NCBI GenBank assembly: GCA_963677745.1
Contig: OY782391.1
Span: forward strand, 192,448 to 256,447
Origin: Candidatus Altimarinota bacterium
GTDB lineage: Bacteria > Patescibacteriota > Gracilibacteria > UBA1369
Direction of reading: 5' to 3'
Length of the DNA stretch: 64,000 bases
In this document: positions 1 to 64,000 of the stretch, in pieces
How the letters are laid out: the number at the start of each line of letters is the position of its first letter
How positions within the stretch are numbered: the stretch's first letter is position 1
The notes under the pieces: model-generated
The model's database searches: none
Seen by the model: only the letters and a program-made list of their open reading frames with translations
What the model was told of the DNA's origin: nothing
Position numbers and translations under genes: made by a program

Positions 1-672
1 TGTTACCATCAGGACCGTGAATTAAACCTGCTCTGGATCGATTCCGAAAAACTGGAAAGCAACGATGAAAGAGCCTGGGAAATGCTGAAAGAAGCGGACG
101 GCGTGCTGGTACCGGGAGGCTTTGGCACAAGAGGAACCGAAGGGAAAATCCAGGCCGCCAAATATTGCCGTGAAAAAAAAGTCCCCTATTTCGGCATCTG
201 TCTGGGCATGCAAATCATGTGTATCGAGTTCATGAGACACCTCACCGGCGACCAGCGCTACACTTCGGAAGAATTTGATGAAAACAATGAGGTTGGCGAT
301 AAATTTCATGTAATCAATTTCCTGCCGGGACAAAACAAGGAGCGTGAAAAGGGAGGAACACTCCGTCTCGGCACCTATCCCTGCAAGCTTAAAAAAGACT
401 CTCACAGCCGCAATCTCTACAAACAGGAACTGATCGAGGAAAGACACCGCCACCGCTATGAATTCAACAACAAATTTCGTGAAGAAATTACCAAACACGG
501 ACTGATTCCCGTCGGAATCTATCCCAAACAGGACCTGGTGGAAATCACCGAACTGAAAGGCCATCCTTTTATGATCGGTTGCCAGTTCCATCCGGAATTT
601 CTGTCCCGACCCAACCTGCCTCACCCGTTGTTCCGGGGATTTATTGAAGCCAGCGTAAAAAATCAAAAATAA
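1..672 (+). CDS. pyrG: CTP synthase, C-terminal glutamine amidotransferase domain (5' partial, frame open to window edge)
   Basis: Frame 1 is open from nt 1. It carries class-I GATase motifs: VLVPGGFG, PYFGICLGMQ (nucleophile Cys), HRHRYEFN and CQFHPEF. Confidence 0.9.
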   Translation, partial: CYHQDRELNLLWIDSEKLESNDERAWEMLKEADGVLVPGGFGTRGTEGKIQAAKYCREKKVPYFGICLGMQIMCIEFMRHLTGDQRYTSEEFDENNEVGDKFHVINFLPGQNKEREKGGTLRLGTYPCKLKKDSHSRNLYKQELIEERHRHRYEFNNKFREEITKHGLIPVGIYPKQDLVEITELKGHPFMIGCQFHPEFLSRPNLPHPLFRGFIEASVKNQK

Positions 673-678
673 TCAAAA

Positions 679-2076
679 ATGCCACAGTACTCCTATACAG
701 TTCTCAATAAGGAAAACAAACAGCTGACCGGCAACATCAATGCCCCCGATGAAGTGGCTGCCCGCAAGGAATTGAATGCCATGGAATTTTCCATTATCAC
801 CCTGACCGACATTACCAACCAGACCCTGCAGGCGGTTGAAGAAATACCGGAAAACATCACAAAATTTGAATTCATCGCCACCGATAAAAACGGTAAAAAC
901 GTCATCGGCACCATTCAGGGAGAAGATATTTTTTCGGTTTACAAGAGATTGCTGTATGAATACCGCTTCGACGTCAAACAGCTTTTTCCCAACAATCTGT
1001 CGGGCAAAGAACGCGAAACCGCCATGCTGAAAGGAGTCGATGAGCTGAAAGACCGGATCGAGGAGGAAAAAATGGCCGCGGAACTGGATCAGAAAAAACA
1101 GGAAATGGACCTGATCGCCTTCCAGCAAAAACAGGAAAAGATGAAGATGCAGGTTGATTTTGTTCTCCAAAAAGTCAACAACATGCTGGATACCTATAAG
1201 GATGATCTCGACCCCACCAGAAAAACCAAAATCAGGTATTACGTGGAAAAACTGCTGCGTATTAAAAGCAGCACCAACCTTGATTACATCATACAGACCT
1301 GTCAGGACATGCTGACCTACCTGCAAAAGGAGGAAATCTTTCTGCATCAGGAACAGCGCCTGAAAGAAAAAACCAAACTTTCGATCGAGGCCAAAAGTAT
1401 GATGATGGAATTAAACCGTATCAATAAACCCGCCGGCAAAAACATCTTCCAGGCACTGCGTGACTGGCGCCAGGCCAGAATCACCAACAACCCCGATCCC
1501 AATATACTCGACAGAATCATCGACATTCTGATTACACCGCTGATCGGCAGCATTCCCGAAGACGATGAAATATTGTCGGTCAAAGCAAAAATAAAAAACC
1601 TGAACGTCCAACTCAAAGAATACCTGACCATCTACTTTCAGGCCCCCGACCCCGAATTCAAGAAAGAAATTAAAAGCACCCTTCTTTCACTGTGGGGACA
1701 GCGCAAACAAGCTAAAAAAGAACTTTCCGACCTGATTCGCAAGAAACAAAATGAAAAACTGGCGAATATTGAATTTACCACCGCTGAAACGCTGGAAAGA
1801 GAAATATTCGGTGTAGCCGGCTGGGTACTGGCGTTTTATATTATCTACTACTTTGGGACCATTTACCTGAATTCCAAACAAATCGATTTCATCCCGGACA
1901 CAAAACTCAGCCTGATTTTCCAAACCTCCATCATCAAATACTTTTTCACCTGCCTTTTCCTGTTTGTCTGTATCTTGGGAATCAAAATTGAATTTTTCAG
2001 AAGAAAAGCCCTGATAACACCGGTCCTGACGCTGGTCTTTCTGTTTTGCTCCACCCTGATTATATTAAATTATTAA
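679..2076 (+). CDS. Hypothetical membrane protein with a duplicated GspF/PilC-N-terminus-like motif, a coiled-coil middle and C-terminal TM helices
   Basis: 465-aa ORF. Two ~40-aa segments (MPQYSYTVLNKENKQLTGNINAPDEVAARKELNAMEFSIITL; KFEFIATDKNGKNVIGTIQGEDIFSVYKRLLYEYRFDV) resemble the extreme N-terminus of type II secretion/type IV pilus platform proteins. The middle is charged. The C-terminus has hydrophobic helices. The stop overlaps the next start (TAATG). Confidence 0.6.
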   Translation: MPQYSYTVLNKENKQLTGNINAPDEVAARKELNAMEFSIITLTDITNQTLQAVEEIPENITKFEFIATDKNGKNVIGTIQGEDIFSVYKRLLYEYRFDVKQLFPNNLSGKERETAMLKGVDELKDRIEEEKMAAELDQKKQEMDLIAFQQKQEKMKMQVDFVLQKVNNMLDTYKDDLDPTRKTKIRYYVEKLLRIKSSTNLDYIIQTCQDMLTYLQKEEIFLHQEQRLKEKTKLSIEAKSMMMELNRINKPAGKNIFQALRDWRQARITNNPDPNILDRIIDILITPLIGSIPEDDEILSVKAKIKNLNVQLKEYLTIYFQAPDPEFKKEIKSTLLSLWGQRKQAKKELSDLIRKKQNEKLANIEFTTAETLEREIFGVAGWVLAFYIIYYFGTIYLNSKQIDFIPDTKLSLIFQTSIIKYFFTCLFLFVCILGIKIEFFRRKALITPVLTLVFLFCSTLIILNY

Positions 2077-2858
2077 TGTTTCCAATACTTCTTCAAATCG
2101 GTCCGGTCACCATTTATTCATTGTGGATTCTTCTGGCAGTTGCCCTTTTTTCCTCATTGCTGGTGGTAAACAAACTTGCCAGGTTCCGTCTGATCAAACT
2201 TTCCTTTCTGGCCGAAAACAGCCTGCTGATTTTTTTCTGCGGATTAATCTGTGCCCGTTTCCTTTTTGTGGCTTATAACTTCAGTTATTTCTGGGACATC
2301 GTCATAACGGAAGGACACCCTTTTGAATTGCTTTACATCTGGGACAAAGGACTTTCAGCCTGGGGAGGACTGCTGGGAGTGTTTTTAAGTATATTTTTAT
2401 TGGCCAGAAAACAAAAAGAGGATTTCCTGGCCTGGAGCGACATTCTGGTAATAAGCGTGCTCTTTGGAATGGTCTTTGCGAACATCGGAGCCTTTCTGGA
2501 CGGGCGCAACTACGGCACGCCCACCGATCTGCCCTGGGGCGTATTGATGGAACCGTCACAATATGCCATTCCCATTCATCCGGTTCAGCTCTACGCGGCT
2601 TTCTATTCACTGCTAATCGGTATCATCCTCTACCACCTGTTCAATCACAAACTTTTCAAAAGCAGCGGCGTGATAACCTGGCTGGGACTGACGCTTTACT
2701 GTTTTTTCCGTTTCATTGAGGAATTTCTGCGTGGTGATGAAGCCAACCTGCTGTTCGGTTTAATCCGCGAAGCCCAGATCTATAGCCTGATTGGGCTTTC
2801 CTTCGGCGGTTATATGATGTATAGGTATTTTAGAAAATACTTCCAAGAAAACCATTAA
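2076..2858 (+). CDS. lgt: Prolipoprotein diacylglyceryl transferase
   Basis: Polytopic membrane ORF with Lgt-like motifs: WGGLLGVFL, GRNYGTPTDLPWGV, HPVQLYAAFY, FRFIEEFLRGD. I chose the ATG at 2076 (TAATG overlap with the upstream stop). The track ORF starts at 2046. Confidence 0.85.
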   Translation: MFPILLQIGPVTIYSLWILLAVALFSSLLVVNKLARFRLIKLSFLAENSLLIFFCGLICARFLFVAYNFSYFWDIVITEGHPFELLYIWDKGLSAWGGLLGVFLSIFLLARKQKEDFLAWSDILVISVLFGMVFANIGAFLDGRNYGTPTDLPWGVLMEPSQYAIPIHPVQLYAAFYSLLIGIILYHLFNHKLFKSSGVITWLGLTLYCFFRFIEEFLRGDEANLLFGLIREAQIYSLIGLSFGGYMMYRYFRKYFQENH

Positions 2859-2860
2859 CC

Positions 2861-3298
2861 ATGAATAATTTTATTATCGGCTTCCTCGAATATTTCTTCG
2901 AATTCAACCCTTCCAAAAGCTTCGGTTTGCAGTGGATCGTCTGGACTATCATCATCCTGGCCTTCTTGAGCGCCATATTCATTTACATCAAAGCAAAAAA
3001 AGGCACCACTCCGGTCTTGCGGAAAATCTTGATGGAATATCCCGGAAAACTGATTACCATCAGCATACTTTTAATACTCAACATTTTATCGCGCCTCAAC
3101 CAAATCGAAGTTCTCTCCATGCGTTTTATTACCTATCTGCTGCTGCTCTGGCTGGTCTATTCTTATTATTCCCTGTACCGCGATCTGACTGTCAGTTATC
3201 CCCGCAAGCTGGCCCAGCAAAAACAGAAATTCGTCAGCCTGGAAGAAAAATACCGCATTCATAAGAACAAGAAACGAAAGAACCGTCTGAAAAAGTAG
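2861..3298 (+). CDS. Hypothetical small membrane protein with a basic C-terminal tail
   Basis: 145-aa ORF starting 2 nt after lgt. It has 3-4 hydrophobic helices and a KNKKRKNRLKK tail. The alternative-frame ORF 2932..3264 is rejected. Confidence 0.55.
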   Translation: MNNFIIGFLEYFFEFNPSKSFGLQWIVWTIIILAFLSAIFIYIKAKKGTTPVLRKILMEYPGKLITISILLILNILSRLNQIEVLSMRFITYLLLLWLVYSYYSLYRDLTVSYPRKLAQQKQKFVSLEEKYRIHKNKKRKNRLKK

Positions 3299-3308
3299 GA
3301 AACACACC

Positions 3309-4553
3309 TTAACTTTCCAGATCCCAGGAATACAATTTTGCCGTAGATTCCAGCTCCGCCTGTTCGGTTAAATACCTGACAAAATAAAGTGTTTTGGGGC
3401 TTACCACCTGCAACTGTACCACTCCCAATCCGTTAAACATATCCTGAACATTCTCAAAATTCACATCTGCCAGCAAATAACGGTCTTTCATTTTCAAAAT
3501 CAACAAATCTCCGGAATGATGTATCAGTAAATCCGCCGAAATCAAACTGACCTGATTTTCAAATCTTCTCAGAAAAACCGGTTTCCCCGTCTTAAAATCA
3601 TAAGACCAGATTTCCCGCCCGTCCTTTGTATAATGCAATTGTCCATTGGCAGCCAAAGCAACTGAATCTATATGGCCCGTATCCAATGGCAGCAGCTGGT
3701 TGTTTTGCAATTCATAAAAAACACCGTCCCGCCTTCCCGGAGAAAAATCCAAAGCCACAAAATTCCTTTTCCCGGCAGTAAAACTGCGCAAAGCAATAAT
3801 ATGCTGTCCCTCTATCGGCTGTTTTGACCAAATCACATTTTCTAACTGTTGATCCAAGGCAGCCAAAAAGTTGGCCTGATAAAAATACCATTTATCCCCC
3901 GCAAAAACATAGTTTGCCGGAACATTTACTTTTTTGCTTTCTCCCGTTAACAAATCCACTATATATCTTTGTCCGTCAGCCATCTCCAGATGAGCCAGTT
4001 TCCCGAATACGGAGATCGACTTGATGTCCCGCCCGGCTACTCCTTTGGCCTCCCTTAAGTCCGCACCGTCAAAATCTGACCTTAATTTGGCAAATAACAG
4101 ACGGGTATCCTCACTTCGCCAAAAATAACCTCCCTCCAGAATAATCCGGCCCTCCTGGCCGTTTTCCATCGTCCAAGCCTGCAATTCCTTGGTTTGAGCC
4201 AGAACGTCCCGAGGATACAAAAAAACGGATCCGGCCCTGCTGATCAAATCGGCAGCCACATCAATATCTATACTGTAATCCCAGTATCCTTCCCGGCCCA
4301 CGGCCAATTGATAGCGCCCCGGTAAAACGTTGTTGATCACAAAGGGTAAATTTCCCTCCATTTTCTGGCCGTCCAGATAGACCCTGGCCCTGGTATCGCT
4401 GTAGGAAATATCAATAATACCGGTACGTCGTATCTGATTGCTGATAAAATCATATTGAAACCCGTTGGCCCAATACAAAGACACCATTAGAGCCATCACA
4501 AAGATCAGCAGCAATGAGCCTCTCCAAAACCAGGTCTGCCAGGAATTTTTCAT
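3309..4553 (-). CDS. Hypothetical membrane-anchored protein with a PEGA-like domain
   Basis: 414 aa with an N-terminal TM (GSLLLIFVMALMVSLYW). It has a PEGA-like segment (VYLDGQKMEGNLPFVINNVLPGRYQLAVGREGYWDYSIDIDV). The remainder looks beta-rich. Confidence 0.7.
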   Translation of the reverse strand: MKNSWQTWFWRGSLLLIFVMALMVSLYWANGFQYDFISNQIRRTGIIDISYSDTRARVYLDGQKMEGNLPFVINNVLPGRYQLAVGREGYWDYSIDIDVAADLISRAGSVFLYPRDVLAQTKELQAWTMENGQEGRIILEGGYFWRSEDTRLLFAKLRSDFDGADLREAKGVAGRDIKSISVFGKLAHLEMADGQRYIVDLLTGESKKVNVPANYVFAGDKWYFYQANFLAALDQQLENVIWSKQPIEGQHIIALRSFTAGKRNFVALDFSPGRRDGVFYELQNNQLLPLDTGHIDSVALAANGQLHYTKDGREIWSYDFKTGKPVFLRRFENQVSLISADLLIHHSGDLLILKMKDRYLLADVNFENVQDMFNGLGVVQLQVVSPKTLYFVRYLTEQAELESTAKLYSWDLES

Positions 4554-4556
4554 GGA

Positions 4557-5210
4557 CTAGGAAATATTCAGAATTTCGTAAGTAACCATCCCCGCCGGCA
4601 CTTTCACGTCGACCTTGGCTCCGGTAATATTATTTAACAGAGCGGCCCCTACCGCCGATTCATTGGAAATTTTGCCTTCCAGCGGATCTGCTTCGGTAGT
4701 ACCCACAATTGCATACTCCATCACTACGCCGGCATTTTTTCCGGAAAGCGCTCTGATTTTAACTTTATTGCCAAGCTGAACCTGCATTTGACGGCTGGAT
4801 CTTTGTTGAGCGGCTTCATCATCAATTATCTGGGCGTATTTGACCTGTTCGGTCAGTTGCAGAATGCGGCCTTCCACAAAAGCCTGCTCATTCTTGGCCT
4901 CCTCATACTCGGAATTTTCCGAAAGATCGCCATAACTGACTGCTTCCTTGATTCTGGCGGCAATTTCCTTGCGGCGGGAATTCTCCAGAAAATCCAGTTC
5001 CTTTTTAAGAGCGGCCAAACCATCCTTGGTAACCAGAGTGACTTTACCCTCCTCCATCGTCCCGACAAAATGGTGTTTTGCTTCCAGAGGAGCCTTCACG
5101 GCTTTATGCAACTTTACGACAGGCTTGGCGGCTTTTTTCTCAACTTTTGCCACTGTCTTCTGAGGCTTGGCCGTTTTCACACTGACCTTTTTAAGCTTTT
5201 TCTCTGCCAT
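4557..5210 (-). CDS. greA: Transcription elongation factor GreA with a Lys-rich N-terminal extension
   Basis: GreA core motifs are present: LKKELDFLENSRRKEIAARIKEAVSYGDLSENSEYEEAKNEQAFVEGRILQL, plus a C-terminal FKBP-like domain. The first ~51 aa are K/A/V-rich. Alternative start at M52. Confidence 0.85.
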   Translation of the reverse strand: MAEKKLKKVSVKTAKPQKTVAKVEKKAAKPVVKLHKAVKAPLEAKHHFVGTMEEGKVTLVTKDGLAALKKELDFLENSRRKEIAARIKEAVSYGDLSENSEYEEAKNEQAFVEGRILQLTEQVKYAQIIDDEAAQQRSSRQMQVQLGNKVKIRALSGKNAGVVMEYAIVGTTEADPLEGKISNESAVGAALLNNITGAKVDVKVPAGMVTYEILNIS

Positions 5211-5230
5211 AATACAAGTATGGTTAATTT

Positions 5231-6370
5231 TTAATTGGGTCTGATTTTGATACTGGTGGGATGTTCCTTCAGTTTTTGTAATACCTTGGCTTCTATCTGA
5301 CGGATTCTCTCCCTGGTTACATTGAATTCCTGTCCGACTTCCTCCAGAGTATGCCCCACACCGTCCTTCAAGCCAAATCTCATTTCAATTATTTTTCTTT
5401 CGCGCGGGGAAAGATACTGCAGCATTTCATGAATATTTTCCTTGATCAGTACGCGATTGGTGGCTTCCTGCGGGAGGACGGCATCATCATCTTCGATAAA
5501 GTCCCCCAGTTTGCTGTCCTCCTCAGTCCCGACCGGAGCTTCCAGAGAAACGATATCCTGGGAAATTTTTAAAATATGCTTAACCTTCTTTTCGTCCATG
5601 CCCATTTCCGCAGCCAGTTCTTCAACCACCGGTTCACGCCCCAGTTCCTGCACCAGACGGCGCTGGGCATGAGTCAGTTTGTTAATGGTTTCCACCATAT
5701 GCACCGGAATACGGATTGTCCTGGCCTGATCGGCAATGGCGCGGGTAATGGCCTGGCGGATCCACCAGGTGGCATAAGTGGAAAACTTGAAACCGCGATC
5801 CGGATCAAATTTTTCCACGGCCCTGAATAAGCCGATATTGCCTTCCTGAATCAGATCCAGGAAAGACAAACCGCGGCCGATATACTTCTTGGCAATACTG
5901 ACTACCAGACGTAGATTGGATTCGGCCAGCTTGGACTTGGCCGACTGGTCTCCTTTTTTGATTCTGCGGGCCAGATCTATCTCTTCCTTGGCTGAAAGCA
6001 AATTGATTTTACCGATCTCACACAGATAAAGACGAATGGAATCGTTGGCAATTTCCCGCAGTTCCACCGTCTTCTTTTCCACCACCACCACCTTCTCAGC
6101 AGCAGCTTCCTGTTCATCCTCCTCGACTGTCTTGGAGGTCAGCATCTTGTCCTTGGCATCAATAATTTCTATGCCCAGATCCATCATCAGTCCCATCACC
6201 TCATCCAAGAGCATCAGGTCTTCTTCAGCATTGGGAATAGCCTTCATCAACTCCTGATGGGTCACAAATCCGTGTTCTCGGCCTTTTTTTACTATCTCTC
6301 GCACCTTTTCGGGAAACTGCAGCAATTTATCATCCGACGGCTGCACAATAAATTTTTTGGTTCTAGCCAT
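5231..6370 (-). CDS. rpoD: RNA polymerase primary sigma factor (sigma-70 family)
   Basis: Region 1.2, 2, 3 and 4 motifs are present: [62 protein letters not shown]. Confidence 0.95.
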
Positions 6371-6388
6371 TAATTCAGTAAGGTTAAA

Positions 6389-8149
6389 TTACGTTACACG
6401 GCTTAGATTGCTCAGTTCGGTCAGGATCTTCTCCATCTCAGTTTGATCTTTATGGGCCTCGGCTTCTTTTAATTGCCTATTTAAATGCATTCGCATTTTG
6501 GCCAGATTCTGATTTTTAATTTTGGCAACCAGATCCTGAATCTCCTTTTGCACCATCTCCTCAGGTAAATCTGCATATTGTTCCTCTACATACAAAGACA
6601 TCAAACCAGCCTGTGACCTAAGCTCTTCGTCCAGACCGGCTAACATTGCCAAAATAGCTTCCTGATCAACACCTTGAGGATTATAGATTGACAAAAACCG
6701 CTTGTAAATAGTATTAACCTTTTCTGAAAAAACCTGTTGCGAAAGGTCGATATTTGTGTCGATAAAATACTTTGGATAATTCAGTAAAAGACCAATCAAC
6801 AACTCCTCCGGCTGATAGTGCAGTGGTCTGTCGGTTTCCAGAGCCTGTTTGGCCGGGTGATTTTTACTGAAAGTCAGAACTTTCATTTCATCGTAAATCT
6901 GCACTTCCGGAACATCCAGATCCAGTGCCAGTTTTCTGACATAGGAATCCCGTTCCACCGAACTGCGAATCCGCCCCACCAGTACGGCAAACTCAGCCAG
7001 CAATTTGCGCTGCTCGGCCAGCGAATTTTTATTGAATCTGCTGAACAGCTCCTCGTAATAATAATCGGTAAACAGTTTAATTTCCTTAACAATCTCCACC
7101 AGTTGTCCCGGCTTTTCCTTAACAAAATCGGCAATATCCTTACCCGATGGCAACACCAGAATTTTTACCAGAAAATCGAATTCCTGCGTCAGTTCGAAAC
7201 TACGTCTGGCCGCTTCACGTCCGGCATTATCCATATCAAAAGAGAAAACCAGTTCTTCAATATAAGGTTTCAGCTGGGTCAGATGACGCTTGGTCATGGC
7301 CGTGCCGTTGACCGCCACTACATTCTTTAGTCCGTCCTGCCAGGCCATCAGAAAATCCATATACCCTTCCACAATCACCACCTGATGGGCAATTTTGATC
7401 TGCGACTTGGAATGGCTGAAACCGTAAAGCAGCTGATTTTTCTGATAAATAGGCGTTTCCGGCGAATTCAGATATTTAGGCTCCTGATCAGCCCGCAGAG
7501 CCCGGCCTCCAAACCCGACCACCCGCCCCAGGGAATCAAAAACCGGAAACATCAAACGGCCCCGGAACCGGTCATAAATTCTGTTCATCGAAGTATCCTT
7601 GGCCAGAGCCAGGCCGGATTGCAAAATTTGAGCATGTGCATAACCTTTTTTCAGCAAAAACTGATGCGTCATTTCATAGTCGTCCGGAGCATATCCCAGC
7701 CGGAACAGTTTGATCGTGTCATTGCTGAGGCCCCGGGAATGCAGATAATTTAAAGCCTGCGCCCCCTCCTCCGTCCATAATTTCTGGGCATAATAATCAG
7801 CGGTTGTCTGATGAATTTCCAGCAGGATTGCTTTTTCGTCTTTACGAACAAAATTTTTGTTCGAACTTTTCTCGACAGTCACACCGGTCTTTTCGGCAAG
7901 CAGGTTGAGCGCTTCGGCAAATTCAATATTTTCTATTTCCATCAAAAAGCGGAAGATATCACCGCCTTTGTGACAACCAAAACAATAGGCAATTCCCTTC
8001 TCGGGACTGACAATAAAACTGGGTGTTTTTTCTGAATGAAAAGGGCAAAGTCCTTTCAGACTTTTGCCGATACGCTTCAAAACCACATACTCCGCCACCA
8101 GACTCTCAATGGGGAGACGCGCCTTTATTTCATTGACTGCCTCGCTCAT
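6389..8149 (-). CDS. dnaG: DNA primase
   Basis: Zinc ribbon CPFHSEKTPSFIVSPEKGIAYCFGCHKGGD. TOPRIM region VVIVEGYMDFL ... FDMDNAGREAA. It sits in the classic dnaG-rpoD arrangement. Confidence 0.95.
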   Translation of the reverse strand: MSEAVNEIKARLPIESLVAEYVVLKRIGKSLKGLCPFHSEKTPSFIVSPEKGIAYCFGCHKGGDIFRFLMEIENIEFAEALNLLAEKTGVTVEKSSNKNFVRKDEKAILLEIHQTTADYYAQKLWTEEGAQALNYLHSRGLSNDTIKLFRLGYAPDDYEMTHQFLLKKGYAHAQILQSGLALAKDTSMNRIYDRFRGRLMFPVFDSLGRVVGFGGRALRADQEPKYLNSPETPIYQKNQLLYGFSHSKSQIKIAHQVVIVEGYMDFLMAWQDGLKNVVAVNGTAMTKRHLTQLKPYIEELVFSFDMDNAGREAARRSFELTQEFDFLVKILVLPSGKDIADFVKEKPGQLVEIVKEIKLFTDYYYEELFSRFNKNSLAEQRKLLAEFAVLVGRIRSSVERDSYVRKLALDLDVPEVQIYDEMKVLTFSKNHPAKQALETDRPLHYQPEELLIGLLLNYPKYFIDTNIDLSQQVFSEKVNTIYKRFLSIYNPQGVDQEAILAMLAGLDEELRSQAGLMSLYVEEQYADLPEEMVQKEIQDLVAKIKNQNLAKMRMHLNRQLKEAEAHKDQTEMEKILTELSNLSRVT

Positions 8150-8178
8150 GCACGGTTTTTATTGGAATCACTAACCTT

Positions 8179-9216
8179 TTAGCCCCTTTTACGGTTATTT
8201 TCAACCTCCAAGAGTACCACCGCGAAACCGATAATGGACATGGTAAAGAGCATTCCGATAATAGCCCAGACCTTTTGACCGCTTCCCAGCACCAATGCCA
8301 TTGCCCCGAACACAGCAGCAGCCAGATAAATCACCAGTAAAGCCTGTCTGTTGGACAAACCGGCGTAGATCAGGCGATGATGAAAATGAAACAAATCCCC
8401 CTTGAAAGGTGATTTTTTATTGATAATCCGTCGCAGGATTACCCAGATTGCATCCAGAATCGGAAAACCCAGCACCAACAGAGCGGTGCCCAGCTTGGCT
8501 CCCGAAAATATCGACAATCCGGCCAGCATAAAGCCCAGAAACATGCTTCCCGTATCCCCCATCAGAATGCGCGCCGGGTAAAAATTATACCACCAGAATA
8601 CGGCCACTATTACCCCCAGCAATAAAGCCATAATTGCCACAGCGGTCTGATCGACTGAATGTAAACCCGGTTTGACGCTCAGCAAAAATATCGTCAAAGC
8701 AGCGATTCCCGATACTCCCGAAGACAGTCCGTCCAGACCGTCAATCCAGTTAAGGGTATTCATGATCATCACCACCCACAACACCGTCGCCACCAGGGAA
8801 AGAACGGCCAGTCCCCCTACCTGCCAGCCCAGCAGATTTATTTCCGGCCCCAGGGGATTGGGTAAAGTTCCCACAAAAGTACCGCTGAAAAACAAACCGA
8901 CGGCAGCCGCAACCTGCATCAACAAACGGACAATCGGGCTAAGTCCCTTCCAGTCGTCCAGAAAACTGATTACGGCGACCAATAAGCCGATGCCCAAAAA
9001 ACAGGCCAGTTTTAAATCAAAATTCAGCCAAAAAACACTCCCGGCCAGAAATGCCAAAACCACCACCGTCCCCCCATAATAAGGAATGGGAGCTCTTTTC
9101 AGTCCATACTTATGCGGACGGTCCATCATTCCCCATTTCGGGAAATAATAAAGTGCCAGTCTGACCAGCAGATAGGACAGAACCAGACCGGTAATAGCAA
9201 TGTACAGAAAATTCAT
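8179..9216 (-). CDS. Glycosyltransferase family 4 polyprenyl-phosphate sugar-1-phosphate transferase (WecA/MraY family)
   Basis: 345 aa with ~10 TM helices. Motifs NWIDGLDGL, MGDTGSMFLGF and a C-terminal HFHH. It cannot be assigned to MraY versus WecA from sequence alone. Confidence 0.8.
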   Translation of the reverse strand: MNFLYIAITGLVLSYLLVRLALYYFPKWGMMDRPHKYGLKRAPIPYYGGTVVVLAFLAGSVFWLNFDLKLACFLGIGLLVAVISFLDDWKGLSPIVRLLMQVAAAVGLFFSGTFVGTLPNPLGPEINLLGWQVGGLAVLSLVATVLWVVMIMNTLNWIDGLDGLSSGVSGIAALTIFLLSVKPGLHSVDQTAVAIMALLLGVIVAVFWWYNFYPARILMGDTGSMFLGFMLAGLSIFSGAKLGTALLVLGFPILDAIWVILRRIINKKSPFKGDLFHFHHRLIYAGLSNRQALLVIYLAAAVFGAMALVLGSGQKVWAIIGMLFTMSIIGFAVVLLEVENNRKRG

Positions 9217-9268
9217 GATTAAATTATTGATAATTTATTTCACAAAATCAAGCTGCACGGATTTTGTG

Positions 9269-10138
9269 TTATAGATTCAACTTTCTGCGGAATTTCAATT
9301 GCCCGCCCCCGGCCGTAATTTCCACTATACCCGCCACCCTCCCGCTGTAAATTGCCATGGCTTCACTTTCAATCCGCTCCGGGCCGTTTTCGATAAAATT
9401 TCCTTTCGACAGAACACCATATTGTTCCGGAGACAAATTGATCATTTTCCGGCCGGCAAAAATCTGTTCTGGATCCACGCACATTTTCTCCAGATTGGCA
9501 GAATCAATTTCCACCAGCTTCACCGCCCGCCCCACCTGCAAATTTCCCACAGCCGTCCTGCGCAATTCCCCGACCATACCTCCACACCCCAGTTCTTCCC
9601 CCAAATCATGAGCCAGACTGCGGATATAGGTACCGCTGGAACAATGTACCCGCAATTTCAGCCGGGGAAATTCATAATCCGTAACCTCAACCGAAAATAT
9701 TTCCACGGGACGCTTTTTCATTTCAAATTGCTGACCCTCCCTGGCCATCTGGTAGGCGCGTTTCCCGGCAATCTGTATGGCGGAAAAACGGGGCGGAACC
9801 TGTTCGATTTTTCCGGTAAATTGTTCTTTCAACAATCTTGTAATCAAGTCCAATGAGGGTATGTCATAACCGGAATTTTCAGTGATCGTTCCTTCGACAT
9901 CAAAAGTATCACTGGTTTTTCCCAAAGCAATTACCACTTCATAGACCTTGTCGCTGGATTCCAGATAAGGCAGCAGCTTGGTATATTCGCCCAACGCCAA
10001 AACCATCAGCCCGCTGGCCAGAGGATCCAGCGTGCCGGCAAACCCCACTCTTTTTTGATTGGCAATTTTTCTGAGAGCCACGACCAGCTTGAAAGAGTTG
10101 ATGCCTGTTTCCTTATCAATCAATAAAAATCCGTTCAT
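9269..10138 (-). CDS. truB: tRNA pseudouridine-55 synthase
   Basis: Motifs GFLLIDKETGINSF, GFAGTLDPLASGL (catalytic Asp), GTYIRSL. There is a 4-nt overlap with the upstream gene. Confidence 0.9.
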   Translation of the reverse strand: MNGFLLIDKETGINSFKLVVALRKIANQKRVGFAGTLDPLASGLMVLALGEYTKLLPYLESSDKVYEVVIALGKTSDTFDVEGTITENSGYDIPSLDLITRLLKEQFTGKIEQVPPRFSAIQIAGKRAYQMAREGQQFEMKKRPVEIFSVEVTDYEFPRLKLRVHCSSGTYIRSLAHDLGEELGCGGMVGELRRTAVGNLQVGRAVKLVEIDSANLEKMCVDPEQIFAGRKMINLSPEQYGVLSKGNFIENGPERIESEAMAIYSGRVAGIVEITAGGGQLKFRRKLNL

Positions 10139-11439
10139 AATTCCACGGTCAGCGGTTTGGACAAAATTTCCCTCACCACCTGACGGTCATCCCAGGGCTC
10201 GCGGCCATAGGCCAGTACCTGCACGGATTCAGCCCCCTTACCGGCAATTACCACGGTGTCTCCCGGCTGGGCGGAATTGAGTGCAAATTTGATGGCTTCA
10301 TAACGGGTCGGCATTTTCCACAGACCGTGTCCCTCTTCTCTTTTGATACCGGCAGCAATCTGTTCGATAATTCCATAACGGTTTTCTTCATAGGGATCAT
10401 CATCAGTCAGGACAATCTGATCGGCATACTGATCGGCCAGTTCACCCATCTTGGCCCGTTTTCCCTTGTCCCGGCCGCCGCCGGTGGCTCCAAACACGGC
10501 ATAGAGTTTGCCGGGAGTTCCGGCCTTATACAATTGCAAAAGTTTACCGAGACTATCTGCGGTGTGGGCGTAATCGACAATCACGGCATACGGCTGTCCG
10601 CAATCAATTTGCTCAAAACGGCCGGCAATGGTAGTGGCTTTCTCCAGGGCCGCCTTGATCACGTTGGCGGAAATGCCGCAGGAAAGCGCCACGGTGGCGG
10701 CCGCCAAAGCGTTATAGACGCTGAACTGCCCCGGCATCCGCAAATTGATGTTTACCTTATTATTGGGCATATGCAGAACAAAGGTAGACCCCGTCTGGGC
10801 ATAAACAATATCGGTCGCGTAACAATTGCCGCTCTTCAATCCGTAAGTATATTTGCGGTCGGCATTGTACTGATCAAAATATGAAAAATTACCGTCATCC
10901 TGATTGACCACCGAAACCTTGGAAATTTTCGGTTTCCTGGCCTGCCGGTTGAGACGGGCAAACAGCAATCCCTTGGCCCTCAAATACTCCTTGAATCCTC
11001 CATGATAATCCAGATGATCCTCACCGATATTGGTCATGACAGCCGTGTCAAAATTGATACCCCAAACCCGGTTTTGGACCAGCGAATGCGAAGATACCTC
11101 TATCACCGCAAACTGGCAGCGGTCCACTACCATCTCCCTCAACATCCGTTGAACAAAAAATGGACTCAGTGTGGTCATTTTGCTCTCATTGAACCAGCGC
11201 CTTTCGGCGATCTGGAAATTGGTGGTGGAAGTAAGACCCACCCTAAAACCGGCCTCCTCCAGTACCAGCGCAATCAGATTGGTGGTGGTGGTTTTACCCT
11301 TGGTTCCGGTTACCCCGATCACCTGAAGCTGACGTGAAGGAAAACCATAGAGCAGACAAGCCGTCACCGCCATCAGTTTGTGATAAAAAAGACGCAGCGG
11401 ATGCCGGTCGGGAATCATTTTTTTGAGATATCTGATCAA
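10135..11439 (-). CDS. murE: Mur ligase, UDP-N-acetylmuramoyl-tripeptide synthetase-like (short N-terminal domain)
   Basis: P-loop GVTGTKGKTTT, then DYAHTADSL and FGATGGGRDKGKRAKMG ... LTDDDPYEE. The P-loop lies at residues ~42-51. Confidence 0.8.
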   Translation of the reverse strand: MIRYLKKMIPDRHPLRLFYHKLMAVTACLLYGFPSRQLQVIGVTGTKGKTTTTNLIALVLEEAGFRVGLTSTTNFQIAERRWFNESKMTTLSPFFVQRMLREMVVDRCQFAVIEVSSHSLVQNRVWGINFDTAVMTNIGEDHLDYHGGFKEYLRAKGLLFARLNRQARKPKISKVSVVNQDDGNFSYFDQYNADRKYTYGLKSGNCYATDIVYAQTGSTFVLHMPNNKVNINLRMPGQFSVYNALAAATVALSCGISANVIKAALEKATTIAGRFEQIDCGQPYAVIVDYAHTADSLGKLLQLYKAGTPGKLYAVFGATGGGRDKGKRAKMGELADQYADQIVLTDDDPYEENRYGIIEQIAAGIKREEGHGLWKMPTRYEAIKFALNSAQPGDTVVIAGKGAESVQVLAYGREPWDDRQVVREILSKPLTVEL

Positions 11440-11466
11440 GTCGGTCTTGGGTTAAATAATGATTGG

Positions 11467-12813
11467 TTATGTGGATTCTAATATCTTTTTTCTGCGGGGC
11501 AAAATGCATAATGCAATAATCAGCCAAAAGAGCATGGCCAGATCATTTTTAAACAGATAGGTATCCACCAAGCCGTGCAATAACATTACCATCAAAAGTG
11601 AAATCCCGATTAAACGGAAAAACTGATCATCATAAACCTTATTCCAGATAATTCTTTTGAAACAAAAGATCACCAGTCCCACAAACATCACCAGGCCCGC
11701 CAGGCCCAGATTAAGCCAAACCGCCACCAGCGTGTTGTGCGGATGAATCATCACCCATTCATAAGGCTCATGTCCCAGAACACGCGTCGATTCCAAATTA
11801 TAAAGCGGCTCAAACTGGCCAAAACCGATTCCCAGCAAGGGATGATTCCAGACCAGATCCCCCGCCACCTGATAGACCTGCAAACGCACACTGCTGGAAC
11901 TTCTCTGCTGAAATTCCGTAAACAGCTTCCACTTCTCGGTGTTGGCAAACAACAGCAGGCCGGAAAACAGAATAATCACCGCGAACACTCCCAAAAAATA
12001 AGAAATTTTCTTTAATAAAAACAGCTGCTCCACTTTTTCAAATCGCCGGTTGATCAAAAATGCCGCCAGCAGAAATCCCAACAGCGCCAGCATCACCGCC
12101 ATGATCGCGGCATAGGAATGTGTCATTAACAATGCTACCGAATACAAAACGGCCAGCAACATTCCCACCAAAAACCTGGGCAGTTTAAAGCCCTGAAGAA
12201 TACCCCGCACAATCATTATCCACAGTGCGGTAACCGCCGGGGCCAGATACATAGCCAGATAGTTGGCATTTATGAAGGGGCCGGAAGCACGACCGTCCAG
12301 GGTAATGAAATTACCGCTGGTATATTGGTAAAAAGCCCAAATTACCAATGGTAACGCGGAAAAAACATAAGCATAGATGGAATTGAACAGCTGGGATTTG
12401 CTTTCCGTGTTGAATCTCAACAGACAAAAATAAAGCCAGGGGATAACGATCCATCCCTTGAGAATTCCCCAAGCCGTTCTTTTTGATTCGTAAATGGAGT
12501 TTCCGTCCATCATCAGAGTCTTTTCCGGCACGATCATTACCGCCACCAGTGAAATTGCCAGCAATAACAAACTCAGCACTAAAAAATTCCTGTTCTGTCT
12601 GAAAAAGTATATCACATCAGATTTCCATTTTCTAGCAACACGTAATCGGACAATCATCCAGAACAACAATTGCCAAAACAGCAACAAAATCACCGCCAAT
12701 TCCAGAACATTGAACGGTACCCGCCACATCTCCAACTTAACCAGATAAAGAGGAAAAATCAGGGGCAACACAAAGATCAAATTTTGCGGACGCAGCCAGT
12801 CGGGTATCTTCAT
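11467..12813 (-). CDS. O-antigen ligase / Wzy-like polytopic membrane protein
   Basis: 448 aa with ≥10 TM helices. It has a Wzy_C-like segment: HPHNTLVAVWLNLGLAGLVMF. Confidence 0.7.
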   Translation of the reverse strand: MKIPDWLRPQNLIFVLPLIFPLYLVKLEMWRVPFNVLELAVILLLFWQLLFWMIVRLRVARKWKSDVIYFFRQNRNFLVLSLLLLAISLVAVMIVPEKTLMMDGNSIYESKRTAWGILKGWIVIPWLYFCLLRFNTESKSQLFNSIYAYVFSALPLVIWAFYQYTSGNFITLDGRASGPFINANYLAMYLAPAVTALWIMIVRGILQGFKLPRFLVGMLLAVLYSVALLMTHSYAAIMAVMLALLGFLLAAFLINRRFEKVEQLFLLKKISYFLGVFAVIILFSGLLLFANTEKWKLFTEFQQRSSSSVRLQVYQVAGDLVWNHPLLGIGFGQFEPLYNLESTRVLGHEPYEWVMIHPHNTLVAVWLNLGLAGLVMFVGLVIFCFKRIIWNKVYDDQFFRLIGISLLMVMLLHGLVDTYLFKNDLAMLFWLIIALCILPRRKKILEST

Positions 12814-12822
12814 TTTAAAAAG

Positions 12823-13134
12823 CTAAAGACCTTCCCGAACCGTCTTATCTTTTTCCAGCTGGGAACGCAGTTTTTGTTCCAGTAAATCGACTCCTTCTTC
12901 CACTGTCAGACAATCGGTCTCCGCGCGTAAAGTCCCCTGGGGAACAGCGGCCGTAATGGCCATCAGAATCTTTTTATCACTGGAAAGATGTTCCTGAAAT
13001 TCAACATCAACCCGCACTACCACGGAAGGATCTTCCATGATCTTGAAAATAGACAGAGACTCCACTTTCCCGGTGATGTAATCCTCCTGCCGGTCCGACA
13101 AACGCAGTCCTTTTTGATGAAAATTGATTTGCAT
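12823..13134 (-). CDS. hpf: Ribosome hibernation promoting factor (S30AE/RaiA family, short form)
   Basis: MQINFHQKGLRLSDRQEDYITGKVESL... is typical of the family. I chose the internal ATG at 13134. The track ORF extends to 13188. Confidence 0.8.
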   Translation of the reverse strand: MQINFHQKGLRLSDRQEDYITGKVESLSIFKIMEDPSVVVRVDVEFQEHLSSDKKILMAITAAVPQGTLRAETDCLTVEEGVDLLEQKLRSQLEKDKTVREGL

Positions 13135-13260
13135 GTTTATTGAGGTTAATTCCGGGGAAATTATAAGACCTTCAAGACCCAAAGTCACCCCCTTTGCATT
13201 GACTGAAAAAGATAGCCGGGCAGAAGGCTTCTTTTCCTATAAACACCCGAACCTGGATAT

Positions 13261-13289
13261 TTGCGGAAAAGACGATTTTTTGCTAGAAT
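13261..13289 (+). promoter_or_regulatory. Sigma-70-type promoter candidate (TTGCGG-17 nt-TGcTAGAAT, extended -10)
   Basis: TTGCGG at 13261-13266 and TAGAAT at 13284-13289 with a 17-nt spacer. A TG lies 1 nt upstream of the -10. The site is 27 nt upstream of the ATG at 13316. Confidence 0.5.
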
Positions 13290-13315
13290 ATAAAGATATA
13301 TTTTTAGGCCTTCAT

Positions 13316-13786
13316 ATGGTTAATACAAAAACACAAGCAACTTTTGCCCAGCGTACCGCCACCAGAGTAGAGCAGGAAAACACCTGGCAGCAATACAACG
13401 CCGAAGCCAAGTTCAACTCCAAAAGCATGGTCAAAAGCCTGGAGGAACTGGCCGCCAAGGTTTTCCCCTCCGACGCCTTCAACAGCAACGCCTACCAGGA
13501 AGCCATGGTAAATTCCCTCACCGAAACCATCTCTCCGGAAATCGGAGTGAAAGATTTCTGGAAAGCTCTGGGAAAAGCCGGCTGCAAAACGCTGCGCATT
13601 GTCGAGGGACATTTAAACTTTTTCGACGGCGAAAATCAGAAAATGGACATTACAGCCTATACCCAACCAATTGTCTTTGAAGCCCATTCCAGTTTCTACA
13701 AGCAAAGACAGATGGAGCGTGAAGCACGCATCGAGGAAGCCCGCAAGCAATTACAGGAACTGCTCAAGGAAATTCACCGCCGCTAA
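13316..13786 (+). CDS. Hypothetical protein (156 aa), first gene of the giant-ORF unit
   Basis: ATG at 13316 just downstream of the promoter candidate. The C-terminus is helical and charged (RQMEREARIEEARKQLQELLKEIHRR). I recognise no family. Confidence 0.5.
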   Translation: MVNTKTQATFAQRTATRVEQENTWQQYNAEAKFNSKSMVKSLEELAAKVFPSDAFNSNAYQEAMVNSLTETISPEIGVKDFWKALGKAGCKTLRIVEGHLNFFDGENQKMDITAYTQPIVFEAHSSFYKQRQMEREARIEEARKQLQELLKEIHRR

Positions 13787-13880
13787 AGGCAGCCCCACCT
13801 CCCCCACCCGCCCGGTGGGCAGAATATCAAAAGGGCCTTAACCAATTCTAAAAAACAAATAAAAAAATAAAGCAACGACC

Positions 13881-16800
13881 ATGAAAGACTTCGAAAACAA
13901 CAATCTTCTCCGCTTCCCGGAACAAAACCAGAACCCCTTCCGTGAAAAAAGAACGGTCTGGATGAGTCCCGTCGAACAACAGTCGGAAAAACCGGCCGCC
14001 GGACCGGGAGTCGACATCAACAAGTCTGATTTTGACAATCTCGCCTTTAAAAACGAGTCCAGGGAAAATTTTGAAAAAATGGGCGGCAGCATCGACCAGA
14101 CAATTAAGAACCTGCTCAAAAAGCTGAAAGTGGAAAACAAAGAGCTGACCGAAGATCAGATTAATTTGCTCAGCGGAGAATTCCGCGAAGGTCTGCAAAA
14201 ATCCGTTGCTGACAAATGGACTTCCATTGCCGACAAGATCAAACAACCGGCCAGCCCCGCTCCCTCCCCCGCCGACGCACTGGATAAATTCCAAAACGGA
14301 CTGAAAGACCTCAATTGTATCCAGATCGGATTGGTCCATGACAACAGTGATGACACCACCAAATTCAAATTTTATTCAAAAACCGGAGAAATTGTTTTCC
14401 CCGCCACGGACATCGCCATTCAGTATGTACCAAAACAGGCCAGAGAAGCTGTTGCCGGAATGGAACAGGAAAAAGGCCTGCAGCAATTCACGGTCGCCAA
14501 AAACGCCCCCAAGGACAGGATGACTGGAGGAATCGACAACCTGAAATTTCTGGAAAGCCAGGGAGTCACCCCCAAAGACGGCGACTGGGTGGAGGTTATT
14601 CGCGGAACTAACAAAATCAAAGCTCAGTATGTGGAAAAAGACAAAAAATTTATTACCGAGGCCAAGACCCCGCTCTGGCTGATCGCCGGAGATAAAATCG
14701 AGTATCGACCAAAGGCCGTGGAGAAACCGGCGGCACAAATAGATGTAAACATCGACGGCACACCTTACGGAATCGTCCAGCAAATCGACCTGCCTGCCGG
14801 CACTACCTACTTGCAGGTGGCAGAGGCAATCATCAATAACAAAGGCAAACTGAACAACCAGCCCCTGGTGGAAGATGAAACAGTGACCCGGGTTACCAGA
14901 ACCAAAATCAGCGTACCCGAGTATGCCGAACTGCTCAAAAAAGCCCATGACGCCATGAAAGGACAACGTCTGCCAATTATCATTCCGGAAGCGCCTAAAG
15001 GCAGAAAAGAAGCAGGGGAAACAAAAAGAGAACAGCAGGAAACCAAAGTCAGAACTGAAAGAGAACAGGCCGCCAGCAAAGCCACCGATCAGTACGAATC
15101 CAAAAAAGCACTGCATACAATACAGATGGAACTGTATAACCGCGACCCCGAGAAATGGACTGAACTGAAAGCCCTGATTGCCGAATATGACGCCAAACTG
15201 GCAGCAGTTCCCAAAAACTCGGAACAATTCAATGAGTTATGGGAAGAATTCTGGGACAAAATGGAAGGCTTCTTCAAGAACGCCGGTCTGTCCCGTTCCG
15301 TCAGCAACGAAACCTATCTGGCCATGAAAGCCGGCAAAGACAGTTCCGCCTGGAAAGAAATGTGGGACGAAAAAAATCCCGGAGCCCAGAAAATCATCAA
15401 TATCATCGGGAAAAATCCTAAAGTTTTCACGGATAAAGAGCAGACCAAGCCCAATATGATCAGAAATAATATCTGGAAGCTGGTTTATGATACCGGAGAC
15501 GGACAAAGTTTTGATTCGGAAGATATTATCAATACCTTCGGCATCAAACTTCCCAATGAGATGAATTACGAGGACGTGCTGGCGCTGGCTGCTGCTCCTG
15601 ACACCGCCCTCAAAACGCCCGCCCTGAAAAGTCTTAAATCACTCTGTGACCAGTACGGAGGAGCCATCGAGGAATTGGCCAATGCCATCCACGATCTTAA
15701 CCCAAGCCTGACCCGCCGCGGTGCAGGCAAACGTGAACATGAAAAATTGTCAGAAAAAGCCCCCGACTTCGCCAGGGATCTCAAAACCATGGTGGACCTG
15801 CTTAATGTAGACTCCTCCACCGCCATCAAACAGGAAGATGAAAGAAATTATTCCTGTATCGTGGAAAAGAGCGGCAAGAGACTGATGCTCAGATCAACCA
15901 AAACCTCCGCCGGACAAACCCTGTCCGTCCTAGATCCGGACAATGGTACTCCCCTGATGAAGGAATATGATTACGGCAGACTGGACCAGCAGGATTATAT
16001 CGATAAAATCAATTCCATCTTCAATACGATGGCCAAATCGGTCACTGCGGAACGGGCAGGAGAAAAACCGCTGGCCGAAATCGCACTGACTCCCAATTCC
16101 AAACCTACTTTCCACAGCCTGCGCGACCTGGAGAGTCTGAACAAAGGTATTCCGGGCATGCCGGTCAAAGATCTTCTGGAAACCGGTAAAACCGGCGGTA
16201 CCAGATTCGGCTTTGATATAGATAACCTCAAAAACACCCTGACCGACGGACTGAAAACTGCACTCACGCGTATGGGTGTATTAAATAGTGCCAAGTTTGT
16301 GGACAGCCCCGCCAACCGGGTGGAAATGCAGGGCAACGATTCCGCGCTGGTAAATGTCCGTTACCGTGGAAAGGATTTGACCATGAAATTTGAAAACACC
16401 ACTGCCGGATACAATGTATATATAGCATCCGGTTTCAACCAGCCCGCCGACAAAATGACTCAGGTTCATTCAGAATGGGGCTCGATGGACAGTCAGGATG
16501 ATTTTATTAAGACGATGGATGAGGGCGTCAACAAACTTCCTGCCAATGCTGCCAAGATGGAAACCCAAAACCAGAACTCCGAAAGAATTACGGCCTCTGC
16601 CAAATGTTTTACGGATTTTAACAACAAGCTCGCCGAATATGCCAAATCTGTCGGTTACAAGGTCGACCTGAGCCTGACATACAGCCAGTTCGTGGAAGCA
16701 GTATTCCGCAGCCACTCCTTTGCAGATCTAAAAACCGAAGGTTGCGTGGCCAAAGTCAAAGGACAGGAAAAAGCCTTTATTCTGACTTCCCTGCCCGCCA

Positions 16801-19800
16801 AATTGCAGGATATCGGACACAATCTGCAACTATTACAGCTGGTCTACAGTATTAAATTCGGCACAGTCGGTGACCGCAGTTATGTCAACCTGACCTCCGC
16901 CGCCAGCGAAAAAGCCCGCGAATCAGTAGATACCCAACAAAAGTACGAACACCGTCTTAAGCAGCTGTTTGCCTACGGACTGACCGACTTCGACCAGGAA
17001 GGCCGAAAAGTCACCATGGGCGACACTGGCGTAGGCCGGGAATCAACCACCTACAGCAGCAAAGATGAGTATTTCAAAAAAGCCAGCGGCAACGCCGCCT
17101 ACAACGAATTCCAAATGTCCTTCCGCCGGTTTGATGCCAACGGCCGGGAAATCATGGACGTGCCCGCTGCCAACAAACGTCTCAATGATCTTTTCCAGAA
17201 AGGTTTGGCCAAATTGGACATGTTGAAAAGAGCACAACCTGCCTACAAGGAACTTGCCGAAAAAGTAGACAAGGCCGGCCTGAAAAACCGCGGCCCTCTA
17301 GATCTTAACCAGGAAAAAGACTTTACCGATCTGGAGGCGCAGGTGATTAGATTAGGCTACCTGAACTTCTCGGAGATGCAGGAGCTGGAACAAACCAAAA
17401 CACTGGAAAAAGCCAAAGAAGAATTGGTCGCTAATATCTTGAACCTGTTTCCGGACACCATAGTTGAGCCCAATGGTAAAACACATTCCAAACAAGAAAT
17501 CGGCACCGCACTCAAACAACTACCATTTGGAGTACTCCTGAGTTATTCATACGATTCCAATACAGATACTCATGCGGGAGGAATACATGTGCCGTTTATT
17601 CTGGATGTTTTCGGCAGCAAATACGCCAAACTGGTATTGGCACCCAGTGTAGGCAGCCAGGGAGTCGGACTTACCGTAGGTCTGGCCTTTACCAGTGAAG
17701 ATCCTCAGAATAAAGAACAGCGCGTGATCGTTTATGGAGGAGTGTCGATGGGAGCCACCCTCGGCCCCAACACCAGCTTTGGTGCAGCCATTAGCGGTGG
17801 CATAGATTTCAAAATATGCAAAGCCGATGAGATGGACAACTTCAACTATTATATAGGTTTGAAAGGAAACGCCGGAATTAATCTCGCCAAAAACCCCGCC
17901 GAAATGCTGGGTGGAGGTGTGGGTATAAAGCTTCTGGAATGGAAAATCGATACCGAACAAACTCTCATCAATGCCCGCAATAAGAGATTTACCGAGGAAG
18001 GAATTAAGGCTCCTCTCGATCAACTGGCAGCCATTTACAAAAATGGCAGCAAACCGCAGGAAATTAAAAATTTCTGCGACAGTCTTAAAGGAAACAAAGC
18101 TCTGGCTGAAAAAATCGGTCTGACGGCTGAAGATATGGCTCCAGGAAACGAAGCCAACATACTGATGAAATTTGAACAATTCGTGGGAGCTGTCACTGAA
18201 GATTTCTACAACACCTTTGATCTACCGCTAGTCATTGGAGGTGAAGTCAATTTCGGAGTAACACACGGTGTTCTGATTGCTTCCGGAGCAGCAACGGGCA
18301 ACATTCCTCTGGTTCTCGGAACAATCGTTGGCTGGGGCATACAGTTTCTGGCCAGTCTCAACTTCAATGTTGGTTCCCGCCAGGTCATGACCCGCGAACA
18401 GCGTACCAGCGAAGGCAACATGGAAGCCTTCAACGACCTCAAGACCCAGGAGCAGTTCGACAAAGCCTTCACCAGCTTCCGCAGGGACAGCGGTTCACAG
18501 GAATACTATACCTCCGGCCGCAATCTCAATACCAAGGAAGGCGGTATTCGAACCGAAATGGGAAAATCCAACAGTGCCAACCTGGAAATCAATAATTTTG
18601 AAACCCAGTTGGGGGCTTTCAATGAAACACTGACAGCCAAAAACATTCCGATGCGTATCCAGTCCAATCCCGACAAAACCATCGAAGTAATTTTGCTCAA
18701 TTCACAGGCAGCCAATAATGAAAGAATTCTTTTCTCGCCCGATGTGGCCACCGTCGTCAACGGACGCATCTTCCTGAAAAATCCCAACGCCCTGACCAAC
18801 CTTTATTTCAATCAGCAAAGCCGTGTTTATCCGCTGGAGACAAGCCACGGAGCAACCATTGAAACCATTATCACGGTTTCCAACAACCGCTTCAACAAAG
18901 CTGCCGACTTCCCCACCGAATTTTCTGTAACCAGACTGGCCGACAACAAAGACAAGCCGGTCTTCGGGGGCGAAAAAGTCCCCGCCGGAGCTCCGGAATC
19001 CTATAAACGGATTGAGATTAACCGCGTGGAAATCAAGGGAGATCAGGACAGAATGGCCAACGCACTCAACCAGAGCCAGTCCCAGGAAGCCAAGGAAAAT
19101 ATCAGACCCGATCTTAAGGAACAGGCTAAACGAATTTTAGCCTATACCAACAGCAAGCGCGAAACATTCATCTCCATCACCAACGACGAATCCAAAGAAA
19201 ACCTGGAAAATCCCAATTATTTTTCACAAAAACTTCACAGCTTTTATCAGGATTTTGCCAAAGACAAGAAAGCAGAACCTTTCAATGCACATGAAATGCG
19301 TATGCTGACATTGGAATTGTCCACCCTGCGCTATACCGAAATGATGAACAGTGCCACCGGCGTAACCGAAAGAGCCAAAGTGTTCGAGGACAGAATGAAA
19401 TGGGCGGAAAAAACACTCACTCCTTATTTTGACAGAAGAATTGCCGAGATAAATGCCCAGCTGGAAGCCACCGGCAAACCAAAGATTACTCATACCGGCA
19501 AGGAACTGGCTCTGAAAGCCACCCAGGATCTGCTGTACATGTCCACCAAGATGCCCAAGACCGAACTGCCACCTGGCACATCGGTATTTGTTGCCATCGG
19601 CCGCGGAGCTAACGGTCTCAACCAGATTCTGGACGGATCAAAAAATCCCGCCGATGAAGCGGAAAAAGGAATGGTGGATCAGTACGGCTATATCATGGGT
19701 AAAGATTACACTCAAATTATCAGAAGGGCTGAACCGGGCAATCTTGACTATGAAATTGGTCTGATCTTAATGGGACAACTTTCCAAACTTCCGGAAACAA

Positions 19801-20390
19801 AAGATGTTAAAAACTTTATGGACAGCAGTCTGGCCAGAAAACTGGCTTCCAACGGCGGTCTGCGTTTTATCTTGGGCAAACAGGCTTATGATGAAGTAAT
19901 CAGTCACTACAACTCCCCTTCCGACACCGCCTCTGCCGGCGTAACAAAATTCATGGAAGTTGTAAAACAGGTTCGTGAAGCACAGCTGGCAGGCAAGGAA
20001 AGCATCACAGTAACCGGCGAAAAAGGAGTGAAATTCCTGCTGCGCGTAGTCACGAACGTGCAATCCGGTATCTTTAACCGCTGCGGTAACTTCAGCTCCA
20101 TCATCACCGAAGACGTAGTCATTATGCCTCCTCCGATCGAGGACGCCATGGGACTGTTTGCTGCAGGCAGCGAAGCCAGAACCACCCTCAATGTCCAGAC
20201 CTACAAAGAATTCCTGGGACTGTTCGGCGGAGTCACCGCGGCAGTTACCCTGCCTACGGGTGGACCAGGCGCTGCACCCGCCAGTACCGGCGGATCGGGA
20301 GGTGAAACAGGAGGAACAACCGGATCCGGTCAGGGAGGCACGGTTGAAGCAGGACAAGGAGCAGGTACGGCAGAAACAGGATCATTTTAA
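13881..20390 (+). CDS. Giant hypothetical protein (2169 aa), no signal peptide, central Gly-rich amphipathic beta region, Gly/Thr-rich C-terminal tail
   Basis: Uninterrupted 6.5-kb ORF. Only short antisense shadow ORFs overlap it. I recognise no catalytic motif. Confidence 0.8.
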   Translation: MKDFENNNLLRFPEQNQNPFREKRTVWMSPVEQQSEKPAAGPGVDINKSDFDNLAFKNESRENFEKMGGSIDQTIKNLLKKLKVENKELTEDQINLLSGEFREGLQKSVADKWTSIADKIKQPASPAPSPADALDKFQNGLKDLNCIQIGLVHDNSDDTTKFKFYSKTGEIVFPATDIAIQYVPKQAREAVAGMEQEKGLQQFTVAKNAPKDRMTGGIDNLKFLESQGVTPKDGDWVEVIRGTNKIKAQYVEKDKKFITEAKTPLWLIAGDKIEYRPKAVEKPAAQIDVNIDGTPYGIVQQIDLPAGTTYLQVAEAIINNKGKLNNQPLVEDETVTRVTRTKISVPEYAELLKKAHDAMKGQRLPIIIPEAPKGRKEAGETKREQQETKVRTEREQAASKATDQYESKKALHTIQMELYNRDPEKWTELKALIAEYDAKLAAVPKNSEQFNELWEEFWDKMEGFFKNAGLSRSVSNETYLAMKAGKDSSAWKEMWDEKNPGAQKIINIIGKNPKVFTDKEQTKPNMIRNNIWKLVYDTGDGQSFDSEDIINTFGIKLPNEMNYEDVLALAAAPDTALKTPALKSLKSLCDQYGGAIEELANAIHDLNPSLTRRGAGKREHEKLSEKAPDFARDLKTMVDLLNVDSSTAIKQEDERNYSCIVEKSGKRLMLRSTKTSAGQTLSVLDPDNGTPLMKEYDYGRLDQQDYIDKINSIFNTMAKSVTAERAGEKPLAEIALTPNSKPTFHSLRDLESLNKGIPGMPVKDLLETGKTGGTRFGFDIDNLKNTLTDGLKTALTRMGVLNSAKFVDSPANRVEMQGNDSALVNVRYRGKDLTMKFENTTAGYNVYIASGFNQPADKMTQVHSEWGSMDSQDDFIKTMDEGVNKLPANAAKMETQNQNSERITASAKCFTDFNNKLAEYAKSVGYKVDLSLTYSQFVEAVFRSHSFADLKTEGCVAKVKGQEKAFILTSLPAKLQDIGHNLQLLQLVYSIKFGTVGDRSYVNLTSAASEKARESVDTQQKYEHRLKQLFAYGLTDFDQEGRKVTMGDTGVGRESTTYSSKDEYFKKASGNAAYNEFQMSFRRFDANGREIMDVPAANKRLNDLFQKGLAKLDMLKRAQPAYKELAEKVDKAGLKNRGPLDLNQEKDFTDLEAQVIRLGYLNFSEMQELEQTKTLEKAKEELVANILNLFPDTIVEPNGKTHSKQEIGTALKQLPFGVLLSYSYDSNTDTHAGGIHVPFILDVFGSKYAKLVLAPSVGSQGVGLTVGLAFTSEDPQNKEQRVIVYGGVSMGATLGPNTSFGAAISGGIDFKICKADEMDNFNYYIGLKGNAGINLAKNPAEMLGGGVGIKLLEWKIDTEQTLINARNKRFTEEGIKAPLDQLAAIYKNGSKPQEIKNFCDSLKGNKALAEKIGLTAEDMAPGNEANILMKFEQFVGAVTEDFYNTFDLPLVIGGEVNFGVTHGVLIASGAATGNIPLVLGTIVGWGIQFLASLNFNVGSRQVMTREQRTSEGNMEAFNDLKTQEQFDKAFTSFRRDSGSQEYYTSGRNLNTKEGGIRTEMGKSNSANLEINNFETQLGAFNETLTAKNIPMRIQSNPDKTIEVILLNSQAANNERILFSPDVATVVNGRIFLKNPNALTNLYFNQQSRVYPLETSHGATIETIITVSNNRFNKAADFPTEFSVTRLADNKDKPVFGGEKVPAGAPESYKRIEINRVEIKGDQDRMANALNQSQSQEAKENIRPDLKEQAKRILAYTNSKRETFISITNDESKENLENPNYFSQKLHSFYQDFAKDKKAEPFNAHEMRMLTLELSTLRYTEMMNSATGVTERAKVFEDRMKWAEKTLTPYFDRRIAEINAQLEATGKPKITHTGKELALKATQDLLYMSTKMPKTELPPGTSVFVAIGRGANGLNQILDGSKNPADEAEKGMVDQYGYIMGKDYTQIIRRAEPGNLDYEIGLILMGQLSKLPETKDVKNFMDSSLARKLASNGGLRFILGKQAYDEVISHYNSPSDTASAGVTKFMEVVKQVREAQLAGKESITVTGEKGVKFLLRVVTNVQSGIFNRCGNFSSIITEDVVIMPPPIEDAMGLFAAGSEARTTLNVQTYKEFLGLFGGVTAAVTLPTGGPGAAPASTGGSGGETGGTTGSGQGGTVEAGQGAGTAETGSF

Positions 20391-20422
20391 ATATAAAAAT
20401 AAAAAATCTTCAAAAAAAAGAT

Positions 20423-29936: not shown

Positions 29937-30431
29937 ATGCTTTTTTGGAACAACCACAAACCACCCCGCGGAAAAATCGTCATGGCCTTTGGCACTTTTG
30001 ATCTACTGCATGCCGGTCACGAAAACTTTTTGCGCCAGGCCAGAGAACTGGGCGATTATCTGATCGTGGTGATAGCCCGCGATTATACCGTCCGCAGCGT
30101 CAAAAGCCGGCTTCCCCTGAACCGGGAGAGCACCCGTCTGAAAAACCTCAAAAAAAGCGGCTGGGCCGACAAAGTGGTGCTGGGAAACCGCGACGATAAA
30201 CATAAGATTATCCTCAAACACCGCCCGTCGATACTGGCTTTGGGCTACGACCAGTTTGTCTTTACTCAAACCCTCCAGAAAACCCTGATCGACCACAGTC
30301 TGGATACGGAAATCGTACGCCTGGAAGCGTATTTTCCCCAAACCTACAAATCTTCCCTGATCCGCCAGAATCTGGAAAAAGCTCCCGCCACACTGCCCAT
30401 GGGCATCAAGACTACCGTGCAACCAAATTAA
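29937..30431 (+). CDS. Cytidylyltransferase-fold nucleotidyltransferase (TagD/RibL-like)
   Basis: AFGTFDLLHAGHENFLRQARELGDYLIVVIARD contains the (H/T)xGH motif. The ATG at 29937 is 1 nt after the upstream stop. Confidence 0.7.
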   Translation: MLFWNNHKPPRGKIVMAFGTFDLLHAGHENFLRQARELGDYLIVVIARDYTVRSVKSRLPLNRESTRLKNLKKSGWADKVVLGNRDDKHKIILKHRPSILALGYDQFVFTQTLQKTLIDHSLDTEIVRLEAYFPQTYKSSLIRQNLEKAPATLPMGIKTTVQPN

Positions 30432-30435
30432 ACTC

Positions 30436-31413
30436 ATGTTCAAAACAAAATCCCGCAGCAAAATAAAAATTTACGATCTGAACAGCAACATTTTTGCCGA
30501 GTTCCTGCGGGGAATCCGGCTGGGCTTAACCAATCTCTGGCGCAATCGTCTGCTCAGCCTGGCCACCATCCTGGTCATGGCCATCATGATCTGTATTTTC
30601 AACAGTATCCTGGCCGTAAATTTCATCACCAGACAGGCTCTCAGCAACCTCAATCAGAAAGTTGATATTGTGTTCTATCTGAAAGAAGGCACCGATTATT
30701 ACAACGCCAGTCTGCTGGCAAGCAAAATCAAGCAGCTGCCCGGCGTCAAAAAAGTCGACTACATCTCAAAAGACGAAGCCCTCAATATTATTTCCAAAAC
30801 CTATCCGGAAACAGCCGATTTTCTGACCAAATTCAATCTCAAAAACCCCCTGCCGGCCAGTCTGAGCGTCACCACCGAAAGCGCCGAATATCAGCAGAAC
30901 GTCTATGATTTTCTGGCCTCCAGCCAGCTGCAGCAATATGTGGAAAACAATGACCAGACCAACCGGGCGGACAACCAGGGCATTATTGCCTCCACCGCCA
31001 GTAACCTGATCAGCATCAATAATTTTGTCAAACAACTGATTTTCTGGATAGTATTTATATTTATCATCGGTGGCGCCCTCATCATCATCAACGCCATCCA
31101 GCTGACAATCTTCACCCGCCGCAACGAGATTTTCATCATGAGACTGGTGGGCGCCACCCCCAATTTCATCCGCCTGCCCTTCCTGACCGAAGGCGTCTGT
31201 TACGCCCTGATCTCTGTTACTCTGAGCTTTCTGCTCTTGTATCTGACCGGCCAGGCCCTGGATGTCCAAAGTCTGCAAATCCTGCGCGACCTGTCCAGCC
31301 TCAACCTGTTCAACCTGTTCCTGTTCGAACTGTTACTGTGCGGTCTGCTGGCCCTGATCAGCAGCCTGGCCACCGTGGAAAAATATATCCGGGGCAATCT
31401 CTCCTATAATTAA
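30436..31413 (+). CDS. ftsX: Cell-division permease-like protein FtsX
   Basis: N-terminal TM, a periplasmic loop with KVDYISKDEALN, then three C-terminal TMs (FtsX/MacB topology). No ftsE is adjacent. Confidence 0.75.
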   Translation: MFKTKSRSKIKIYDLNSNIFAEFLRGIRLGLTNLWRNRLLSLATILVMAIMICIFNSILAVNFITRQALSNLNQKVDIVFYLKEGTDYYNASLLASKIKQLPGVKKVDYISKDEALNIISKTYPETADFLTKFNLKNPLPASLSVTTESAEYQQNVYDFLASSQLQQYVENNDQTNRADNQGIIASTASNLISINNFVKQLIFWIVFIFIIGGALIIINAIQLTIFTRRNEIFIMRLVGATPNFIRLPFLTEGVCYALISVTLSFLLLYLTGQALDVQSLQILRDLSSLNLFNLFLFELLLCGLLALISSLATVEKYIRGNLSYN

Positions 31414-31452
31414 CCGTCCGGACAAAATTATCCGGCACCCAAAACAAAAATA

Positions 31453-32187
31453 ATGCGCTATTTCCTGACACGAGCACTCATCCTGAAAAAACAGACCAGC
31501 GGAGAAAACGACTGGTACCTGACTTTGTTCAGCCCCGAATATGGAATGATCCGCGCCCTTTCGCGCGGTTCCCGAAAAATACTCAGCCACAAAGGCCCGC
31601 ACCTCGACACCTTAAACCTCTGCCAGTTCCAGCTCTACAGAAACGGCAACCGGCTGATGATCACCGACTGCAAAGTGGAACAAACCTATCTGGAAATCAA
31701 AAACGATTTCAAAAAGAGCCTGCTGGGATTCACCATCATCGAGCTTTTGCTGCGCACCATCCAGGAAGACTCCCCCAACCCCGAATTGTTTGAGCTGACC
31801 ACGCAAACACTGGACAATCTGGCCGGGGAAAGCAGTGAGCTTCATCTGGAAGAATTTAAAATCAAACTGCTCAAGGAAGCCGGCAGCTGGCCGGACATTT
31901 CATTGTGCTATTTCTGTCAGACCAAATGCCATGACCACCAGCCGTTTTTTTGCGACTGTGAAGGCCGCTTAGCCTGTTCTTCCTGCCTGCACCGCTGCCC
32001 CGAATCAGTCGACGAAATCAATTTTCAGACAATTAAACTGGCCAAATTCCTGGCCGACAAAAACCATTTGCTGGTTAACCTGAAAATCACCCCCCAGGAA
32101 CTGTTCGGTTTGAAAAAACTTACCACCATTTTCCTCCACAACTACCTGCATCACGAAATCAACAGCGAAAAGATGCTCTACTGCTAA
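31453..32187 (+). CDS. recO: DNA repair protein RecO
   Basis: N-terminal OB-fold signature ALILKKQTSGENDWYLTLFSPEYGMIRALSRGSRK. C-terminal Cys cluster CYFC...C..C. Confidence 0.8.
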   Translation: MRYFLTRALILKKQTSGENDWYLTLFSPEYGMIRALSRGSRKILSHKGPHLDTLNLCQFQLYRNGNRLMITDCKVEQTYLEIKNDFKKSLLGFTIIELLLRTIQEDSPNPELFELTTQTLDNLAGESSELHLEEFKIKLLKEAGSWPDISLCYFCQTKCHDHQPFFCDCEGRLACSSCLHRCPESVDEINFQTIKLAKFLADKNHLLVNLKITPQELFGLKKLTTIFLHNYLHHEINSEKMLYC

Positions 32188-34424
32188 ACCCTGGAAACTT
32201 TGGTGATGCCTTCTATCCGGTACAGCGTATTGATAATCTCTTCCAGTTGTTCGTCATCTACAATATCAATCAAAATCCGGCGTTGCAGCAACTTCCCTTC
32301 TTTTTTGGGCAGTGAAAAACTGATAATGGTCACACGCTGGCTGTTCAAAAATTTTACAATTTCCTTCAGATAGCCCTGTTTTTCCTCCAATTCCAGCAGC
32401 AAGGACACCTGATAACGTACTCCTCCGTCCGCCGGTTCCTCGACTTCCAGCCGGGCCTCCAATAAACGTTCTGAAGGTGCATTGGAAACAAAATTACAGT
32501 TTACACGATGAATACTGACTCCTTTGGTCTTGGTGATATATCCCACAATCCGGTCGGACAGACGCGGTTTACAGCAATTGGACATTCGATAGGGCATGTT
32601 TTTTTCTCCGCCGATCAATAGTTTCAGTGTGCCGCCCGACGCCTTGGCTGCCAATTTGGGAACTATTTTCACCCGAGCGGATTGAGGTTTGCCGGCCCTT
32701 TGCGGATTCAAGAGGCTTTCGGCCGATTTACCCATCACATTACGGAAAACCTGGCTGGGAGAAATTACTCCCGCTCCTATCTCTTCCAACAGTTCCTCTC
32801 TTTCCTTCACGGAGAGATTTTTGCCCTTATAGCTCTTTAAAAAAATCATATTTTCATCGAGCTGAGCCATTTTCAGTCGCTCCAGCAGAGCATTCAATTC
32901 TTCACGTCCCTGTTCCAGCAACGAATCTTTGTCGACGCTCCGGAAATAATTCTTGATACGGTTTCTGGCCTGCTTGGTCTTAACGAACTCCATCCAGCTG
33001 AGCTTGGTGTTGACTTTGGGAGTTGTCACCACCTCCACCACATCCCCGTTCTTCATTTCATAATCCAGTGCCACGGCGTTACCGTTGACTTTGGCCATGT
33101 AGTAATGATGTCCGACTTCCGAATGCACCGCAAAAGCAAAATCCAGAGGCGTAGAACCCAATGGAAGCTCCTTGACCAGATTATCCGGCGTCAGAACAAA
33201 TACGCGGTCGTTATAAAGATTCATTTTCAGTTCCGCCGTGCTGATATCAATGGTCTTGAGACTGGTGCGTAAATCATTGAGGGCATTCATCAGACGTTCA
33301 TCCTGCGGCAATTTGTTGCGTTCTTTATACAGCCAGTGGGCCGCATAACCGTGTTCGGCAAACTTATGCATGGCCGATGTTCGAATCTGCAGCTCGGTGG
33401 GTTTTTTGGGATCAGCCGAATTGAGACCGACCAGGGCGGTATGCAGACTTTGATAACCGTTGGATTTGGCATTGGAGACATAATCCTTAAAACGATCGGG
33501 CAAATGTTCATATTCCGAATGAAGAACGCTCAGCATTTTATAAAGTTTCTCGATATCCTCCTGACTGTCTTCTTCCACGTCTTCATCAGATTTCAGGACA
33601 ACTCTCAAAGCGTAGACGTCATAGATCTCATTAAGCGTTCTGGTCTTCTTCTTGAGCTTCTTGTAAATGCTGAACAAATTTTTTAACCGGCCCGACACCT
33701 GCACTTCAAAACCGTTTTTGAGCATTAATGACTCCAGTTCATTTTTGGTTTCCTCGATGGTTTTTCTGGTTTGCCCGAGATACTCCTCCATCTCTTTTTT
33801 CAGGGCTTCATATTCCTCCGGAAAGACATATTTAAACGCCATATCCTCCAGCTGCAGTTTGAATTCATAAAGACCCAGTTTGGAGGCAATAGGGACATAA
33901 ACGTCCAGAATTTCCCTGGCATTGGCCTTCTGCTTTTCCTGCGTCTTGAACTGCAGTGTTTCCAGATTTTCAATGCGGTCGGCCAGACGGATCAGAATCA
34001 CCCGGATATCTTCGGCCAGCGTCAAAAACATATTGCTGATAACCTTGGTGTCGGAAGAAGAGTAACGTGATTTAATGGAATTGATCTTGCCCAGAGCCGA
34101 AACCAGCCGGCAAACCTCGGCTCCAAACAGCTCTTCGATTTTCTTCAGATCGCAGCGCGGTGAATAGCAGGCGCTGATCAATATGGAAGCAATAATAGTG
34201 GCCCGGTCGGGATTCAGCCGCAGGATTTTTTCACAGGTCAATCGTAAAGCACGCTGATAATAGGATTCTCCCGAATAGCGGTAAAGCGATTTATAAAGAT
34301 ACCCGGCGTGTTCCAAAGCTTTATCCAAAATTTCCCTGTCCTTGCCGGGGAAATAAGGCGCCAGCTGATCGATGTATTGCTGTTCGAAAAGCATTGTATA
34401 GATTATTTCTGGGATACTATACAA
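32184..34424 (-). CDS. Bifunctional (p)ppGpp synthetase/hydrolase (RelA/SpoT homologue)
   Basis: HD-domain N-terminus. Synthetase motifs YDVYALRVVL and GYQSLHTAL. TGS segment VFVLTPDNLVKELPLGSTPLDFAFAVHSEVG. ACT-like C-terminus. Confidence 0.9.
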   Translation of the reverse strand: MYSIPEIIYTMLFEQQYIDQLAPYFPGKDREILDKALEHAGYLYKSLYRYSGESYYQRALRLTCEKILRLNPDRATIIASILISACYSPRCDLKKIEELFGAEVCRLVSALGKINSIKSRYSSSDTKVISNMFLTLAEDIRVILIRLADRIENLETLQFKTQEKQKANAREILDVYVPIASKLGLYEFKLQLEDMAFKYVFPEEYEALKKEMEEYLGQTRKTIEETKNELESLMLKNGFEVQVSGRLKNLFSIYKKLKKKTRTLNEIYDVYALRVVLKSDEDVEEDSQEDIEKLYKMLSVLHSEYEHLPDRFKDYVSNAKSNGYQSLHTALVGLNSADPKKPTELQIRTSAMHKFAEHGYAAHWLYKERNKLPQDERLMNALNDLRTSLKTIDISTAELKMNLYNDRVFVLTPDNLVKELPLGSTPLDFAFAVHSEVGHHYYMAKVNGNAVALDYEMKNGDVVEVVTTPKVNTKLSWMEFVKTKQARNRIKNYFRSVDKDSLLEQGREELNALLERLKMAQLDENMIFLKSYKGKNLSVKEREELLEEIGAGVISPSQVFRNVMGKSAESLLNPQRAGKPQSARVKIVPKLAAKASGGTLKLLIGGEKNMPYRMSNCCKPRLSDRIVGYITKTKGVSIHRVNCNFVSNAPSERLLEARLEVEEPADGGVRYQVSLLLELEEKQGYLKEIVKFLNSQRVTIISFSLPKKEGKLLQRRILIDIVDDEQLEEIINTLYRIEGITKVSRV

Positions 34425-34472
34425 CCTTTCACATATTTATGGAAGAGTAGTCGGAATAGACCGTATCGGGTG

Positions 34473-36395
34473 TTATTTGACCAGATTCAGATCAACTCCC
34501 GGCGTTTCCACGACCGTCACTCCGGAGATCAAAGCCTGTTTGTTTTTCTCGATGGCGTCCAGTCTGATTTTCATAGTAATTAAATCGGCTTCATAATAAC
34601 CTGCCAGCTTGGAGAGGGCCGCCAGTTTTGCTTTCAGTTCAGTCTGTTTCTGAGTGACCTCCACAAACTTTCCCAGCAGTGTCTGGGCTTTTTCCGCTTC
34701 GGTTTCATCCAGAGAAGCAAAAAAGTCCGTTTCATAGCGATCTTTATCGGGATTGATGCTGTTTACCGAAATCTTCAGGTCATCCACCTGCGTATTGATT
34801 TCCTTGCGCAGCTTGTTGCCCTCCGTAAAAATCACATTGGCGTCCTTCAAAAACGTTTCCAAAGCCTGATCACGATCGGTCTTGCCTCTCAGTACGTCCT
34901 GAATCCGCACCTGATTGGCATAACGGATCTTGGCCAGATAATTCACATAATAGATAAACCGGTTTTTGACATAGTCGGATTCCTTTCCAAAACCATAATA
35001 AATCGCAGCCGTGATGCCAGTCTCCCCGTAAAACACCGGATCGCGGAGTTTGCCGAAATAAGCGGCGTTAAAAAACACGTTATAAGCTACGTCACGGAGA
35101 TCCCCGCCGTTTCTGCCAAAATAAACCGCCGTCTGAAAACCCCATTTTTCCACCATTTCCTGATCCTGCACAACTTTGGCGTTATCGCCTTTCACCAGTT
35201 CCAGACCGGAGGGCGCAGCTTTAAACCAGCTGTTAACATAATCCATCAAGCGCAGGGAAGATCCTAACCAAAAAGCCCCCGCCACCAAAGCGGCCAAAAT
35301 GGCCAGTTTGATTAAAAATTTAAAAAACCTGGAGATCAGACCGGGGCCGGTATTGCCGGTTGCTTCCGCCATAGTCACCTGGGGCTGTTCCTGCATCTTC
35401 GGCTTGGCCAACGACGATTCGTTTTTTTGAAATTTTTCGACATCTCTGCCGTGAACCAGTCTTTCCAAAACATTAAATAATCTACCCAATATCCCCTGTT
35501 TCGGCGGCAACTCTTCCAAAACTACCGTGTCTTCCTGAATCAGGCTTTCCGACAATTTCTTGGCTTCATCCAGACTGGCCTGCCTTTTGGCATTTTCCTC
35601 CTCCAGTGTTTGCTGATGCTCGGCCGGGGTCACCACTTCCGCCACCACAGTCCGGGATTCATTTGAAGTGTCCGGCTCTTCAGTTGCCGGTTCTTCTTTT
35701 GCCGACGCTTCTTTTGTTTCCTCTGTTCTGTCCGGCTCTTGAACAACGCCCTCCTCGAAAATCTTCTGGGATTGATCAAGATCGGCGGAAAACGAAGGTT
35801 CGGGAGCGGGAGGTGATGGCTCGGGAACAGGAGGTAACGGTTCGGGAACGGGAGGCGAAGGTTCTGGAACCGGTGGAACTTCCGGCGGAACTTGCGGAAG
35901 AGGTTGAGTGACCGGTTGAGGAACTGATTTCGGTTTTGTAATCGGGACGGCAGATGGCATCTGCGCTTCAACCATTTCCGTAGGCGTCTCCATGACAGGA
36001 GCAATCGGAGCTACGGGTGCCAGCGGAAGCTCCGGCTCTACCGGCGCGGGTTCGACGGTAACTCTGGGAACTTTAATGTCTTTTAAGGGTTCAACGGTGG
36101 TCGTATCGGTCAACTCCTTGGCAGAAACATCGCGCGGGGCTTTAACCCCCTCCAGCCCGGCCTGCTTTGACGGTAAAACCAGCGGAACATCCTGGCCTGG
36201 GACTGCACCCGTTTTTTTCTTTCTGCGGCGCCGCCGCTTTTTGGGAGGTACGGCGGAAACAGGTCCGGCGGACGGCACTTTCGGGGAGGAAACAGGCGCG
36301 GCGGCGCCGGGCTGCCCGGAGGCTCCCGACTGATTGGAATTTCCTGCCTGATTTTGTTTATTTTGTTCGTCAGTCATAAATTGCCGGTTTCTCAT
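34473..36395 (-). CDS. Hypothetical membrane protein with a Pro-rich repetitive N-terminal half
   Basis: 640 aa with a basic cluster KKRRRRRKKK, a Pro-rich region, one TM (LIKLAILAALVAGAFWLG) and a C-terminal globular/coiled domain. Confidence 0.7.
   Translation of the reverse strand: MRNRQFMTDEQNKQNQAGNSNQSGASGQPGAAAPVSSPKVPSAGPVSAVPPKKRRRRRKKKTGAVPGQDVPLVLPSKQAGLEGVKAPRDVSAKELTDTTTVEPLKDIKVPRVTVEPAPVEPELPLAPVAPIAPVMETPTEMVEAQMPSAVPITKPKSVPQPVTQPLPQVPPEVPPVPEPSPPVPEPLPPVPEPSPPAPEPSFSADLDQSQKIFEEGVVQEPDRTEETKEASAKEEPATEEPDTSNESRTVVAEVVTPAEHQQTLEEENAKRQASLDEAKKLSESLIQEDTVVLEELPPKQGILGRLFNVLERLVHGRDVEKFQKNESSLAKPKMQEQPQVTMAEATGNTGPGLISRFFKFLIKLAILAALVAGAFWLGSSLRLMDYVNSWFKAAPSGLELVKGDNAKVVQDQEMVEKWGFQTAVYFGRNGGDLRDVAYNVFFNAAYFGKLRDPVFYGETGITAAIYYGFGKESDYVKNRFIYYVNYLAKIRYANQVRIQDVLRGKTDRDQALETFLKDANVIFTEGNKLRKEINTQVDDLKISVNSINPDKDRYETDFFASLDETEAEKAQTLLGKFVEVTQKQTELKAKLAALSKLAGYYEADLITMKIRLDAIEKNKQALISGVTVVETPGVDLNLVK
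35793..35876 (-). repeat. In-frame tandem repeat, 4 x 21 nt (PPVPEPS heptapeptide)
   Basis: PPVPEPS-PPVPEPL-PPVPEPS-PPAPEPS read directly from the ORF. The nucleotide units are GGTTCGGGA(A/G)C(A/G)GGAGG-like. Confidence 0.8.
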
Positions 36396-36640
36396 TATTA
36401 TAACACATTTTCACCTTTATTTTAAAACACTATAACTGCTATTATTATGCATAATAAAAACAAAAAACGACAATCATGACCGGAAACAAAAATAAGGGTT
36501 CATCTGTCAGTATCAAACAGTCCACAAAAAAGCCGAGCATAAGCCCTGAAATCATTTCAAAGTCCTGCCCGGCACTATCTTACGACACAATTTCGCAATA
36601 CTGTCAAAGTTTAGAAGCCCTGCTTAATTAATCCGGACAA

Positions 36641-37327
36641 TTACTCCTTTTTCTCGGATTTAGCCTCTCCATCCTTGGCTTTTTCGGCTTCGCCACCCTC
36701 GGCTGCGGCACCTTCGGCACCGGCTACCGGTTCGGCTTTCATCTCTTCAGGTACTTCCACTACTTCTTCCTTGTATTCTTCAGCGGCATTTACGGCAACC
36801 ACCGGACTTTCGGGATCATCCAATACCTCCACTTTGTCTCCCAGATTAAGATCTTTTACATAGACAGTATCTCCGATGTTTTCCAGCTTGGAAACATCAA
36901 CGGTAATCTCATGCGGAATATCCATCGGCAAACATTCAACTTCAATTTCCTGTTTAACCATGGTGATAATGGCATTGAAATTCTTGACGGCTGGGGACAC
37001 ACCTGTAACCTCCACCGGAACGGTAGCGGTAACCTTTTTCTTCATGTCTATCTGCAGAAAGTCAATATGATCAAAACGGTCGGTCAGCGGGTTATAGGAA
37101 AGTTCATGGATCAAAACCGGTACTTTCTCTCCGTTAATATTGAGATTAAATACCTGCGTGCTGCCGGTTTCCTTGTAGAGTTTTCTAAAGTTCTGATACT
37201 CCACCGAAACGGTGTGATTTTTGAATCCTCTTCCATAGCATATAGCCGGAATTAAACCCTGTTTGCGGACCAGATTGGCCTTGATTTTCGCGTCGCGAAT
37301 TTGGGCATCTAACACAAGAAGTTCCAT
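36641..37327 (-). CDS. rplY: 50S ribosomal protein L25 (Ctc form) with an acidic/Ala-rich tail
   Basis: GLIPAICYG, HELSYNPLTDRFDHIDF, and a two-domain Ctc-type length (228 aa). Confidence 0.9.
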   Translation of the reverse strand: MELLVLDAQIRDAKIKANLVRKQGLIPAICYGRGFKNHTVSVEYQNFRKLYKETGSTQVFNLNINGEKVPVLIHELSYNPLTDRFDHIDFLQIDMKKKVTATVPVEVTGVSPAVKNFNAIITMVKQEIEVECLPMDIPHEITVDVSKLENIGDTVYVKDLNLGDKVEVLDDPESPVVAVNAAEEYKEEVVEVPEEMKAEPVAGAEGAAAEGGEAEKAKDGEAKSEKKE

Positions 37328-37459
37328 GGTTTTCCAAGTTACAGTTAAAATAACGGCCAGAGTTTAGCCGAAAAAAAACAACTCTGCAACAGATTTTATT
37401 GACGCCATAAGCTCCACTCTTCTAATATACTTGAGCAAAATAAATAACCCCCCTTCCCC

Positions 37460-37729
37460 ATGATGGATAAGATGAAAGAATTGATGGCTCTGCAGAAAAA
37501 AGCCCAGGCCATTCAGGACAAGCTGGGTAATACCCATATCGAGGCGGATGAAGGACCTTTCACAGTAATTATCAGCGGCAAACAAATCTGCATCGACGCA
37601 CTGGAAAACGGAAAATCCATGCCGCAACTGGTCAAAGCCCTCAATAAAGCACTTAAAAAATCCCAGGACATCGCCGCCCATGAAATGAAAGATGTAATGG
37701 GCCAGCTGGGATTACCGGGAGTCAGTTAA
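37460..37729 (+). CDS. YbaB/EbfC-like nucleoid-associated protein
   Basis: 89 aa. MKELMALQKKAQAIQDKL ... FTVIISGKQICIDALE matches the YbaB pattern. Confidence 0.65.
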   Translation: MMDKMKELMALQKKAQAIQDKLGNTHIEADEGPFTVIISGKQICIDALENGKSMPQLVKALNKALKKSQDIAAHEMKDVMGQLGLPGVS

Positions 37730-37740
37730 ACAAAACAACC

Positions 37741-38778
37741 ATGATTCATCGTCGAAGACACCGCAAGGCAAACAGGAACTGGCCGAAGTTATTGGCAGTA
37801 TTGGTGATTGCAGCAGTTCTTTTTCTTGGCTACAAATTCCAACAGTTTAATTATTTCATCTCCACTCCGGTCGATGCCGGCAACAATGAGGAAATTATTT
37901 TTACCATTAAAAAAGGTGAAAATATCAAGACTGTGGCCGCCAACCTGTATGAAAAAAAGCTGATTCTGGACCTGGACAGTTTTATCTGGTACGGCAAATT
38001 GAACAATCTGGACACTTCGGTAAAAAGCGGCCGTTTCGGCCTGAATCAAACAGAAAACAGCAAGGAAATTTATCAGATCATCACCTCCAACGAAAACCGC
38101 CAGGCTGTGGTAACCATTCCGGAGGGCTCGACCATACAGGATATCGACCAGATTTTGGCCAATCTGGAATTGGGCAAAAGCGGTGATTTCATTCAGGCGG
38201 TTAAAGATTTTGACAATTATTCAAAATACCCTTTTCTGAATAAGGAAAAACAAATGGGGTTGGTTCATCCGCTGGAGGGTTATCTCTTCCCGGACACTTA
38301 TTATGTTTCCGCCTCCAGTTTTTCCGAAGTTGAATTTATCAGTATGCTGCTGAACACCTTTTCCAAAAAAGCCCTGCCGGTAATCCAACAGTCCGGACGT
38401 CCCACGGAAGAAGTGGTCAATGTGGCTGCCATGGTGGAAAAAGAAGCCAACCGCGATCAGGACCGGCCGATTGTGGCGGGTATTATCTGGAAAAGACTGG
38501 ACGGCGGCTGGATGCTGGGCATAGACGCCACACTGCTCTACCTGAAAAACGACCGTGAGATTGACTATCAGGATTTGCAGGAAAACACCCCTTATAACAC
38601 CCGTAATCAAAAAGGACTGCCACCCGGACCCATTGCCAACCCCGGTCTGGCCAGCATCCAGGCCGCCGCCAACCCCTCCGACACTCCCTATTATTATTAT
38701 CTCACGTCCAAAGACGGAGTGATGGTCTACGCCGAAACCGATGCCGAGCATGTCAGCAATAAAAACCGTTACCTCTAA
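37741..38778 (+). CDS. mltG: Endolytic murein transglycosylase MltG (YceG family)
   Basis: N-terminal TM, LysM-like segment, NTRNQKGLPPGPIANPG, YYYYLTSKDG. Confidence 0.9.
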   Translation: MIHRRRHRKANRNWPKLLAVLVIAAVLFLGYKFQQFNYFISTPVDAGNNEEIIFTIKKGENIKTVAANLYEKKLILDLDSFIWYGKLNNLDTSVKSGRFGLNQTENSKEIYQIITSNENRQAVVTIPEGSTIQDIDQILANLELGKSGDFIQAVKDFDNYSKYPFLNKEKQMGLVHPLEGYLFPDTYYVSASSFSEVEFISMLLNTFSKKALPVIQQSGRPTEEVVNVAAMVEKEANRDQDRPIVAGIIWKRLDGGWMLGIDATLLYLKNDREIDYQDLQENTPYNTRNQKGLPPGPIANPGLASIQAAANPSDTPYYYYLTSKDGVMVYAETDAEHVSNKNRYL

Positions 38779-38809
38779 TCATCGCCAGCCGGATATCAGA
38801 GCTTTGCTC

Positions 38810-40456
38810 TTAGGAATTGAGCGGCTTTTCCGGTGAAGTAACCGTGACCGGAGCAGTGATGGTGGCGGGAGCGGAAGTAGTTTCAGTGCCGGCCGTTGTT
38901 GTAGCAGTGGTGGTAGTGGCAGGAGCAGTTGTGGGAGTCGCGGCAACCGCCGGAGCTTCATAATTGATCTTCACCGTCAGTATCGGCGATTTCTTGCCGT
39001 CTTCCGTCACTCCATAGACCTGATAACTGTTCAGACCGGGCTTGAGATTGCCGTAACTGACCTTGATATTGTAAGTCCAGGTGGTGTCTCCGGTCTGGAA
39101 TTTGCCAAGTTTAAAATCGTCAACCCACATAGCATCGGCGCCCCTGACGGTGCCGGTAATGGCAAAACCGTCTTTCTTTACCACCATTCCTTCTTTGTAG
39201 GTGACTCCGTCAACTTTGGTGATAACCGGTTTTTCGATGGAAGTACTTTCGGTTCCGGCAATATCGTTGACCAGATCGGGCTCGGATTTTTGATATTCTA
39301 TTTCCACTTTCAGAGCATCAGTCTGTTTGGCGTTCTCGTCTATACCGACAAATTCATAAACGTTTTTTCCCGCCTTCAGATTGCCTTTCACCTCCGAAAC
39401 GTCATAAGTCCAGGTAAGAGCCTCCGGATCCATGGTATTGACCAGAATTTTCATTGGTTTCTCATCTCCGGCCAGCAGCTGCATCAAAAGCAGTTTTTTT
39501 GTGCCCTCGGCTACTTTTCCGCTCAAAGACTGGGTATCCTTCATGGTTACCACGGTAGTGCTCTTCGGGGAAACCAGCGTCGGAGCAGCCAGATCACTGG
39601 TACCGGTAGCAATGGCGGTATCCGCGGCGCTTTCCGAACCGTCCTGCATAGTCAGATCGGGAGTGGCTTCGCCGTCAGTAATCACTCCGCTGCCGGGATA
39701 TTTGGAAAAGTCAGTGGGGTTTTCATCTTCTTTGATGTTCCAGAGATACCAGTCGGTGGTCTGGAAAACAGGATCCAGAACTCCCAAAACCGACGGGGAT
39801 TTGCGGTCATAATATTCCTTCATCACACTTTCGTTGAGCGTAATCTGTTGTCCGATCCCCACGGGAATCGACTCGATACTTCTGGTTTTTCCTTCCACCT
39901 GCTCAATAATATCAACCTGAACCTGTCCTTTGATTACACGCAAAATCTCATCACTGTTTTTTTCCAGATCGAAAATCGTCCCGGTGATGGCGTAAGAAGC
40001 GTAATTGGTATTGATGACAAAATCGGTCTTGCGGATAACGTTCTGTTTTGGCTTATTGGTCCAGATTGTACCCGAATTCAAATAAATCAGAATTTCCTGA
40101 TAATCACTTTTCTTGCTGATATCCACCAGTGTGATCTGCGTATCCGAATCCATGCGCAACTCGGTACCATCATAAAATTTCAGGACGCCCCGGGCATTAC
40201 GCAAAGTTTTAACCGAATCCCCCAGTTTGATCTTGGAACCGTTATAGACATTTTCCCACTCGGAAGTACCGAAACTGAGCACCTTGGAACGGCCTTCGGC
40301 CAGGTAATAAATGGCATCGCCTTTCGAGCTGCCGAAAAAGGTTCCCCATAATTGGAAAGCCAGGATTGCAAAAACACCCAAACTGACCAGCACTACAAAA
40401 GGCAATAAATACTGGGATCTGGTGCGTCTGCGGAATCTACGCATATACACAGTCAC
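38810..40456 (-). CDS. Hypothetical membrane-anchored protein with a FecR-like domain and a Pro/Thr/Ala-rich C-terminal tail
   Basis: N-terminal TM. FecR-like GDSVKTLRNARGVLKFYDGTELRMDSDTQITL. Ig-like beta-rich middle. Tail APAVAATPTTAPATTTTATTTAGTETT. Confidence 0.65.
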   Translation of the reverse strand: MTVYMRRFRRRTRSQYLLPFVVLVSLGVFAILAFQLWGTFFGSSKGDAIYYLAEGRSKVLSFGTSEWENVYNGSKIKLGDSVKTLRNARGVLKFYDGTELRMDSDTQITLVDISKKSDYQEILIYLNSGTIWTNKPKQNVIRKTDFVINTNYASYAITGTIFDLEKNSDEILRVIKGQVQVDIIEQVEGKTRSIESIPVGIGQQITLNESVMKEYYDRKSPSVLGVLDPVFQTTDWYLWNIKEDENPTDFSKYPGSGVITDGEATPDLTMQDGSESAADTAIATGTSDLAAPTLVSPKSTTVVTMKDTQSLSGKVAEGTKKLLLMQLLAGDEKPMKILVNTMDPEALTWTYDVSEVKGNLKAGKNVYEFVGIDENAKQTDALKVEIEYQKSEPDLVNDIAGTESTSIEKPVITKVDGVTYKEGMVVKKDGFAITGTVRGADAMWVDDFKLGKFQTGDTTWTYNIKVSYGNLKPGLNSYQVYGVTEDGKKSPILTVKINYEAPAVAATPTTAPATTTTATTTAGTETTSAPATITAPVTVTSPEKPLNS

Positions 40457-40536
40457 GTTTGTTTTCGTTAATAATTTTCGTGAAAATTATAGCTTTTTCA
40501 GCCATATAGTAAAGCCGGAATGAATAATCAATATTT

Positions 40537-41982
40537 TTAAAAACCCAGTTCTTTTTTTAGGGCGTTGATATCTCGCTGCAGTTTCTGATCGATTTTCATC
40601 TGATTGATCACCTTGTTACAGGAATGCATAACCGTCGTATGATTTCTGCCGCCGAAACAATCACCGATCGATTCAAAAGACTGATTGAGAATTTCCCGTA
40701 TCAAATACATGCTGATCTGCCGCGGCCCCATCACTCCTTTTTTCCTGTCGGAACCGATCAATTCACTCTTGGTCAAACCGAAATATTTGGCAACAATGTC
40801 CACCACGTCCTCCAGTCCTCTCACCACAGTCTTATTCTGGTCTTTCAGATCGATGGTTTCCACGCCCTGCTGACTGTTGTTCTTGCGGATCACCTGGGCT
40901 ACCGAACGAATGGTGGGATTGGAATTTTCCAGCTGGGCCTCACCAATGGCGGTCACCAGCACACCAATCATCTCACGCACGCTGTTGGTAACGTTGAAGG
41001 CAATGAATTCCAGTACTTCCGGATCCAGCATCATCTGATATTCGGCGCAGCGGGCCTTGAGAATAGCCAGTCTTGTTTCGAAACTGGGTTTGGCCACCTC
41101 GATCAGCATTCCCATACCGAAACGGCTCTTCAGACGGTCGTCAAATCCTTCCAGTTCGCGCGGCGGACGGTCGGCACTCAGAATAATCTGCTTGCCGTTG
41201 TCGTATAAATCGTTAAAAGTATGGAAAAATTCCTGTTCGGAAGTCGATTTGTTGGCAAAAAACTGGATATCGTCAACGATCAGACAGTCCAGATTGCGAT
41301 ATTCATCCTTGAACGGTTTGGTATGTTTGCGTCCAATCGCTTCGACAATTTTATTGATAAAATGTTCGGCCGTCATATAGACAACCTTTTTCCCGGGATA
41401 ATTTTTCAGAATCTCATGGCCGGTGGCCTGCAATAAATGCGTTTTGCCCAGACCGACGCCGCCATAGATGTAGAGCGGATTATAAATTCCGGCCGGCTTG
41501 GCGCCGACAGCCATACAGGCGGCGTGCACCAGACGATTCTCGCTTCCCGGAATAAAATTGTGCAGGGTGTAGCGCTTGTCCAGAATTTTACTGCGCATAC
41601 CGCCGCCGATATCCACTTCCGGCCGGCCGGGCACTTTGCGAGGTTTGCGGGTGGTGCCGATAATCGCCATAAAACTGTCCTCCGACAATTTATCGGGATG
41701 ATTATCATCGTTGAGAGAAGTTTTCAGTTCATAATTGATGGAAACCAGATCGGGTAAAATCTCCCTGATCAAAGGCATTATTTTATCGTGATATTTATTG
41801 CGGACATGTTCGGGACCGATAATGGAGGCAAAGCCGATCAACAGCACCCCGTCACGATAGGAAAGAATGGCGCTTTTCATGAAAAACGACAGAAAATCAT
41901 TGCGATTGTCTTCCGTATAAATTCGGGAAAGAATCTTTTCCCAGGTAGCTTTCAGATCAATTTGTGTTAGCTCCTGGGTCAT
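40537..41982 (-). CDS. dnaA: Chromosomal replication initiator protein DnaA
   Basis: Walker A GGVGLGKTHL, Walker B LIVDDIQF, sensor motifs, and C-terminal domain IV (RQISMYLIRE ... GGRNHTTVMHSCNKV). Confidence 0.95.
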   Translation of the reverse strand: MTQELTQIDLKATWEKILSRIYTEDNRNDFLSFFMKSAILSYRDGVLLIGFASIIGPEHVRNKYHDKIMPLIREILPDLVSINYELKTSLNDDNHPDKLSEDSFMAIIGTTRKPRKVPGRPEVDIGGGMRSKILDKRYTLHNFIPGSENRLVHAACMAVGAKPAGIYNPLYIYGGVGLGKTHLLQATGHEILKNYPGKKVVYMTAEHFINKIVEAIGRKHTKPFKDEYRNLDCLIVDDIQFFANKSTSEQEFFHTFNDLYDNGKQIILSADRPPRELEGFDDRLKSRFGMGMLIEVAKPSFETRLAILKARCAEYQMMLDPEVLEFIAFNVTNSVREMIGVLVTAIGEAQLENSNPTIRSVAQVIRKNNSQQGVETIDLKDQNKTVVRGLEDVVDIVAKYFGLTKSELIGSDRKKGVMGPRQISMYLIREILNQSFESIGDCFGGRNHTTVMHSCNKVINQMKIDQKLQRDINALKKELGF

Positions 41983-42138
41983 GGAATTTTCCTAAAAAAT
42001 CTAAAAGCCCGTCGATATTAAACAAATAAAAATTCCACTTCAAGACCAGATTCGATTTCATAAAATAGTATCAAAAATCTTTCAAGCTCAAGTGAAATTT
42101 GTCTAAAAAAACTGAACACGACCCGCGGTTTCCGGCGG

Positions 42139-43773
42139 CTATTTGACGAAAAGACGGACAATATCGTTGAACGTCACCAGGAAGATCAAAAGCATCAAAA
42201 CCAGGAAACCGAAGACGTGAATCAGCGCCTCCCAGCGCGGATTCAGTTTTCTGCCGATCAGGGCGGGTATCAAAATCAGGAAAAACCTTCCGCCGTCCAG
42301 GCCCGGAAAAGGCAGGATGTTGATAATTCCCAAACTCAGCGACAATAAAGCGGTGAAGCGCAACAGGGACATAAACCCTTCCTGCACGAATACAAAGGTC
42401 ATCTGGGCGATGCCGACCGGGCCGGCGACGCCTTCAGGAACGGACAGCCTGGTAAAGATGCTGCCCAGCACATTCACAAACATTTCGGCGGTCAGAACGG
42501 AGAGCCGGCCCATTTCCAGAATGGCCTGGCCAAGTGCCTGCCAGACGGGATAGGAGACATCGGAAATTTTCATGATGGAATAAGGCAGGGTTTTGGTATA
42601 GAAAACCAGACCGGACTGGTCCGGAACGATGGTTTCGGAAAGCAGCACCCCGATCCGTCCCCCCTCTCCCTTTCGTACATAAAACTCAATTTCGGATCCG
42701 GCACGGCGCACCACATAAACCATCTTGTCCTTAATCTGCTCGGTCTTCAGAGCCTTTTGAAAATCCCCTGCACCGGTCAGTTTGACGCCGTTGATCGACA
42801 GCACTTCATCCCCTTCCAGGATCCCGGCGGTTTCGGCATTCGATCCGGTTATAACTCCGCTGATAATAATCGGCTGAATCTCCTGTTTGGCAAGGGAATC
42901 GGACTCCGCGGTCACCATCGGGAAAATACTGCCGTTGGCAACTCCGTTCTGCTTGATCACATCAATCAAAGGCTGTTTGGTGGAAATCAGCTCACGCTGC
43001 AAATCTTCCGGCGTAAAAATCATCCGTCCGTTAATCCGATCAATAATATCTCCGGTCTGCAATCCGAAACGGTTCTGTGGATCCACCCTCTTCACCACCA
43101 GCTTGGGAATACCCATGGGATCATAGGCCGTAAAAAACGGTTTTTTAGAATCATTGATACCGGTCAGATCCACTGCCGTATTGCCGCGCTTAACATGAAA
43201 AGTGACTTTCTCCCGATCCTTCAGATTCTCTACTTCATCACCCAAAGTAATCTTCACGCCGTTGACCGACAATATTCGGTCGCCGGGCATAAAACCGATA
43301 TCATTGGCGCCATTTTCTTTGACAATAATCCCCTGCTCCAGTTGCACAACGCCGTTATTGATACCGTTATAGACATCATCCGGAGTAACAAACAAAGGCT
43401 GCATACCCCAGGTCAAACCGATAGTAAGCAGTACGAAAGCCAGCAAAAAATTCATCAGAACACCCGCCACCACCACAGCCATTTTCTTCCAGGGCTTCTG
43501 GGCGGCAAAACTTTTTTTATCTTTCAAAACTTTGGCACTATGGCTGTCTTCGCCATAAAGTCGGACAAATCCGCCAAAAGGAATAGCGTTGATGGAGTAA
43601 AGAGTCTCACTCTTTTTCGGTTTAAATCCCCACAACCGGGGCGGCAGTCCCAGACCGAATTCAGTCACTTTGATTCCGCAACGGCGAGCCACCGTAAAAT
43701 GTCCCAGCTCGTGGATCAGAATCAGCAGAGAAAAAATGACCACAAAAGCAATCACCGATAACAACCAAATCAT
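42139..43773 (-). CDS. rseP: Site-2 zinc metalloprotease RseP (M50) with PDZ domains
   Basis: HELGHF near the N-terminus, two or more PDZ-like segments, and a C-terminal NILPFPGLDGG motif. Confidence 0.9.
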   Translation of the reverse strand: MIWLLSVIAFVVIFSLLILIHELGHFTVARRCGIKVTEFGLGLPPRLWGFKPKKSETLYSINAIPFGGFVRLYGEDSHSAKVLKDKKSFAAQKPWKKMAVVVAGVLMNFLLAFVLLTIGLTWGMQPLFVTPDDVYNGINNGVVQLEQGIIVKENGANDIGFMPGDRILSVNGVKITLGDEVENLKDREKVTFHVKRGNTAVDLTGINDSKKPFFTAYDPMGIPKLVVKRVDPQNRFGLQTGDIIDRINGRMIFTPEDLQRELISTKQPLIDVIKQNGVANGSIFPMVTAESDSLAKQEIQPIIISGVITGSNAETAGILEGDEVLSINGVKLTGAGDFQKALKTEQIKDKMVYVVRRAGSEIEFYVRKGEGGRIGVLLSETIVPDQSGLVFYTKTLPYSIMKISDVSYPVWQALGQAILEMGRLSVLTAEMFVNVLGSIFTRLSVPEGVAGPVGIAQMTFVFVQEGFMSLLRFTALLSLSLGIINILPFPGLDGGRFFLILIPALIGRKLNPRWEALIHVFGFLVLMLLIFLVTFNDIVRLFVK

Positions 43774-43792
43774 CAGATTTTAATTTTATATT

Positions 43793-44353
43793 TTAAACTT
43801 TCATCACATCGGCCTCTTTTTCCTTGGCAGCCTTCTCGATAGTTTCATTGGCTTTATCAACATGTTCCTGAATCTTCTTTTCAGCCAGTTTCTGCTGATC
43901 CTCGGTAATCTGTTCGGCGGCTTTCATTTTCTTCACATCTTCCATCACACCGTGCCTGGAATTGCGCACTCCGATCTTGGCTTCCTCGGCCATCTTGGAA
44001 ACCACTTTAACCAGTTCTTTGCGGCGTTCCTCGGTCAACTGGGGAATATTCAGTCTGATCACAATACCGTCATTCTGCGGATTCAGTCCGATCTCAGCCA
44101 TCATAATAGCCTTTTCAATGGCCTGCAAAGTACCTCTGTCCCAGGGCTGAATCTGGATGGTTTTGGCATCCGGCACGCTGATGCTGGAAATAGCCTTCAA
44201 TGGCTGCATTACGCCATAAGCCTCCACCACGATTCTCTCCACCAGAGCGGCACTGGCCCGTCCGATCTGCAGACCGGCAAACTCATCATGTAAATGATCA
44301 ATGGTCTTTTTGATATCCTCTTCCAGTGTTTTTTGTAATTGCTCCAGTGTCAT
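43793..44353 (-). CDS. frr: Ribosome recycling factor
   Basis: GRASAALVERIVVEAYG, IQPWD, LNIPQLTEERRKELVK. I chose the internal ATG at 44353, giving 186 aa. Confidence 0.9.
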   Translation of the reverse strand: MTLEQLQKTLEEDIKKTIDHLHDEFAGLQIGRASAALVERIVVEAYGVMQPLKAISSISVPDAKTIQIQPWDRGTLQAIEKAIMMAEIGLNPQNDGIVIRLNIPQLTEERRKELVKVVSKMAEEAKIGVRNSRHGVMEDVKKMKAAEQITEDQQKLAEKKIQEHVDKANETIEKAAKEKEADVMKV

Positions 44354-44417
44354 ATATTTAGAGGTTATGTTTAATAGATTAAAAACATTTAGTATTGCCG
44401 CGTTGCTGGACAACCGT

Positions 44418-45137
44418 TCAGGACACTCTGGTCCCGATCTTCTTGCCCTTAAGTATTTCTAGCAAATTCTGGGGATGATTCAAGTTAAAGATGACAATCG
44501 GCACCCCCGTCTCCTTGGCCGTGGCCACCGCCGCCAGGTCCATCACGCCCAGCCTTCTGGCCAAAACTTCGTCATAACTGACATCGCGGAGCGGCTTGGC
44601 ATCCTTGAATTTCTTGGGATCCTTGTCGTAGGCATAATCCACATTGGTGGCTTTCACAATCAAATTACAGTTCAGCTCGCCGGCGCGCAGGGCGGCCGCC
44701 ATGTCGGTTGTACAGTAGGGATTGCCGGTTCCCCCGGCGCAAATTACCACCTGGCCTTCGGAGAGCAGTTTCCGTCCCACGCTGCTGTTGAAAGTTTCCA
44801 CCACGCCGCTAACGGGCAGAGCGGACATGGCCTGGGCTTTCACGGCGGCCGCCCGCAATTCGTCCTGCAGGGCAATCGAGTTAATAATAGTGGCCAGCAT
44901 ACCCAGATAATCGGAATTGACCCGGTCCAGATTGGAATCCTTGAAATCACGGTAGCGCCAGAAATTTCCCCCGCCGATCACCACCGCCACCTGGACTTTT
45001 TTGGCGACCAGTTTTTTGATCTCCGCCACCAGCTTGGCCATGAATTTGAAATCAATCTCTTCGCCTGTGGTCCCTCCCAACACTTCCCCGGACAACTTCA
45101 AAAGTATCCTTTTGTATTTCAACGCACCTAAAGCCAT
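44418..45137 (-). CDS. pyrH: UMP kinase
   Basis: KRILLKLSGE, VVIGGGNFWR, ICAGGTGNPYCTTDMAAALRA. Confidence 0.95.
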   Translation of the reverse strand: MALGALKYKRILLKLSGEVLGGTTGEEIDFKFMAKLVAEIKKLVAKKVQVAVVIGGGNFWRYRDFKDSNLDRVNSDYLGMLATIINSIALQDELRAAAVKAQAMSALPVSGVVETFNSSVGRKLLSEGQVVICAGGTGNPYCTTDMAAALRAGELNCNLIVKATNVDYAYDKDPKKFKDAKPLRDVSYDEVLARRLGVMDLAAVATAKETGVPIVIFNLNHPQNLLEILKGKKIGTRVS

Positions 45138-45686
45138 TTATTTGTTAATTAATAAATATGTTACGATCACCCCGATCGCCAGTCCCACCAGAAAAATCAC
45201 CGGTGATTTTTTCTCCTGTTTCTCCTCCACCGCGCTGGCCAGTTCGGTCAGCAGATTGGAGGATAAAATTATGTCCTCATTTTTATTCTGTTCCAGCACC
45301 GACAAAAAATCCTTGGTTGCCACCAGCTGCACAAATTTTTCAAATTTCACCCGGATCAGATCCTTCGGCGAAGCCGCCACATTGGGCATGGAGCTGCCCT
45401 CCTGGGGCGATACTTTGATCACCGCTTTTTCCAGCTTTTCGGCAAAACTCTCCATGCGTTCATTGAGAGTATCCTGATCAAACCTGGGGCTGCGAACGGG
45501 ACGTTCCATAACGGCATCAGTAGTTACGGCGGTGGAAGACGGAACGGCATCAATATGGTGAATCCGAAACGGCAAATCCTCCTTCTCCGTTTCCGATGCG
45601 GCAGCCCTTTCTTTGCCTCTGGACTTCAGATCGAGCACCGAATCATCGGCAATTTCAACCGTTTTGACAGGTCTTTTGATTGGCAT
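45138..45686 (-). CDS. Hypothetical tail-anchored membrane protein
   Basis: The ORF abuts the pyrH start. C-terminal TM VIFLVGLAIGVIVTYLLI. The start is uncertain. The ATG at 45686 avoids overlap with the divergent gene, whereas the track start is 45830. Confidence 0.45.
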   Translation of the reverse strand: MPIKRPVKTVEIADDSVLDLKSRGKERAAASETEKEDLPFRIHHIDAVPSSTAVTTDAVMERPVRSPRFDQDTLNERMESFAEKLEKAVIKVSPQEGSSMPNVAASPKDLIRVKFEKFVQLVATKDFLSVLEQNKNEDIILSSNLLTELASAVEEKQEKKSPVIFLVGLAIGVIVTYLLINK

Positions 45687-45798
45687 ATTGGAAAGATTAT
45701 TTGTTTTTATCTTGGCCCAAATATACACTTGACGCTGAAATTTTTCCATGCCAAATTTCAACTGATTTTTCCACTTCAAATTGATTAATCTACGATAG

Positions 45799-46263
45799 AT
45801 GGAATACAAACTACCACCGATCGGCCGCATCTACATTCAGGATTATGATTATTCCTGCGGGCCCTGCTGCATTCTCAACCTGCTAACCCTGAAAGGCCGT
45901 TACGGCAAATACACTGAAGAAGAAATGATTCTTTTTTGCAATTCCAACGAAACCGAAGGTACAACCCGGGAAGGGCTGATACGGGGACTGGAAAGTTCGG
46001 GACTGGAAATAGCCGAAGAAAAAGAAAATGCCTTGCTTGCCGACATTGACCGCCATCTGGGGAAAAAACATTTTGTGATTGTCAATTACTTCCATCTGTA
46101 CGCCAATGTAGGACATTATGGCGTAATTTTTGACAGCGACCCGGAAGGTTATTATCTGCTGGACAGTTCGCTGGGACTATTACGCCTGGACAAACCGGAT
46201 TTTGAAAAACACTGGCACAGCCATGACAACACCCTGCGGCACCACCTGATTGCCTTGATTTAA
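45799..46263 (+). CDS. Papain-fold cysteine peptidase, C39-like
   Basis: Putative nucleophile context DYDYSCGPCCILNLL and downstream His context NVGHYGVIFDSD. Convergent with the integrase gene. Confidence 0.55.
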   Translation: MEYKLPPIGRIYIQDYDYSCGPCCILNLLTLKGRYGKYTEEEMILFCNSNETEGTTREGLIRGLESSGLEIAEEKENALLADIDRHLGKKHFVIVNYFHLYANVGHYGVIFDSDPEGYYLLDSSLGLLRLDKPDFEKHWHSHDNTLRHHLIALI

Positions 46264-46266
46264 AGT

Positions 46267-47079
46267 TTATAACGGACTGCGGATATGAGTTAAATCACTG
46301 CTACAGACGCTGGTATAAATCTGGGTCGTTCTGATGCTACTATGGCCCAGTAATTCCTGAACATAACGCAGATTCACTCCCGACCGCAACAGATGAGTAG
46401 CAAAACTATGCCTTAAAGCATGAAAAGAAGCCGGTTTATTGATCCCCGATAGTTTTAAGGCCCTCGCAAAAGCCAATTGTGGAGTTCTCACCGAGAGTTT
46501 CCCGCCTCTTTCACTTACAAACAAGTATTCTCCGGGTGGCTTCCCGGAGCACTCTGTTTTAATGTTCATCAGCAACCTTTCTGGCAACAATGTTACTCTC
46601 TGTTTTCGCCCTTTTCCGTGTACTACGCGAATTGTTTTCGTATAGAAATCAATGTCCCGCACTTTTATATTCACCAGTTCATTCACCCTCAGCCCTGCGC
46701 CATAGGCCAGCGCCATCATCAGCTGATGTTTGCGATTTTTCACATTTTTCAACAAAACAATTATTTCCCCATGCTGAAAGACAACCGGCACTTTCAAAGT
46801 CTTTTTGGCAAACTTGATACTGCTCGGGAAATCGCGATCCAGCGCCCACCGGTAAAAAAACTTGATCGCATTCAGATAAAGATTGACGGTCTGCGGTGAA
46901 TAGCCCTGATCACGCTTGGCAATCAGATAAGCTTCCACATTTTGCCGATGGGGAAATTGATAACAGTGATGATTTTTATCCAGATAATCACGGATACAGG
47001 CCATATATGCCTGATGTGTCCTTTCACTGTAGTTCTTCAGCCGGATCTGATCGGACATTTTTGTAAGATATTTGTACAT
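46267..47079 (-). CDS. intI: Tyrosine recombinase, integron-integrase-like but compact (270 aa, no IntI-specific insertion)
   Basis: Catalytic set is present: AGLRVNE (Arg), HGKGRKQR (Lys), HALRHSFATHLL (His-x-x-Arg), LLGHSS (His), TQIYTSV (Tyr). The C-terminal ...IRSPL and N-terminal YSERTHQAYMACIRDYL resemble IntI1 (...[24 protein letters not shown], recalled from memory). Confidence 0.8.
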   Translation of the reverse strand: MYKYLTKMSDQIRLKNYSERTHQAYMACIRDYLDKNHHCYQFPHRQNVEAYLIAKRDQGYSPQTVNLYLNAIKFFYRWALDRDFPSSIKFAKKTLKVPVVFQHGEIIVLLKNVKNRKHQLMMALAYGAGLRVNELVNIKVRDIDFYTKTIRVVHGKGRKQRVTLLPERLLMNIKTECSGKPPGEYLFVSERGGKLSVRTPQLAFARALKLSGINKPASFHALRHSFATHLLRSGVNLRYVQELLGHSSIRTTQIYTSVCSSDLTHIRSPL

Positions 47080-47207
47080 CTATTTCCCCATAATTATTCA
47101 AACCCAAAATACTCCCGCAACCTGACCCCAGAATAAAATTTCCATAAAAACCTTCCTTCCCCCCACAATTTCGCCTAGAATGTCCAAAACTGCCCTCTAT
47201 CCCCAAA

Positions 47208-47232
47208 CCCTAACGCTAGACCGGAGTTGTGC
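47208..47232 (+). other. attI-like simple site (CCCTAAC - 11 nt - GTTGTGC), predicted crossover after G at 47226
   Basis: GTTGTGC at 47226-47232 is the exact reverse complement of the R'' core (GCACAAC) of the first attC. An inverted CCCTAAC box lies at 47208-47214. The site is 147 nt from the recombinase start. Confidence 0.6.
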
Positions 47233-47288
47233 AAAATTGAGAAATTATGTTATTAAAACACCCTGTACATATTTATAATGCATAGTAT

Positions 47289-47453
47289 ATGAAGAAAAAA
47301 TTGGAAAACAAGCCAGAGGGACCATACAGAACAAATGCTTTAGAAAAAGGAAAAGAACGTCCTTTATTAGAAAGAATCGCCTATTACATCGCTGATATTA
47401 GAAAATCAATAAAAGATAGCCAACCTGACTGGTACAAAAAATACGGCCTCTAA
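47289..47453 (+). CDS. Cassette 1 small ORF (54 aa), hypothetical
   Basis: ATG at 47289, TAA at 47451-47453: MKKKLENKPEGPYRTNALEKGKERPLLERIAYYIADIRKSIKDSQPDWYKKYGL. It is below the ORF-track cutoff. It ends 12 nt before attC1. Confidence 0.4.
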   Translation: MKKKLENKPEGPYRTNALEKGKERPLLERIAYYIADIRKSIKDSQPDWYKKYGL

Positions 47454-47465
47454 TTTCTCAACTCC

Positions 47466-47546
47466 GCACAACAGCGCCTGTGCGGTTTGGTTGCGACCTC
47501 TCCCAAATTGCCTGCGGGCAACTTCGCTCAGGCGCGACCGTTATAC
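47466..47546 (+). repeat. attC site 1 (81 bp, short class)
   Basis: R'' is GCACAAC and R' is GTTATAC. The inner arms CGCCTG/CAGGCG pair with asymmetric spacers (AG versus CGACC). Central hairpin TTGCC-TGCG-GGCAA. Confidence 0.8.
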
Positions 47547-47604
47547 GCAATAATTTTGAGAGGTCAAAAAAAGCGTTATGTAAGTTAATGTATTTTCAGA
47601 TAAT

Positions 47605-48312
47605 ATGAGAAAGAACATTTTGATCACAGGCATGCCAAGAAGTGGCAAATCCACCCTTCTTAAGAAAATAATCCCAAAATTTAATCCAAAAGTTGGTTTT
47701 GTGACTAATGAAGTTCGTAAAGACAACGAAAGAGTCGGTTTTGAATTAGAAACACATACCGGACAAAAAACTATGCTTGCACACGTGGACTTCATCACCA
47801 ACTTAAAAGTTTCAAGATATTTTGTAGAGATTAAAAATCTTGATGAAATAATACCAAGCGTAGATAAATTTAATGAGCACGATTTTCTTTTTCTTGATGA
47901 AATAGGACAAATGGAATTGTTCTCTGAAAAATTTAAATTTCTTGTCGAAAAATATCTAGATTCCCCTAATGTTTGTATTGCAGCCTTGTCAAAAGTTTAT
48001 AGTGATGAATTTATTGAAGCTATCAAAAGAAGAAACGATATTTTCCTATTTGAGATCACTGAAGAAAATCGCAATGGAAAAAAAGAATATCTTGAAACTT
48101 TATTGAGAAAAATAGCAAAAGCAAAAAGATATGTTTCTGAACCAAACAGATTCTCAATAAATCAAAATGAAGTTACTATTGCGACAGATCATGGCACAAG
48201 AATACTAACAAAACAAAAAGAAGAATGGATTTGCAATTGTAAATTCTTCAAAGAAAATAAAATATGTAGCCACGTCATTGCACTTGAAGAATATCTGAAA
48301 ATACATAGATAA
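47605..48312 (+). CDS. Cassette 2: THEP1-like NTPase fused to a C-terminal SWIM-type zinc finger
   Basis: Walker A GMPRSGKST and Walker B FLFLDEIG. The layout resembles the NTPase THEP1 family. C-terminus CNCKFFKENKICSH (CxCx9CxH). Confidence 0.7.
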   Translation: MRKNILITGMPRSGKSTLLKKIIPKFNPKVGFVTNEVRKDNERVGFELETHTGQKTMLAHVDFITNLKVSRYFVEIKNLDEIIPSVDKFNEHDFLFLDEIGQMELFSEKFKFLVEKYLDSPNVCIAALSKVYSDEFIEAIKRRNDIFLFEITEENRNGKKEYLETLLRKIAKAKRYVSEPNRFSINQNEVTIATDHGTRILTKQKEEWICNCKFFKENKICSHVIALEEYLKIHR

Positions 48313-48386
48313 AGTACGACCTCTTAAAATTACTTTCTCCTTTCAGTCGAACCACACTGCGCTCTCCTCCTTTCAGTCGTCGGGGC

Positions 48387-48522
48387 GTATAACAGCGCAA
48401 GTGCGGTTCCGCTCCCTTTGGTCGCTCCACCCAACTTTGGCTCCTCTCTTCCAGCAAGTGTGTAAATATTGTACACTTGCTGCGTTCGTAGCCAATGTTC
48501 GCACGTTGCGCGGGCGTTGTGC
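48387..48522 (+). repeat. attC site 2 (136 bp, long class)
   Basis: R'' is GTATAAC and R' is GTTGTGC. The arms CGCAAGTGCG / CGCACGTTGCG pair with bulges. Central hairpin GCAAGTGT...ACACTTGC. It is preceded by a 13-bp direct repeat CTCCTTTCAGTCG (48337 and 48367). Confidence 0.8.
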
Positions 48523-48539
48523 GCAATAATTTTTTCCAA

Positions 48540-49067
48540 ATGATCAAATCATATACTCAAACCACATACGAAACATGCCTAGCCTGCTGTTTATTACAAG
48601 CTACTCAAGTCAATTTTGACAATAAAATGGAACTAGCGGTTATAAATCATTCTTTAAAATATTCCAAAGATGATTTCGTTGCGGGACACCTAGATTTTAT
48701 ACATCAAAAATTTGATAAAAGGATCACCAGGATTGTGGATAATAAGTATTTCCATAACTATCTAAAAAGCATAAAACACCCAAATGTAGATATTAGAGTT
48801 GAAAAGATCGATCTTAAGACTATTGATAAATACATTGCTACGACCCCCATAATCTTATATATCGATTCCTATATTCTATTTAAAGTTAATCATTATCCAC
48901 ATTTCATAACTGTATTAAGCAAAAAAGATGACGAATATCAAATTTTTGACACATGGGATGGAAAAATCAAAAACCTAAAAAGTGTTTTGTTGTCAAAATC
49001 AATTCAATCACTAAGAAATCATCTTAAATTCTGTCCTCAAATTATCATTATTGAAAGGAAAAAATAA
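48540..49067 (+). CDS. Cassette 3: papain-fold C39-like cysteine peptidase
   Basis: TYETCLACCLLQA (Cys context) and NHYPHFITVL (His context). The ATG at 48540 is 18 nt after attC2. The track start at 48495 lies inside the repeat. Confidence 0.55.
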   Translation: MIKSYTQTTYETCLACCLLQATQVNFDNKMELAVINHSLKYSKDDFVAGHLDFIHQKFDKRITRIVDNKYFHNYLKSIKHPNVDIRVEKIDLKTIDKYIATTPIILYIDSYILFKVNHYPHFITVLSKKDDEYQIFDTWDGKIKNLKSVLLSKSIQSLRNHLKFCPQIIIIERKK

Positions 49068-49070
49068 AGC

Positions 49071-49219
49071 GCACAACAGCGCAAGTGCGGTTCCGCTACC
49101 CTCAGCTAAAGCTTCGGGTCGCTCCACCCAACTTTGGCTCCTCTCTTCCAGCAAGTGTTGAAATATTGTACACTTGCTTCGTTCGCAACCAATGTTCGCA
49201 CGTTGCGCGGACGTTGTCT
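49071..49219 (+). repeat. attC site 3 (149 bp, long class)
   Basis: R'' is GCACAAC and R' is GTTGTCT. It is near-identical to attC2 and attC4 apart from a 13-nt insertion. Confidence 0.8.
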
Positions 49220-49274
49220 GCCATTGACAAAAGGGATAGCTAGTTCTATTAATACACCCTATTAATAAAGCACT

Positions 49275-49517
49275 ATGGATATTTTTGAGAAAGGAGAAAC
49301 CGCGTTCTATCATGAAATGGGTGCAATTTTAAAAGTCAAAGTCACTGAAAGTTCATTTGATGGCGAATTTGCAGATTATCATTTGCTCATTCTTGAAGTA
49401 TTACGTAAAAGCCCACACAGAGATGTCACCTTCAGGGTCGATGAAAAAATTGAGTGTACTGACTGTAAATCCATGGATAACGCCCCTATGCAGGCGTTCA
49501 GACTATCAAAAACCTAA
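49275..49517 (+). CDS. Cassette 4: hypothetical protein (80 aa)
   Basis: The only sizeable same-strand ORF between attC3 and attC4. No recognised family. Confidence 0.5.
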   Translation: MDIFEKGETAFYHEMGAILKVKVTESSFDGEFADYHLLILEVLRKSPHRDVTFRVDEKIECTDCKSMDNAPMQAFRLSKT

Positions 49518-49527
49518 TATCAACAGC

Positions 49528-49663
49528 AGACAACAGCGCAAGTGCGGTTCCGCTCACTCCGGTCGCTCCACCCAACTTTGGCTCCTCTCTTCCGGCAGGT
49601 GTGTAAATATTGTACACTTGCCTCGTTCGCAGCCAATGTTCGCACGTTGCACGGGCGTTATAT
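49528..49663 (+). repeat. attC site 4 (136 bp, long class)
   Basis: R'' is AGACAAC and R' is GTTATAT. Same architecture as attC2. Confidence 0.8.
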
Positions 49664-49687
49664 GAAATCGCGATTTTTTCTTTCCCA

Positions 49688-50515
49688 ATGAAAAAGCCCA
49701 TTCACAGATCAAAACTGAGACTATTTGCCGGCAGATTGTACTTTTTATTAAGAAGGCATCTTTATTGGTATTTTTCAAAGGTGGATTTTGTGAAAAATTT
49801 TGAAAGCCATTTACCAATTGAAATTTTTGCTCACAAAACTATTTTGCGAAGAAAGCTTAAAGACATAGATATATGGATGCAGGAAAACAAGATCGCAAAT
49901 TTGAAAATTGCCATAAAAAAGCTTGATGGATTAATTATAAACCCTGGACAAACTTTTTCTTATTGGCGACATATCGGCAAGCCAACAAAAAAAAAGGGGT
50001 ATCTTGAAGGCATGGTGCTGCATAATGGAACGGTTATTGCAGGAATTGGCGGCGGGTTATGCCAATTATCAAATCTGCTTTACTGGATTACGCTCCACAC
50101 GCCGTTAACTGTTATTGAACGATGGCGACACGGTTACGATGTTTTTCCAGATGTAAAAAGAGATCAACCTTTTGGTAGTGGAGCGACTTGTGCTTATCCA
50201 AACATTGATCTGCAAATCAAAAATAACACTCCCCAAAAATTTCAATTGGCACTCGAAATCACCGATGAATATTTAATTGGCAAATGGCTTTCTGATAAAC
50301 CGATAAAATTAAAGTACAAAATCTTTGAAAAGGATCATGAGATAAAAAACGAATGGTTTGGCGGATTCTCAAGAAATAACAAAATTTTTCGCAAAGTAAT
50401 TGATAAAAATAGCAATAAAGAGCTAGGCGAAGAGTTTTTAACCGAAAATCACGCTTTAATGATGTACAATCCGCTAATTGAATATAAAGAAGAAAAAAAT
50501 CGCTACATCAAATAA
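49688..50515 (+). CDS. Cassette 5: VanW-family protein
   Basis: GGGLCQLSNLLYW and surrounding beta-rich sequence are typical of VanW domains. The ATG at 49688 is 25 nt after attC4. The stop TAA is embedded in the next R'' core. Confidence 0.75.
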   Translation: MKKPIHRSKLRLFAGRLYFLLRRHLYWYFSKVDFVKNFESHLPIEIFAHKTILRRKLKDIDIWMQENKIANLKIAIKKLDGLIINPGQTFSYWRHIGKPTKKKGYLEGMVLHNGTVIAGIGGGLCQLSNLLYWITLHTPLTVIERWRHGYDVFPDVKRDQPFGSGATCAYPNIDLQIKNNTPQKFQLALEITDEYLIGKWLSDKPIKLKYKIFEKDHEIKNEWFGGFSRNNKIFRKVIDKNSNKELGEEFLTENHALMMYNPLIEYKEEKNRYIK

Positions 50516-50556
50516 CAGCACATACTTCGCACTTTGCATATGCGCGACCGTTGTGC
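50510..50556 (+). repeat. attC site 5 (47 bp, truncated or minimal)
   Basis: R'' is AAATAAC and R' is GTTGTGC. The 3' half (CTTCGCACTTTGCATATGCGCGACCGTT) matches the 3' half of attC6. The central part is missing. Confidence 0.6.
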
Positions 50557-50636
50557 GAGAAAATGAACTCAGCAACATCAGGTTTGGCAAAAAACACTTT
50601 TAAGGTTATAATACTCTGAAGCCTTTAAAATAATTT

Positions 50637-50957
50637 ATGAAAGATTCAGAAAAAGAAAGCATAACACCTAACTCCAATCAAGAAATATTCGAGGCTGCAA
50701 TTTCGGCAGCTCTGGAAATAGCAAAACGCGATCAACTCAAGTTAGGTACAACAGTATGTATTGCAGGAGAAGAGCCCTCATATTCATATTCTCTCAAAGA
50801 GATCAATGGAGATATGGCACTTATAGAAGATGAGGATGATGAATTAGAGAAGTCAGTACCTTTGAATTCATTATATGAACCAAATGTAGCCTGGAATATT
50901 GCCAATAAAATCCATTCCCAGGCAATTTCAATGACCAAACCTGAGAAATTAGAATAA
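50637..50957 (+). CDS. Cassette 6: hypothetical acidic protein (106 aa)
   Basis: Single same-strand ORF between attC5 and attC6. Confidence 0.5.
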   Translation: MKDSEKESITPNSNQEIFEAAISAALEIAKRDQLKLGTTVCIAGEEPSYSYSLKEINGDMALIEDEDDELEKSVPLNSLYEPNVAWNIANKIHSQAISMTKPEKLE

Positions 50958-50986
50958 AGTTGATACTAAAATCTTTTCATTTCATC

Positions 50987-51101
50987 GCACAACAGCACCC
51001 AAGGCGGTTCGCTGCGGCCTCACCCAAATGCTCGCGCGGTTTAGCACTTCGTGCTACCATTTTACCGTGCTTCGCACTTTGCACATGCGCGACCGTTAAG
51101 T
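50987..51101 (+). repeat. attC site 6 (115 bp, medium class)
   Basis: R'' is GCACAAC and R' is GTTAAGT. It shares the core CACCCAAATGCTCGCGCGGTTT.GCAC.TCGTGCTA.CATTTTACCGTGCTT with attC9. Confidence 0.8.
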
Positions 51102-51122
51102 GCAATTCTTTATCAGCTCGAT

Positions 51123-51404
51123 ATGATTCTCAAAAAGTTCAAATATATATATCACCTCCTCATTGGTATTGTTTTAGCAATCACATATATTGCTATCAGT
51201 CTAACTTTTAAATGGCATGTGTTGCTAGAACCATTTCTATACTTACCCAATGTTTTAAATATAAGATATTTCTGCAGTGGAAAAGAGTGTGTGGGCGTCT
51301 TCTCCTATGTAATCTTTGCATCAATGATAATAATTTTCAGTATATTAAGCATAGGAATATCATTCCTGATAAAAAATATTTATAGAAAAAAGAACTGCAC
51401 TTAA
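51123..51404 (+). CDS. Cassette 7: hypothetical small membrane protein (93 aa)
   Basis: The ATG at 51123 is 22 nt after attC6. Three hydrophobic helices. The stop TAA lies inside the R'' core of attC7. Confidence 0.5.
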   Translation: MILKKFKYIYHLLIGIVLAITYIAISLTFKWHVLLEPFLYLPNVLNIRYFCSGKECVGVFSYVIFASMIIIFSILSIGISFLIKNIYRKKNCT

Positions 51405-51479
51405 CAGCGCCTGTGAGGTTCGACCACGACCTCTCCCAAATTGCCTACGGGCAACTTCGCCCAAGCGCGACCGTTAAGT
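51399..51479 (+). repeat. attC site 7 (81 bp, short class)
   Basis: R'' ACTTAAC is a perfect RYYYAAC and R' GTTAAGT is a perfect GTTRRRY. The two are exact reverse complements. Same architecture as attC1. Confidence 0.85.
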
Positions 51480-51498
51480 GAAATAATTATTTTTTCTT

Positions 51499-52026
51499 AT
51501 GTGGAAAACAGTATCATCCAAAGAAATTTTCAATCATCCCCGCCTCACTTTAATGGAGGACGAAATAATTTTGCCCAATGGTGTAAAAACATCCTATTTA
51601 AAATATAAAGACAATGGTGGTTGTTGCGTCACCGTAGTAACAAAAAGAGATGATGGAAAAATCCTGCTTCAGACTGAATATTCATACCCGCCAAACGAAA
51701 AACTTTTGCAATTTCCCGGAGGTGGTGTCCCGGCTTCAGAGAAACCAGAGGTTGGAGCCAATCGTGAATTAATGGAGGAGGCCGGACTAAAGGCCAATAA
51801 TTTAAAATTGCTCGGCAGTTACCTCATCAATAATCGCCGTTCAGCCATGAAGATGTATATTTTCCTCGCCACTGACCTGCAAGAAGAATGTTTACCCGGC
51901 GATATTGAGGAAGATCTTGAAAGTTTCTGGTTTTCCGAAAACGAAATTGGAGATATGATTAGAAACGGGCAAATCGTCAATGTGCACATTCTTGCCGCCT
52001 GGAGTCTGTATAATAATCAAAAATAA
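51499..52026 (+). CDS. Cassette 8a: NUDIX hydrolase (ADP-ribose pyrophosphatase-like)
   Basis: Nudix box GGGVPASEKPEVGANRELMEEAGL. Confidence 0.85.
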   Translation: MWKTVSSKEIFNHPRLTLMEDEIILPNGVKTSYLKYKDNGGCCVTVVTKRDDGKILLQTEYSYPPNEKLLQFPGGGVPASEKPEVGANRELMEEAGLKANNLKLLGSYLINNRRSAMKMYIFLATDLQEECLPGDIEEDLESFWFSENEIGDMIRNGQIVNVHILAAWSLYNNQK

Positions 52027-52033
52027 GTTCGTC

Positions 52034-52059
52034 ACTCAACAACACCTATAACGCTATAA
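52034..52059 (+). repeat. Relic attC (26 bp), a collapsed junction between two formerly separate cassettes
   Basis: ACTCAAC (52034-52040) is 1 mismatch from the complement of the cassette-8 start GTTAAGT. GCTATAA (52053-52059) is 1 mismatch from GTTATAA, the complement of the attC8 R'' core TTATAAC. Confidence 0.45.
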
Positions 52060-52074
52060 GTAATTTTCATTTTT

Positions 52075-52374
52075 ATGAAAGAAAAAACCATTAAAGAGAT
52101 TACAAGTTTAATCATGCTTCAAGCTAAAGAAAAAGGGTTCGGCATCACCCCGGAAGAAATAGATTTCCCGCGAAAAATCGCATCATTACATTCTGAGGTT
52201 ACGGAGGTTTATGATGCCTACAGAAAGAAGGGAATCAAGAGAACTGATTTAATCGGTAAGGAACTTTGCGATGTAATACAAAGGACATTACATTTATGCG
52301 GAGTTTTTAAGATAGACGTAGAGAAGGAAATTTTGAAAAAAATAAAAATCAATTCAAAAAGAAGTTGGAATTAA
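52075..52374 (+). CDS. Cassette 8b: MazG-like nucleotide pyrophosphohydrolase (small all-alpha NTP-PPase)
   Basis: 99 aa with the acidic helix pattern LHSEVTEVYDA ... GKELCDVIQRTLHL, typical of MazG-like domains. Confidence 0.6.
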   Translation: MKEKTIKEITSLIMLQAKEKGFGITPEEIDFPRKIASLHSEVTEVYDAYRKKGIKRTDLIGKELCDVIQRTLHLCGVFKIDVEKEILKKIKINSKRSWN

Positions 52375-52398
52375 TATTTGAAAGCTACTTATAACAGC

Positions 52399-52478
52399 GC
52401 CTATGTAGTTCGGCTGCGGCCTACCCAAATTGCCTGCGGGCAACCTCCCCCAAGCGGGGGCATTGGGAAAAACGCAGA
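52399..52478 (+). repeat. attC site 8 (80 bp, short class, degenerate R')
   Basis: R'' is TTATAAC. The body aligns with attC1 and attC7. The R' position reads ATTGGGA instead of GTTRRRY. Confidence 0.6.
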
Positions 52479-52481
52479 TTC

Positions 52482-53129
52482 CTATCCATTCAAAAATGCT
52501 TTTATCTTGTCTCTGCACTCGACACATAAAACCTCACCCCGTACATCAAAATAAGCAGCCCTACTATCCTCATCTTTAAACTCGGGATCATTCCAACCGC
52601 GATTCACCATTGGACAATATTTATTGTCTACAACTGCATTATGATGTTTGAGGCCAAATAAATGACCAAGTTCATGAATGATTACCGAGCGTGTTCGTCC
52701 AATAATTCTTTTTAGATCCTCTGTATTTGTAACACATCTGGCCTCAAGCGTAGTCACCAAAGCTGTCCCATTTATTCTGTCGGCGGTACCACCAGCCCTA
52801 AGCCCACGCACACTGATCATTTTGTCAGTGACTATTAAGCCGTGCCGTATTTGTGAGCCGAACCGATGTCGACGCATGGAATGGAGCACCTGTCCTATAT
52901 CTCTATGGACACCTTGGTCCGGAATTCCGTTGATCATGTTTCGGGTACCTAAAAAAACATCACAGGCATAAGCATCTGGTGATACTAAATCCTTTACCGA
53001 ATTCTGAGAAAAGATACGAATTTCGGAATAGGCACCGTCAAAAGCCGATAATGCCGGCTGGCACAACTTTTCTAATTCCTTATGCTCAAGCGCTGTGTCA
53101 AGCGGTAGGACAAGCAGGTTTTTTTGCAT
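52482..53129 (-). CDS. Cassette 9 (inverted): zinc metallopeptidase, metzincin/archaemetzincin-like
   Basis: HELGHLFGLKHH (HEXXHXXGXXH), followed by CPM and a distal CVEC pair. I chose the ATG at 53129. The longer track ORF (to 53315) runs into attC9. Confidence 0.65.
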   Translation of the reverse strand: MQKNLLVLPLDTALEHKELEKLCQPALSAFDGAYSEIRIFSQNSVKDLVSPDAYACDVFLGTRNMINGIPDQGVHRDIGQVLHSMRRHRFGSQIRHGLIVTDKMISVRGLRAGGTADRINGTALVTTLEARCVTNTEDLKRIIGRTRSVIIHELGHLFGLKHHNAVVDNKYCPMVNRGWNDPEFKDEDSRAAYFDVRGEVLCVECRDKIKAFLNG

Positions 53130-53151
53130 GATGCTGATTGTTAGAGCGAGT

Positions 53152-53180
53152 ACTCTATAACTTTCTTCACAAAATGTCAA
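53152..53180 (-). promoter_or_regulatory. Sigma-70 promoter candidate for the inverted cassette gene (TTGACA-17 nt-TAGAGT)
   Basis: On the minus strand there is a perfect -35 TTGACA (53180-53175) and a -10 TAGAGT (53157-53152) with a 17-nt spacer. The -10 is 23 nt upstream of the ATG at 53129. Confidence 0.55.
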
Positions 53181-53217
53181 TACCCAGAAAGCAACAAGGA
53201 AATGCCTTCTCTCCAAA

Positions 53218-53326
53218 CCATAACTGTGCGTTTCGGCTACGGTCCCACCCAAATGCTCGCGCGGTTTGGCACATCGTGCTAGCATTTTACCGTGCTTTGC
53301 ACTTCGAATATGCACGGACGTTAGGC
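53218..53326 (+). repeat. attC site 9 (109 bp, medium class)
   Basis: R'' is CCATAAC. R' is GTTAGGC, the canonical GTTRRRY. Same polarity as the other sites although the enclosed gene is inverted. Confidence 0.8.
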
Positions 53327-53356
53327 AAAATTAGCCGGGCTTGGTAAACTATAATT

Positions 53357-53641
53357 ATGAAACAACATAAACATAAAAACAACCTCCTGGATATATTGTC
53401 GCATACTGTCATTTATGAATCGGCAAACGGCGAAAAAGAAGAGATGTATCACCTGGGGATAATCTATACAGTTATTTTGAGTAATCCGGAAAATTTAAAA
53501 ACAGATGCCGATGGTGAAGATTCACAAGGCGCAAGTTGGGTAAAATTAAGTGAATTCAACAAAGAGGACTTTTCGCCATTTGCAAGCCAAAGCATAGCAA
53601 AACATTTACAGAAAAAAGGTCGTGCAACCAACAACATCTGA
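53357..53641 (+). CDS. Hypothetical 94-aa ORF, possibly a NUDIX-fold C-terminal remnant lacking the Nudix box
   Basis: The segment GIIYTVILS ... ASWVKLSEFNKEDFSPFASQSIAKHL resembles the post-box part of NUDIX proteins. No GX5EX7REUXEEXGU motif is present. Confidence 0.35.
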   Translation: MKQHKHKNNLLDILSHTVIYESANGEKEEMYHLGIIYTVILSNPENLKTDADGEDSQGASWVKLSEFNKEDFSPFASQSIAKHLQKKGRATNNI

Positions 53642-53649
53642 CAGCACAA

Positions 53650-54078
53650 ATGAAAATCACAGACGGAGCCAAAATATTTATTAAAAACGACGCTCTAAAC
53701 AAGTATCTGTTTGTACTTAGAGATAATAAACCAAATATTCCCAATCCAAACATGTGGGGTTTATTGGGAGGCGGTATCGAACCGGGAGAAAATCCGGTCG
53801 ATACGATCAAGCGCGAACTTGCAGAGGAAATCAACATTGACGTCTTTGACATACAAAAAATTCATTCACAAAAGTTGGTTCATAACGTTCAAGGGCAAAA
53901 ATATGAAATAACAGGACACTATTTTGTCGGAAAAACAGACGTTGAAGATTTATCTGGAGTAAAACTAAATGAAGGGCAAAAAGTGGCATATTTCTCGCTC
54001 AAAGAAATTATTCAAAAAGATAATGTATCTCCGATAATAAAAGACCTGATTAGGATTTATCAGGATAAACTCAGATAA
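53650..54078 (+). CDS. NUDIX hydrolase
   Basis: Nudix box GGGIEPGENPVDTIKRELAEEINI. Confidence 0.85.
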   Translation: MKITDGAKIFIKNDALNKYLFVLRDNKPNIPNPNMWGLLGGGIEPGENPVDTIKRELAEEINIDVFDIQKIHSQKLVHNVQGQKYEITGHYFVGKTDVEDLSGVKLNEGQKVAYFSLKEIIQKDNVSPIIKDLIRIYQDKLR

Positions 54079-54136
54079 TTTCCAATAACACCATCGCTGC
54101 AGTTTTTTACCAGTTATATCTAACACTCTCCAAAAT

Positions 54137-54790
54137 ATGATCTACATAATTATTGCTTTCATCGTCATTATCGCACTCTGGTCGATCTGGGGATTTTTGG
54201 GTTCCAATGTTGAGCAGGCGGACTATAGCGTGGTCAAGCAAATTAATGACTACGAAATAAGGGAATATCCCGCCCATATTGTCGCGCAAACGACGGTGGA
54301 AGGATCCTATGAAGAATCCCTGATCAATGGTTTCAGAATTTTGGCCGGATACATTTTTGGCGGAAATAAAAAAAGAAAAAAGATCGCCATGACCGCGCCA
54401 GTGGTTGCACAAAAACACGTGGTTGCCCAAAAGGAAGCCGGCTCCAAATCATCAGAAAGTATTGCCATGACGGCGCCGGTAATTGCGACGAACAAGGGCG
54501 CCTCGCAAATCATATCTTTCGGCATGCCCCGCTCCTATACGCTGGAAACATTGCCGATTCCGAATGATCCGAGAATAAAAATCGTCATGATTCCGGCCAA
54601 GAAATTCGCTGTGATGCGGTTTTCATGGTATCGCTCCGATGCGCGGGTAAAAAGCCGGCAAAAAAAACTGCTCTCGGCGCTGGCCCGCGACGGAGTTGCA
54701 ACAAAAGGCAGCGTGGCCTATGCTGGATACAATGCGCCCTGGACTCCGCCCTGGATGATGCGCAATGAAGTATTAATTGAGGTTAAATAA
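54137..54790 (+). CDS. SOUL heme-binding-family protein with an N-terminal TM
   Basis: YEIREYPAHIVAQT, GFRILAGYIFGGN, two MTAPV motifs, YNAPWTPPWMMRNEV. Confidence 0.75.
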   Translation: MIYIIIAFIVIIALWSIWGFLGSNVEQADYSVVKQINDYEIREYPAHIVAQTTVEGSYEESLINGFRILAGYIFGGNKKRKKIAMTAPVVAQKHVVAQKEAGSKSSESIAMTAPVIATNKGASQIISFGMPRSYTLETLPIPNDPRIKIVMIPAKKFAVMRFSWYRSDARVKSRQKKLLSALARDGVATKGSVAYAGYNAPWTPPWMMRNEVLIEVK

Positions 54791-54805
54791 AATAAACTCA
54801 ATCAA

Positions 54806-55162
54806 ATGAATACCCTGTCCGAAGAGGAAAAAAAAGTAATCATCGACAAAGGCACGGAAGCGCCGTTTACCGGCGAATATGTCAATAACAAAGCCACCGG
54901 GATTTACGTTTGCCGGCAATGCGGGGCAGCTCTTTATGATTCCAAGGATAAATTTAAGTCCGATTGCGGCTGGCCAAGTTTTGATGATGAAATAGCCGGA
55001 GCAGTCAACAAAAGTCCGGACAAAGATGGCATACGTACCGAAATCACCTGCGCTAAATGCGGCGGGCACCTGGGCCATTTGTTTACCGGCGAAAAATTAA
55101 CCGAAAAAAATCAACGATATTGCGTCAATTCCATTTCCATGAAATTTATTCCGGGAAAATAA
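54806..55162 (+). CDS. msrB: Peptide-methionine (R)-S-oxide reductase
   Basis: [26 protein letters not shown] and a RYCVNS-type catalytic Cys. Confidence 0.9.
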
Positions 55163-55170
55163 TCGCTTAT

Positions 55171-55659
55171 ATGATCAAAAAAATAGTATTGGCAGGAGGC
55201 TGTTTCTGGGGCCTGGAAGAACTGATCAGAAAACAACCGGGTGTGATCAACACTACCGCGGGATACACCGGCGGCCAGGTAAAAAATCCCACCTACGAAA
55301 ATCACGAAGGCCATGCCGAAGCGGTGAAAATCGAATATGATCCCGATAAAACGTCGTACCAAAAACTGCTGGATTTTTTCTTTCAAATCCATAACCCGAC
55401 CACCCTTAATCAACAAGGCAATGATCGGGGCACCTCTTATCGATCGGCAATTTTTTATGGAAATGATGGGGAAAAGCAGGAAGCGGAAAATTTTATAAAA
55501 ATAGTCAATGCCTCCAAACGATGGAAAGATCCCGTAGTCACGACCCTGGAACCGCTAAAAGAGTTTTATCCGGCGGAAGACTATCATCAGGATTATTTAC
55601 AAAAAAATCCCGATGGTTATACCTGCCACTTAATGTATTTTGACAGTTATCTAAAATAA
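55171..55659 (+). CDS. msrA: Peptide-methionine (S)-S-oxide reductase
   Basis: [45 protein letters not shown] chose the ATG at 55171. Confidence 0.9.
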
Positions 55660-55682
55660 TTTTTAAAATTTAATAAAAATTT

Positions 55683-56450
55683 ATGAAAAACTTATTGGTA
55701 AAAATCCTGGCGACTACGGCCTATGTCGCCATGGTTGCGATGAATTACCTGGCCGTCGGTCTGCCGCTCAATAACCGTTCCACCGGCGAAATATCCAATG
55801 CCTATCCCAATATGTTCGCTCCGGCCGGTCTGACCTTTTCCATTTGGGGACTGATTTACCTTTTACTGGGCGGTTACGTGGTTTATCAGTTTATCAAAAA
55901 GGATAAAAAATCCGAGACACTGCAGAATAAAATAAATCCCCTTTTCATCGCCACTTCCCTGGCCAATATCTGCTGGATCTTTGCCTGGCATTATGATTAT
56001 ATCGGCATTTCGGTACTGATTATGGCGGTATTGCTGATTCTTCTGATCAAAATTGCCGACCTGCTGCGCACCGGGCAATGGAAATCTTGGGGAAAATTGT
56101 TGATTTGGGCGTCCTTTAGCATTTACTTCGGCTGGATCACTGTCGCGACTATTGCCAATATCACGGTATTTTTGGTGAGCATCGGCTGGGACGGATTCGG
56201 AATTGACCAATATGTATGGACCAGCATTATTCTGCTGGTCGGAGCGCTAATCGGAATCCTGCGGATGAATAAAGATAAAAATATCGCCTATGGTCTGGTT
56301 CTAGTCTGGGCCTATCTGGGAATACTGCTCAAACACATTTCCTCCGATGGTTTTGGAGGACAATATCCCAGCATCATTTTCACGGTAGCCATCTGTCTGG
56401 TTTTGTTTGGATATTTTGCGGGAAGGATATCGTACACGACCAGTAAGTAA
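55683..56450 (+). CDS. Polytopic membrane protein, TspO/MBR-related (Trp-rich)
   Basis: 255 aa with ~7 TMs. AYPNMFAPAGLTFSIWGLIYLLL and several W-containing helices. Confidence 0.55.
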   Translation: MKNLLVKILATTAYVAMVAMNYLAVGLPLNNRSTGEISNAYPNMFAPAGLTFSIWGLIYLLLGGYVVYQFIKKDKKSETLQNKINPLFIATSLANICWIFAWHYDYIGISVLIMAVLLILLIKIADLLRTGQWKSWGKLLIWASFSIYFGWITVATIANITVFLVSIGWDGFGIDQYVWTSIILLVGALIGILRMNKDKNIAYGLVLVWAYLGILLKHISSDGFGGQYPSIIFTVAICLVLFGYFAGRISYTTSK

Positions 56451-56470
56451 ATTTCCCAAACCCCACCCCT

Positions 56471-56836
56471 ATGGAAGAAAAACCGATCACCACCATGAAA
56501 GACGCCCAGAAACTGGTTAAAGCCTTTGCCGAACGAAACCGGTGGGATGACAGTCCCAATGTCGACAAGTTCGACCATCTGCATGAAGAACTGATTGAAA
56601 TGTCCCAGCATTTGAGATACAAATCCGCGGAAGAACGACAACAATTCGTACAGGAACACAAAGAGATCTTCACTGACGGAATCGGCGACCTGTTTTTCGG
56701 GACCTGCCGCCTGGCCAACCAGCTGGGAGTGGATATAGAGGAAGCCTTTAATATGGTGCAAAAGGAAATTCTTAAAAAGTACAACCATACCAACGCCGAA
56801 AATAACCTTACCGGCAGACCACCGGGCGCAAGATAA
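56471..56836 (+). CDS. MazG-type nucleotide pyrophosphohydrolase domain protein
   Basis: FDHLHEELIEMSQHL ... DGIGDLFFGTCRLANQLGVDIEEAF. Confidence 0.65.
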   Translation: MEEKPITTMKDAQKLVKAFAERNRWDDSPNVDKFDHLHEELIEMSQHLRYKSAEERQQFVQEHKEIFTDGIGDLFFGTCRLANQLGVDIEEAFNMVQKEILKKYNHTNAENNLTGRPPGAR

Positions 56837-56872
56837 CATCACCGGGCTTTAAACCAGTTTATCCACGATTTT

Positions 56873-57115
56873 ATGGAAGATCTTCAAAAAGAGAAATATC
56901 AGCATTACAAGGGAGCTTTCTACGAAGTAATCGGCCTGGCCAGAGACAGTGAAACTCTGGAAGAATTGGTATTGTACCGTGCTTTATACGAATCCAAAGA
57001 TTTTGGTAAAGAAGCTCTCTGGGTCAGACCAAAAAAAATGTTTTTTGAAAATGTCACGGTTGATGGACAAGTGATTCCGCGATTCAAGCACATTTCAGAT
57101 GTAAATCACTTCTAA
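56873..57115 (+). CDS. DUF1653-family small protein
   Basis: YQHYKGAFYEVIGLARDSETLEELVLYRALY ... LWVRPKKMF. Confidence 0.65.
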   Translation: MEDLQKEKYQHYKGAFYEVIGLARDSETLEELVLYRALYESKDFGKEALWVRPKKMFFENVTVDGQVIPRFKHISDVNHF

Positions 57116-57134
57116 TAAATAAAGTTAAATATTT

Positions 57135-64000: not shown

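Follow-up and report, generated by a model that had tools for sequence, protein, structure and literature searches.

Here, we describe a locus in a Peregrinibacteria-like bacterium of the candidate phyla radiation (CPR) that is likely a chromosomal integron of the sedentary type, relying on an integrase different from the classical one. In the window, i.e., the whole 64-kb stretch of DNA that was analyzed, the locus has the architecture of an integron, carries footprints at G|TT and shares a cassette with another species, and across the family of its recombinase, integrase gene, attI and oriented hairpins are linked. The recombinase is a short protein without the insertion that is characteristic of IntI proteins, and the hairpins have a geometry of their own. 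Judged from its sequence, the locus is best read as a distinct integron variant.

The recombinase and its relatives

The integrase gene (46267-47079, minus strand) starts with ATG, is uninterrupted and is read in the direction away from the cassettes; its product is identical to the 270-aa protein that the initial annotation had recognized as a tyrosine recombinase with all catalytic residues. In agreement with that assignment, Pfam identifies a Phage_integrase catalytic domain (3e-43) and an N-terminal SAM_4 domain, and the catalytic set R-K-H-R-H-Y, which is invariant among the homologues, corresponds to R131, K156, H220, R223, H246 and Y255. A search of the 64-kb window for a second tyrosine recombinase returned none, leaving this protein as the sole one there.

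We determined the spacing of the catalytic arginines in an alignment of 75 recombinases, including 15 true IntI proteins obtained by translating loci of Vibrio, Azonexus, Calditrichia and other taxa. R131 and R223 are 92 residues apart in the window integrase, as are the corresponding residues in every CPR homologue aligned, compared with 134 to 135 residues in the 15 true IntI proteins; in E. coli, the value is 95 for XerC and 99 for XerD. The spacings that the initial annotation had given (92 here, ∼134 in IntI1 and ∼99 in XerD) are, thus, correct. The match to VchIntIA (PDB 2a3v) is split, with residues 4-176 of the query aligning to residues 5-180 and residues 200-270 to residues 247-317, and 23 residues of the integrase occupy the place of 66 in IntI. 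Based on the alignment to VchIntIA and the 15 true IntI proteins, ∼43 IntI residues are absent from the window integrase, and the extra material of IntI consists of two blocks of ∼32 and ∼11 aa that flank the “YVFP” strand. The claim that the IntI-specific insertion is absent therefore holds, the missing residues being in two pieces. In an AlphaFold2 model of the integrase (mean pLDDT 85), residues 177-199, which take the place of the IntI insertion, form only short strands. The closest solved fold to this model is VchIntIA (E 2e-17, 31% identity), followed by XerA; ranked by sequence, XerA (4a8e, 128 bits) and VchIntIA (126 bits) are about equal among the solved structures, and XerD scores lower (89 bits).

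An assembly error or a frameshift that hides the insertion had been named at the outset as an explanation to be checked, and it is already refuted. The ORF is intact, identical copies of the integrase are present on independent contigs, and many homologues have the same length and the same spacing of 92 residues; because of these copies and homologues, we regard the insertion as truly absent rather than lost to an artefact.

Among the candidates, 5225 homologues were detected at E<=1e-20, and the best 120 of these 5225 are almost all 269 to 275 aa long (range 269 to 300 aa). Among the NCBIfam models, that for archaeal XerA scores best and narrowly misses its cut-off (214.4 versus 220 bits), and the two IntI models, TIGR02249 (200.5 versus 265) and PRK15417 (145.9 versus 435), both of which match in two stretches, stay below theirs, as do the models for XerC (175.6 versus 335) and XerD (162 versus 330). 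A neighbor-joining tree gathers the CPR proteins in a clade of their own (100%) and the true IntI proteins in another (99%), and an exclusive grouping of the two was recovered in only 6% of replicates, a value to be read in light of the method, which was distance-based with 100 bootstraps and biased sampling and thereby limits how the deep order can be read. This tree gives no support to the suggestion in the initial annotation that the protein represents a basal, streamlined IntI lineage. We count both results, i.e., that the HMM score is no closer to IntI than to archaeal XerA and that the protein is not sister to IntI in the tree, against an integron reading. Of the IntI-like features that had been proposed, the C-terminal RSPL motif is real, but it is not exclusive to IntI. 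Besides IntI and the CPR clade, further short recombinases have it, among them those of DPANN archaea, and it is absent from E. coli XerC and XerD.

A subgroup of Xer-related recombinases of candidate phyla, designated “Cand”, has been described and its members are presumed to be Xer stand-ins (Smyshlyaev et al. 2021; PMC8138268). The window integrase very probably belongs to this group. The lack of the insertion is not peculiar to this locus but is a trait of a large CPR recombinase family that has so far been filed as Xer-like. The host is probably a Peregrinibacteria-type CPR bacterium, as the closest relatives of its DnaA that have a name (78-79% identity) are labelled Peregrinibacteria.

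attI, cassettes and recombination footprints

In three species, conservation of the region between the integrase gene and the first cassette (47080-47228, plus strand) extends as far as ...ACCGGA-G|TT, and we consider this region the putative attI. The species are those of the window and of two related loci, L003 and L005, with integrases that are 72-73% identical. In all three, the 147 nt from the start of the integrase gene to the GTT at 47226 are conserved; in the alignment, similarity stops exactly at GTT, and the sequence beyond it is species specific. The GTT at 47226-47228 is, therefore, the likely attI crossover, with the bottom strand reading AAC|TCCGGTCTAGCG. Moreover, in each of the three loci (3/3) the bases after the attI GTT and the R'' box of the first attC are complementary to each other, and the attI junctions matching their own first attC are GTTAGGCGG in L003 and GTTAAATGCC in L005. 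The same relation is found at greater distance. Among 12 loci with integrases that are 42-52% identical, nine have a perfect 9-mer, i.e., the reverse complement of GTT plus six bases of the integrase-proximal hairpin, located 72-217 nt upstream of the integrase start, and the chance expectation of such a 9-mer junction is 0.002-0.02 per locus. In these distant loci, the 9-mer is followed by the shared motif AAC|TCCTTTTTATCYG, the counterpart of the AAC|TCCGGTCTAGCG of the window. A scan for promoters and terminators around attI was uninformative. Altogether, the integrase gene appears to adjoin an attI with its crossover at G|TT.

On the other side of this putative attI, nine attC-like hairpins (47466-53326) lie on the plus strand between small ORFs. 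Cassette 1 (47229-47540) contains a 54-aa ORF (47289-47453) and ends in attC a1 (47466-47546; GCACAAC-A-GCGCCTG...CAGGCGC-GACC-GTTATAC). It is followed by an NTPase_1/SWIM cassette (47605-48312) with attC a2 (48387-48522), in which an extra G is present on the top-strand 3' arm past a 6-bp stem; a 190-aa cassette with a weak C39-like match (48495-49067) and a3 (49071-49219); an 80-aa cassette (49275-49517) and a4 (49528-49663); a VanW cassette (49688-50515) and the very short a5 (50510-50556), with 39 nt from AAC to GTT; and a 106-aa cassette (50637-50957) and a6 (50987-51101). The arms of a6 pair poorly and the site is chimeric, with a 5' arm like that of an L003 site and a 3' part like those of a5 and a9. 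Site a7 (51399-51479) is 82% identical to a1. The NUDIX cassette (51476-52062; ORF 51499-52026) has a remnant of its own attC at ∼52034-52062, with GTT changed to GCT. A 99-aa ORF (52075-52374) precedes a8 (52389-52470), which has a degenerate 3' end with GTT changed to ATT, and the last recognizable site, a9 (53218-53326), is preceded by an ORF on the opposite strand (52482-53132). The features of this list are all on the plus strand except for the latter ORF. The cassette products are of an accessory type (NTPase, VanW, NUDIX). That a5, a6 and a8 are short, chimeric or decayed counts against the integron reading as far as recent activity is concerned. The array as a whole has the form of cassettes that each end in an imperfect palindrome with RYYYAAC/GTTRRRY ends and a hybrid R' box.

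A search for further attC sites beyond 53.3 kb detected only a decayed remnant near 60570-60700, and we did not regard the genes of this region as cassettes, because they are closely spaced and some of them (PMSR, SelR) are conserved in L003. Rfam gave no match over 46-64 kb. Just past the array, we noted genes for SOUL, DUF1801 and Imm5-like proteins.

The junctions between cassettes carry a further footprint. When the bases after the GTT of one site are compared with the reverse-complemented R'' box of the site that follows, 4, 6, 6, 6, 2, 6, 7 and 1 nt match beyond GTT/AAC at successive junctions. The corresponding same-site controls gave matches of 0, 0, 2, 0, 0, 0 and 5 nt, and non-adjacent pairs match by 1.1 nt on average. 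Comparison between species adds to this picture. The flank C39 peptidase-pyrH-frr-rseP-dnaA is common to the window, L003 and L005, with the integrase gene ∼4.3 kb from dnaA, and the cassettes differ. The NUDIX cassette is also present in L005 (4767-5294) with different neighbors, and its identity there (90% at the aa level and 85% at the nt level) is well above that of the integrases (73%). Thus, one conserved place in the chromosome carries a varying set of cassettes, and different arrays share cassettes. Three lines of evidence, i.e., the conservation of attI, the complementarity of the junctions and the variable cassettes, point to site-specific recombination at G|TT.

Geometry of the hairpins and their linkage to the recombinase

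We traced the stems of 36 sites from 17 loci site by site. In their top-strand form, these sites read RYYYAAC-A-[stem]...[stem]-NNNC-GTTRRRY; the base after AAC is A in 34 of the 36 sites, and the spacer is of the 1-nt/4-nt type in 29. Stems of different sites are unrelated in sequence, and the stem is uninterrupted over 11-12 bp in 24 of the 36 sites, a proportion obtained with a hairpin scan that favors regular stems and may under-sample sites with extrahelical bases. The initial annotation had described asymmetric attC bulges in the window; the asymmetry is real, but the proposed form AAC-AG-CGCCTG is better written as AAC-A-GCGCCTG ... CAGGCGC-GACC-GTT, with 1 nt opposite 4. All five clear bulges among the 36 sites are on the top-strand 3' arm, i.e., the bottom-strand AAC arm, which is opposite to the classical arm; in L003, a base bulges from the classical arm of one site. 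The top-strand GC skew is negative in 34 of the 36 sites, and classical attC sites have the same negative skew (PMC5027507).

As controls, we analyzed sites next to true IntI genes, and these conform to the published classical anatomy. In a Vibrio locus (L080), the spacer is 3/3 and the L box 5 bp, with an extra G and an extra T on the bottom-strand 3' arm; in a Calditrichia locus (L047), the spacer is 5/3 and the L box 6 bp, with three extra bases on the bottom-strand 3' arm. In classical attC sites, the extrahelical bases occupy the arm opposite the AAC triplet and direct strand choice (PMC5027507), and the I2 helix of IntI docks these bases (PMC7790495). This anatomy, with an unpaired spacer on two arms and extrahelical bases opposite AAC, is not found in the CPR sites, as sampled by a scan that is biased to regular stems. 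Because the enzyme has no domain to read such bases and the sites have no such bases to be read, protein and site co-vary. The earlier suggestion of a different mode of folded-attC recognition fits these observations, in that sites without extrahelical bases have a conserved 4-nt/1-nt spacer asymmetry instead.

Because the extra bases are on the “wrong” arm, we also weighed the option that recombination uses the top strand and rejected it as the main reading based on the attI junctions, the orientation of the ORFs and the greater stability and G-richness of the bottom strand, all of which correspond to the classical polarity. RNAalifold on a MAFFT alignment of 13 sites gave no global structure, which we attribute to indels in the variable center that shift the alignment columns. 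A spacer-length table derived from contiguous 7-bp stems was too noisy and was dropped, as was a lenient finder for AAC...GTT hairpins, for which real and shuffled sequence were equal (134 versus ∼130 matches).

Using a strict hairpin scan (AACA, 1-nt/3-5-nt spacer, stem score >=8.5), we analyzed 27 loci of the CPR clade. Upstream of the integrase gene and on the opposite strand, 27 sites were detected per 135 kb, compared with densities of 0.07, 0.23 and 0.17 per 10 kb in the other three classes of position and strand and with 0-1 matches per class in shuffled sequence. A strict match is present in 14 of the 18 loci with at least 880 nt of upstream sequence; the known sites of L003 and L005 fall below the threshold, and L089 and L097, which have long upstream flanks, have no strict-scan match, a result that counts against our reading. 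Around further homologues, we observed runs of small opposite-strand genes, including a HepT/MNT toxin-antitoxin pair. Many contigs end just upstream of the integrase gene, as would be expected if repeats break assemblies.

Proposed mechanism, alternatives and implications

We suggest that the 270-aa recombinase binds the double-stranded attI beside its own gene and, in the cassette hairpins (attC), the bottom strand in its folded form, where it would contact the R box and the 11-12-bp stem. One strand would be exchanged at AA|C (G|TT in the top strand), resulting in cassette insertion and excision as in classical integrons. The folded site would comprise the R box, an asymmetric spacer, in which the cleaved arm has 4 nt and the other arm a single T, and a mostly uninterrupted 11-12-bp stem. 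In this model, the 4-nt bulge opposite the single T would kink the site and mark its polarity, and the spacer asymmetry would, thus, set strand choice and polarity. The unequal central region may then block the second strand exchange, with replication resolving the junction. Catalysis by the window integrase, recombination of a single strand and a role of the spacer are proposals that we derive from sequence comparison. An IntI1 protein from which the insertion has been deleted loses all activity (cited in PMC7790495); therefore, recombination without the insertion would need a different solution.

An integron with its own integrase is not the only way in which the locus could be understood. 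The recombinase might be a housekeeping dimer resolvase, i.e., a single Xer protein like XerA, that happens to lie beside an array made by another, absent integrase (a “CALIN”). The near miss of the archaeal XerA model (214 versus 220 bits) and the published classification of the candidate-phyla clade as Xer-like (PMC8138268) would fit such a scenario; nevertheless, we think it quite improbable, because the adjacency, the opposite-strand orientation and the attI junction 72-217 nt away recur in loci in which the integrases are only 42-52% identical and the flanks differ, the 64-kb window encodes no other tyrosine recombinase, the integrase gene is ∼4.3 kb from dnaA and not at the terminus, and the site geometry is unlike that of sites served by true IntI. 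A related scenario, in which one enzyme has a dual function and both resolves dimers at a dif site elsewhere and runs the cassette platform, is unlikely in our view. It draws on the wide distribution of the recombinase family in small CPR genomes, on the Xer-like size of the integrase and its lack of an extra domain, and on the low ancestral activity on double-stranded dif-like sites that IntI retains (PMC4792948, PMC7790495); however, nothing in the data from the 64-kb window requires a second role.

The repeats themselves could be terminators or another family of intergenic hairpins between small genes, given that they are GC-rich hairpins after ORFs and that one of them was caught by the terminator scan. 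Such hairpins would not be expected to have conserved AAC...GTT ends or to show complementarity between a junction and the next site, to be matched at the attI junction in nine of 12 loci, to accompany a whole cassette common to two species, or to be so strongly biased in where they lie and how they are oriented with respect to a single gene family, and we consider this explanation very improbable. We retain the reading of the locus as an integron with a different integrase.

Compared with classical integrons (IntI1, VchIntIA, the Vibrio superintegron), the locus is similar in that the integrase gene faces away from the array and adjoins an attI with a G|TT crossover; in that imperfect hairpins have RYYYAAC...GTTRRRY ends, a hybrid R' box and a bottom strand that is more stable and G-rich; and in that the cassettes are small and accessory (NUDIX, VanW, immunity-like) and VchIntIA is the closest solved fold of the integrase. 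It differs in that the integrase has neither the I2 helix nor the beta-hairpin insertion (92 versus 134-135 residues), forms a separate clade and scores below the NCBIfam cut-offs for IntI, and in that the CPR sites combine a 4-nt/1-nt spacer with a long regular stem, unlike classical attC sites with their 3-6-nt two-arm spacer and extrahelical bases opposite AAC. Archaeal XerA and the “Cand” group resemble the window integrase in size, in having two domains and no insertion and, for the DPANN relatives, in the SPL motif. Unlike XerA, which acts on one double-stranded 28-bp dif, the window integrase is tied to attI and to arrays of hairpins of variable length with cassette footprints.

The sites of Acinetobacter pdif modules are double-stranded, 28 bp long and of alternating orientation. 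To our knowledge, hairpins, an attI and an oriented array are all missing from these modules. The movement of these plasmid modules has been attributed to Xer-type recombinases (XerC/XerD) that have no IntI domain (PMC7399989). The best mechanistic precedent is provided by XerC/XerD acting on the folded single-stranded genome of the CTX phage, in which the irregular center of the hairpin permits one exchange and replication finishes the process (PMC7790495). By analogy, a Xer-type enzyme without I2 could act on a folded hairpin in the CPR loci as well; in the case of CTX, however, a phage hijacks the host dif, and the system is not a dedicated platform that has an attI of its own and stockpiles cassettes.

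The extra domain is what currently defines an integron integrase, in tools (IntegronFinder with its intI_Cterm profile) as well as in evolutionary models, and I2 and single-strand recombination have been said to occur only in IntI (PMC7790495). If our reading is correct, an integrase that lacks the insertion is paired in nature, and in a conserved way, with attI and hairpin cassettes; this would break the definition and provide a natural test of what the IntI insertion is needed for. It would also place cassette platforms in a very large and poorly known part of bacterial diversity, in which current pipelines are expected not to call a complete integron. In the open-access literature, to which our search was confined, we came across no report of candidate phyla with integrons or attC arrays, and the IntegronFinder 2.0 survey does not mention Patescibacteria and, in the passages searched, names no candidate-phylum lineage. 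The question can be addressed by standard E. coli recombination assays.

A broader proposal, for which we see the case as evenly balanced, is that the CPR Xer-like recombinases, filed as dimer resolvases, are the integrases of a second widespread integron class, which would recombine hairpins without I2 by means of the 4-nt/1-nt asymmetry; hairpin recombination would then either have arisen independently of I2 or predate it, and related short enzymes may act likewise elsewhere, e.g., in an Ignavibacteriota genome. Outside the CPR clade, no AAC...GTT hairpins could be made out in the repeats near a short integrase of a Firmicutes MAG (L016), and those near a short integrase in Oceanirhabdus (L025) resemble terminators; both were set aside. 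An Ignavibacteriota genome (L021), also outside the CPR, encodes a short integrase that is 39% identical to that of the window and has a spacing of 95 residues, and its gene is followed on the same strand by at least five hairpins of the same geometry.

Insertion-less integrases and their repeats in other loci

The insertion-less integrase type, together with the asymmetric 1-nt/4-nt spacer geometry of its hairpins, extends past the candidate phyla. This is evident from an Ignavibacteriota MAG (L021, 10001-20819), which encodes a short integrase with 95 residues between the two catalytic arginines. At least five hairpins of the form GCCTAAC-A-[12 bp]...[12 bp]-AGAC-GTTAGCC come after this integrase on the same strand. 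A marine metagenome contig (L105, 12530-20000) encodes a short integrase with 38% identity and five same-strand repeats; these have AAC...GTT ends, but a spacer of ~2 nt/6 nt and weaker stems. In a Firmicutes MAG (L016, 200-4550), five repeats spaced by ~1 kb, each opening with ...CGCCTAAC-GCCTATTGGCTAAACG, are situated upstream of a short integrase, one that clusters with that of L021; AAC...GTT hairpins could not be resolved in these five repeats.

Among the 36 stem-traced sites in 17 loci, the closing pair of the 11-12-bp stem is nearly always G-T on the top strand, and the same pair on the bottom strand would be an A-C mismatch. In the site family of the window, a conserved CCCAAAT / ACTTCGC core flanks this pair.

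Chromosomal setting of the proposed integron platform

In the window, dnaA (40537-41982) lies ~4.3 kb from the integrase, which heads the platform (46267-53326). Because of this distance, the platform adjoins the probable replication origin. The gene order C39 peptidase-pyrH-frr-rseP-dnaA is common to the window and the related-species locus L003, and in a second such locus, L005, the same C39 peptidase-pyrH-frr-rseP order is seen up to the limit of the contig at rseP. The Peptidase_C39-family gene of the window (45799-46263) is positioned directly at the integrase stop, and this position is kept in related species.

In eight contigs from candidate phyla (L007, L008, L010-L014, and L022), the sequence upstream of the integrase gene runs for only 10-583 nt before the contig stops. 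Contig ends at this place are what one would expect if short-read assemblies are interrupted there by repeated attC sites.

Irregular sites and neighboring genes in the window

Several sites of the array are irregular. In the attC a5 (50510-50556), the distance between AAC and GTT ends is a mere 39 nt. The arms of a6 (50987-51101) derive from two different site types and scarcely pair, the attC of the NUDIX cassette is left as a stub alone (52034-52062) in which GTT has become GCT, and a8 (52389-52470) has ATT as its R'. Moreover, the ORF after a8 (52482-53132) is on the opposite strand. Altogether, these irregular sites and the reversed ORF look like the products of decay or rearrangement. 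Far past the array, the stretch at 60570-60700 has 70% identity to the central part of a2-a4 and lacks recognizable AAC/GTT ends; it may be a fossil site.

Within the array, the cassette protein encoded at 48495-49067 has a weak C39-like (DUF3335) match. Elsewhere in the window, two giant ORFs (13881-20390 and 20423-26305) of 2169 and 1960 aa are neighbors on the plus strand.
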